Assembly (NCBI RefSeq): GCF_902713615.1
Contig: NC_052153.1
Location: 9,683,569 to 9,747,568, forward strand
Length of the DNA stretch: 64,000 nt
Direction of reading: 5' to 3'
Origin: Scyliorhinus canicula
Lineage: Eukaryota
The translations under genes and the position numbers were made by a program. Below the pieces are notes generated by a model. That model saw nothing but the letters and a program-made list of their open reading frames with translations, was not told the DNA's origin and did not search any database. Numbering within the stretch: the stretch's first letter is position 1; each line of letters begins with the position of its first letter. Positions 1 to 64,000 of this stretch are shown here, in pieces.

Positions 1-210
1 GATTCCTGATTCCTTTTTCTTTTCCACCTTGGGAGGTTTTGTTTTATTTGATGCTTTCAGTGTCATGCGGGCCGTTGTTTGGGGGGTGGTGGGAGGATGG
101 GATAGTTGTTGTTAATAAGGGGATTGACATTGTATTCGTTACCGTTTACTGTTTGTTGGTGGGGTGTAAATTCTGAAGAAAATGGAGAATAAAAATATAT
201 ACAAAAAAAT
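1..210 (+). mobile_element. L1-like 3' UTR end
   Basis: Closely similar to 4190-4380 and 15950-16100; AATAAA with A tail. Confidence 0.75.
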
Positions 211-818
211 ATATACATCTTGGACGAAAACAAGTGACCCCAGAGAACTCCATTTAATATCTTCCCCAGTCTATACTTCTCATGAATACTGTTAAACCCA
301 ACATCTTATGCAGTTTCATGCACTACACTAGATATTTCCTTAGTTTAATCAGAAGATTTACAAAGAACTTCATTAATACAAGTTGTAAATTCAGCTTACA
401 CTATATGGAATTAACCATATAACCTGAAACTTATCAAGCCTACTTTCTGAAAAAAAAGCTAATAATCAAAATCTTCCCTTTCTAAAACCTGCCAGACACT
501 CAAGTTGAGTTTTTTTAAGGTATAATTCCAGCTTACTCCTTAGAACAGAGCCCACTACTTTGTACTTTAACGACAGTATCCACTGTTGCTGATTTGGTAA
601 AGCAGAGGGTGTTGAGAAACTGAGCCAGTGCTAGCCATGAGGCTTCAATGGCTGCTCCCAGAAATGATGCAAACCGGCCATTTTAAATGTAAATACTTAG
701 GCGATAAATACTCCACAAGACCATATAAAAACTCATGCTGGGAATAGCTTTGACTATATCATGCACCCATGAAAAATTTCACAACCATCTCCCCTCCTTA
801 GTTACAGTAGCCAAGTAC

Positions 819-943
819 CAATTGTTTTTTGAAGGGTTTCAAATTCCTCCTGCTGCTTGTGGTAGGAGCTCTGTTGAAGCTTTACAAGCAGTAGTTCTTC
901 CTCCTGAGATTTCAATTCACACTGCAGTTTCAACTCTCGGTAT
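819..943 (-). CDS. SMC2: SMC2 coding exon 16 (gene continues beyond left edge)
   Basis: [41 protein letters not shown]; 125 nt; AG/GT. Confidence 0.93.
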
Positions 944-1398
944 CTGCAAAGATTTGTGAAAAAGTTTACATTGTCGCACCAAACTATGGTATAGGAATAC
1001 AGAAAATTTAATTTACTGAATTGTTTCAGTCCAAATAAACAGATGTCTGCAGTGAACATTAAGTCTATTTTTTTTCTTGCTGATTGGTTAGGCATTTTCC
1101 TGCCTTTTCGTTGTACTGCTAAATTTTAATCTACAAAACTTCACCCCCACATACTTGGATTCTGAATCTAGCCAGCACAAACAACTTTTTTGCAGGAGTT
1201 CAAAGATATGCATATAAAAGGCAAGATTATTTCCAGTAGCCAGGTCACAGCCCCAGATTTACCACTCCCTCCTGGCTAGAATCAGCATGATTAATAACCA
1301 AGCTGCAGAACAATAACATTAGAAAAGGTAGAATCCAATAGGTCAGCACAGCTCAGGGAATGGGAAGTGAATGAAGCAGGATATTATTTCTGACTGTT

Positions 1399-1750
1399 GG
1401 GCAGCACGGTGGCACAGTGGTCAGCACAGTTGCTTCACAGCTCCAGGGTCCCAGGTTCGATTCCCTGCTTGGGTCACAGTCTGTGCGGAGACTGCACATT
1501 CTCCCAGTGTTTGCGTGGGTTTCCTCGGGTGCTCCGGTTTTCTCCCACAGTCCAAAGATGTGTGGGTTAGGTGGACTGGCCGTGCTAAATTGCCCTTAGG
1601 TGTTGAAAAAGGTTGGGTGGGGTTATTGGGTTACAGGGATAGGGTGGAGGTGTGGGCTTAAATGGGGTGCTCTTTCCAAGGGCTGGTGGAACCTCGGTGG
1701 GCCAAATGGCCTCCTTCTGCACTGCAAATTATATGTAAACTCTATGTATT
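1399..1750 (+). mobile_element. HE1-like tRNA-derived V-SINE with CR1-type tail
   Basis: Pol III A box TGGCACAGTGG, B box GGTTCGATTCC, V core, GGGCCAAATGGCC tail. Confidence 0.85.
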
Positions 1751-2304
1751 CATTCAGAATCAGAGGAAAGGAGCATCCCATTTTATAAAGTAACAACAGC
1801 CACTTGGCCTCACAAAGATCCTGTTGCCAACGACTTTCTGCAATAAACAGAGGGATAGAGGAAGAAGAAAAAAGCTCATTCTGTACTCTATAACACAGAT
1901 GCACGTTTGGGCTAAGGCAGAGGGATCCTTGGGGCAGGAATGGCTTGGTGGCAAAGGGAAGGTACAGTGAAAGGAGAAAATGAGCGAGACAGTTAATGTG
2001 ACAGGATGGTCACAATCATAACAGAGGCCCGTGGACTCTTCACACTCATTGAGGTTTGCGACTTCAAGACCAATTAATTCAGCTCTCATGCAGAATACTT
2101 AAGGTGACATCAGTCCTTTGCTGAGGGGCAATAATTTGTTTGAGGTATCCTCCTTTGGATGAGATATCAAACAGAAAAATAACAGAAAAAGTCAAATAAT
2201 TGTAACTAGTTCAAAGATAAATTGCTGGTTTATACTCCATAAGCATTCTAGGTAATCAAATAGGTAGAATAAAAATATTTTCAAAACCCAAGGAGCAGAC
2301 GTAC

Positions 2305-2440
2305 TTTTCCACAATATTTTTTAGGCTCTCCAGCTCTTTATTCACTTTCTGTAAGTTAGCTTGTTTAGATTTGAGCTCATCCTGGACATCTTTCAGCTCC
2401 TGGAGTTTAACCAACACTGAGACAGACTGCATTCGAGCAC
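2305..2440 (-). CDS. SMC2: SMC2 coding exon 15
   Basis: GARMQSVSVLVKLQELKDVQDELKSKQANLQKVNKELESLKNIVEK; 136 nt; phases match neighbours. Confidence 0.92.
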
Positions 2441-3372
2441 CTGATTAATAGAATTAATGCACAATGGGTCACAAATCACAAATGCCATTCATTGATCTTA
2501 CACAAGAGAACAAAAGAGCAATGTGTAAAAGCACATTCTGGTCTTCCGTAACCTACAAACTTCAATACAATTTGTCGAAACAAATAATGGAAGTATCCGG
2601 ATAATGTGCACATGAACCTACATTTGACCAGACTATCAGATTTTTGCTTGCGATACCATTCTACTGCACTGACACTAGTGGTTGCAAAAAGGGCATTCTT
2701 TGTCTTGGAGGTTTTTTGGTGTTTTTCTTTTGTCATAGAACATGAAGACCTAAATACTTATTCTGGGCCTAATTGATACTCAACAGCTCAAGGGAGGTTG
2801 ACAGGCGTCTGCATATTATAATCTCTGTGATTGTTGGGTCGTGTGTTTGAAAATATTTCTGCAGACAGGTACCAATTGGATTATTTATAGCAGAAATGGG
2901 CGGTTGGTGGGAGGGTACAGCCATTCAGCTCAACAACAAGCGTGCGGCAAAATCTTAATGTCATTTGCAGCTGCAGTTGTGCGGACACGCATTTAGGATC
3001 TTCTGAATGACTGATCATAAGACCATAAGACATAGGAGGAGAATTAGGCCACTCGGCCCATCAAGTCTGCTCCGCCATTCAATCGTGGCTGATATTATTT
3101 ATCATCCCCATTCTCCCGCCATCTCTCCACAAACCATAATCCCCTTATTAATCAAGAATCAATCGATCTCTGTCATCTACCGGTGTTGAGATACAGCAAA
3201 AACAAAGTTTATTCTGGTGCACTTGCAGAAGAGGATCTTGGGACAGTGCATCGGTGGCCAGCTTATTTCAAATCAAACGGTGATTCACGTTAGCGAGCCA
3301 CCATATAAAAGTACTTATTCGAGGTTCAGTTCAGTGCCTCTCAGAAAAAGCTCTTTTCTTATTCCAACAACT

Positions 3373-3585
3373 GGGCGGCATGGTGGCGCTGTGGTCATCA
3401 CTGCTGCCTATGGCGCTGAGGACCCGGGTTCGATCCCAGCCCTGGGTAACTGTCCGTGTGGAGTTTGCACATTCTCCCTGCGTCTGCGTGGTTCTCACCC
3501 CCACAACACAAAAGACGTGCAGGGTAGGTGGATTGGCCACGCTAAATTGCCCCCTAAATGGAAAAAAATAATTGGACACAATTTT
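3373..3585 (+). mobile_element. Short V-SINE
   Basis: A/B boxes, V core, AAATTGCCCC..GGAAAAAA tail. Confidence 0.8.
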
Positions 3586-3739
3586 AACACCCGGTCCCAG
3601 GGACAACGGAGGCTGAAAAAGCTGTAAGAAGGCACAGGGAGGAGAAATGTCCAAGTTTGGGAAATAAATGTCCCAAGTTTGGGAAAAAAACGGCCTTGTG
3701 TAATTTTATTTTTTCACTGCGTGCTGGTGTATGTACTAA

Positions 3740-4385
3740 ATGAGTCAACACTGTATATTTGGACAAGGGAAGAGTTGGGACTTTAATTTGCAATGATGGT
3801 TGTTTGGAGCTTGGGTGTGTATTCTGGGGTTGTGTGCTAACGGGGAGTTCTTGGTTTTCCTGGGGCCGGGCAAGGGGGAAGGAGACCCGGTCGGGGCCAC
3901 CACGCTGGCTGGTTTAAGCCGACCAATGAACGGGAGTGAGGTGGGGGGCAGGGGGCTGCGGCCATCGGAGCCTGGTAGAACAGGTTTCAGTGAGTCTAGC
4001 CGGGGTGAAAAGTTGGGGGAAGGAACAGAGGCTGGGGGGAGGAATTTACAAGAGGAAGTGGAGGGGAGTCTGGTGGGGGTCTACAATTCCTGGGTGTCAT
4101 TCACGGTACTGCTTTGGGGATTGGATGGCTTTGAATATTGGGGGGGGGGGGGGGCAGTATATATCTTAATGGTGACCATAGGCGATTCCCGATTCCTTTT
4201 TCTCCTTGGGAGGGTTTGTTTTATTTGATGCTTATATTGTCATGTGGGCTGTTGTTTGGGGGGGTGGTGGGAGGATGGGATCGGTGTTGTTAATAAGGGG
4301 ATTTACATTGTATTTGTTACCGTTTACTGTTTGTTGGTGGGGTGTAAATTTTGAAGAAAATGGAGAATAAAAATATTTTTTAAAA
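3740..4385 (+). mobile_element. L1-like 3' UTR fragment
   Basis: G-rich UTR ending in the same terminal 200 bp as 1-210; left boundary approximate. Confidence 0.7.
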
Positions 4386-4767
4386 GTCTGAAGTCAAAAA
4401 AGTGAACGAGATGGGATTTTACGACATTAGACCCGGGTTTAATGAATTCATATTTCACCATCTGCCATTGTGGGATTTGAACCTGGGTCCCTACAGTATT
4501 AACCCTTGGCTAACTAGTCCAGTGACAATACCTCTATGCAACTGCATAACAACATTTATCTGAATGCGGAGTGGTTAACAGCACATTGACCCTCTATTCT
4601 TTACAATCGGCACTCGAGTGGTCTGCAAATGCTGAACAAAAGGCAAACATCTAACCCAAAAATACTAACAATTTAGAGGCGAGTATAAAGCTGAAAAAGG
4701 GGAAAAAAGGCATTTTTTGCATCCATTCAGATACAATGCACAGCAGTGCAAAAATGGTTTGAGTTTT

Positions 4768-5075
4768 AATAATAATAATAATAATAATCTTTATTGTTAC
4801 AAGTAGGCTTACATTAACACTGCAATGAAGTTACTGTGAAAAGCCCCTAGTCGCCACACTCTGGCACCTGTTCGGGTACAGAGAGGGAGAATTCAGAATG
4901 TCCAAATTACCTAACAGCACATCTTTCGGGACTTGTGGGAGGAAACCGGAGCACCCGCAGGAAACCCACGCAGATACAGGGAGAATGCACAGGCAGCGAC
5001 CCAAGCCAGGAATTGAACCCGAGACCCTAGCGATGTGAAGCAACAATGCTAACCACTGTGCTACCATGCCACCCG
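4768..5075 (-). mobile_element. V-SINE with (ATT)n tail
   Basis: tRNA head; tail GTAAGCCTACTTGTAACAATAAAG(ATT)n. Confidence 0.82.
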
Positions 5076-5373
5076 TAAGCAATAGCTCTTGATTAAACTT
5101 GACTAAAGGAAATTTTCAGTCATTTAGTACTGGTTTGAGCATTATCTTGACCAACATAACATTATTCTTATTTAAATTCGTATCCGACTTTCATTACAAT
5201 CATGTTTCATCACTTTATGAAACCAGAAGTTTTTTTTGATCTTGTAGTGTACCAAACCGAGGCACTTTTAGTAAGGTTCCAGGATACATTTTCTCACCCA
5301 CATCATAAAAACGCAAACAACATGAGTAAAAAAAAAGATCAGCAATCTGTCCCAAATAGAGAAGCACTCTAAC

Positions 5374-5578
5374 CTCCACTTAACGTTCCCTGTGGGTCAA
5401 ATGTATCTCCACCAAGAGTAACCGTCTTTGTCATTATCCGAGGATCAAAGGTCACCTTCTTGGCATTATCCAAGCAGTCACATACTAACACAGATCCAAA
5501 AACGTACTCCATTGCCTTCTTTACTTCATGCTCATATCCAACCAGGGACAAGGCCACGTGCACATTGTCTGCACCCAC
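5374..5578 (-). CDS. SMC2: SMC2 coding exon 14 (hinge, GX6GX3GG)
   Basis: [28 protein letters not shown]...[17 protein letters not shown]; 205 nt. Confidence 0.96.
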
Positions 5579-6707
5579 CTAAAATAAAGAAACCAAAAAA
5601 AGAAATGAATTACAATCAGCTGTACAACAACTGCACTTTAGATCATGAATATAGATTTATAACCTACAGCATAATGTGCTTATCTAGCTTTTCTTAAATG
5701 CATTTATGCAATTCGCCCCAACGCCTCATTGTCGCACAGTCCACAACCGTACCACTCTCTGGGTAAAGAAGTGTTTTCTGAATTCTCTATTGGATATATT
5801 ACTGATTATCTTATATTTATATACTTACAGCTTCACACTCCCCCACAAGTGGAACCATTTTCTCTACGTCTAATTTATCATAATCAAACATACCCCAAAA
5901 AGAGCAAGAAACGTGTCGGAAACTGACTGGATTTTTCCTTTCAAAACGCCTTTTTTCTCCACAATGTGTATATATCACAGGCAATAAAAACAGCCAACGG
6001 ATGCTTTCTGGCAAAGCATGGTCCTATTCATTTACAATAATATACCAGAGTGGAGAGTATTGCAAGGTGAACACTAAGTTAGTTTCATCCTCGGAATCAC
6101 ACAGCACAGGTGGTGGTTATTCGGCCCATCATGCCTGTGCTAGCTCTTTGAAAGAGTTTCCCAATTGTCCCATTCCCTTCCCCATTCCCCTGCAACTTTT
6201 TCCCTTCCATGTATGTGTACAATTTTCTTGTGAAAGTTGTTCCTGAATCTGCTTCCACTACTTTAATCATACAGTGCAATCGCAATCATAACTCTGTGGA
6301 TGAACATTTCTACTCCTTTCCCCTCTGATCTATCCAAGAACGAGCAAACAAATTAAGAAAATTCATAAAACTACAAACTATCATACACAAAGTGTACCAG
6401 TCACAATTGACTGACACATTATTGCTAGTGCAAAAAAACTGCCTGGAAACCTTTAAACAACACTTGTCTGGCATCAACTATCACAATACTTATTGCTCCA
6501 CATATCTGAGTGTATCAAACAAACCCGATCAAGGTGATCACAGCAGTTACAATTAATCCGTCATACAGAATAGCTTTAAACTCAAACAGGTCTAAGATTA
6601 TTAAACATGTACCTGTTATTATGCAAAAGCACTCAGGCAAACAAGGGTAGAAGTACATGCAAAATCATTAAGCTCATAGTCCAAACATCTCAACATCCTG
6701 AGCTTAC

Positions 6708-6827
6708 CAGGTTTTTGGCAGTCTGAACAGTATTTTCATTAATGCATTTAGCAGAAATTTTGTTGAGTGGTACGATGGTGCATCTTCGTTTCAGCTCTCC
6801 TTTTTCTAAAAGCTTCTTGCCAGTCAT
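6708..6827 (-). CDS. SMC2: SMC2 coding exon 13 (hinge)
   Basis: [40 protein letters not shown]; 120 nt. Confidence 0.95.
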
Positions 6828-6961
6828 CTAAACAAAGAAATTTTGGAGGAAAATTACAGTCACTGGAGATCTAGGTGTGGAGATATGACAGCAGTCTTAG
6901 TTGAATTGACTCCAGAAACAGTGGCGTCTATCAAAAGGTATTATCTGTGCTAATCACTTAC

Positions 6962-7100
6962 CTCTGTGTCCACCACAACATTGTACAGACGACCTCCAGC
7001 AACCACTTCCAACGCTGTCGCTGTTGAGATATCTTTCACAGAGAGAAGTGTGACAACAAGCCCTTTCACACGATTAGAGTCCCAATTTTTTTCAGGATCC
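6962..7100 (-). CDS. SMC2: SMC2 coding exon 12 (hinge)
   Basis: [46 protein letters not shown]; 139 nt. Confidence 0.96.
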
Positions 7101-7189
7101 CTAAAAGTAAGTATTCCAGAATTTTGTTTTCAATTAGATTTTAAACGTCTTCAACAATAGATAGCAAGGCATTTAAAACGCCTGTACAC

Positions 7190-7870
7190 CAGAATCTGGA
7201 CGATTAAGCCATTTGGCCTATTGAATCTTCTCCGCCATTCAATATGATCATGGATCAGCTGATTATGGCCTCAACTCCACTTTCCTGTCTGTCCCCATTA
7301 ACTTTTTGTTCCTTTGTCGATCAAACATCTATCTAAATATATTCAATGACCCAAGCCTTCCCTGCTTTCTGAGTAAGAGAATTCCACTCTGAGGAAAAAA
7401 TAAATTTTCCTCAGCTCAATCTTAAATGCTTGGCCCTAATTTTTCCAATGGTGTCCTCTTGTTCTAGACTCCCCCCACATGGGGAAACATCCTCCCAGCA
7501 TTAGCCCTGTCAAGTCCCTTCAGAATTTTTATTTATTTTGATACAATCACCTCACACTTCCATGGGTTTAAGCCCATCATGTTTAATCTTTCTTCACAAG
7601 ATAATCGCTTCGTGCCAGGAGTTCTGGGAGTGGACCTTCTCTGAATTGCTTCCAATGAAATTATATCTTTTCTTAAGGAGACCAAAACTGCACACACTCA
7701 ACCAAATGTGGTTTAACAAAGCCCCTGCACAGTTGCAGCAAGACTTACATCCAATTCCTTTTGCAATAAATCCCAACATTCCCTTTGCCTTCCCGATCAC
7801 CTACTGTAACCTGCATAATATTTTGTAGATCACGTCTAACTGGACACTCGGATCACTCTACACCATATAG
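7190..7870 (-). mobile_element. Decayed CR1 3' fragment
   Basis: IGKAKGMLGFIAKGI; CR1-type tail. Confidence 0.65.
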
Positions 7871-8155
7871 TTCAACAGTCTTTCATCATTCAAATAATAT
7901 ACAGGCAGTGTCTTAAATCTGGCTATCCAAAAACCATCAACATCCGGAAAACTGACATATTCAAGCTGCCATGCATGAATTTAACAAGTAAAAAGAATGA
8001 CTGACTTGCTTGGCTAGACGTTATCTCGGCAAAGGTGCATCGTTTAGATAGGAGCTTTGCATGTCTGTCTTTTCCCATGCTCCAAGTGACTCATGGCCAG
8101 ACTGGGCCCAAATCGAAAACCAGCAAGATCTGAAATCCAACATGAATCCGTTCTA

Positions 8156-8375
8156 GGGCAGCAAGGTGGCGCAGTGATTAGCACTGCTGCCTCACGGCGC
8201 CGAGGTCTGGGGTTCGATCCAGGCTCTGGGTCACTGTCCGTGTGGAATTTCTCCCCATGTTTGCGTGGGTTTCGCCCCCACAACCCAAAGATGTCCAGGC
8301 TAGGTGGATTGGCCACACTAAATTGCCCCTTAATTGGAAAAAATGAATTGGGTACTCTAAATTTATTTTTTAAAA
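8156..8375 (+). mobile_element. Short V-SINE
   Basis: A/B boxes, V core, A-rich tail. Confidence 0.82.
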
Positions 8376-8768
8376 AGAACCCCGTTCTATGGTTGCTGGT
8401 TTTGAGACACTACCTGTTTTTCCTGCCAAAGTGGACAAGCTCACATTTTTCCCCACAGTATACTCCATCTTCCAAATTTTTAATTTTCTAAATCCCCCTG
8501 CAGGCTCTATGCCCTCTTCACAACTCACTTTCCTGTCGATCTTTGTGTCATCAGCAAATCTTGCAACCATATAAATTGATCCTTTCACCAAAAACTAATC
8601 AGTTCTTCCTCAGGCCAAGCTTCATTGAAATCTGTGTATTCGTATTTGATGCATATTGTTTACAAACAAAAAGACAGACTAACAGGGGCAAAACATTACA
8701 AATGCCACCTTCAGTGGCGCAAGTAATTGAGCACATAATTTATGTACATAATCGAGTACATATACAGC

Positions 8769-8957
8769 AGGGCTAGTTTAGCTCAGTGGGCTAGATAGCT
8801 GGTCAGCAGCGTGGGTTCAATTCCTGTACCAGCTGGGAATTCGGAATTCTCATGTACCCGGACAGGCTCCGGAATGTGGCGACAAGGGGCTTTTCACAGT
8901 AACTTCATTGCAGTGTTAATGTAAGCCTACTTGTGGCAATAAAGGATTGTTATTATC
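8769..8957 (+). mobile_element. SINE with a different tRNA head and the (ATT)n-type tail
   Basis: TAGCTCAGTGG / GGTTCAATTCC head fused to the tail seen at 4768, 18195, 58580. Confidence 0.75.
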
Positions 8958-9137
8958 ATTTCTACTGTATTTTAGAAAGATGTTAAATGAGCTGCAAAAT
9001 CAAATCCTGATATGTGAAGAATGCAAAAGTCAAACAAATCCACCAACTGATTTTTAAAAATGACACAATATAGATTGTTGAATTCCATAGGGCAGGGACT
9101 CACTTTGGGTACCTGGGGGTGCATGTTGCCCGGGAAA

Positions 9138-9171
<34 letters not shown>

Positions 9172-9228
9172 CTCCGCAGGTACAATATTTCTAGTTTGGT
9201 GGGGAGAGTGAAAGCTGATCTGGCAAGG

Positions 9229-9830
9229 GCAGCAGAGCAGAGCTACTGATCAGCTGTTCTGGGGAAATTTGCATACGTGCAGTGCGGTCAGCCTAAGTTG
9301 AAGGTGAATCTGCGAAGGGGACCCGAGGAGTTTGAGTGAAGGCAATCATCCAGCAGAGGGCAGCAGAGCAGAGCTACTGATCAGCTGTTCTGGGGAAATT
9401 TGCATACGTGCAGTGCGGTCAGCCTAAGTTGAAGGTGAATCTGCGAAGGGGACCCGAGGAGTTTGAGTGAAGGCAATCATCCAGCAGAGGGCAGCAGAGC
9501 AGAGCTACTGATCAGCTGTTCTGGGGAAATTTGCATACGTGCAGTGCGGTCAGCCTAAGTTGAAGGTGAATCTGCGAAGGGGACCCGAGGAGTTTGAGTG
9601 AAGGCAATCATCCAGCAGAGGGCAGCAGAGCAGAGCTACTGATCAGCTGTTCTGGGGAAATTTGCATACGTGCAGTGCGGTCAGCCTAAGTTGAAGGTGA
9701 ATCTGCGAAGGGGACCCGAGGAGTTTGAGTGAAGGCAATCATCCAGCAGAGGGCAGCAGAGCAGAGCTACTGATCAGCTGTTCTGGGGAAATTTGCATAC
9801 GTGCAGTGCGGTCAGCCTAAGTTGAAGGTG
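9229..9830 (+). repeat. Tandem array of 131-bp monomers (4.6 copies) in the CR1 5' UTR
   Basis: Apparently identical units starting at 9229, 9360, 9491, 9622, 9753. Confidence 0.97.
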
Positions 9831-10078
9831 GTTTGTGGAGAGGCTGTTGGCAAGTGACAGTTAAACCTGAAACACTTCGTGAGTGTTTCCCACCCTACCT
9901 CCTCCTCTAACCAACCCCCCCACCCCACGGTGGTTGGGAAGCGGGAGCAGGGGCCTGTCGTGAAGGTGAGTGAGTGCCTTTAATTTGCTTACCTTTGAGC
10001 GGGAGCAGGGTTTGAGGTAATATCAGGTAAGCTCTTCCTTTCTTTTTCTTTTTCTTGTTATTTTTAAATCTAGAGGTG

Positions 10079-11005
10079 ATGTCAGGGAAGGCAGTACAAT
10101 GCTCCTCCTGCAGAATGTTTGAGGTGAGGGACGCCGTCAGTGTCCCTGCTGATTTCATCTGTGGGAAGTGCACCCAACTCCAGCTCCTCAAAAACCGTGT
10201 TAGGGACCTGGAGCTTGAGCTGGATGAACTTCGGATCATTCGGGAGGCAGAGGGGGTCATAGATAGGAGCTTCAGGGAAATAGTTACACCAAAGACTGGA
10301 GATAGATGGGTAACTGTAAGAGGGACTGGGAAGAAGCAGTCAGTGCAGGGACCCCCTGCGGTCGTTCCCCTGAGTAACAAGTATACCGTTTTGGATACTT
10401 GTGGGGGGGACGACTTACCAGGGGTAAGCCATGGGGTACGGGCCTCTGGCACGGAGTCTGTCCCTGTTGCTCAGAAGGGAAGGGGGGAAAGGAGTAGAAC
10501 ATTAGTAATTGGGGACTCAATAGTCAGGGGCACAGATAGGAGATTTTGTGGGAGCGACAGAGACTCACGTTTGGTATGTTGCCTCCCAGGTGCAAGGGTA
10601 CGTGATGTCTCGGATCGTGTTTTCCGGGTCCTTAAGGGGGAGGGGGAGCAGCCCCAAGTCGTAGTCCACATTGGCACTAACGACATAGGTAGGAAAGGGG
10701 ACAAGGATGTCAGGCAGGCCTTTAGGGAGCTAGGATGGAAGCTCAGAGCGAGAACAAACAGAGTTGTTATCTCTGGGTTGTTGCCCGTGCCACGTGATAG
10801 TGAGATGAGGAATAGGGAGAGAGAGCAATTAAACACGTGGCTACAGGGATGGTGCAGGCGGGAGGGATTCAGATTTCTGGATAACTGGGGCTCTTTCTGG
10901 GGAAGGTGGGACCTCTATAGACAGGATGGTCTACATCTGAACCTGAGGGGCACCAATATCCTGGGGGGGAGATTTGTTAGTGCTCTTTGGGGGGGTTTAA
11001 ACTAA
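10079..11005 (+). CDS. CR1 ORF1p: zinc finger, leucine zipper, SGNH esterase (308 aa)
   Basis: CSSC...CGKC, heptad leucines, GDS (VIGDSIVRG), GxND (HIGTND), DxxH (DGLH); first ATG at 10079. Confidence 0.93.
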   Translation: MSGKAVQCSSCRMFEVRDAVSVPADFICGKCTQLQLLKNRVRDLELELDELRIIREAEGVIDRSFREIVTPKTGDRWVTVRGTGKKQSVQGPPAVVPLSNKYTVLDTCGGDDLPGVSHGVRASGTESVPVAQKGRGERSRTLVIGDSIVRGTDRRFCGSDRDSRLVCCLPGARVRDVSDRVFRVLKGEGEQPQVVVHIGTNDIGRKGDKDVRQAFRELGWKLRARTNRVVISGLLPVPRDSEMRNREREQLNTWLQGWCRREGFRFLDNWGSFWGRWDLYRQDGLHLNLRGTNILGGRFVSALWGGLN

Positions 11006-13887
11006 TTCAGCAGGGGCATGGGAACCTGGATTGTAGTTTTAGGGTACGGGAGATTGAGAGTATAGAGGTCAGGAGCACAGATTTGACTTCGCAGGAGGGT
11101 GCCAGTGTTCAGGTAGGTGGTTTGAAGTGTGTCTACTTCAATGCCAGGAGTATACGAAATAAGGTAGGGGAACTGGCAGCATGGGTTGGTACCTGGGACT
11201 TCGATGTTGTGGCCATTTCAGAGACATGGATAGAGCAGGGACAGGAATGGTTGTTGCAGGTTCCGGGGTTTAGGTGTTTTAGTAAGTTCAGAGAAGGGGG
11301 CAAAAGAGGGGGAGGTGTGGCGCTGCTAGTCAAGGACAGTATTACGGTGGCGGAAAGGATGCTAGATGGGGACTCTTCTTCTGAGGTAGTATGGGCTGAG
11401 GTTAGAACAGGAAAGGAGAGGTCACCCTGTTGGGAGTTTTCTATAGGCCACCTAATAGTTCTAGGGATGTAGAGGAAGGATGGCGAAGATGATTCTGGAA
11501 AAGAGCGAAAGTAACAGGGTAGTTGTTATGGGAGACTTTAACTTTCCAAACATTGACTGGAAAAGATATAGTTCGAGTACATTAGATGGGTCATTCTTTG
11601 TACAATGTGTGCAGGAGGGTTTCCTGACACAATATGTTGACAGGCCAACAAGAGGCGAGGCCACATTGGATTTGGTTTTGGGTAATGAACCAGGCCAGGT
11701 GTTAGATCTGGAGGTAGGTGAGCACTTTGGAAACAGTGACCACAATTCGGTGACCTTTACGTTAGTGATGGAAAGGGATAAGTATACCCCGCAGGGCAAG
11801 AGTTATAGCTGGGGGAAGGGCAATTATGATGCCATTAGACATGACTTAGGATGTGTTGGTTGGAGAAGTAGGCTGCAAGGGTTGGGCACACTGGATATGT
11901 GGAGTTTGTTCAAGGAACAGCTATTGCATGTTCTTGATAAGTACGTACCAGTCAGGCAGGGAGGAAGGGGTCGAGCGAGGGAACCGTGGTTTACCAAAGA
12001 AGTGGAATCTCTTGTTAAGAGGAAGAAGGAGGCCTATGTAAAGATGAGGCGTGAAGTTTCTGTTGGGGCGCTTGATATTTACAAGGAAGCGAGGAAGGAT
12101 CTAAAGAGAGAGCTGAGACGAGCAAGGAGGGGACATGAGAAGTCTTTGGCAGGTAGGATCAAGGAAAACCCAAAGCTTTCTATAGGTATGTCAGGAATAA
12201 AAGAATGACTAGGGTAAGAGTAGGGCCAGTCAAGGACAGTGGTGGGAAGTTGTGTGTGGAGGCTGAGGAGATAAGCGAGATACTAAATGAATACTTTTCG
12301 TCAGTATTCACTCAAGAAAAAGATAATATTGTGGAGGAGAATGCTGAGACCCAGGCTATTAGAATAGATGGCATTGAGGTGCGTAGGGAAGAAGTGTTGG
12401 CAATTCTGGACAAGGTGAAAATAGATAAGTCCCCGGGGCCGGATGGGATTTATCCTAGGATTCTCTGGGAAGCCAGGGAAGAGATTGCTGAGCCTTTGGC
12501 TTTGATTTTTAGGTCATCATTGGCTACAGGAATAGTGCCAGAGGACTGGAGGATAGCAAATGTGGTCCCTTTGTTCAAGAAGGGGAGTAGAGATAACCCC
12601 GGTAACTATAGGCCGGTGAGCCTAACGTCTGTGGTGGGTAAAGTCTTGGAGAGGATTATAAAAGATACGATTTATAATCATCTAGATAGGAATAATATGA
12701 TTAGGGACAGTCAGCATGGTTTTGTGAAGGGTAGGTCATGCCTCACAAACCTTATCGAGTTCTTTGAGAAGGTGACTGAACAGGTAGACGAGGGTAGAGC
12801 AGTTGATGTGGTGTATATGGATTTCAGTAAAGCGTTTGATAAGGTTCCCCACGGTCGTCTATTGCAGAAAATACGGAGGCTGGGGATTGAGGGTGATTTA
12901 GAGATGTGGATCAGAAATTGGCTAGTTGAAAGAAGACAGAGAGTGGTAGTTGATGGGAAATGTTCAGAATGGAGTTCAGTTACGAGTGGCGTACCACAAG
13001 GATCTGTTCTGGGGCCGTTGCTGTTTGTCATTTTTATAAATGACCTAGAGGAGGGCGCAGAAGGATGGGTGAGTAAATTTGCAGACGACACTAAAGTCGG
13101 TGGAGTTGTAGACAGTGCGGAAGGATGTTGCAGGTTACAGAGGGACATAGATAGGCTGCAGAGCTGGGCTGAGAGGTGGCAAATGGAGTTTAATGTGGAG
13201 AAGTGTGAGGTGATTCACTTTGGAAAGAATAACAGAAATGCGGAATATTTGGCTAATGGTAAAATTCTTGGTAGTGTGGATGAGCAGAGGGATCTCGGTG
13301 TCCATGTACATAGATCCCTGAAAGTTGCCACCCAGGTTGATAGGGTTGTGAAGAAGGCGTATGGTGTGTTGGCCTTTATTGGTAGAGGGATTGAGTTCCG
13401 GAGCCATGAGGTCATGTTGCAGTTGTACAAAACTCTAGTACGGCCGCATTTGGAGTATTGCGTACAGTTCTGGTCGCCTCATTATAGGAAGGACGTGGAA
13501 GCTTTGGAACGGGTGCAGAGGAGATTTACCAGGATGTTGCCAGGTATGGAGGGAAAATCTTATGAGGAAAGGCTGATGGACTTGAGGTTGTTTTCGTTAG
13601 AGAGAAGAAGGTTAAGAGGTGACTTAATAGAGGCATACAAAATGATCAGAGGGTTAGATAGGGTGGACAGCGAGAGCCTTCTCCCGCGGATGGAGGTGGC
13701 TAGCACGAGGGGACATAGCCTTAAATTGAGGGGTAATAGATATAGGACAGAGGTCAGAGGTGGGTTTTTTACGCAAAGAGTGGTGAGGCCGTGGAATGCC
13801 CTACCTGCAACAGTAGTGAACATGCCAACATTGAGGGCATTTAAAAATTTATTGGATAAGCATATGGATGATAAGGGCATAGTGTAG
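10987..13887 (+). CDS. CR1 ORF2p: APE endonuclease and reverse transcriptase, split by three 1-nt deletions
   Basis: FNARS, SETW, FYRPP, GDFN, SDHN endonuclease motifs; YRPVSL, QHGF, DFSKAFD, GVPQGSVLGP, FADD RT motifs; shifts near 11406, 11476, 12172. Confidence 0.93.
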
Positions 13888-14896
13888 GTTAGATGGCCTT
13901 TAGATTTTTTCCATGTCGGTGCAACATCGAGGGCCGAAGGGCCTGTACTGCACTGTATCGTTCTATGTTCTATGTTCTAAGGTGGGATGGTCTCCTTCTG
14001 TCACTGGCGGGTTGGTACAGACGGTTAAAATGAATGTGTTGCTGCGATTTCTGTTTATTTTTCAATGCCTACCGATTTTCCTGCCAAAGGCTTTTTTCAG
14101 AGAGATTGAGGGAAGGATTACTTCGTTCATACGGGGAGGGAAGATGGCCAGAGTTAGAAGGGTGCTCCTACAGAGGGGAAGGCAGGCAGGGGGTTTGGGT
14201 CTTCCGGACCTGATGTATTACTACTGGATGGCAAATGTGGAGAAGGTGCGGAGCTGGGAGAGAGGGGTTGATTCCCAGTGGGTCAGGATGGAGGAAAGTT
14301 TGTGCAGGGGGTGGGGATTGAAAGCACTAGCAACAGCGCTGCTCCAGATAGCTCCGGGGAAATACTCAGGGAGTCCGGTAATAATAGCTTCATTGAGAAT
14401 TTGGAGGCAGTTTCGCCAACACTTCAGATTGGGGGCAGGGTCAAGGGAAATGCTGATTCAAGGGAACCACAGATTTGAGCCAGGGAGGTGGGATGGAAAT
14501 TTTCGGAAATAGGAGGAGAAGGGGATTAAGACACTAAAAGATTTGTTTCTTAGCGGTCGGTTTGCAGGTCTGAAGGAGCTGGAAGTGAAGTATGGGCTGG
14601 AGCAGGGGGAAATGTTTAGGTACATACATGTTCGAGATTTTGCCAGAAAGGAGATACAGAGCTTCCCAGTGGAGCCAGCTTCCACATTGCTGGAGGAGGT
14701 GCTGACGACAGAGAGACTGGAAAAGGGGGGTAGTGTCAGCCATTTACGGAGCTATTTTGGAAGAGGACAAGGCACCACTGGAAGGGATCAAAGCAAAGTG
14801 GGAGAGAAGAGTTGGGAGGGGATATGGAGGGGGAATTCTGGTGTGAGGTGCTCCAGAGTAAATGCCTCCACCTCGTGCGCAAGGTTGGGGCTGATA

Positions 14897-15412
14897 AAGA
14901 GGCCGGTGTGCTGGCCTTTGCGTCCCTAGTAGCCCGGCGAAGGATCTTGCTACAATGGAAGGATGCGAGGCCCCCAAGCGTGGAGACCTGGATCAATGAC
15001 ATGGCGGGTTTCATTAAGCTAGAGAAGATCAAATTCGCCCTGAGAGGGTCGGTACAAGGGTTCTTTAGGCGGTGGCAACCTTTTCTCGACTTTCTGGCTC
15101 AACGATAGGGTACGGGGACAGTAGCAGCAGCAACCCGGGGGGGTGGGGGGGGGGAAGGGGGAGGGAAAAGGTGTGTGTGTGTGTGTGGGGGGGGGGGGCG
15201 GCGGACGATGACTATGTTTGTTTATTTAATTTAAATTTATTTTTAAGTTCTTCTGTTGTTCATTGGGGTTGGGGGGGGTGGGGGATGGGATACATGCGTC
15301 GATACGGTCTGGGGGTGATAGTTATTATGGGTTATTTTGTTGCATTTCATTGTTTGTCGTTAAGTTTTATATTTTCTGTAAAAAATTCCAATAAAAATTA
15401 TATTTTAAAAAA
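14897..15412 (+). mobile_element. L1-like 3' fragment nested in the L1-like host
   Basis: LAFASLVARRRILLQWK...LEKIKF...WQPF; AATAAA and poly(A); 16-bp TSD AAGGTTGGGGCTGATA at 14881-14896 and 15413-15428. Confidence 0.88.
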
Positions 15413-16277
15413 AAGGTTGGGGCTGATACAGCTGAAGGTGGTATACGGAGCATACCTCACGAGGGAAAGGATGAGCCAATTCTTTGAAGGAGTAGAAGAT
15501 GTGCGAGCGTTGCACGGGGGGAACACCCCGCTAATCACGTTTATATGTTTTGGTCCTGTCCAAAGCTAGAGGATTACTGGAGGGGGTTTTTAGGGTAATT
15601 TCTAAAGTGATGCACGTGAAACTGGACCCGGGTCCCCGGGAGGCCATATTCGGGGTGTCGGACCAGCCAGAGTTGGAAATGGGTGTGGAGGCAGATATCG
15701 TAGCCTTCGCCTCGTTGATCGCCCAAAGGCGGATCCTGATGGGTTGGAGATCAGCCTCTCCACCCTGTGCCCTGGCGTGGTGGGGGGACCAGATGGAATT
15801 CTTGACTCTTGAGAAGGTGAAGTTTGAACTGAGGGGAAGGATGGAGGGGTTCTTCAATTCAGGGGCATTATTCATCATGCACTTTCAAGAACTGGATAAC
15901 ATCGAACATTAGTTTGGGGGGGGGGGGGGGTGTTAATGGTGACTATGGGTGATTCCTGAATCCTTTTGTTTGGGGTTTGGTGGGAGGATGAGATCGTTGT
16001 TATTGATATGGGGATTGACATATTTGTTACTGATTATTGTTTATTGTTGGTGGGTGTAAATTTGGGAGAAAATGTGAAAAAGGAGAATAAAAAATATTTT
16101 AAAAAAAGAATATAGATTGTTGCAATGTTTATCACTGCAATTAAAAATTCCAAAATTAGCAATGCACACCTACTTATTCTAAAGTTCACCAATATATTTC
16201 AGGCGGTTTTTAAAAAGGTTGATGCCAGCGAGTGACTTTGTTAAAAGACATTTCAAGTTGGGAAAGATCAAACTTAC

Positions 16278-16394
16278 TTGTATTCAAAATTCAAACTGGG
16301 GAACTTGGCCAACAAGGCTTCATAAGACTCTCTCAGTTATTCACAGTTCGTGACAATTCTCGACGCTGGTCCAAAAGCTTCTCCTCTTTGCCAT
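16278..16394 (-). CDS. SMC2: SMC2 coding exon 11 (apparent 1-nt deletion near 16337)
   Basis: DGKEEKLLDQRRELSRTVN-[frameshift]-LRESYEALLAKFPSLNFEYK; 117 nt where the flanking exon phases need 118. Confidence 0.9.
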
Positions 16395-16574
16395 CTTTAG
16401 GAGAAGAAAAAAAATGTTAAAACTCTAATTCTTCTGTTTACATATTATTGACCACACAAATCGATTTCAGGTTTATTAGAAATCACAGCTAAAGGATGAC
16501 TTGTCAATTGGAATTGACATACTAATGGAATCTACAGATACATTTTAAATACTGCCAATATGACCACTTCTTAG

Positions 16575-17710
16575 CATATAGGTGAGGGTGAGTGTGACTA
16601 CCTTTGCCATCAATGCAACATTTGACAGAGTATGGCATCAAGGAACCCCAGCAAAACTGGATTCAATGGGAATAAGGGTGAAAACCCTCTGCTAGTTGGA
16701 GTCATACCTGGCACAAAGGAAGATGGTTCTGGTTGTTGGAGGTCAATGAGCTCAGCTCCAAGACATTAGTCTGGAGTTCATGATTGTAGTGTCCTAGGCC
16801 CAACCATCTTCAGCTGTTTCATCAATGATCTTCCTTCCATCATAAGGTCAGAAGTGGGAATGTTTGCTGATGACTGCATAATTTTCAGTAACATTTGTGA
16901 CTCCTCAGATACTGAAGCTGTCCATGTCCAAATGCACCAAGACCTGGACAATATCCAGGCTTGGCCTGACAAGTGGCAAGTAACATTCATGCCACACGAG
17001 TGCCAGGCAATGGCCATCTCCAACAAAAGAGGATCTAACCACCACCCTTGACATTCAATGGCATTACCATCACTGAATCCCCCACAATCAACATCCTGGG
17101 GGTTACCATTGATCAGAAACTGAACTGGACTAGTCATAAATGTTGTGGCTACCATAGCAGGTCAAAGGCTAGGAAATCTGTAGCAAGTAACTCACCTCCT
17201 AACTCCCCAAAGCCTGCCCTCCATCTACAAGGCACAAGTCAGAAGTGTTATGGAATATTCTCCACTTGCCTGGCTCCAACAACACTCCAGAAGCTTGACA
17301 CCATCCAGGACAAAACAACCCATTTGATTGCTCCCCTTTACATAAACATTCAATCTCCCTATCACCAACGAGCAGTGGCAAGTATGTACACCATGTACAA
17401 GATACACTGCAGGAACGTACCAAGGTTCCTTAGGCATATCTTCCAAACCCATGACTACTACCATCTAGAAGGACAAGAGTAACAGATATCTGGGAACCCC
17501 AACACCTGGATGTTCCCTGCCTAGCCACTCACTCTCCCAGCTTGGAAATATATTGCTGTTCCTTTTACATTTGCTGGGTCAAATTCCCTCCCTAATAGTA
17601 TTGTGGGTGTACCTACACCTCAGGGACTGCAGTGGTTCAATAAGGCAGTTCATCATCACCTTCTCAAGGGCAACTAGGGTTGGGCAATAAATACTGGTCT
17701 AGCCAGCGAT
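16575..17710 (+). mobile_element. Decayed LINE RT 3' fragment (CR1/L2 group, distinct family)
   Basis: SVLGP, FADD, W.DKWQVTF, ILGVTIDQKLNW; related minus-strand pieces near 28140-28390, 28865-29380, 30985-31380, 42010-42385. Confidence 0.8.
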
Positions 17711-17863
17711 ATCAATTTAACAGGACAAGATTAAATTGAATTTCGAAACAAATTGAAAAGTCATTACAAAACAAAATGAGAGTAGCACAAATAATATTTA
17801 TCTGTGACAGGATCAGTTTGTCAAAATTGATACAATACTATCACATTCAAAAACGGTACAAAC

Positions 17864-18023
17864 CGTCATAATTCAGTTTCTGCATTTCTGATTCTAGCTT
17901 TTCTCTGTTCTTTTTAACAGCTTCAAAAGCATCTTGGTTTTTCTTGTAACTACCGTCCACCTTTTTCACTTCTGTCTGCTTGGTTTTCAATTCCTGCTGG
18001 GCATGTTTCAATTTCATCTGAGC
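17864..18023 (-). CDS. SMC2: SMC2 coding exon 10
   Basis: [38 protein letters not shown]...KLNYD; 160 nt; AG/GT. Confidence 0.94.
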
Positions 18024-18194
18024 CTACATCAGAACAGTAGAACATCAAAATAAATTGGTAATATTTGTGCTGAGAAAAAAAGTTAACTTAGTTTGGCAAT
18101 AACTGTAATCGTTACATATATGACTTCTAAGTATAGATTGCCACCTCTCCTGTACTTTCATCAGACCAAGAAATTTTAGAAACAAAACTAAAAT

Positions 18195-18480
18195 GCTGCA
18201 CGGTAGCATAATGATTAGCATTATGGCTTCACAGTGCCAGGTTCGATTCCCGGCTTGGGTCACTATGTGTGGAGTCTGCACGTTCTCCCTGTCTGCGTGG
18301 GTTTCCTCCGGCTGCTCCGGTTTCCTCCCACAAGTCCTGAAAGACGGGCTATTAGGTAATTTTGACATTCTGAATTCTCCCCGTGTACCAGATCAGGCGC
18401 CGGAATGAGGCGACTAGGGGCTTTTCACAGTGTTGCAGTGTTAATGTAAGTCTACATTAGGCAATAAAGATTATTATTAG
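18195..18480 (+). mobile_element. V-SINE with (ATT)n tail
   Basis: Same structure as 4768-5075. Confidence 0.8.
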
Positions 18481-18996
18481 ACAATAAACATCTCAAAATA
18501 GCTTTCATTATGGACTATGGCAAGCAGACTTTTGAAAAATTGGAACCCCTAGATAGCCAGCAGTTTCTGGAAATGATGAGCTTCTACTGCCCCTGTTTTA
18601 AATCTCAGCATCAATAACGTGATACTAAAACATTGGTACAGAGAGAGAGGATTTGAAAACAAGAATCAGAATTCAAAAATCTAAATATTACCTAAATATT
18701 CAATTTTAATGTGCATTTTAAATTTAAAAACCATATCAGTGTAATTTTCTTTGCCACATTCATTTTTAGCAAATGCCACTTTTAACAAATCAGGAGGTTG
18801 AACATCAGTTTTATCTCAGTAGAGCAAGTGTAATACAATTTTCAGACTGACGTTCTGCAGCATGGTACAGAGGAAGAAACAAACTTCAACATTTGCATTT
18901 AAAGGATTACATTTATATGTATCATTTATTGTAGCACCAGTAGCAACCTTCGCTTCAAGCTATAAGCAGTCTCAAAACATAGCACGAATTACAAAC

Positions 18997-19230
18997 CTGC
19001 TTGGCTTCTGTTTCGGCTTTGCTGATGTCATTCTTGCAAGCCATCATCTGTCCAGCAAGAGTAGCTGCCTCTCCATCTTCATTACTGGAGAGACCAGCAG
19101 AAACTGCATTGAAGTGCTGCTGAGCAGCTTCCAGAGTCTTGTCATCTTTCTGACTAGTCTCCTGTAGAGAGTTCAGTTCATCAGAGATCTTCTTCACTTC
19201 CTTTTCCTTGGCTGCAAGAGTATTACCATC
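18997..19230 (-). CDS. SMC2: SMC2 coding exon 9
   Basis: [14 protein letters not shown]...[44 protein letters not shown]; 234 nt. Confidence 0.95.
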
Positions 19231-19728
19231 CTAAATAAAAGAGAGATGCTAATTGATCAAGGTGCAAAAAATTGTGCAAGAGTTGACACTTTTACATTTG
19301 TGCGTGATGCTTTTGCAGTGATATAGATTAGATGTTCAAGCATAAGAGCCAGCAGACATAGAATTGAAAACTTGACTGCTACCGAGAGTTTAACAAATGA
19401 CAACAACATTTTAAATTTGATTAAAATATCAATTCAATCACTCAATCCAGTGACACACAGAAAACCCAACTTGCAAATTTTACAGATTGTGAAATGCTGC
19501 CCTCAACAGGCATTCAAACTCTCAAAACGAAGTGGCTTTGAACAAAGCAACTACATTAGGAAATGCGCTTTGAAAAAATAAATTTACCAGTATACTTCAA
19601 GACTACGGAAAGGTGCTGAGGGGGTGGCAGAGAGCAAAGTGTAAAAACATATATCGACATAAAATCAAGGGCAGTTTCAAAAGTTCTACTCCATCAACCA
19701 CCAGGATTTATTTTAACGATTACCTCAC

Positions 19729-19878
19729 CTCCTCCATACTTTTGACGAGCGTTTTCAGTTTTTTTTCTTCAGCTTTGAGGCTGTCTTTCTTAGAATCATA
19801 TGTACTTTGCACTTTGGCATCCATACGGTGGGCATTAGCAACTGCTTGCTCCAGGGACTGAAGCACTCCGCCAACTTT
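19729..19878 (-). CDS. SMC2: SMC2 coding exon 8
   Basis: KVGGVLQSLEQAVANAHRMDAKVQ...KSMEE; 150 nt; AG/GT. Confidence 0.92.
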
Positions 19879-20310
19879 CTGCAAGACAACAAATCCTTAC
19901 TACGAGCTATGCAAATGAAACAGAGAATCAGTGTAAACCTCTCTGTCTCTATTGAAAAAAAGTGAAGAACAGGAGCAACATTTTACATGCGTTTGATTAG
20001 CCAATGAAAGTAATTGGAGAAAAGACTGTAATCTAGATGTAGGGAGAGGCGAATCAACGCCTTGCAACTGGGAGCATCCAACTGTGTCCGAATTTAAATG
20101 CTTCCTGCTTAGCCAGTAATCCCAAAAAACAAAACAAATCAATGCCGAGTTTCTACATCAGTTGGATCTTCTTATTAAGTGCAATTTTCAACAGGAACTG
20201 GCCAAGTGCGCAAGCAAAATGTAGGTGCCATCTATCATCGGGACAAACACTTTGCAGAACATGAGCCGATCATAATGAAAGCGTAACAGTGCTTTGCGAC
20301 TAGTGTGTAC

Positions 20311-20544
20311 CTCATCTCGGATTTTCTCCAACTCAGACACTTCTTTGCTGATTGCCTTCATTTTCTTTTCACAGTCTGCATTGGTTTCTTGGAGTTGGGT
20401 GATGTTGTCTTGCATCTTCTTCAGATCTTCAGCAGAGCGCAACTTGGTGTCCTCGGCGCAAACAAACTGATATGCCACATATAGACGGGTAAGATGCTCG
20501 ATCTCACGGGTTATCTTCTGGAATTCCAAGTATGAGGATCTTTC
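20311..20544 (-). CDS. SMC2: SMC2 coding exon 7 (coiled coil)
   Basis: [27 protein letters not shown]...ELEKIRDE; 234 nt; AG/GT. Confidence 0.95.
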
Positions 20545-22068
20545 CTACCAGTAACAAGATAATAACAATCAGAATGGAGTACTTTACTCAGATGGTTAAG
20601 AATCAAATAACCTGTTACGGGTGGCAAATTCTGGAATTAAAATATTAATTCAAATTACTTAAATGAGTGACCTACAGAAATGCTGATTTGTAAACTTTAC
20701 CACACGCTCACAGATCTTAAAATTTGTTTAAAATTACAGTTCAATCCAAACCTCCCCTGTCCATACCCTAACTTGCAATAAGTCCCATTCATCCATAAGT
20801 CCTCTGCTTGCTGCCCTAGATCGACTCTCCCCAGTTTTAAAACTCGTACCCCCAAACCCTCCGTGGCCTCACGTCTCCCTATTTCTGCAAAATCTTCCAG
20901 CTTTACAACCCTCCGAGATCTCTGCGCTTGTCCAATTCTGGCATTTTGAGCATCTATATTTTCACCACTCCACCAGTGCTGACCGTGCCTCTGCTGCCCA
21001 GACTCTACCCTCCAGAATTCCCTTTAAGCTTCTTCTTCTCTCTGCTCCTGTAAAACACTCCTCCAAGTTTATCTCTTTGACAAAACTTTTGGCCACCAGC
21101 AGGTTAGGTGGATTGTCCAAAAAGGTTAGGTGGGGTTACGGGGTAGGGTGGAGGTGCTGGCTTAAGTGGGGTGCTCTTTCCAAGGGCAGATGCAGACTCG
21201 ATGGGCCGAATGACCCCCTTCTGCACTGTAAATTCTATGATTCTATAATATCTGGTTCTGTGGCTTGGTGTCAAACATTCGTTGATAATCGTTCCTGTGA
21301 AAAGCCCTGAGACGTTTATATAAATTTTGTTTTATAATGAAGATTAGCTCTCAGGAGTTTAAGAGTTTCTAAAAAAAAAAATCAAGAATCTAAAGTCCAG
21401 CATTTCAATCCAGTCAGGCATGAATAACTGTCTAATTTTGTGGTGCCTCTGTAAACAATCTCCACAGGACTTTCTCCCAGCTCCATCCACCTTCTCCAAT
21501 AAAAACAGAAAATGCTGGGTATACTCAGTAGGTCTGGCAGCATCTGTGCAGAGAAACAGAGTTAATGTTTCGAATCTAAATGATCGTTCTACAGAACTGA
21601 AGCAAGCATTGATATTCTCTCCTCTTTGGAGTACAGTTGCAGAGACTCTGGTTGTCTTCCATGTCTTCTAGAATCTTCCTTAAGGGTTAAACATTCACAA
21701 GAAAGCCTTGACAATCAGTGTCAGCATCTAAACAACACCGACCATCACAGCAGAGTTCAGTCCAGTCCTCATACAACTTTCACAGACACGGATTTCCAGG
21801 AAGAGGAACTAGATAGCAATTAACAGCAACAGCCGTGACCATTTTTTCATTCCTTAACCTAGGAGTGTCTCAACCCAACTGCAGTCACCTCATCCCCATC
21901 AAACTCAAATTCGGGTAAATGAATGTGAACATGATAATTCTTCCATGTACTGCTCAACTAATGCTGGGCAAATTAATTAAGGTTATAATGCAAAGAAATA
22001 CATCAACAAATTATTTAAAAAGTAATTAAAATTCAAAGTCTTAAGGAAATGGACGATGCAGACTTGAG

Positions 22069-22677
22069 GGGCGGCATTCTCCTCTACCCGGCGTAGGGGA
22101 GTGGCGCCAACCACTCCGGCGCGGGCCTCCCCAAAGGTGCGGAATTCTCCGCATCTTTGGGAGCTAGGCCCACGCCGGAGCGGTTGGCACCACGCCGACT
22201 GGCGCCAAAACCAGCACCAGTGGCCTTTCAGGCCTGCCGCAAGGCCTTCGCCGGTTCGCGCATGCGCGCTGGGGGATTCTCTTCTGCCTCCGCCATGGCG
22301 GAGGCCGTGGCGGCGGCTTAAGAGAAAGAGTGCCCCCACGGCACTGGCCCGCCTGGCGATCGGTGGGCCCCGATCGCGGGCCATGCCACCGTGGGGGCGC
22401 CCCCCCAGGACCCCGCTCACGCCGCCGATCCCGCCGCCACCAGAGGTGGTTCAAACTTCGGCGGCAGGAGAGGCCTCCCAGCGGCGGGATTTCGGCCCAT
22501 AGCGGGCCGGAGAATCACCACAGGGGCCTTGCCGAACGGCGCGGACATCACGCCGATCAGCGTGGGGTGATTCCCGCCCCTGCCAATTCCCGGGTGGCGG
22601 AGAATTTCTGCCACGGCGGGATTTTCGGCGGCCCCGGGCAATTCTCTGACCTTGCTGCGGGTCGGAGAATTTCGCCC
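22069..22677. mobile_element. CpG-rich MITE, PIF/Harbinger-like
   Basis: Imperfect TIRs GGGCGGCATTCTCC / GGAGAATTTCGCCC; 3-bp TSD GAG; paralog at 29547. Confidence 0.8.
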
Positions 22678-23331
22678 GAGGTGTGAAAGCAGCACCTGTA
22701 GCATTTGGGATGATATTTTAAGTTTCTTGACACCATTATGATATGCTCAGCTGTAGTTTTTAAAATATATTTTTAAGATTACTTTCTTCCCCCATTTGTT
22801 TATAACAATAAATGCAACAAATAACAGAAGAATTGATGCAAAAATGGTACAGACAGAATAAGAGTTTTGCCTGCATAAATAGAAGCAAAAGCTGACAGAT
22901 CAGATTGAGAACAGGTCAGCTGAGGAACGAGAGACTCGAGTTTAAATGCCAGATCAATCCAACAATGAGATACCATAGTGAATGGGGAAAAGAGAACAAG
23001 AGGGTAAGAAGGAGACATTTCTGAACATGTCTCCCAGCCTACAAATGCCTCTATCTCTCCAGGTATTGAATGCTCAGCGGTAGTTGATTACAGGCTGCCT
23101 CAATGAGGAATTCTACAGGAAGGAAAGCAGAACAGCATCCTGATGGGAAAAATAACATTAGAAAAGCAGATTTTCCATTCCTGATTGAATGAAATGGAAA
23201 GTAATTAGGATTTGAGTGTCCAGGGGTCCTTCAGGTACTTGGTTAAATTCAGAGATTATATAGCAACTGTCAAAAAGACAGATTATTACCTTCTTTTCCA
23301 AATAGGGAAGCCATTAATTATACATACCTCT

Positions 23332-23544
23332 GGGCAGCACGGTGGCACAGTGGTTAGCATTGCTGCCTACGGCGCTGAGGACCCGGCCCTGGGTCACTGT
23401 CCGTGTGGAATTTGCACATTCTCCCCGTGTCTGCATGGGTTTCACCTCCACAACCCAAAAGATGTGCAGGATAGGTGGATTTGCCACTCTAAATTGCCCC
23501 TTAATTGGAAAAAATAATTGGGTACTCTAAATTTATTTTAAAAA
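23332..23544 (+). mobile_element. Short V-SINE with a 16-bp TSD spanning the SMC2 exon 6 donor
   Basis: TSD AATTATACATACCTCT at 23316-23331 and 23545-23560. Confidence 0.9.
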
Positions 23545-23556
23545 AATTATACATAC

Positions 23557-23601
23557 CTCTTTCAGTTTCTGAAGTGTTGGAGTAATTTCCTCTTCAAGAA
23601 T
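23557..23601 (-). CDS. SMC2: SMC2 coding exon 6
   Basis: ILEEEITPTLQKLKE; 45 nt; AG/GTATGT. Confidence 0.94.
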
Positions 23602-25707
23602 CTAAAATATAATAAAGTCCAGCAAAACAAAGTTAGAAGATTAAACAGAAGTGCTTTTTACCTTGATTCACAAATTAAAATACATAAAATGGAGTTGTTG
23701 CAACATCATTTTAAAAAGTCATGCCTAAAAATATTTATTTTGAACGTGGCCCTTCAAAATCAGTACAGAAATAATTTGTATATTCTATAGTATGCCATAA
23801 AATATATAACACTATAAAGCAACATGCACAAAATTCCAGAATTGTTAACATTTGCATTTGTCACAAACGACTTAACAACTGTTCAACAAATAAGTCTCAA
23901 AGTATTGTACTGGTTTCAGTGTTAAACATGTCCACTCATGTTAAACGTCTCCACGTATACAGCTTCTGAGTATTCTGTAGCAAAATTTTCTTTTAATTGA
24001 CTGGTACTATCCAGATGACCTACAACCCTCAAATTGCATAGACATCCAAAGACAACGCACCAACACTTTGTCTTATTAGGTAGCAGGGAACACGTGATAA
24101 GAACATTTATCGCAAGTGCAATTTCGTAACACTCCAGGCATTAATAAACTGCAACAAAAGATTTGTCGTTGTGGTCTTTTGCGAAGTTTTCTTTCCAAAA
24201 GAAAAATCACGTTTTATTTTTGGCATTCATGTTTATTGTGAATGCCAAAAAACGTGTTCATTTGAGAAAATCCAATTACACAGTGTGGCATGGGCCAATT
24301 TTGGAACTGGAGCAGGCTGGCTATACGGGTAATTGAGTGGGCATAATGAGTTGAGGGAATAAGTTCAGCCAGGGAAGATTTCCAAGTAAATGTGTAAATG
24401 TGTGCATATGGAGCAGGATTGCAATTTCAAAAGGGAGACAGGACAGCTGCAAGCAGCACTTTGACTGACGGTAGCCAAATTAAAGTTACACATGGAGGGA
24501 AAACCACAGCTAGGCTGACAAACATTACAATAACATACAATCTAACAACTTAACCATAAAGTCCTCTTAATAAAAAAAAGGTACAATTCCAAATCTTGAA
24601 TTTGTGAAATATTACACCTGCAAGAAACACAAGCTGGATCAGGGATGTGGAGGCAGCATGCAATTTACCTTAGGGAATGCTTTTTAGTAAAATACTCCAT
24701 GAAAGAGAATAGCCATAAATTCTCCCAGGCAAATAAGATGTCATCAATTGGTTTCCATGGGCTTCCTCATGCACCCATGTCAGAGAATATCAAATCTACC
24801 TGAAGCTTCTTTGGAGTTCCAGAATTCATGTAATCTACTGATCCCAAAATTCCAGCATGGTAGAAACCAATGTAGGAATTAATATTTATTCAGTAGCACA
24901 AATCACTGAACATAATGAAAACAGTGCTACAGAAAAAGCAACACTGGGGAATGATACTGAACTAAAAAGAATGGCATCCAGTCCCTTCTAAACCTGAATA
25001 GAATTGTTTAAATCCCAATATTCTTCCACCCTTGCATTGATTCTTGATGAGCATCAGCAAGCTGCCAGCACCTCACCCAATACAATAAGCTATTTAACTG
25101 CAGCGTGATCTTTATCTTACACATCACGCTCCCTCACAGATGGTATTGCCCAAATCAATATTTTTCCCTTTAGTTCAGAGAAGTGTTGATGTTAATTGTA
25201 ATAAAAAACAGAAAATGCTGGAAAAACTCAGCAGATCTGACAGCATCTGTGGAGAGTGAAGCAGAGTTAATCTTTAAAGTCCATGCGACTCTTCTTCAGA
25301 GCGGAGTACATACAGGAGAGTACGTTTCTGTATCTATTACAGATTGAGTAATATTTTCTTGTGGTTTTCTAATGGAAGACGACAGATTGTATCTTGCTGT
25401 TTCTCAACAGATTTGAAATTTACTCTTTCAAGAATTAATTAAAAATCAAATGAACCGTATAGCACAGTGGCTTCTGTGCATTAAGTAGTTTCATTTAGCA
25501 AGTTAAAAATCCTTGAATTCACTCTTGTGTTTTAAAACCAAGACGAGCACAGGACAAGCTCGGCAACTTACCATTGCCCCAAACCACTTACCATTAGTGC
25601 TCATTCAGAAGAAAATACTGAAATTTAAGTAATAACAGAAAATGCTGCAAAGACTGCACCAGTGACGCAACATCATTACATGCTGAGAGAACAGGAAACC
25701 AATTTAC

Positions 25708-25818
25708 CGTGTGAATTTCTTTCAGCTTAGCCTCCTTTTTCTCAATTGTTTTCTGGGCCGCTAACTTCTTGCACTCGTACATTCTGGTCCCTGCAGCTTC
25801 CTCAATCAAGGATAGGAT
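25708..25818 (-). CDS. SMC2: SMC2 coding exon 5
   Basis: [37 protein letters not shown]; 111 nt; AG/GT. Confidence 0.95.
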
Positions 25819-26122
25819 CTAAGGAAAAATAATAAAGAATTAACGCCTGCATTGCCCTTCAAACAGACTATTTCAAATCTACACACAACTGAATACTGAA
25901 GCTGCACACTACAAAATTTAATAAAACTGTTATAAAACAAGTGCGCTGGTCACATCATTAACAGCCTGTAAACCTGGGGTTGTGAACGTTATGCTAGGCA
26001 CCTGATATCCATTCTTTAACTGATTTCTATGAAAGCTTCTTTCTACAAAACTCTGAAACATGCATCCTTGACATGTCTGTCAAAGCCGCACATCTCAGCT
26101 GAACTTAAAAATGGAACACTTA

Positions 26123-26341
26123 GGGGCAGCACTGCGGCGCAGTGGTTAGCACTGCTGCCTCACATCACCGAAAACCCGGGTTCGATCCCGGCCCCGGGTC
26201 ACTGTCCGTCTGGAGTTTGCACATTCTCCCCGTGTCTGTGTGGGTTTCACCCCCCAAAAAGATGTGCAGGGTAGGTGGATTGGCCACGCTAAATTGCCTG
26301 ATTATTGGAAAAAAATTAATTCGGTACTCTAAATTATTTTT
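26123..26341 (+). mobile_element. Short V-SINE
   Basis: A/B boxes; flanking AAAATGGAACAC repeat. Confidence 0.82.
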
Positions 26342-27069
26342 AAAATGGAACACACTTAAGTTTTGTAACATTGAATCACCTTTGCACACAAATACAACTA
26401 TTAACAGCAACCACAAAAACAATGCAAGGTTGATTCTTAGGAACAGGAAGACAGAGCATATCTAAATACTTAATGTTGTGTGACAAATATGGATAGGACA
26501 ATGATACATAAAACAACTCCTCACACAAGTTCTCCATTTCACCTTTTCAATAGAGTATACATGATGGTGGGGTGGCTGGAGGTGTAGGAAAAAAACCTAA
26601 CTGCTGCAAGGTACTAGCTCAGTGGCTCTCAAGTACAGGAATTGGAATTCTATTCTGCATTTGCTGGCATTCTACTCTGCGTCAACAATCAATCATTTAG
26701 CATTCTAACAAGCTGGTATTGCCTTCTACTCTGCTGAATGAGGTACCAGAACTTTCTTTTTCATTCAGTTAAATAACTGGGTTCAGTTCAGTACAACAAC
26801 CGTGTACCAGTCCTATCTTCAGCTATATTCTTATTGGGATCATTTTTGCTTATAATCAAGTTCACGATTTTATAGTCCTTGGAACAGAAGTTCCTACTCC
26901 TGTAAATTGCTAGCAGTTCAGTTTTACAGGTACAACCTCTAGAACACAGGATCGGGGAGTAGCTCTCCAAAAAGAAGTATACGGTCAGGTCATTCAGGTC
27001 GGAACCACTATTCACATGGCCTATAGAGATAATTCATGACATCAGGCGTCAGATACAAACTATACTTAC

Positions 27070-27108
27070 CTCCGGAGGCTTCATATTCAGAACTTTAGTG
27101 ATGCGGCC
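27070..27108 (-). CDS. SMC2: SMC2 coding exon 4
   Basis: GRITKVLNMKPPE; 39 nt; AG/GTAAGT. Confidence 0.95.
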
Positions 27109-27318
27109 CTAAAAACAAAATCAATTTTATTATAAAAAAACACTACAGTCTCTATAAAAAGTGGAACAAGCATAATGGCTTTCAATTAAAATGGTGACAC
27201 TTTTTCTTTAATACTATTTGTTTGAGTAAGCTCATTGAAACAAATATTTCAAATGGAAATACATAAATGTCTAGCTCTAAGAACAGGTGCAAAAGCACCT
27301 GAATTATTAGGTACAAAC

Positions 27319-27441
27319 CTGCATGATAAGGAAGTGTGGATTGTTGACGTTTAGACCAATTGAACAGAAGAGATCTTGCACTCTGGTATTGTTTGCATTC
27401 ACACCATTAATTAAGTACTTGTTTCTCCCACCAATTACCAC
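27319..27441 (-). CDS. SMC2: SMC2 coding exon 3
   Basis: [41 protein letters not shown]; 123 nt; AG/GT. Confidence 0.96.
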
Positions 27442-27800
27442 CTGAAAAATAAATTGCATTCATATTGCCAGCTGTTTAAAATCAGAATTTTAAAAGTTTT
27501 GATTTTAATTGGCTTAGAAGTACAGCTGAATACAGCGTAGAAATAGTTCTCCGGAAAACCTGTGCAAACTCCCTCAATCTTTTACAAAAATCACAGTGAC
27601 TAGAATGATGAATTCCTCAAACAATTGAACCAGCCACATTCCATTTAATCATTGAAACATCAATTGAAATGAAAACGTGATGTTCTTCTTTCAATGGGTT
27701 GTGCGATCTCTCAACCGGGAAATTTATCTTAATTAGGACTCCTTGCAGAACACAGTTTGGAAGAATGATACTTAATACACTTTTAAGAATGGCGGCTATA

Positions 27801-28021
27801 GGGCAGCACGGTGGCACAGTGGTTAGCATTGCTGCCTACGGCGCTGAGGACCCGGGTTCGAATCCTGGCTCTGGGTTACTGTCCGTGTGGAGTTTGCACA
27901 TTCTCCCCGTGTCTGCGTGGGTTTCACCCCCACAACCCAAAAAATGTGCAGGATAGGTGGATTGACCACGCTAAATTGCCCCTTAATTGGAAAAATATAA
28001 TTGGGTACTCTAAATTTAAAA
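27801..28021 (+). mobile_element. Short V-SINE
   Basis: A/B boxes; flanking AAGAATGGC repeat. Confidence 0.82.
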
Positions 28022-28394
28022 AAGAATGGCTTCTATCACTGCTTCTTAAGCTACAGTCTGCAGACTTCTTGGGGACCAGGGCACAACGTGAAAGTGCATG
28101 CTGGGAGATGGGGTGGAGTGTGGCTCCTGCATCTTTTTTTATTCTTTCATGGGATGCAACTGTCATTGGCAAAGCCAGCATTTGCTGCCCACCCCTATTT
28201 ACACGATACGGTGGTGGCCTTCTTGAACCACTGCTACGTGGTGTAGGTATACCCAGTGTCTTCAGGGAATGTTCCAGGATTTTGAGCCAGCGAGTGAAAA
28301 AGTATATATCTTTCCAAATCAGGATGATGTGTGACTTAGAGGGGAAAATGCAGGCACGGTGTTACCATCAGTCTGCTGTTCATGTCATTCTATG

Positions 28395-28860
28395 ATGTGG
28401 AGATGCCGGCGTTGGACTGGGGGGAGCACAGTAAGAAGTCTTACAACACCAGGTTAAAGTCCAACAGGTTTGTTTCCAACACGAGCTTTCGGAGCACTGC
28501 TCCTTCCTCAGGTGAATGAAGAGATATGTTCCAGAAATATATATATATATAGACAAAGTCAAAGACGCCAGACAATGCTTGGAATGCGAGCATTGGCAGG
28601 TAATCAAATCTTTACAGATCCAGAGATAGGGGTAATCCCAGGTTAAAGAGGTGTGAATTGTCTCAAACCAGGACAGTTGGTAGGATTTTGCAAGTCCAGG
28701 CCAGATGGTGGGGGTGAATGTAATGCGACATGAATCCAAGATCCCGGTTGAGGCCGCACTCATGCGTTCGGAACTTGGCTATAAGTTTCTGCTCGGCAAT
28801 TCTGCGTTGTCGCGTGTCACCTTCTCCAAGGCGGCCTTCAGGACACGCTACAACGCAGAA
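28395..28860 (-). mobile_element. Penelope-like element 3' fragment (GIY-YIG C-terminus and pseudo-LTR)
   Basis: RRIAEQKLIAKFRTHECGLNRDLG followed by a pLTR carrying a hammerhead motif. Confidence 0.85.
28480..28514 (-). ncRNA. Minimal type I hammerhead ribozyme
   Basis: CAC-CUGAGGA-A-GGAGC(AGU)GCUCC-GAAA-GC-UC-GUG; intact core, stem II, palindromic stem III AGCU. Confidence 0.82.
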
Positions 28861-29546
28861 TTCGATCAAGCAGGCTGCTTTGACCTAGATGATGTGAGCT
28901 TCCCGAGTATTGTCAGAACTGCACTCATCCAGGCAAGTGAAGAATATTTCTTTATACTCCTGACGTGGCTTTTAGATGGTGCACTGGTTTGGGGATTCAG
29001 CAGGTGAGTTACTTGCTGCAGGATTCACAGCCTCTTACCAACTCTCATAGCAGCAGTATTTATATGGCAGGTCCAGTTCAGTTTCTGGTCAAAGGTAACC
29101 CCAGGATATTATTAGTGGAGGATTTAGTGATGGCAATGCCATTGAATGTCATGGGGAAATGGTTACATTATTTCTTGTTGGAGATTGCCATTGCCTGGCA
29201 CTTGTGATGAGAGTGTCACTTGTGAATGGTACCAAACACTGTGCAATCAGTAAACATTCCCATTTCTGAGCTTCGGAAGGTCATTGATGAGGCAGCTGAT
29301 GATGGTTGGACCTTGGTCATTACCCAGAGGACCTCAATCAGTGATGTCCCAGGGCTGATAGTGTTCCAAAAATCACTAAATATGACTCCAACCAGACTGG
29401 AGTTCCAAAGAAAAGTTGATGTTAACTCTGTTTCTCTCCACAGATGGTGCCAGGCCTACTGAGTTTATCCAGCATTTTCTTTTTTTATAACAAGTATCCT
29501 TTGTCTGGCAGATAAACCGTTGTGCAAAATTTGGTTCCCGAACCAG

Positions 29547-30211
29547 GGGCAAAATTCTCCCCTACCCGGCGGGGGCGTAGCGGAGTGGCGCCAACCACTC
29601 TGGCACCAGGCCTCCCCAAAGGTGCGGAGATTCCGCACTTTAGGGGCTAGGGCCGCGCCAGAGTGGCTCCCGTTCCGCCGACTGGCGCAAACGGCCTTTG
29701 GCGCAACGCCGCCTGGCATCAGGGCTGGCCGAAAGGCCTTCGCCGGTCGGCGCGAGTCCGCGCATGCGCTGGAGTGTCAGTGGCTGCTGACTTCACCACC
29801 GGCGCATGCGCGGTGGAGGGGGGCTTTTCTGCCTCCGCCATGGTGGAGGCCGTGGCGGAAGAAAAAGAGTGCCTCGATCGCGGGTCAGGCCACCGTGGGG
29901 GCACCCCCCAGGGTCCAATCGCCCGGTGCCGTGCCGCCCCCCCCCCCCCCCCAGGGGCCCGCTCCGCCACCAATCCCGCCGGCACAGAGGTGGTTTAAAC
30001 CACGTCGGCGGGAGGCCTGACAGCGGCGGGACTTCGGCCCATTGTGGGCCGGGAGAATCGCTGCCGGGGGGGGGGGGGGGCACACGCCGATCTGCGGGGC
30101 GTGATTCCCGCTCCCGACGATTCCCGGGTGGCAGAGAATTCCGGCCACGGCGGGATTTACGCCGGGCCCGGGCGATTCCCCGACCCTGCAGGGGGTCGGA
30201 GAATTCCACCC
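29547..30211. mobile_element. CpG-rich MITE, PIF/Harbinger-like (second copy)
   Basis: TIRs GGGCAAAATTCTCC / GGAGAATTCCACCC; 3-bp TSD CAG. Confidence 0.8.
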
Positions 30212-30489
30212 CAGGAATCTAAAGCAGGCTGCAGAGCTGAGTGCGCCAAATCCTAAACACTAGGCTGTAGGGCTATGGAATATAAAATGGATTTCATTCC
30301 AAACCAAAAGCACAATGGGGAACAAAAGGAAAAAAAAGAGGAGAGGGTGAAGAGGATGTGTTGCTGAAATCTTACTAACAATTCAATGTTTAATCTCACA
30401 CAGTTCCTAAAAATACCTTTCAATAGACTCACTAAGTTTTCATGTCAACATTGTGGAATTTTAAGCACAATAAGAACATTGAAGAGCAC

Positions 30490-30639
30490 CTGTCTTGAAA
30501 CTGTAATTTCATCATGTGTCTCAAAGCCCAGAGGACTTTGTTTTTTGTCAGAGTTATCAAAGGTAATTGAGACAGTGGCTTTTGTAATCCCGGCTTGTCC
30601 ATTTTTGTAGACCAAATCTTGAAGATTACTAGCTCGCAC
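30490..30639 (-). CDS. SMC2: SMC2 coding exon 2
   Basis: [50 protein letters not shown]; 150 nt; AG/GT boundaries. Confidence 0.96.
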
Positions 30640-31589
30640 CTAACAGCGAGGAACAAAAGAAAGTTAACGTCAATGAAAGTTTCAGCATAAAAACACTTTC
30701 AGTATTATATTGCGATCTGATGTAATAGCAGTGTTCAAATAGCATCTAAAATTTACTCAAGTCAGTCAACGGATCGTGGTTTTCCTGAACCCCTTGATCT
30801 CTCACGGTCGATGCTAGTTAGTGACCAGTGACAGTACCTGATACAGCTCGGCCCTCATCACTGACCCCCACCCCGCAGTCTCACTGACCCAGGGCAAACA
30901 CTACCCCACCTCAATGACCCGGGACAGCTTCTTCCCTCACCAACCTCAAACGACACTACCCCCAAGTGGCCTTTTGTAAAATTAATTTATGGGAAGTGGG
31001 CATCGCTGGTTAAGCCAGCATTTATTGCTCATCCTAGTTGCCCTTCAGGTGTGGTGAGTTGGCTTCTTGAACCGCTACAGTCCGATGTGTAGATACACCC
31101 AATGTGCTGTTAGGGAGAGAGCTCCAGAATTTTACCCCAGCGACAGCAAAGGAACAACGATATATTTCCAAGTCAAGGTGGTGAGTGACTTGGCGGGGAA
31201 CCTCCAAGTGGTGGGTTCCCAGATATCTGCTGCTCTTGTCCTTCTGGATGGTAGCGGTCATAGGTTTGGAAGGTGCTGCCAAAGGACCCTTGGTGAGTTC
31301 CTGCAGTGCATCTTGTAGATGATACACATGACTGCCACTGGTCCTCGGCGGTGAGGGTTTGAATGTTTGTGGAAGGAGGAGCAATGAAGTGGATTCGCAG
31401 AGGAAACATCCCACAATCACGAACAGACACAGCAGATCCCACACAACTACTCTCACCTTGACCCATCTCTGCCACCCCTCCCAGTGCCGCCCCACCTTCC
31501 CACCACGGCTCAGACCACTGCCACCCCCATCCCCTCACCCCGATTCTGTCCAAACCCCAACCCCATCTCTCCCTCTCCATCCCCCTCCC

Positions 31590-32953
31590 CCCCACATCTC
31601 CCTCTTCTTCCCCCCCATTATCACCCTTTCTCTCTCCCCCCTCCCATTATCACCCTTTCTCTCTCCCCCTCCCCTCATCACCCTTTCTCTCTCCCCCTCC
31701 CCTCCCATTATCACCCTTTCTCTCTCCCCCCATCAATCACTCCCCCCCATCACTCTCTCTCTCCCCCATCACTCTCCCTCTCCCCCCCCCATCACTCTCC
31801 CTCTCCCCCCCCATCACTCTCCCTCTCCCCCCCATCACTCTCCCTCTCCCCCCCATCACTCTCCCTCTCCCCCCCCATCACTCTCCCTCTCCCCCCATCA
31901 CTCGCCTCTCCCCCCATCCCCTCTCCCCAGCCTCCCTCCCGCCCCCCAGCACTCCCTCTCCACCCCCATCCTCTCCCTCTCCCTCCCCATCACTCTCCCC
32001 TCCTCCCCCCCCATCCTCTCCCTCTCCCCCCCCCATCACTCCTCCCTCTCCCCCCCCCCATCACTCTCCTCTCCCCCCCCCAATCTCCCTCTCCACTCCC
32101 CCCCCATCACCCTCCCTCTCCCCCCCAGCACCCCCTCTCCCCCACCCCATCACTCGCCCTCTCTCCCCCCACATCACTCTCCCTCGCCCCACCCATCACT
32201 CTCCCTCTCCCCCCCCATCACTCTGCCCCCCCCATCACGCTCCCCTCCCCCCCCATCACTCTCCCCCCTCCCCCCCCCTCACTCTCCCTCCCCCCCCCCC
32301 CATCACTCTCCTCTCCCCCCCCCATCACTCTCCCTCTCCCCCCATCACTCTCCCTCCCCCCCCATCACTCTCCCTCTTCCCCCCCATCCCCCTCCCTCTC
32401 CCCCCCCTCACTCTCCCTCTTCGTCCCCCCCCCCCCCCCATCACTCTCCCTCTCCCCCCACCCATCACTCTCCCCTCTCCCCCCCCCATCACTCTCCCTC
32501 TCCTCTCCCCCATCACTCTCCCTCTCCTCTCCCCCCATCACTCTCCCTCCCCCCCCCCATTACTCTCCCTCTCCCCCCCATCACTCTCCCTCCCCCCCCC
32601 CCATCACTCTCCCTCGCCCCCCCCCCCATCAAGCTCCCCCCCCCCCCAGCACTTCCCTCTCCCCCCCATACTCTCTCCTCTCCCCATCCCCAAACCCATC
32701 ACTCTTCCCTCTCCCCCCCATCACTCTCCCTCTCCCCCCCATCACTCTCCCTCTCTCCCCGTCACTCTCCCTCTCCTCCCCCCCCATCACTCTCCCTCCT
32801 CCTCCCCCCCCATCACTCTCCCTCTTCCCCCCCCATCACTCTCCCTCTTCCCCCCCCCCCCATCACTCTCCCTCTTCCCCCCCCCCCCCCATCACTCTCC
32901 CCTCCCCCCCCCCCCCCCCCCATCACTCTCCCTCTCCCTCCCCCCCCCCCCCA
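31590..32953. repeat. C/T-rich minisatellite, variable (CCCCCATCACTCTCCCTCT)n
   Basis: Dozens of CATCACTCTCCC cores separated by C runs; abuts the SMC2 exon 1 donor. Confidence 0.95.
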
Positions 32954-32961
32954 TATCGGAC

Positions 32962-33129
32962 CTGGGACAGGTTACTGATGCCCAGCAGAAAGCAGATGGA
33001 GTCCAGGATGTTGGATTTGCCGCTGCCGTTGAGGCCGGTAATGGCGTTGAAGAGCGGGTCGAAGCCGTTAATCTCCGTCCTCTGCGCGTACGACTTGAAG
33101 CCGTCGATGATGATGGATCTGATGTACAT
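32962..33129 (-). CDS. SMC2: SMC2 coding exon 1 (N-terminal ATPase head, Walker A)
   Basis: [56 protein letters not shown]; 168 nt; GT donor at 32961-32960. Confidence 0.97.
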
Positions 33130-33500
33130 GTTGCCCGGGCGGGTGGGGTTCAGTCCCGGCCTCCTGCCCAGCGGCAGCGATCAGCCGCCCGCGCTCCGCC
33201 CAACCGTTTGAATTTTGGCGCCAACCGCCGGCACTCTGCTCAATGTCTGGGCAACAGCTTCACACTCGCCGCGAACCGGCGATTTTAAAGGGAATGCCCC
33301 GACTGCAGCGCCGAGGAATTATCGCACTTGCGAGCGGTCTGCGTGGCTCTCAGAACAACGACCGATTCCCCGTTCAACGGCGGCTAAATCCAAGTTGTTG
33401 GAGTTTCTGTGACGGCGGCGTCCTGGCGCCGCCCGATGACGTCGCCGGAAAGGGGCGGGGCCCGCCAGCTCCTCTTAAAGGGGCCGCGTCCTCACAGGGA
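33130..33500 (-). promoter_or_regulatory. SMC2 CpG-island promoter with CHR, E2F, CRE-like, ETS and GC boxes
   Basis: CpG-rich; TTTGAA 33207-33212 abutting TTTTGGCGCCAA 33213-33224; TGACGTCG 33437-33444; CCGGAA 33445-33450; GGGGCGGGG 33452-33460. Confidence 0.75.
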
Positions 33501-34061
33501 ATCCCCCCAGGGCAGAAGGAGGCCATTCGGCCACTGGAGTCTGCACCGACCCTCATGGCTGGCTGAGTGGGCACATGCTTGGCCAATGCAATATAATGTG
33601 GGTAAATGTGAGGTTATCCACTTTGGTGGCATAAAACAGGAAGGCAGACTATTATCTGAGTGGTGGCAGTTTAGGAAAAGGGGAAGTGCAACGAGAACTG
33701 GTGTCATGGTGGAACAGTCGCTGAAGGTTGGCATGCAGGTACAGCAGTCGGTGAGGAAAGCTAATGGCATGCTGGCCTTCATAGCAAGGAGAATGGAGTA
33801 TAAGAGTACGGATGTCTTGCTGCACTTATACAAGGCCTTGGTGAGGCCACACCTTGAGTATCGTGTGCAGTTTTGGTCTCCTCGTTTGAGGAAGGACATT
33901 CTTGCTGTTGAGGGTGTCCGGTGAGCGGTCACCAGACTAATTCCCGGGATGGCAGGACTGACATGTGAATGGAAACATAAAATCCTGATGGGTCTGATGC
34001 GAGAAGAATGTTGCGATGTTGGAGACGTCCAGAATTAGGGGTCACAGCCTAAGAATAAGGG

Positions 34062-34258
34062 TAAAGTCCAACAGGTTTGTTTCAAACACTAGCTTTCGGA
34101 GCACTGCTCCTTCCTCAGGAGAAGGAGCAGTCCTCCTTCACCTGAGGAAGGAGCTGCGCTCCGAAAGTTAGTGTTTGAAACAAACCTGTTGGACTTTAAC
34201 CTGGTGTTGGAAGACTTCTTACTGTGCTCACCCCAGTCCAACGCCGGCATCTCCACAT
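34062..34258. mobile_element. Fold-back Penelope pseudo-LTR with hammerhead motifs on both strands
   Basis: Inverted arms; flanking direct repeat TAAGAATAAGGG. Confidence 0.82.
34139..34173 (+). ncRNA. Minimal hammerhead ribozyme motif
   Basis: CAC-CUGAGGA-A-GGAGC(UGC)GCUCC-GAAA-GU-UA-GUG. Confidence 0.7.
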
Positions 34259-34895
34259 TAAGAATAAGGGGTAAGCCATTCAGGACCGTGATGAGGAAGA
34301 ATCTCTTCTCCCAGAGAATTGCAAACTTGTGGGAATTCTCTACCACAGAAAGCTGTCGGGGCCAGTTCTTTGGATATATTCAAGAGGGAGCTGGACGTGG
34401 CCCTTGTGGCTAAAGGGATCAAGGGGTATGGAGAGAAAGCGGGAGTCAGATACTGAATTTCCATGATCATATTGAATGGATGTCCAGGCTCAAAGGGCCG
34501 AATGGCCTACACCTGCACCTATTTTCTATGTTTCTATCCTTGGACACAAGGGGCAATTTAGCATGGCCAATCCATCTATCCTGCACATCTTTGGCCTGTG
34601 GGTGGAAACCGGAGCACCCGGAGGAAACACACTCAGAAAAGGGGAGAACGTGCAAACTCCACACAGACATGACACGCAGGAGTGTCACAATTACCTATGG
34701 TTTGTCCTCGAACAAAACCAAGATGTTCGGATGGGGAAGCACCGAGCACTGCGAGAGACATTGCCAGGAACATACAGAGGTGCCCGAGAGAGGGCAAATA
34801 AAACACTAAAAGCATCCCATCTGCCCAGCCTTCCAAAGCACCAACAACCACCCTGCATATGGCAGAGTCTGCAGATCACCCATTGGGCTTACTCA

Positions 34896-35240
34896 GACAG
34901 CACGGTGGCATAGTGGTTAGCACAGTTGCTTCACAGCTCCAGGGTCCCAGGTTCGATTCCCGGCTTGGGTCACTGTCTGTGCGGAGTCTGCACGTTCTCC
35001 CCGTGTGTGCGTGGTTTTCCTCTAGGTGCTCCAATTTCCTCCCATAGTCCAAAGATGTGCAGGTTAGGTGGATTGGCCATTCTAAATTGCCCCTAGTGTC
35101 CAAAAAAGTTCAGTGGGGTGCTGGGTTACGGGGATAAAGGGGGATAGGGTGGAGGCGTGGGGCTTAAGTAGGGTGCTCTTTCCAAGGGTCGGTGCAGACT
35201 TGATGGGCTGAATGGCCTCCTTCTACACTGTAAATTCTAT
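34896..35240 (+). mobile_element. HE1-like V-SINE with CR1-type tail
   Basis: Homologous to 1399-1750. Confidence 0.85.
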
Positions 35241-35388
35241 CTCAGAATCCATTGAACTGGAGTGGAAGCAAGTCCGCCTCGATCCTGAGGGGACTGCCTG
35301 TGACGAGACGTAGGAACGTACAACACTGAAACCAGGCCATTCAGCCCAACTAGTCCATTTTGGTGCCTATGCTGCACATGATAACTAG

Positions 35389-35588
35389 GATGTGGAGATG
35401 CCGGCGTTGGACTGGGGTGAGCACAGTAAGAAGTCTTCCAACACCAGGTTAAAGTCCAACAGGTTTGTTTCAAACACTAGCTTTCGTTGCGCAGCTCCTT
35501 ATTCACCTGAGGAAGGAGCAGTGCTCCGAAAGCTGGTGTTTGAAAACAAACATGTTGGACTTTCACCTGGTGTTGTAAGACTTCTTAC
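35389..35588. mobile_element. Second fold-back Penelope pseudo-LTR
   Basis: Inverted arms; 12-bp TSD CATGATAACTAG (35377-35388, 35589-35600); hammerhead motif 35504-35538 with a non-cleavable CUG triplet. Confidence 0.82.
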
Positions 35589-35928
35589 CATGATAACTAG
35601 AGTACTGAATCCAGTCCTTTTGGAAGGGTGTGAGTGCCTGCGAGAGGGTGCAGAGCAGATTTATCCGAATGGCTGGAAGAGTGAGGGGATTTAGTGACAA
35701 GGTTTGGTTGGAGAAACTGGGGTTATTCTCCTTGGAGCGGAGGCGATTGAGGGGAGATTTGATAGAGCTGTGATAAGATATGATTGCGACAAGTGTGGCT
35801 TGGAGGGGAGCCTCCAGGTGATGGTGTTCCCAGATGTCTGCTGCCCTTGTCCTTCTAGATGTAGCGGCTTTGGCTCTTGAAGGTGCTGCCTAAGGATGGG
35901 AGAAATGGCTTTTTTACGTCATAATGAC

Positions 35929-36865
35929 TGTTGCTCGTTCTGGGTGAGTGTGCTTCACACTCAATTTGGCTCTGTTTCGTTACTTCGTTCTGGAGTCGCC
36001 AGGTATCATTAAGATACCGCCACAAGTTTCAAGGTCAAATTCAAAGCAATAAAACCATACACCAATTAGTAAGTTCAAACAAATGAGTTTATTATAATAC
36101 AATTATAAACTACTCATGCACACGCTAAGATGACTAAACTATTCCTACCACTAGATAAATCAATACTTATCTTAAAAGGAACTGCCGGATCAGGGGACAA
36201 GGCCTCTTGCTCTGCACTGGGTCCGCAGACTTCAGGTTGGTGCGGGTTAAAAAAGGGGTCAGGAGTGTCTATCTCTGGTAGCGATCGTTGTGAGACACTT
36301 ACTTGCTGGCGGCTGCTGTCCCAAACCTCTCCTCTCTCTCGGTCAAGGTCTTCTTCGGTAAAAGCTGGTCGAGAGGGCTGGTCAAGAGAGGAGGGCTGGT
36401 CAAGAAGAACGAACTGAGTTTGGGACCTGTCTTTTATAGGTCCTAGGGCTTCGCGCCCTTTTTGGCGGACCCTCTATCTGCTGGGGATCGACTGGGTCTC
36501 TTCCCAATCGATTTGTTTGAATCCCCCCAATACTGAGGCTGTCCCTCGGCTACTGGGCGGGCCTTCAGGTGTTTTGTTTTCGAACCCCGCTGGTGCCGGG
36601 GTGTCTGGTTTCCCATACACTGTTGCAATCACGTCCCTATTTGTGTCCATTGCCCCTGGGATCGTTCCCTTACCATGTTAACTGTCCCGGAGATTGCCTC
36701 ATTAGTATGCGGAATGTTCGTTTCGGTGCTGTCTGCTCTCTTAGCAGACAGAATACACATTGGCTTTTTGCAGCCTGCTTGTGCTGCAAACTTTGTCCAT
36801 TTTACCCTGCAAGCTTTGCGTTCCTCCATTTTGTATTGAGGGAATGGCCAACTTCGGTGGTTACA
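35929..36865 (-). mobile_element. Solo LTR (937 bp)
   Basis: TG...CA termini, 4-bp TSD TGAC; minus-strand TATAAAA 36438-36432 and AATAAA 36093-36088. Confidence 0.8.
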
Positions 36866-37259
36866 TGACCTGGAACCTGCTGCTTACCAAGGGTGGTGGA
36901 AATAGAGATGGTCAATGATTGCAAAAGGATATTGGATGGGAACCTGAGGGAGATAAACAGGCTATGAGGTGGGGGAATGGGACTGACCGGATTGTCTAGC
37001 GAGCCGGTATAGATTAATGGGCTAAATGCCTTCTTTTGTGCCATAATAACTCTATGGCTCTCTGAACTTCCTCCCTCCCCTCTTTATCTCACCCTCTTCT
37101 CACATCCTTCCATTTCTTTCTCCCAAATGCACTCATGTATTCTCAACATAGAAACAGGAGAAGGCCATTTGCCAAAGTGTGTTCGAAACAGATATATCAG
37201 GATGGTGACCAAATGCTTGATCAAAAAAAAGGAGTGACTCAAAGGGAGCTTTAAGGAGG

Positions 37260-37700
37260 GATTTCCACACTTTAATACATAGGACGCCCCAAAGAAATTA
37301 AGCACTTTTTGAAGTGTTTGTAACATAGGAAGTGTTGCAGTCCATTTAAGCCTGGCAAAGCTCCCACAAACAGCAATGTAATAATGACCAGATCATTTTG
37401 TACAGTAATTTGATTGAGCAATGAATATTAGCCAACATATCAGGCAGCACTCCCCTGCTAATCTTCGGCATGATGCCATGGGATCTTTTCCATCCCACTC
37501 AAGAGGACAGACGGCGTTTTGGTTTCAACATCTCATCTGAAAGGCGGCACCTCTGACCGTGCAACTCTCCCTTGGTACAGCAATGGTGGTGTTGGCCTGG
37601 ATTCTCTTTCGTGGTCAGGTCTCTGGCGTGGGGTGGGTGGGGGGGTTTGATCCCACAACCTCCTGACTCGAAGGCATGAGTGTCACCCACTGACAGTGAA
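37260..37700 (-). mobile_element. DeuSINE / SacSINE1-like element
   Basis: Minus-strand GAGGTGCCGCCTTTCAGATGAGATG Deu-domain-like core, recognised from memory; boundaries approximate. Confidence 0.55.
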
Positions 37701-37924
37701 AAAGAAGCTTTGGTCCAATTCATTCACCATTTGGGGAAACAAGATAAATTGAAATAAAATCGATTAGGATTCAATGGTAAAAGAGGAGGAAATTGATAAA
37801 TGTGTGAGTGGAGGCAAGAACTGGGGGGATTTGTTGCGGGGGGGTGGGTGCTGGGGAAGAGGAAATGGGATGGTTCATTCAAAGAGCTAGCATGGACAAG
37901 AGGGGCTGAATGGCCTCACCCATG

Positions 37925-38492
<568 letters not shown>

Positions 38493-39444
38493 TAGGAGGG
38501 GGCACCTGTGTGGGTGTGCAGGGCGGAGGGGGCACCTATGGGGCAGAAGGGTCATTTGAGGTCATGAGTGATTGTGGCTATGTTGTGAGGTGTGCAGTGG
38601 GGATTATGTTGAGTATCCATTTGGGGGCGAGTGTGGAAGGGTATCCTGAGGGTGAGGGTGCTGCCTGAGGGGTGATTGGGGTTGGCACACTGCAGCCTGA
38701 CACTTGGTGTTTGCTGATGGTGCTTGTATGCAGATGTCAGCTACTGGCAAATGAAAACATGCATCTCTGGTTACTGTGATAGTTAATTTTAAAACATCCA
38801 GTCTGTAATAGCTGGTTGACAAACTGCTTTGGTTTGCATGGAAGATTTGGCAACTTGTCACTTCAACTTGTTCCTCAGTTTCTCCTTCCCAACTGTCTAA
38901 TACACTCGAAAGTATTTTGCTTCGGGGTTAATTGCTAACCTTATTTCCAGAGGTATAATTTGTGGAATCACTGTTAAAAGTATGGAATTATATGTTTAAA
39001 TCTCTTGTTCATGTTAATCTTTTGGAAGTAATTCCGATACAGATAGCTGTTAACGGTTCTGGTGAGGTTGGCTGAGGGATAAATGGTAAACCAGGCCCTG
39101 AGTCCATGTTGTTTTTGAATACAGCCCTGGGATCTTGTACATCCACCTGAATAAGCCAGCAGGACCTCTAACACTGTAGTTCTGCTTTTTAGAATAGTGA
39201 AAGGATAGCCTAGATAATTATGCAAGGTTTGGAGCATGGCTAAAATTTGCAGCTTCCTCACTTTAAAAACCTGTGTCAGCAGAAACTGGAATTCAAACAT
39301 GGGACCTTTCTAATTCCTTTGGTTCTCCTACTCATTATATGAACATGATTGTCAGTCTTTTATATTTTTTCCTAATGTAGAGAACAAATCTTTTGTCATG
39401 AATAATTTTAAATTTCCAGTTTGAGAGTTGAGGGCGGGCAGTGA

Positions 39445-40320
39445 TAGATAGGAACAGGAGGAGGCCATTCAGCCCGTTGAGCCTGCTCCGCCATTCAACA
39501 CAATCACGGCTGATTGGACATTTCAATGCCTTTTACACCCACTATCCCCAGAGCCCTTTTAAGTTATTGTTGATCAGAAATCCATCAATCTCTGTAAGAA
39601 ACCCACTCGGTGTCTGAGCTTCCACAGCCTCTAGGATAGAGAATTCCAGAGATTCACAGCCCTCGAGAGTGAAGACATTCTCCTCACCTTGGTCCTAAGT
39701 GGCAATTCCCTTATTTCAAAATTGGGCCCTTGGTACTAGACCCTTCAACCAAGGGACTCATCTTACCTGTGTCGACCCTGTCTATCCTCTTTAAGTATTT
39801 TGCGGGTTTCAATGAGATCACCTCTCATTCTTTGAAACTGTAGAGAATACAGGCTCAGTTTGCCCAATCACTTTCATAAGTCAGTCCCATTATCTCCGGA
39901 ACAAGCCTGGCGAAACTTTGTTGCACTTCCATCTGTGGTAATATCCTTTCTGAGGCAAGGGGAACAGTACTTCAGGAGGGGTCTAAGCTCCTCTACAATT
40001 GCAGCAAGACTTCACCACTCCTGTTCTCAAACCCTCTTGTGATAAAGGCAAACATTCCATTAGCCTTCCTAATAGCTTGCTGCACCTGCACATTAGCCTT
40101 CAGTGATTTATGCAAAGGGGCACCCAGGTCCCTGTGTACATCTATGCTTTCTAATTTCTTACCATTGAGGGAATACTCCACATCTGTTACTTCTAAGTGG
40201 ATTACCTCTCAGTTTTCCTTCTGTCCTGTTCTTGCCTGCTCCCTAAGTCTGTCCAAATCCTCCTGAAGCTGCTTTATATCTTCCTCGCAACACATCTTTC
40301 TGCCGAACATTGTGTAATCT
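39445..40320 (-). mobile_element. Decayed CR1 3' fragment
   Basis: LNGKKLE...RDLG..HKSLK..QVQQAIRKANGM; CR1 tail near 39450-39500. Confidence 0.78.
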
Positions 40321-42634
40321 TGGACTGGTTTACCTCACTTGGCTAGACATGGTGCAGAGCAAGGCCAGCAGCGTGGGTTCAATTCCGTACTGGCTGAGGT
40401 TATTCATGAGTGGCCGCCATCTCAATCTTGCCTGAGGTGTGGTGATCCTCGGGTTAAATCACCACCAGTCAGCTCTCCCCCTCAAAGGGAAAAGCAGACT
40501 ATGGTCATCTAGGACTGTGGGAACTTTACCGTACGTTATAATCTTGGAAAAATTACATTTGGTCCCCGTATCCAAATCAAGACCCAATTATTGATCCTTA
40601 CAGTACTACGCTATCCACAGGCTGCCAATGCAAGAATGGCCTGTTTATTTCTACTGTTTTCTGCTTGTTGGCCAATCCTTGGAAATGGAATGCTACCTAT
40701 TGCTGAAGATGTAAAAGCAGGTCCTTATTAAGCACCGCTGGAGTGCATTTAGATTTATTGTCACTTGTACCGAGGTACAGTGAGAAGTATTGTGCGTGCA
40801 GTCCAGGCATACATGAAAAACATAGGACATATGATAAATACACAATGTAAATACATAGAAATAGACATTGGGTGAAGCATAACGGAGTGTAATGCTACAC
40901 AATACAGAGGATGCGTGGTGTTCAGTCCCTAAGAGGGTCATTCAGGAGTCTGGTAACAGTGGGAAAGAAGCTGTTTTTGTATCTGTTTGTGCATTTTCTC
41001 AGGCTTTTGTAAGTAAATCTGTATGAAAGAATATGATTAATTACTGAAGTTCCATTTACATATAGGCTGTAGAAGGGTCTCAAAGACTGGTCCAAAGGCT
41101 TTTGGTGCTTGGGAGTAGCCTACTAATCTAGAAAGCCTGACTGGAATAGCAGTAACAAACATTGCCCATTATATGTATGCGTTGAGAAATTAATTATCAA
41201 CTACTGATCCAGGCAGAAGGTTTCTCGGTACTTTCATCAGCAAGACTGTTTAAGTTTGACTTAATTGCAGTTAATAACTCTTTGATGAGAGAGGCTTGTA
41301 CTCTGCCCTCATTTCAATTAAGTGTGTTACATTTGGTATATGTAATGCACTTTTTATTCTTTCACAATGTTACGGGTCCTTCTTGTTCCCTTATTTTCCC
41401 CTTTTTATTTTTGCAGTTACATTTTTGCTCCATAGATGATTTGAAGTCAAACCACAAGCTGAAAGCAAGGTTTGATGGGAAATGAAGTGTCTCTCTAGAA
41501 AGACATAGGCCTGAAGGCGAACCTCGAGCCAAGGCCCAGTTTGATGAGAAATGAGATGTTTCTCCAGGCTGCCTGAGAGTACTGTATTTTCTAGCCTCTG
41601 GGGACCCTGAATGAATGACTACAAACACTGGCTAGAAATCTGAGTCTTTAGCATGTTATGAAGATAGTGTGCTAAAGAACTACCATCTAAAGACTCATAC
41701 TGTATATCTTTTGACCTTCAACCTTATTGTTTTTTTACTCCTTTCCACCCCTCTGTGTTTGCCTGTCTTGTGTGTGTCAGTAACAGTGGAACAGTTAAAG
41801 GGGGTAGTCGGTATTAGCTTGTTACCAGTTGTATTTACTGCATAATTTCATGATAATTCTTGGTATGAATAAACAGTAATTGTGTTTAAACTTACAATTA
41901 TTGGGCAGCCAAGGGCCAAAGACTTTGGGTATTTTTATAAGAATTATTGGTTAATTCACTTGTGTTGTGACTCTGGGGCACTAGCCAACGGTGTCATAAC
42001 AACGGGAAGAGGGCATCGCTGGCTAGGCCAGGATTGTCATTGTCCATTCCTAAAGGGTACGGCCACACTGCTGTTAGGAAGGGGGGTTTCCAGGGCCATG
42101 GAGGGAACTTGCAGGTAATGGTGTTCCTATGCATCTGCTGCCCTTGTTCTAGTTGGTAGAGGTTGCAGGTTTGGAAGGTGCTGTTGAAGGAGCCTTGGTG
42201 AGCTGCTGCAGCGCATGTTGTAGATGGTGCAATGGCTGCCACTGTGCATTGATGGTGGAGGGAGTGAATGTTGGAGATGATGGATGGGGTGCCAATCAAG
42301 CAGACTGCTTTGTCCTGGATGGTGTTGAGCTTCGTGAATGTTGGAACCATACTCATCCAGGCAAATGGAGAGTATTCCATCGCACTCCCAAAGTACTCCT
42401 TGAGTAGATTTGAGAGTGTTGAGTAGATTTGAGAGTGTAAGTGAGGAACCCTTGTATAACAAGAATTGCAGGTTTCTACATGTGGTATTTTTGATACTCT
42501 CCCTGTTTATAATTAGAGAATTATCAATAGAAATTATTGAAATGTATGCTGTTACAAACTGATCAGAAGTACTGTCCAGCTTTATACATGAGCTGAGAAT
42601 TATTACGTAGTTAGTAATTGCCATTTGTTTTTAA

Positions 42635-43077
<443 letters not shown>

Positions 43078-43523
43078 AGGAAAGACTATTTGAATGTTGA
43101 GTGACAGTTCCAGGAAGCTGCCGAGTATCTACATCAACAGGCTGGATAACAGTTCCTAGTCAGTAAACCTTATCTCTGCTGACATAATCTTATTCATATG
43201 TTCTCTTGTTAATTTGGTTCCTCCGTTACGGGACTGACCTGGTATTCCACTGTCAACTATATTTGCTGTAGGATTTATCAGATAGCACAAGTGATCTAAC
43301 TGGAAAATAGTTATAAATTACTTGAAAAATTAAACTTTTGATTCCTGCTGAGGGACTGGTGGAGCTGGATTTATTCACTTTGAAGCAGAGAAAGTTGAGG
43401 GAAGATTTGAAAGCAATGCTTAAAATTAACAATTCCGGTGGAGAAACAATGTTTCCATTGGCGGGAGAATCAGTAACCAGAGGTGATAGATTTAAGATGA
43501 TTGGCAAACAATCCAGGGAAGAA

Positions 43524-44122
43524 TCTCTTCCTGTTCACGGATTAGTCTGATACAGTTTAAGGTAGTGCACAGGGTGCAGATGACTCAGGCGAGAATGAGT
43601 GGGTTCTTCCAGATAAGAGGTTTGGGGGAGGGACAGCGAATCAAACGCACATGTTTTGGGGTTGCAAAAAATTGGGAAGATTCTGCGTGGGACTGTTCGC
43701 AGTCTTAGCTAGGCTAGTGGAGGAGGAAGTGGGCCCGGACCCTTTGGTGGCGATATTTGGGGTTTTGGAGAAGGAGTCCATGGACAGGAGGAAGGCCGAT
43801 GTCGTGGCCTTCGCCTCCCTGATTGCATGGCGACAAATTTTGGTGGTCGGCATCACCACCAGGGGTAGCGGCTTGGTTGGGTGACCTGCATGACTTCCTG
43901 CGGTTGGAGAAGATAAAATGAGTTAAGGGGTTCTGCAGAGGGGTTTGAGAAAAGGTGAGGGATGTTTGTGACTGTTTGAGGAGTCGTTCGTCACAGGGGC
44001 CGGGGGGACGACGCTTTGTGCAGGCTGTATAGTTGATTGCTGGGAAGTATGTTTCCCGGGATATTTGTAACCTGTTGTAACCTGTTTTGATACATGTTTG
44101 TAATAAAATACATTTTAAAATA
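43524..44122 (+). mobile_element. L1-like 3' fragment inserted in a decayed CR1 3' end
   Basis: HMFWGC zinc-knuckle remnant, VVAFASLIA; 19-bp TSD CAAACAATCCAGGGAAGAA at 43505-43523 and 44123-44141. Confidence 0.82.
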
Positions 44123-44948
44123 CAAACAATCCAGGGAAGAAAATAAGAATTGTTTTACGATCGGGAATGCCCGGTCTGAAAAAGTGGTGGAAGCTGGTTC
44201 AATAGTAACTCCCAAAAGGTGATTAACTATGGACTTGGGAGAAATTTACAGGGCTTTGAGGAAAGAGCAGGGGAGTGGGACTCTCCTTCAAAGAGCTCTG
44301 TCAGACAGAATGATGGCCTGCTGAGATATTGTTCCAGGGACTGAATGGTAGACATGGGAGGGGGGAAATGGTATGTTCTGATACCTCAGCTCTGTTATAA
44401 TATTCAGAGCAATTACACTATGCTTTGTATCTAGAAAGTTTACATTGTTTCAGCTTTTATGGCAGTTGGTGTCAATGCCTTACAATTGTTACGATACAGA
44501 CTAGCAGCCCAGAGGTATTGAGTTCAGATCCCATCATTAATTTAAAAACGGGAAAGAATGACTAGTTAGTGACCTGGTCGGATATGCTCATGTCCTTCAA
44601 GGAAAGGAATTTGGCATCCCTGTCTGGTGTGTTCTACGTGTGACCCCAGTCACACACCAGTGGTGGTTGACTCTTAATGCCCTTAAAATGACCCTTCAAA
44701 TTGCTCTGTTTTAATGACACAAATCCATAAAAATTAGGAACTGGAATAGTCCATTCACCCCTTTGAGCCTGCTCTGCCGTTTTATAAGATCATAGCTGAT
44801 CTGACACTTCCCTGCTTTCTCCCCATAATCTTAATTCCCCGACTAATTAAAAAACCTAATATGTCGATATGTAGAAGGTCCAACACTTAATGAGGAATGC
44901 AATGGGGGTTTAATTCGAAGAAATTGTATTACTACTGAAAGCAGGTAG

Positions 44949-45617
<669 letters not shown>

Positions 45618-45867
45618 TGAAAACCCTGGTCTTGAAGAATGTGGAAGTACTGTAATGGACGTAACTCTCAGTCTCAGATATTTGTCGCATTATGCCTGAT
45701 ACACCTAAACACACAACGACAAAAAATTAAATCAAAGGATAATGCACACTGACAAGTGCAAAATTTAGACAGGCACCTAGTTTTAGAAGCTTTGTCACCT
45801 CCTACAAAGGTGTTATCAAACTGAACAATATTTTGTCATTGTTCACGGTTATAAGTTGTTGCTGGAG

Positions 45868-46047
45868 GGGCGGCAAGGTGGCGCAGTGATTAGCGCTGCT
45901 GCCTCATGGCACCGAGGACCCGGGTTTGATCCCGACCCTGGGTCACTGGAGTTTCTACCTTCGCCACGTGTCTGCATGTGTATCAGGGATGTGCAGGGTA
46001 GGTGGATTGGCCACGCTAAATTGCCCCTTAATGGGAAAAATAAATAA
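45868..46047 (+). mobile_element. Short V-SINE, internally deleted
   Basis: A/B boxes and family tail. Confidence 0.75.
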
Positions 46048-46663
46048 ATTGTTGTTGGCATAGATTTTATATTGGGGAAAATAGCTGGTTCCATGGATTC
46101 CCTGAAAAAATTCATCTCGTACATGTTTGTTTTCTTATTACTTTTCCTTCACCCTGAACTTGTTGACTCCTCTGCTGAGGCGCAGTCAGTGGGTGACAGT
46201 TGCCTCAAGTGACCATTGGTAGTGACTGTCAATGCGCTGCTCAGCGTTACCAGAGGAATACAGATTCAAAGCTGCTGGAAATGCTCAGACGATCTGGCAG
46301 CAAATGTGAAGAGCGAAGCAGTTTCTGGTCGATGACATTTCTTCAGAACATAGATGAGAAGTTTCTCAGCCACGTCCCATTGAATGATGGAACAATGTTG
46401 AGGGGCTGAATGGCCTACCCATGTTCCTAGGGGTACTGCGTCCAAATCTGATCTGATCCTATTCTTCCACAACCATCCCATATGCATGCACTTCAGGCAG
46501 GGTTCACTGGATTCTGCTTCAGTGAGATCCCTTGTTAACTTTGCCCCCTTGTAACCTAACTACTCAGTTGTAATGCTTATGGACCTTAGAGCAATTGGCT
46601 AACTCGAGCATGAGCCAAAGATCAACCATGGCACACCTTACTCCCACTGGATCAGCCCACTGA

Positions 46664-46837
<174 letters not shown>

Positions 46838-49124
46838 ATACCTCTGCCTTACACCAGTGTTTACAGAAAATGTCTTTTTATACAATAAAAACCTATTTTG
46901 ATAATGGAATATAAATATAATTGATCTAAACTCAGGATTCAGTTTATACAAAACAATTGCAGCCCTATTACCATTTAGATTCATCCCTCCCAAAAAGATG
47001 CATGCTCAGATATTATCAGAAATGATATTTAATGGAACGTGACTACATTATTTCCATTATTCAAATTATATTTTTTGAACTGGAAGGACTAAAGTTGACC
47101 AATTTTTACAATTTTGGTTGCTTATTCATTTTATATATAAATATATTAATATATAGGTGAGATGGAAATTGCATTGACAAAGGTTAGCCAACTGTAGCAT
47201 TTATGGTTGTAAATTAAAATGTCATAGAAATAAAAGTTAAAATGTGAGATTTGATCATTTAATGGTTATTTGGCTTTCTCAGGATGTTAAATCTTGGCTG
47301 GTCCAGACCAACTGGCAGGAGCTTAGTTAGAGCCAGTATTATATATTAGATAGAATCTACAGGAGCCTTGTGAACACAGACTCTGGTTACAGTTTGCATT
47401 AATGGTATTTATTGCTTGCACCCCCCCCCCCCCCCCTCCCCCCTCTTTGTACACCCTTCGCTTCTGGATGCACTAATTTTACCATCATTAGTTCTCTTAA
47501 AAAATCTCTGATTTGCTTCGCAAGTCTCAATTCTTGTAGCTGATCAGCCAAATACTAAAAGTTGGTGTATTTCTTTTGGACAGCTCGGTTCTCTGAACAT
47601 GTCCTCTTAAGGACTTGACAACATCCATCAAATTAGCCAATATCCACTGTTGCTGCCGACTCTCAAGATAGAGCTGTTAAAATAACTACTTTACTTACTG
47701 TGTCCTTAAGGTCTCTTCCCAGCTATTGCAGTACTTTAAAGGGGATCTTCATTTTGCCATTTATGTTCATTGCCGCAATTTGGATTTTAAAAAACGTATT
47801 TAGCATTGTTTCAAATTAATGAAATCAATCTGGACATTAATATGGGGCTGAGTACCTTAGTGCCAAGTAGCTGTCAGTATGTAGACGAAAGTCCAAGCAT
47901 AGATGATCTTTATGAAACACAGGCAAGATTGAACCTGTGTTGCACTAAGTTGGTGCCTCCGATTCAGCATGCAGTGACAGATACAGAACCCTGGTATAGC
48001 TAATCTCTGGTGACCACAAGCTAGTTTGCTAGAAAATGTTAATTGAGAAGCAGAATACTGCGGTTGCTGGAAATCTGAAATAAAAATGAAAAATGCTGGA
48101 AATACTCAGAAGGTCAGGCAGCATCTGTGGAGAGAGAGAATGAGTTTCTCCACAGATGCTTCCAGCATTTTATATTAGAGAATGTTGATGGTTTTATTAA
48201 AATGTGTATATCATGCAGTGAATCGTGACCATGTATCTCAACTAAATGCTTAGGCCAGGACCGTTTTTGCACACTTGGGTCTATTAGTATTAGACTAACA
48301 TGAAGCCGATAATATAATTTTATTTAAGGTTTGGTCTTACAATATGCATCTTCCTTAGCTGTCCACCCCAAATCTAATACCTTAGACAAGCACAAAAACT
48401 TCTCCAGTTGTAAGTAACTTGTTGAAATATTCTTCATCGTGGCTTTGCAATGAGATACTGAAGCAAAGTCCCCTAATTTCTAAGCTTTTTGAGGCATAAC
48501 ATATGCACAAAAATATTTAGAAGCATGCATTAATAAGATAAAACACAACCGACCATTTAGAATGTTATCAATGCCATTGACAGATCACTCACTGTAGACT
48601 TGGGCAAACCCATTGAGAGTGGCAGGCAACAGTTCCTATTCGGCAGCAGACAATGAAAGATGGCGGACTTGTGATACCAATCAATTTGACAATACCTAAT
48701 TGGGGAAGGGGTGTTTGCATTATATGTTAGGTGAATGCAGTTTTGCTTCACTAGCTTACAAGTACCACTTAAAGCCACTTTCATTGGAAAACCGGAACTA
48801 GGATTTTGTTTTGGACGTAGAACACATAAAACATCACTTGCAGTTCACAAAGTTTTATAGTGAGAATAAAGTTCTCAAGCGAAGTCGACCTGAACTCTGG
48901 GAATTTATTGCTGCAAAGACTTGCATCCATGTGAATGAAATATCTGAAGACAATTCACAGGAAAAAGGAACACTAGCATTTATATGGTGCCTTTCATGAA
49001 AGCTATGACCAAATATATTTTACGGCCAATTAAGTATTTTGGGAGTGTAGTCACTGTTACAGTATGGGAGGTGCAGAGCAAGCGCCCACAAAACATTGTG
49101 ATAATGACCAAAATCCTTTTTGTT

Positions 49125-49452
49125 TTGGATTTGTTTTGTTTGTGTTTTATTGTCACATGTACTGAGGTCCAGTGAAAAGTATTGTTCTGAGTACAGCCCA
49201 GACAGATCGTTCCATACATGAAAAAAAAACAGAATACGTCAATACGCAATGTAAATACATAGACACAGGCATCGGGTGAAGCATACAGGAGTGCAGAACT
49301 ACTCAGTAGAGAAGATGCGTGAAGAGATCAGGTCAGTCCATAAGAGGGTCATTCAGGAGTCTGGTAACAGCAGGGAAGAAGCTGTTTTTGAATCTGTTAG
49401 TGCGTGTTCTCAGACTTTTGTATCTCCTGCCCGATGGAAACAGTTGGAAGAG
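49125..49452 (-). mobile_element. Rex1/Babar-like LINE 3' end (further copies near 40750-41010 and 61125-61352)
   Basis: NRFKNSFFPAVTRLLN C-terminus; tail GTGACAATAAA plus short repeat. Confidence 0.7.
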
Positions 49453-52400
49453 TCTTTCCTAAATTAAATGATGTAATTTGGGAGGTACCCTTGGCTTAGG
49501 AAAGTGAACTTCAGATAGGGTATCTATTCCTGATTACTGTTCATCTACCTGCCTTGGTAAGATTTTTATTCTTTCAAGGAACCTTTAAGTGAGCTGTGCG
49601 AATGGCAGGTGATAATATATATATTTTATATATATATAAAAAATCGATATTCAGTCATCAAATTGTCCAGGAGCTTGTGTGCAAAGTGGCTACTGCATTC
49701 CCTATTTTGCAACAACAACTGCACTTCAGCTGACTGGCTGCAATTGCAGACGACACAACTAATAAGAGTAGCAATGGTAGGACTTTGGAGGTTGTAAAAT
49801 ATTGTGTCTGAGCAAATATTCGGCAAGGTATGAAAGTTTTCATTCTGGGGGGGGGGGGGGGGGGGGTGTCTTGAGTTTAAAAAAAATATTTTTTTCCTTA
49901 AATTTTGTTGGAATACGTTGCTATTGCTGAGTTTTGTCGAACATTCTTTAACATTTGTTATAATGCGCTAATCGGGATTCACATGCCAGCCTGAGAATAA
50001 ATCCAATGTGATTAGCATATCTCTTTTACTCTCTCCCTCTTTGAGTTTGTTTTTTTAAACTTAATATACTTTTTGTCCTGTTATATTTTTTGAACTTTTG
50101 CCCTTGGGAATTAGTGCAGCAGGAAAATGGGTCAATACTGATTGTCAAAACGAAATGACGGTGCTATTCAAATGAATAAACAGACCATTGGACATGTAAC
50201 TTGGGTGTGAAATTACGAGTAGAGCTGAATCTGAGCCACCTATTGTTGCTGATTTTTGTGTAAACAGTGTCAAATGTCGCATTATAGGAATGAAAGTGTG
50301 ATCCATATGAGCTTGCAAGGCACAATTAAATAGTGTAGCAGCACAGAATTTCTGGAGCTATTCCATAAATGCACACCTGATATGTTGTCGGTTTTTCCTT
50401 CCAGTTACTTTCAAAGAAAGTTTAAATATTACAATTGAGCCAAGTGACAATTCAAGAGCAACTTGTTTTTCTAAATTGGCTTTGAATTCCACAGGTTCTA
50501 AATATTTTTATATGCTGCAAAGACATTTATTGAGAATATAAATATTTATATACAGACATGCCACCTCACGTGAGTTAAACGTTTAAAATAGTTTCAAATA
50601 TCTAAAAACCCTAATATTTGTGTTACTCGCAAGATGATTTCATATTTGAAGCCACCATTTTATTAAAGAAAAATATTACTCTATATAACTACTGTTCCAG
50701 CGCGGTCCTTTAATAGAAGGATTCCTCTGGAGATCAGAAAATAACACTATTCCTAACAAAGTGAAGTGAAACACTGATCGCTGCCTCCAGCTGATAATTA
50801 AAATCTTGCAAAGTGCAGCTACTAATCCGTATTCTTGTGTAACATGGATTGCTGAAAACCCTAATGTATGCTTTTGTTGCCTGCAGACTCAGCTGTTGCT
50901 GTACTCCCAGGGATAGCATCTCACCTCCTCCACACTAAACTTGAGCTCATTCAGATCTGCACATCCTTTCTTGCGCCGTGTCCCATTCACCCATCGCCCT
51001 TGTGACTGCTGACCTATATTGAGCTGCAGTCTGACAAAGCCTCGATTTTTGACATCCTCATCCTTGCGTTCAAATCCCCCCACGACCTTCCTCACCCCTA
51101 TCTCTAACACCCTCCAGCTTTCCGATCTCTACACTGCTTCAATTCCAACCTTTTTGAGTGTCCCCAATTTACTTTATCCATCGACTTGTGGTGATGCTTT
51201 TGGCTACGCTGGACGGAAAGGTGTGGAATTTCTCCTCTCAACCTCTCCCTCTTTAAGCCACCTCTTTGTCCAAACCTTTGGTCAGTTCTACTATCGCTGT
51301 CAAATTGTGTCTTGAGAGCATTTCTATGAAATGCCTTGGATCATCTGGAAATGCAAGTTGTTAAGTCTTGACTGCTGCATTTTTAAATGTGTCTATTGAC
51401 GTTTAAAAAAAAAACTAATCATAACATGGCGTCCATAAACACAACGTTCTCCCTGTTCACCTCTGCCTCTGAGATACTGCTTAGGTTTTAAAGAGAAACG
51501 AGAAATGGTTGCCTTTTTTTGCAAAGAATTAATTTCTTACCCGGGGCAAAGTTTCCTCCTGTCAAATTTCTGTTTTGAGGACTGAAAGGGGTGCTCTATC
51601 TCTAATTACGATGTTGTAATGTTTAGATAGGCAAAGGTTTGGAGGTGAATGATGCTGAAGATATTCCAGGAATGTATTTTGCATCAACTTTGTGCCGATT
51701 GCAACATCAGGTAGACACCACTGGAGGCTCATTGCATACAATGGGCTAGAGTATGTTGAGTCTCTGCTTGCAAGTTTCACTTGCCATATGAGGCCATGAA
51801 AGCAAACAAGCATGAAGTCACGTATCAGTATTGGTATATAACTTTTTGTGAGGGGAACAATTTTTAGTCCATTCTCCACAGTAGAACTGGTGAAATTTGT
51901 GTTTGTATCTATTCGCCCCACGTACTCCCTTTCCCAATTAACAGCAATATAAAGAAGCTCCCTCAGGCTGCAATCCCAACAGGTATAACACTATTCCATT
52001 GTATATTTACACACGATCTTGGAATTTCTGTTGTATTTTGGTGTGGACTTTATAGTTCTCTCATTCTGCTGGGTGTTCTTTGATGCCTGTGAATAATGCA
52101 CTTTTAATTGTATTGTTTATGTCTGCATCTTGTTGCAAGAGCTCTTTCCAGCTGTCTATAAAGCTACTGTTTGTATTCAATTTTTAAAAAACTAGTCCAG
52201 CGGTATTATTTGAGTGGTTTTTTTTGTCTATGTATTTACCTTATGCATTTTGCCATAAAATTGCTGTAAATTTGCTTTATTTAAAACCTAATGAGAATAC
52301 TGTGGCATGCTTTAGACAAATACGTCCCTTAAGTATTCAAAAGCCTTTTAATTGAAAAATATGAATTTCTCTCCATCACATTTTGGAATGTACTTTATGT

Positions 52401-52979
52401 CGAAGGCCTGTTCTGAGATCTGCTTCGGTCTAATCTTAGCCGATGGAATGGACAGGTTTAAAAACTCACAGACACATCTCTTCTTTTTAAACTATTCTTG
52501 ATCAGATTTGTTGCAAGATTGACTGATCTTATTTATAGATCGAGTACGAGAACCTTAATCGGGGATCTGTGTGATTGTGCATTTCTAGGTATATCACTGA
52601 GGGAGGAGGGGAAATCAAAGAATGAAATTAACCGCTCATTAGTATATTCATTTATTATCGACTCCAAAATTGTGCGGTTGAAGGGAGGGGTTGTTGAATA
52701 TTCATCTAATCGGAACTTGGCAACTATAGTTTACGTGTCAGTACTTTGTGGACATCAGTATTGTCACACCAGAAATGTGAAATATCACAAGTAAACTGCC
52801 TTCAAGAATTAAAACCAGCTAAGTAAGAATTGAACAGTACAGCTCTCAATGCTCATCTCAATTGTGAGAAAACCTTGTGTGAATGTACTGGCACCCACAC
52901 AGTCTCCTAATGTTTTGGGAGCCCAAATTGCTGTTTAATAGGTAACCCAACTGAGTAGCAAAGACAATGTCCAGTAATT

Positions 52980-53240
52980 AGAATTCCGACAGTGCAGAAG
53001 GAGGCCATTTGGCCCATCAACCTCTGACAGAGCACCCTACCTAGGCCCAATCCCCTACCCTATCTCCATAACCCCATCTAGGGGCAATGTAGCATATAGA
53101 GTTCACCTAACTTGCACATCATTGGATTGGTAGAAAACCCACACACGGGGCATGTGGAAACCATGCAGTCAGCCAAGGTCGGAATCGAACCTGGGTCTTT
53201 GCTGCTGTGAGGCAGCAGTGCTAACCACTGTGCCACCCCT
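52980..53240 (-). mobile_element. Decayed HE1-like SINE
   Basis: tRNA head and CR1-type tail. Confidence 0.72.
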
Positions 53241-54563
53241 AAATTGGTCAACTGCATATAATGACACAGGATTGTAAGTTTAAAATGTTCTACTTTTGGT
53301 AGAACAGTGTTTTATGCCATGTGAACTTTTGAAAAGTTTTAAATAAATGAATATTTCAGAGCATGTGTTTGAAATTGTTTACAATAAAGATGTTCTATTC
53401 TGTGGACATGAATATTTCACTTAGCTGAAGGGCAAATCGTATAGTTCAACAAATTCAGGTTAGAGACAGGAAGGATGAGCTTATTGGTCGGAAAAGCTTG
53501 GGTTTTAATAGTCTGGGAAGAGAATACCCTAAGATAAGGGGTTCCATAGCTCTGAGGGACTGCGACAAGGTAACATCAGTTGCTGTGAAAGTGGATAGAA
53601 TCATAGAACTTACAGTGCAAAATGAGGCCATTCAGCCCATTAAGTGCACCCTACTTAAGCCCACACCTCCACCCTATCCCCATAACTGCACCTAACCTTT
53701 TAGACACTAAGGGGCAAGTTAGCTTGGCCAATCCACCTAACTCGCACCTCTTTGGACTGGGAGGAAACCAGAGCACCCGGATCTAATGATGTCTGCTGTT
53801 AGCTAGACTCAACCTTGCACGTTTCAGGTTTTTGAATTTTTTTTCATGCTGAAAATGCGAGCTGAAGTTGTATGAATTTATGATCTAGGAGTGAGCCTGT
53901 TCTGCCATTGATAAGACGATGGCTGATCTGATTGTGGCCTTCGCTCTACTTTCACTCTAAACCTTCGACTTGTTATTCAGGAATCTGGCGAATTCAGCCA
54001 TTAAAATATTCAATGATCCTCAGAGAAAAACATTCTCCTTATCTTCATCTTAGTGGGAGACTGTGTTCCCGAGTTCTAGTGTCTCCCAGCAAAGTGCCCT
54101 CAGGACCTTATGCTTCAATAAAATTAGTTCACATTCTTCTCAAATCCAATGAATACAGGCTCAGCCTGTCCAACCTTTGTAGAATAACCCTGTCATCCCA
54201 GGTATCAGACAAGTGAATCTTCTCTGAACTGCTAATGTAATTATATCATGCGCATATACTTCAGATGTAATCTAAGACTGTAAACTGCAGCACCATCTCA
54301 GACAATTATAGAATCCTGACAGTGCAGAAGGAGGCCACTCGGCCCATTAAGTATATACTGACCCTCTGAAAGAGCACTCCACACATGCCACCCTTTACTC
54401 CAGATCTGGAGCCCGAATGGGTATTGCCTCAAATGGTCGGAGCACTGACTACATGGTCTGCAAGCTGTTCTCTGCCAATACTGAGTCAGGCTTTTCCGGG
54501 TTCAGGGGAGTGGGTTCCTGGCATAGGGAAGGTCAATCTGTACCTGAATGTGGGCCGTGATTG

Positions 54564-55162
54564 TAGGGTTGCCAACTCTAGCTGGGCATAGTCTGGGAAA
54601 TGTCACATGACCGCTTACCTTCAGCTGCCTCTCCCCCACTCCTGCCATTGGTCTCTGAGCTGGGTTGAGAGCCGCAGAGCTCAGGACTGCCCCTCTCTCT
54701 CTCTCTTCCCCCCCCCCCCCCCCCCCCCCCAGGCCCTCACTATATTTCGGGCTGAACCCAGCTACTGCCCCCCCCCCCCTTTCCTGGGAACAGCTGGCCT
54801 TTGGGCAAGGACAACACGGTGGCGCCACCCTCCTCCACTTGCACCTCCTCCTCAGAAGTGCTGCGGGTGGTGAGGAGACACAAACCAATCCCTGGGCTCC
54901 TCAGAGAGCCCGATGGTGTCAACTCAGCACCAGGGGCCGCCATCTTTACTGAAATAGAACAGACTCTGCAAATGTCAGTCCACTTTCAGCCCCCTCCCAC
55001 CTGCCTGCCAACCCCAACCCCTCATTCACTTAATGTCCATGAACATTTCATAATCACATATCCGCAATCTCCCGGACTGCTATCAGTGGTCACTGGGAGA
55101 AGATGCCAATTCTGCAAAACTCCTCATTCTCCTGGTCATTGGGATGTTGCTTGGCAGCGCTC
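54564..55162. mobile_element. Possible decayed hAT-type MITE
   Basis: TAGGGTTGCCAA left end and degenerate TTGGCAGCGCT right end; no TSD confirmed. Confidence 0.35.
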
Positions 55163-55168
55163 TCTTAT

Positions 55169-55393
55169 TTTTTTTTTAAATTTAGATTACCCAATTATTT
55201 TTTCCAATTAAGGGGCAATTTAGCATGGCCAATCCACCCACCCTGCACATCTTTGGGTTGTGGGGGCGAAACCCACGCAGACACGGGGAGAATGTGCAAA
55301 CTCCACACGGACAATGGCCCAGAGCCGGGATCGAACCTGGGACCTCGGCGCCGTGAGGCGCTTGTGCTAACCACTAGGCCACCGTGCTGCCCC
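55169..55393 (-). mobile_element. Short V-SINE
   Basis: 16-bp TSD GGCAGCGCTCTCTTAT at 55153-55168 and 55394-55409. Confidence 0.87.
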
Positions 55394-55619
55394 GGCAGCG
55401 CTCTCTTATAATCCCTTCCATTTAACAGCTCTGTTGGTGACTTCATATCAGCCTTGAGATGGTTTGAAGTGAACAGAAGGCAAGTTTAGGAACTCCTTTG
55501 TCTCTCTGCATCCTCTAACCACCTGGATGTGTCTTTCTATAAACCTGTGTCCCCATGGATAATGTAGTGACAAGGTGATGATCGCATACTGTGGGAGGCC
55601 GTCCTGTGGAACCTACAAC

Positions 55620-55924
55620 CATAGAATTCTTACAGTGCAGAAGGAGGCCATCAGGTCTGCACTGACCCTCTGAAAAAGCATCCTCCCATGGCCCACTCCC
55701 CCGCCTTATCCCTATACCCACAAACTATACATCTTTGGACAGTAAGGGGCAATTTAGCATGCCCAATCCACCTAGCCTGCCCATCTTTGGATTGTGGGAG
55801 GAAACCCACGTAACACGGGAAGAAAGTACAAACTCCTCACAGACGGTGACCCGATGCAGGAATTGAAACCAGGTCCCTGGCGCTGTGAGGCAGCATTGCT
55901 AACCACTGTGCCACCGTGCCGCCC
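55620..55924 (-). mobile_element. HE1-like SINE
   Basis: tRNA head, V core, CR1-type tail. Confidence 0.8.
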
Positions 55925-56069
55925 AAGGTGATGTTGAACCCATTCTGTTCAGTGGAGGTGAATTGAGTTCCATTGCCGTGTATTATTTATTCAGGAGTCT
56001 CTTGCTCAGACCTTGTCCCACTGGGGTGATTGTTGCAGCTCTCAAATCTTCCACACTTCGGATAAAAGG

Positions 56070-56445
56070 AAACTTTTTTTTAAAGCATTTTTATTCCACA
56101 AATATTCAACATTTTTACAATTTGCAACCACCCCACAAACCCCCTAGCCCACCAAGTCTCCCCCTCCCTCAGCAGTCAACAGTAACCAACTCCCCAAAAT
56201 GCAAAATAAACAAACCCCAAAAATTGTAGAACCCATCACTCGCCGCCCCCCCCGCCCCCAACTTAGAGCAAATTTCACCTTCTCCAGGTTTGGAGACTCC
56301 AGCAGGACCCTCCGCCACGCCGACGCACAGGGTGGAGAAGCTGACCTCCACCCCAACAAGACCTGTCTACGAGCAATCAGCGAGGCGAAGGTTAAAATAT
56401 CTTCCTCCACCGTCGCCTGCAACTCTGGCTGGTCCGACACCAGCT
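56070..56445 (-). mobile_element. L1-like 3' fragment
   Basis: VSDQPEL...FASLIARRQVLLGWRSASPP...LEKVKF, homologous to 15650-15900. Confidence 0.78.
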
Positions 56446-57102
56446 CCTGCACATCTTTTTCTCTGACTGGTGTGCACCCTTTTGTTGGTGTTTCACCACC
56501 GTCAGCCCCCTCTGCCCCCCGCTACCTCTCTCTTGACTTAACTGAAAGTTAGCTGATTGGACAGTGTTATCACCCAAAGAGGAAGAGTGACCTGGCTCCC
56601 CTCTATTCAACCTCCTCTAACCAACCTCCTCAGTTGCCTTCAACACCAGTTTTTACATTTCTTTTCTTGTTAAGAAATTGTCGACATACCTGATTCCTGC
56701 CCTCGGCCTTGAAATTCACATTGGTGTATCTGATCATCTAATTTTGGCTGGAGCTGTGTGCTGAACTTTTCAAAAACTTTATGTGGATTTCTGCTGTCAT
56801 CTTTTCTCAACTCCCAGCTGGTAAAACATTTAACCCTTTCTCTCCTGCCAACAAAAGTATGTAGCTAACCTTTTCCTCTTTGTAAACATTTCAAATGCCT
56901 TTACGACATCTTCGGCCTCCCTATTCATCGCGGGCTGGAGCTGTGTGTTTATTGCTGGAGTGGCTATTTCGTTTTGTTGCGATCCCGGCTGATGTTACCA
57001 CTGGGCAGTCAGGTCCCAGAGAGGAACCTTGGCCCAGTAGGCCGTAACGTTTATTTGTTTAGAGATATGGATGAACAGAGTCACAAGACTGCCAATTAAC
57101 TT

Positions 57103-57326
57103 CTTAAAAAATTTTAGATTACCCAATTCATTTTTTCCAATTAAGGGGCAATTTAGCATGGCCAATCCACCTACTCTGCACATTTTTTTGGGTTGTGGGG
57201 GCGAAACCCACGCAGACACGGGGAGAATGTGCAAACTCCACACGGACAGTGACCCAGAGCCGGGATCGAACCCGGGACCTCGGCGCCGTGAGGCAGCTGT
57301 GCTAACCACTAGGCCACCATGCTGCC
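57103..57326 (-). mobile_element. Short V-SINE
   Basis: 14-bp TSD CTGCCAATTAACTT. Confidence 0.86.
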
Positions 57327-58139
57327 CTGCCAATTAACTTTTTTAACAAAATAATAAAACATTTATTGAATAAGGAAAGATTAACTATAATGCACTTCTC
57401 CCTGACTCCCATGACACCTTTACAAATATGAACTGATTTATAAAGATTGCACAAATGACAAAATATCACAAATTCTAATGTTCTCGATAAGTACACAGTC
57501 CATGTTAACCAATAGGCAAAATGTGGTCCGATACATCACTGAGACCAAGTGACAGATCCAACCCAAAACAACTTCTGCAGATTTCTCATCAAATCCCCCA
57601 TATGCTCGTCACAATGTGCGCCCACCTGATCTCACTCGGACTCTGGCTTTCACATGGCAGTTTCCAAACGCCACTCTTGAGGAACACACTTCGAAAACTT
57701 CCCACATACAAGGCTTTCTCTCTGATGCCTTCATCAAGGATCCACATCCAGGATTTCGACCTCTCCTTTCAGTATTCCGTCTTGGATGTCCACGTGCTTT
57801 CAAGCTTCCAGGAAATCTTTCAGATACCCAGCCATGCCAACAGAACACTACTTCTTCACAGGCTGTACGAAGGTGTCACCAACCCTAACATCTGATTACT
57901 TCAGATATCTGCCTTCTCACTAGCTGACCTCTCCAGGTCTGTACTTTCCAGCTCTGTCTTTAATCGGGAGTATCTCTCAGCTCCTTTCTTTAACTTCAGT
58001 GAACAGTACCTTGTTAAGATTCCAATTCTTTGTCCCTTTGACTTCAGCCTTCCCGAGCTGTAACTAGCATCTTGATTAAAAAGGAAGCTATTATTCTGTC
58101 TGCCTGTAATAAAACACAGTGAAGTACATTACTTGTTCT

Positions 58140-58575
58140 CACGCTCACATCCCTGTCCTCGGCCTGCCACAGTGTTCCAGTGAAGCCCAACGCAAGCTTG
58201 AGGCACAGAACCTCATCTTCCGATTAACCACTTTGCAATCTTCTGGACTCAACATTGAATTCAACAACCTCAGGCCATGAATCCTGTCCCCCATTTTGAA
58301 TTCTCTGCCCCAAGCGCCAGTCCGTATCCCTTTCTCATTTTGTTTTCTTTCAGTCAGCATTGACGATTTTTCTGCTACTAACACCTCCTCTGTATCTTTA
58401 ATAACACCATCACCAGTCCCTTTGCCTTGTGTTCTATGACATCTTTGTCATTTAATCTCCCTTTGTCATTTAATCTCCGACTTTCCAATTTTCTCCACCA
58501 GCCCCCCTCCCCTTTTCCATCAGGATAAAACCCATCACATTCCTCCTTATCATCAGTTCGGAAGAAGGGTCAATC
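58140..58575 (+). mobile_element. Penelope-like 3' fragment, second family
   Basis: CSSEAQRKLEAQNLIFRLTTLQSSGLNIEFNN GIY-YIG tail; related decayed piece near 62480-62990. Confidence 0.72.
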
Positions 58576-58579
58576 ATAG

Positions 58580-58892
58580 AGGTGGTGGCATGGTAACAGA
58601 GTGGTTAACACTGCTGCCTCTTGGCGCCTGGGACCTGGGTTCGATTCCCCGCTGGGTCACTGTCTGCGCGGAGTCTGCACTTTCTCCCCGTGTCTGCGTG
58701 GGTTTCCTCCGGGTGCTCCGGTTTCCTCCCGCAAGTCCCGAAAGACGTGCTTGTCAGGTGAACTTGACATTCTGAATTCTCCCTCAGTGTACCCGAACAG
58801 GCACCGGAATGTGGCAACTAGGGGCTTTTCACAGTAACTTCATCGCAGTGTTAATGTAAGCCTATTTGGTGACAATAAAAATTATTATTATA
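58580..58892 (+). mobile_element. V-SINE with (ATT)n tail
   Basis: Same structure as 4768-5075. Confidence 0.82.
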
Positions 58893-59099
58893 TTTGTGCT
58901 TGACTGCTTTTCCATTGCGTGTGGATAATGAACCATTCCCCCACTACAAAACCCTCACTCGGTACTCCTGCAAACCTCACAGTGAGGAGGTAGGTGGCAG
59001 TATGAGCGCTTCTATTGAAGTCTCTGCCCCATCTTGTGTCCACTGGAGATGGTGAAGAGTTTGTGTATTCAGTGGGCTGGTCTCCCCCCTCCAGTGAAT

Positions 59100-59253
59100 C
59101 CCGGTGACATCAGTTCCTTCAGTGGGAGCCTGGGCGGAGTTTATTTTGCAAAAAAAAAGTATTAGCTCAGCAACAGAGTGAGTAGCATTAAAAAGACAGA
59201 GCGGGGGGGAAGCATAAAGTAGATTTCTTTGCAGAGAGGAGAGGGTGAAAAGC
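59100..59253 (+). promoter_or_regulatory. Putative GNG10 proximal promoter / 5' UTR
   Basis: TGACATCA 59105-59112, GC box GGGCGG 59132-59137. Confidence 0.4.
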
Positions 59254-59334
59254 ATGAGTACAAACTCCAGCGTGTCGAGCATGCAGCGGATGGTGGAGCA
59301 GCTGAAGTTTGAGGCAGGAATCGAGAGGATGAAG
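59254..59334 (+). CDS. GNG10: GNG10 (G-protein gamma 10) first coding exon; rest lies beyond the window
   Basis: MSTNSSVSSMQRMVEQLKFEAGIERMK then GTGGGT donor; 81 nt; resembles the GNG10/GNG5 N-terminus, and its position downstream of DNAJC25 matches GNG10. Confidence 0.88.
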
Positions 59335-60281
59335 GTGGGTGAATGAAGCGCGGGGATACAAAATTGCTACATTTTGTATCGAGAACGCGAGCGTTCCATT
59401 CCCGGGGAGGGAAAGAAATTGCAACAAATGTATCCGTTTCCCCCCCAGGTTACACCCTGGGGGAAGAATGGATCTCAAGTGTTGCAAAAGTTACATTGTG
59501 CATCTTTAGTTTGAGACACATTTCTCTCCCTCCAACAGACGCCACACGCGGCTTTTGCTAACATGGGTGTAAAAAGTTATTTCTTTTAATTTTTCAAAAG
59601 AAAGTTGTACCCAAAACAGAACCGTGCAACCTGGGGTACTTTGCATTCCTCAAACTGGGCACTTTGCATTCCCCCCAAACTGCAGGTTTGACTGAGGCTC
59701 GGGGCACCCCTGCCTCCTCCCACTCCACTGCCAACGGCCAGACAGTTAAACATACCGGAGCTTGGTGCCAAGAAAGAGTTGCATTTCTGTAGCGCCTCCC
59801 CATGCCCCAGGGTGCCCCAAAGCGTGTGAAATAGACGCTGGGAAATGCCCAGCAGTCCGGCAACATCGCTGGTGGAACTCCGAAACGCAGGCGATAGGGA
59901 CAGACGAATTGGGAGCAGGAGATGGCCATTTGGCCCCTCGAGCGTGCCCCCGTCATTCCGCAAGCTGATTGTGGCCTCAACTCTACTTCACCGCCTTGCC
60001 CCAATATCGTTTGGCTCGATTGTTAGTCAAGAATCTAACAGTGCGGAGTTTGTACGTTCTCCCCGTGTGTGCGTGGGTTTCCTCCGGGGTGCTCCGGTTC
60101 CCTCCCACAGTCCAAAGATGTGCAGGTTAGGTGGGGCTATGGAGATAAGGTGGGGGAGTGGGTCTAGGTAACGCTTCTTCCAGAGTGTCATTGCAGACTT
60201 GATGGGCTGAATGGCCTCCTTCTGCGCTGTAGGGATTTTGAGAATCTATCTACTTTACAAATATTCTTTTTTTTCCCCTTT

Positions 60282-60505
60282 TTAAAAAATAAATTTAGAG
60301 TACCTAATTATTTCTTTCCCACGAAGGGGCAATTTAGCGTAGCCAATCCACCCAGCCTGCACAATTTTGGGTTGTGGGGGTGAGCCCACAGAGACACGGT
60401 GCGAATGTGCAAACTCCACATGGACAGTGACCCGGGGCCAGGATCGAATCCGGATCCTCAGCGCCGTAGGCAGCAGTGCTAACCACTGCGCCACCATGCC
60501 GCCCT
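60282..60505 (-). mobile_element. Short V-SINE
   Basis: A/B boxes and family tail. Confidence 0.8.
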
Positions 60506-61434
60506 GCCGTACAAATATTCAACGATCCGACCCTGCCTTCACCACTCTCCCGGGGTACAGCGTTCCAAAGATTTACAAATCTCCGAGAGAAAATTATTCT
60601 CATCTCCGTCTTAATCGAAAGCCCACTTCATCCTTATTTTTAAACTTGTGCACCCCTAATCGAGTCTCTTTTGCAAAACGCAATATCTTGTGTTTTATCG
60701 GATACAGGGAGAATAGCTCCTATTTTTATCGCAATGACTGTTCACAGCAATCCTTCCTTTGAGCCTGAGGTTGGTGAATTGATCCAGTCCAGACTTTGTG
60801 TGAGATCTCCGATGGTGTTTGTTGCACAGTATTCGGGGAGCTCTGCATTGTCGGCGGTGCCGTGAGGTGGGGTCGGTCGCAACTTTTTCAACATTTAATT
60901 TCTTCCACTTTGCACCTTTTTGTAAATTTGAACTGATGTAATGTTGCCAGTGTCCTAATGTCGTTCGCCCCCCTCCCCCACCCATCTCAACCTGCTGACT
61001 TGAAATTGACTTTCAACCTGGCGAAGCCTTGATTTTAAAAATTCTCTTCCTTATTTTGAAACCTGCTCCATGGCCTCTGATTCCGCCTCAGTTGGAATAT
61101 TGTGTTCCGATCTGAGCGCCCAACTTTGTATTTGTTTTATTGTCACGTATACCGAGGTACAGCGAAAAGCATTGTTCCGCATACAGTCCCGATACGTGAA
61201 AATAAACATGGGGCATGCATAAATACACAATGTCAATACATAGACACAAGCATCGGGTGAAGCATACAGTTGTGTAGTGCTACTCAGTAGAGAAGATGTG
61301 TGAGGAGATCAGTTCAGTCCATAAGAGGGTCATTCAGGAGTCTGGTAACAGTGGATTGGGAGAGGATGCAGAAAAGCTTCACAAGAATGATTCCAGAGGT
61401 GAGAAATTAGTTCTGTAGATAGATTGGAGGAATA

Positions 61435-61680
61435 TAGAATCCCTACAGGGCAGAAGGAGGCCACTTGGCCCATCGAGTCTGCACCGCCCTCCAAAAGAGC
61501 ACCCTACCTAGGCCCACTTTCTGCTCCACCCCACTCCACCCTTTCCCCGTTACCTAAACTGGACATCCTTGGGCACTTAAGGGCAATTTAGCATGGCCGA
61601 TCCACCTATCCTGCACATCTTTGGACTGTGGGAGGAAACGCGGAGCAACCCGGAGGAAACCCACGCGGACACGGGGAGAA
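61435..61680 (-). mobile_element. 5'-truncated HE1-like SINE inside a CR1 remnant
   Basis: V core and CR1-type tail. Confidence 0.72.
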
Positions 61681-62989
61681 GTTAGGACTGTTTTCCTTTG
61701 AGAAGTGAAGGTTGAGAGGAGATTTTCTGGAGGTGTCACAAATAAGGAGTTAGTCTGGACAGCGCAGAGAGAGAGAAGGGCTTCCCATTGGCGGAGGGTT
61801 TGAGACCCAGAGGGCACGGATTTGGGGTAACTGGTGAAAGAAGCAGTGGTGACTCGAGGAGAAACCTTTCCACCCAGCGCGGGGTTGAGGTTTGGAATGC
61901 ACCGCCTGAGAGTGTGGTGGAGGCAGGATCAATCGAGACTTTCAGGAAGGGATTGGATCATTATCTGAAAAGGAAGAATGCACAGGGCTGCTGGAAAAAT
62001 GCAGAGGATTGGCATGAGGTGAATTGTGCCAGCAGCGGGCCAGCATCGACCTGATGGGCCGAAAGGCCTCCGCCTGTGCTGCAACTATTCTACGATTCTC
62101 CGCTCTCCCTTACCTGTGTAATCTTCCACAACTCGCGGGTTTCTGTGCTCCAGTAATCCTGAACTCTTTTATAAAAGCCCAGTTATCCTCGTTCTGCCAT
62201 TGGCAGCCAGGCCAAAAGCTGCCCTGGGCCCCAAGACCACTCCAGGTCTCCTACTCCCCCGTCCCGCTCCACGTCCTCCTCCTTTAAGATGCTCCTTAGC
62301 ATTTGCCTCTTTGGCCAAGCAATAAACAGAAAATATTGCAGAATCTCATCCCGCCATGCAGCGACCATGGGGGGGGGGGGGGGGGGGGGAAGCAGAGATA
62401 AAGTCTCCGCCCCGATCCTTCATCAGAACTGAGGGACGGTATAAACGGAATCGGGATTGAGCAAATGGAAGGGGTCGAGGAAGAACACTTTGCTCCCACT
62501 CTGACCATTCTGTCTTTGGCCTGCTCCAGTGTTAGAGTGAAACACGAGGGACAGCATTTTGTCTTTCAACTCCTCACTCAGCATCTTTCAGGACTTGTGT
62601 ATCAAGCTGGAGGCAGAGATTACATGTGTGTGTTTCCTTGCTGTGTCAGTCTTGTCTTGTTTCTTTCTTTATCCCTTCATGTTGCATTCAGTCGCTTGCT
62701 ATTGTAGCCATTTGCCTCACTTGGACCCATCTTTTGTTCCTTTATCATATCCATTACCCCTCTCTTTGGCTGTTGCATCATGTTGTCATTTAATCTCCGC
62801 TGCCCTATCGCAAAGCTTTCCTCTCGCCCTTCCTGGCCCCGCTTTAATCTCCGCTGTCCTATTGCAAACTTCCCTTTTGTCCTTCCTGGCCTCTCGCCCT
62901 TCCAGCTCAAAACATTTTAATCTTTCTTCAGTTCCATTCAAAGGTCACCTCGACCTCCAGCGTTAACCCTGTCTCCCTCTGCTACCTGA

Positions 62990-64000
62990 CAAAGAACATA
63001 TAGAACAGTACAGCACAGAACAGGCCCTTCGGCCCTCGATGTTGTGCCGAGCATTGTCCGAAACCAAGATCAAGCTATCCCACTCCCTGTCATTCTGGTG
63101 TGCTCCATGTTCCTATCCAATAACCGCTTGAAAGTTCCTAAAGTGTCTGACTCCACTATCACAGCAGGCAGTCCATTCCACACCCTAACCACTCTCGGAC
63201 ATCCCTCCTATATCTCCCACCCTGAATCTTATAGTTATGCCCCCTTGTAACAGCTACATCCACTCAAGGAAATAGTCTCTGAACGTCCACTGTATCTATC
63301 CCCCTCATCATCTTATAAACCTCTATTCAGTCGCCTCTCATCCTCCGCTCCAATGAGAAAAGCCCTAGCTCCCTCAACCTTTCCTCATAAGATCTATCCT
63401 GCAAACCAGGCAGCATCCTGGTAAATCTCCTTTGCGCCCTTTCCAAAGCTTCCGCATCCTTCCTATAATGAGGTGACCAGAACTGCACAGAATACTCCAA
63501 ATGTGGTCTCACCAGGGTCATGTATAGTTGCAGCATAAACCCGCGGCTCTTAAACTCAAGCCCCCTGTTAATAAACGCTAACACACTATAGGCCTTCTTC
63601 ACGACTCTATCCACTTGAGTGGTAACCTTCAGAGATCTGTGGACATGAACCCCAAGATCTCTCTGTTCCTCCACATTCCTCAGAACTCTGCCGTTGACCC
63701 TGTAATCCGCATTCAAATTTTTTCTCCCAAAATGAATCACCTCGCACTTATCAGGGTTAAACTCCATCTGCCATTTTTCAGCCCAGCTCTGCATCCTATC
63801 AATGTCTCTTTGCAGCCTACAACAGCCCTCCACCTCCTCCACTACTCCATCAATCTTGATGTCATCAGCAAATTTACTGACCCACCCTTCAACCCCCTCC
63901 CCCAAGTCATTGATAAAAATCACAAATAGCAGAGGACCCAGCACTGATCCCTGTGGTACACCGCTGGTAACTGGGCTCCAGTCTGAAAATTTTCCATCCA
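62990..64000 (-). mobile_element. Young CR1 3' portion, continues beyond the right edge
   Basis: GVPQGSVLGPLLFVIFINDL..FADD..LVRPHLEY; highly similar to 12980-13970; GGGCCGAAGGGCC hairpin and TGTTCT tail. Confidence 0.92.

Follow-up and report, generated by a model that had tools for sequence, protein, structure and literature searches.

ORF2 of the non-LTR retrotransposon described here is probably translated by programmed −1 frameshifting on the slippery heptamer U_UUA_AAC at the end of ORF1, which would yield a 1,270-aa fusion of esterase, endonuclease and reverse transcriptase (RT). As judged from sequence comparison, this fusion would likely accompany a more abundant 308-aa ORF1 protein. 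The element lies in a 64,000-nucleotide stretch of Scyliorhinus canicula DNA (the window), and we take it to be a CR1-type LINE. Its features are listed below by position in the window, all on the + strand.

9226..9830, +: tandem repeat of 131 bp, 4.6 copies, 5′ of ORF1, likely within the 5′ region of the element
10079..11005, +: ORF1, 308 aa, ending GGLN-stop, with N-terminal Cys pairs and a coiled segment and a C-terminal SGNH/GDSL esterase
10978..10980, +: TAG shutting the ORF2 (−1) frame 5′ of the slip site
10981..13887, +: ORF2 in the −1 frame, APE-type endonuclease and RT (PF03372, PF14529, PF00078)
10993..10999, +: overlapping heptamer G_GGU_UUA, lineage-specific (5/18 representatives) and not a conserved signal
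10996..11002, +: conserved slippery heptamer U_UUA_AAC (18/18 representatives), in phase with ORF1, at which the −1 shift is predicted
11002..11121, +: open −1-frame linker from the slip site to the endonuclease, AUG-free in the family of the window copy
11003..11005, +: ORF1 stop TAA abutting the heptamer; relatives have TAG or TGA, and in family L101–L110 the stop stands a codon further on
11013..11024, +: G-rich motif GGGG-n-A-W-GGG-R-A, conserved at +11 to +22 past the heptamer, candidate stimulator
13888..13979, +: short 3′ UTR with TTCTATG-type terminal repeats, where similarity among siblings stops

Re-reading of the window sequence reproduced every junction coordinate of an earlier note on this DNA: the in-phase heptamers, ORF2 at −1, the ORF1/ORF2 overlap of 25 nt (10981–11005) and the first ORF2-frame ATG at 11359, which is past the FNARS and SETW motifs and inside the endonuclease. 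The ORF1 esterase matched PF13472 in Pfam (E = 7.9e-15), and its profile matched PDB 4C1B (E = 3.8e-40). CR1-clade elements end in short tandem repeats without poly(A), and three features of this clade were present, namely an ORF1 that combines a Cys motif with an SGNH esterase, an APE endonuclease and RT in ORF2, and a repeat 3′ end. In the window copy, single-base gaps at three places (following 11405, 11475 and 12171) interrupt ORF2; it was intact in 13 of 15 fetched siblings, and all 13 terminated in TTCTATG-type repeats. The fusion, put at about 1,270 aa in the earlier note, was exactly 1,270 aa in 12 of these 15 siblings, 1,269 aa in one and broken in two. A Pfam search of the element gave no protease domain that could release the enzyme.

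Conservation of the heptamer at the ORF1 end

Since a lone in-phase X_XXY_YYZ heptamer is not rare (four occurred by chance in 959 ORF2 codon positions of one sibling copy), the case for frameshifting depends on conservation. We compared representatives of 18 lineages, 12 from the S. canicula genome and 6 from metagenome contigs, which were retained only where the ORF1 profile aligned through its last column and which, falling into about five deeper groups, are not independent. ORF1 ended in NNT TTA AAC in all 18. The heptamer was invariant at synonymous sites, where free variation had been named beforehand as adverse: in a codon alignment of the 18 representatives with 99 gap-free columns, the third base was invariant only at one Trp codon and the three heptamer codons. 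Seven different residues (G, V, C, T, H, S and A) preceded Leu-Asn (LN), and yet the codon at this place ended in T every time, against 23% for third-position T in the ORF1s of these representatives, where TTA made up 41/387 Leu codons and AAC 81/144 Asn codons. All seven other invariant residues with codon choice used at least two codons. At the protein level, the residue preceding LN was E, K, Q, M or W in only 1/137, a weak test since positions −6 and −7 were similarly depleted.

Of 70 genome copies retrieved with a distant query, 64 carried the exact heptamer, and the junction was identical in 40/40 scored genome matches (10800–11250), excluding a copy-specific indel or assembly error; none carried an indel that brings the AUG at 11018 into the ORF2 frame, the outcome named beforehand as adverse. 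One apparent exception (L111, T TTC AAC) was private to a single copy, its siblings having TTTAAAC in 12 of 14 cases and TTTAAAT in two. In the family L101–L110 the stop was shifted one codon 3′ (TTA AAC TTC TGA) in 10/10 copies, and the heptamer was retained. G_GGU_UUA, proposed earlier as a second signal, was found in only 5/18 representatives and was dropped, also as a main slip site.

Raw RNA reads, sampled at about 1 in 100 from a single run and not assignable to the element's own transcripts, showed neither splice joints nor indels at the heptamer, and molecule ends did not accumulate there. Read depth at 82% likeness was about 1,000 over 10988–11019, compared to about 250–350 beyond 11035 and before 10930, and this peak limited to the junction indicates that divergent families are alike only there.

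The LN ending of other ORF1 proteins, raised in the earlier note, was found in 54/106 ORF1 homologues, with names in sharks, rays, chimaera, frogs, turtle and birds; it was absent from 4C1B-type homologues and from teleost-named homologues, the latter ending in TD. The solved esterase 4C1B aligns only up to position 313 of the 317-position profile, and 13/59 LN ends fall 1 to 13 residues past the profile end, indicating that LN is tied to the end of the ORF and not to the fold. Among wider esterase-ORF1 relatives, some proteins end in QGN and others in SKN; judged from these protein ends, the former would be compatible with G_GGA_AAC and the latter with A_AAA_AAC, and one distant locus carries a single in-frame UGA_CUA. 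For the QGN and SKN relatives, DNA searches gave no match in viral contigs and only two distant prokaryotic matches in a genome collection. A 4C1B-like protein had no match in the S. canicula genome at E = 1e-35, and a protein atlas search returned chordate GDSL clusters only.

The G-rich motif and a possible mechanism of slippage

Slippery heptamers usually need a stimulator. The G-rich motif begins 11 nt past the heptamer, and among 17 representatives G was conserved at +11 to +14 (17/17), +18 (17/17) and +19 and +20 (16/17), as was A at +22 (17/17). Three of these positions are third codon positions, at which G occurred in 17, 17 and 16 of 17, compared to a background of 32%. In L101–L110 the spacing of the motif was fixed relative to the heptamer and not to the moved stop. 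The earlier note had pointed to a CAGG/CCTG stem at 11011–11028 and to four G tracts (11013, 11020, 11042 and 11048), all of which are present in the window copy. The stem was not kept across lineages, and no shared fold was found 3′ of the heptamer in 17 lineages, none of which folded much better than shuffled sequences (z = −1.3 to +1.6, nested folds only). The first two G tracts proved conserved, whereas the four-tract G3 pattern occurred in just 2/17, so neither the hairpin nor a four-tract quadruplex was retained as a conserved stimulator. No long-range pairing partner was shared among nine elements.

In the proposed mechanism, the Leu and Asn tRNAs would slip one base back, from UUA to UUU and from AAC to AAA, and CUA would be the first codon read in the −1 frame after Leu-Asn. 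The majority of ribosomes would terminate at TAA, giving a high ratio of ORF1 protein (ORF1p) to fusion. With less confidence, we suppose that the G-rich motif causes a pause at the mRNA entrance of the ribosome, either by binding a protein or by folding without Watson-Crick pairs, and that slow termination may help; a conserved hairpin or pseudoknot would not be the cause. The cited passages of PMC5009743, a review, place U_UUA_AAC among the heptamers on which mammalian ribosomes shift most readily. A broader proposal is possible but tentative: that what drives the vertebrate CR1 frameshift is a short G-rich motif without structure, to which a host protein or ORF1p binds or which adopts a non-Watson-Crick fold, and that across the wider esterase-ORF1 group the fusion has been retained but one recoding signal exchanged for another (G_GGA_AAC for QGN, A_AAA_AAC for SKN, UGA_CUA at one locus). 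Those parts of the frameshifting literature that we surveyed gave no natural example of such an unstructured G-rich stimulator.

Start codons of ORF2 and alternative routes

The endonuclease was in the −1 frame, stop-free from the heptamer, in all 13 representatives where its motif could be found; the linkers measured 33 to 84 codons. In relatives, the −1 frame opens 3 to 111 nt 5′ of the heptamer (3 nt in three representatives and 6 nt in two). In the distant-query sample the endonuclease was at −1 in 53/65 copies and in frame 0 or +1 in 12/65, which we take to be copy-level indels, only some of them checked. The first Met of ORF2 was codon 127 in 30/30 copies of the window copy's family, and this young family is among the 5/13 representatives with no in-frame AUG before the endonuclease. 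The ATG at 11018 belongs to the ORF1 frame, where it opens 15 codons, and is AAG in other lineages; it was rejected as the start of ORF2. As for naturally fused families, nine copies with a long open frame were inspected and no amplified family was among them (six had gained one base in the G/T run, one had a deletion, and two had in common a lost stop and a longer G run); a search for longer proteins gave three matches and no full fusion, which is weak evidence.

What counts against frameshifting is that a conserved stem, pseudoknot, four-tract quadruplex and long-range partner were all unfound (nested folds in 17 lineages, long-range pairing in nine elements), and that an in-frame AUG near the stop was present in 7/17 representatives. 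These AUGs bear on a different route, in which ribosomes terminate and then resume in the −1 frame at the stop or close to it, using either an AUG (SART1-like UAAUG) or a near-cognate codon (L1-like), to give a free ORF2 protein, with the G motif positioning the restarting subunit. Four related lineages have UAAUG or UGAUG at the stop (L043, L112, L130 and L134), three have an AUG two bases after it (stop-NN-AUG; L057, L059 and L061), and AUU follows the stop in the window copy's family; in the distant-query sample, dominated by one family, the AUG at the stop was found in 43/69 copies. Precedents are SART1, with an overlapping stop-start and a downstream structure (cited passages of PMC5972666), and L1 (those of PMC3894237). 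L1 ORF2 is thought to initiate independently of its AUG, as stated in a passage of PMC5009743, so the missing AUG alone does not exclude reinitiation. We nevertheless regard this route as unlikely, because it does not predict the invariant TTA, AAC and preceding T, the stop-adjacent AUG is missing in 10/17 representatives, and the G motif tracks the heptamer when the stop shifts. In addition, Met makes up 2.1% of ORF2 codons, and some linker AUGs are therefore to be expected.

A combination of the two routes, in which frameshifting is ancestral and the UAAUG lineages additionally make some free ORF2 protein, would fit the retention of the stop-AUG in four sister lineages (70–81% identical over the last 80 ORF1 residues); however, Ile (ATT, ATA) occupies the AUG position in sister groups, which agrees with the linker protein tolerating either Met or Ile, and we consider this combination very unlikely. 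It overlaps the frameshifting explanation. Scarcely credible is a reading in which the conserved letters serve another role (in packaging, as an internal promoter, in splicing that yields a separate ORF2 message, or in transcriptional slippage) and another RNA is the one from which ORF2 is read. In its favour, nucleotide conservation forms an island at the junction, and G tracts are known splicing and protein-binding elements; but the raw RNA reads, with neither joint, end pile-up nor indel at the heptamer, speak against it, and it leaves unexplained both the codon phase and the opening of the −1 frame just 5′ of the heptamer. Programmed −1 frameshifting remains our preferred explanation.

Significance and comparison with known systems

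The translation of LINE ORF2 is described as an open question in the cited part of PMC3894237, and the LINE cases tested so far produce a free ORF2 protein via reinitiation. If frameshifting is true, the enzyme of a major LINE group of sharks, amphibians, reptiles and birds would be born tethered to ORF1p in a Gag-Pol-like manner, models of particle assembly and cis preference would change, the beginning of ORF2 would be set for thousands of annotations, and the junction would offer a compact, naturally occurring cassette for frameshifting, about 30 nt long, whose stimulator is unusual. Frameshifting at the CR1 junction was not found in print in a literature search without primary CR1 papers.

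Retroviral gag-pol and coronavirus IBV sites are of the X_XXY_YYZ type, and the IBV site U_UUA_AAC is the same heptamer as in CR1 (cited passages of PMC5009743). In the viruses as in CR1, the site is in phase where a structural-type ORF1 ends, and it precedes a −1 enzyme ORF with no start codon of its own. Unlike the viral sites, the CR1 site is hosted by a non-LTR retrotransposon, with an unstructured G-rich motif at +11 instead of a conserved 3′ stem-loop or pseudoknot (nested folds computed), and with no Pfam protease domain. In PRRSV, the nsp2 −2/−1 frameshift uses a short C-rich motif with fixed 3′ spacing and no structure, bound by nsp1beta and PCBP, according to the cited text of PMC7618843; the CR1 motif is G-rich and has no known binding protein, so that the likeness is an analogy only.

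Within LINEs, SART1 and mammalian L1 resemble CR1, as far as the cited passages describe them, in having a bicistronic RNA and an ORF2 dependent on ORF1 translation, and SART1 also shares the −1 overlap and a downstream element. SART1 (UAAUG coupling) and L1 (unconventional reinitiation, spacer of 63 nt) yield a free ORF2 protein; in contrast, the window copy's CR1 family lacks the SART1-type adjacent stop/AUG and retains the slippery heptamer. The earlier statement that the LINEs studied use reinitiation holds for these two but has an exception in Dictyostelium TRE5-A and TRE3-A, APE-type non-LTR elements whose ORF2 requires a −1 frameshift according to one sentence of a review figure legend (PMC5911963); these belong to another element group and have another type of ORF1. 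In layout the element presumably resembles vertebrate CR1 LINEs such as chicken CR1 and turtle PsCR1, as well as zebrafish ZfL2-1, which have in common with it the esterase ORF1, the endonuclease and RT in ORF2, and the short terminal repeats.

Anatomy and family of the element

A full-length LINE was found on the + strand within the window; it is presumably a CR1 element, a label based on its anatomy (esterase ORF1, endonuclease-RT ORF2 and repeat tail). Its upstream repeat and first reading frame are as follows.

9226-9830, + strand: perfect 131-bp tandem repeat, 4.6 copies, upstream of ORF1
10079-11005, + strand: ORF1, 308 aa, SGNH/GDSL esterase (domain search)

The ORF1 profile matched the solved LINE esterase 4C1B (E 3.8e-40), and the closest named ORF1 homologues were from sharks. 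Endonuclease and RT domains were assigned to ORF2 by domain search, and the tail is short, with TTCTATG-type repeats. A run of 34 G (9138-9171) also lies upstream of ORF1, and this run and the 131-bp repeat are together reminiscent of monomer-type LINE promoters. Immediately beyond the tail (13980-15900) lie pieces of a second, broken coding region resembling that of a retroelement, and 31000-33000 is very C-rich (GC 0.69, skew -0.93). Compared with a sibling over 3.9 kb, the window copy has 11 mismatches, and its ORF2 bears three single-base gaps. Each gap (11405, 11475 and 12171) is at or next to a short run of A; the copy is otherwise young, and the gaps may be assembly or reverse-transcription slips.

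The 4.2-Gb host genome was searched with 10800-11250, and all 40 matches scored among 473 candidates were identical over this junction region. The first Met in the ORF2 frame was codon 127 in 30 of 30 fetched copies, 25 of which kept the frame open up to the locus end. A 308-aa ORF1 was combined with an open ORF2 in 17 copies. Of the 15 that were extended, 13 carried ORF2 in full, so that the fusion would measure 1,270 aa (12 copies) or 1,269 aa (one), and two broke. With many intact copies and a first Met at codon 127, the young family has therefore spread without an AUG before the endonuclease motifs.

Conservation of the heptamer and the reading frame

The earlier note had placed a slippery heptamer, U_UUA_AAC, at 10996-11002, just before the ORF1 stop and with ORF2 in the -1 frame; its coordinates were all correct when rechecked on the sequence, and its observation of the junction was confirmed. 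ORF1 homologues ended in LN in 54 of 106 cases, and in two protein searches (221 proteins) in 137 of the 163 that extended to the ORF1 end; sharks, rays, frogs and birds are among the sources named. At the DNA level, one real copy was taken per lineage from 11 own-genome lineages found with diverse protein queries, window copy included (WIN, L087, L119, L148, L043, L112, L134, L130, L031, L101 and L107), and seven metagenome-contig lineages (L055, L056, L057, L059, L061, L063 and L064); of 30 contig loci, 22 were excluded as short of the ORF1 end or distant, and L082 was handled apart. NNT TTA AAC stood at the ORF1 end in 18 of 18 representatives, a number that overstates independence, as they cluster in about five deeper groups. 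When the codons were aligned (99 gap-free columns), an invariant third base was seen only at one Trp and the three NNT TTA AAC codons; the other seven invariant residues for which synonymous codons exist all varied in their codons (background use: TTA 41/387, AAC 81/144, third-position T 23%). A less selected sample came from a distant query without an LN end, which matched 121 copies in the genome; of the 70 cut out, 64 had the exact heptamer, five had one mismatch and one had lost the junction. One mismatch traced further was private to its copy.

The endonuclease motif was located in 13 representatives and lay in the -1 frame in all 13; this frame has no stop past the heptamer, over linkers 33 to 84 codons long, and on the 5' side it can open just 3 nt ahead of the heptamer. 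Among 65 single copies, the endonuclease frame was -1 in 53, 0 in six and +1 in six, several of the latter two classes having indels at the G run or linker. Single copies L181-L189 have ORF1 and ORF2 in one frame, mostly because the G/T run has gained a base; an identical frame-joining change is found in L184 and L185, which sit on one contig, 4 Mb from each other.

Downstream motif and routes to ORF2

Programmed -1 frameshifting at the ORF1-ORF2 junction is, in our judgement, the likely route to ORF2. This part of the earlier interpretation was supported, whereas the proposed stimulator had to be revised: neither the CAGG/CCTG stem (11011-11028) nor the last two of four G tracts (11042 and 11048) were conserved among lineages. 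For nested folds of +6 to +75 after the heptamer, z ranged from -1.3 to +1.6 over the 17 lineages, 2 of 17 had a four-tract G3 pattern, and the best long-range partners in nine elements differed in place and were mostly no better than those of shuffled motifs. Conservation is seen instead in GGGG-n-A-W-GGG-R-A (+11 to +22), with G at +11 to +14 in 17/17, including two third-codon positions (background 32%).

Termination-reinitiation at the ORF1 stop, which we regard as unlikely, finds its best evidence in an AUG adjoining that stop in 7 of 17 representatives (UAAUG or UGAUG in L043, L112, L130 and L134, stop-NN-AUG in L057, L059 and L061) and in a UAAUG family that makes up the bulk of the 70-copy sample (43/69). 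The AUG is not conserved across representatives; before the endonuclease it is absent in 5 of 13 and found solely deep in the linker in four. Family L101-L110 has its stop shifted downstream by a codon, but the heptamer-to-G-motif spacing is unchanged, so the motif is measured from the heptamer, which fits frameshifting better than reinitiation. A mixed route, in which frameshifting is joined by reinitiation, is more improbable still. Least probable is that ORF2 is read from a different RNA: in raw reads of RNA run X24 (about 1 in 100 sampled), no joint or indel was listed at the heptamer at 93% likeness (depth ~190-fold over the junction), and at 82% likeness, where depth climbs to ~1,000 over 10988-11019, the 40 of 68 variant rows listed held none inside 10993-11006. 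Since the reads may stem from element copies within host transcripts, these data argue only weakly against splicing or slippage and say nothing on translation. X24 reads of opposite mate orientation piled up ~1,000-fold at 10070-10393 (start of ORF1), perhaps from a host transcript with this piece antisense.

Wider relatives and known systems

Three ORF1 homologues labelled Pseudomonas, Klebsiella and flatworm parasite (P0008, P0184 and P0076) closely resemble vertebrate elements, and host DNA in the records is their probable source. In L082 (1326-1331), one locus of a distant esterase-ORF1 element without LN, ORF1 stops at TGA CTA, which we take to be a readthrough-like context, and an endonuclease-like motif lies beyond in the same frame. 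Among 140 proteins inspected from the cluster representatives matched in a profile search, 117 reached the ORF1 end, and 78 ended in Asn (LN in 59, GN in 10). Gln stood before nine of the ten GN ends and none of the 59 LN ends, as expected if the GN ends represent G_GGA_AAC; two SKN ends could be A_AAA_AAC.

Distant ORF1 relatives by C-terminal end
QGN: P0263, P0265, P0272, P0277, P0280, P0281, P0283, P0293, P0329
SKN: P0285, P0346

Such swapped heptamers would be a lead only, read from the protein ends of mutually related sequences. Both heptamers are listed as very shift-prone in the parts covered of a 2016 review (PMC5009743), which do not mention CR1, ascribe L1 ORF2 translation to AUG-independent initiation, and state that quadruplexes stimulate frameshifting in synthetic constructs, natural use being then unknown. 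No description of CR1 frameshifting was found in the literature searched, including the portions covered of PMC5972666, PMC2881922, PMC11835228, PMC5006619, PMC5911963, PMC7618843 and PMC3894237; an older remark on the overlap is possible. The mechanism would be a known one, not found described for this host group, with an unusual candidate stimulator. Frameshifting in a LINE has precedent, since Dictyostelium TRE5-A and TRE3-A require a -1 frameshift according to a figure legend (PMC5911963), and the G-rich motif finds its closest analogy in PRRSV, whose C-rich motif is bound by protein (portions covered of PMC7618843).
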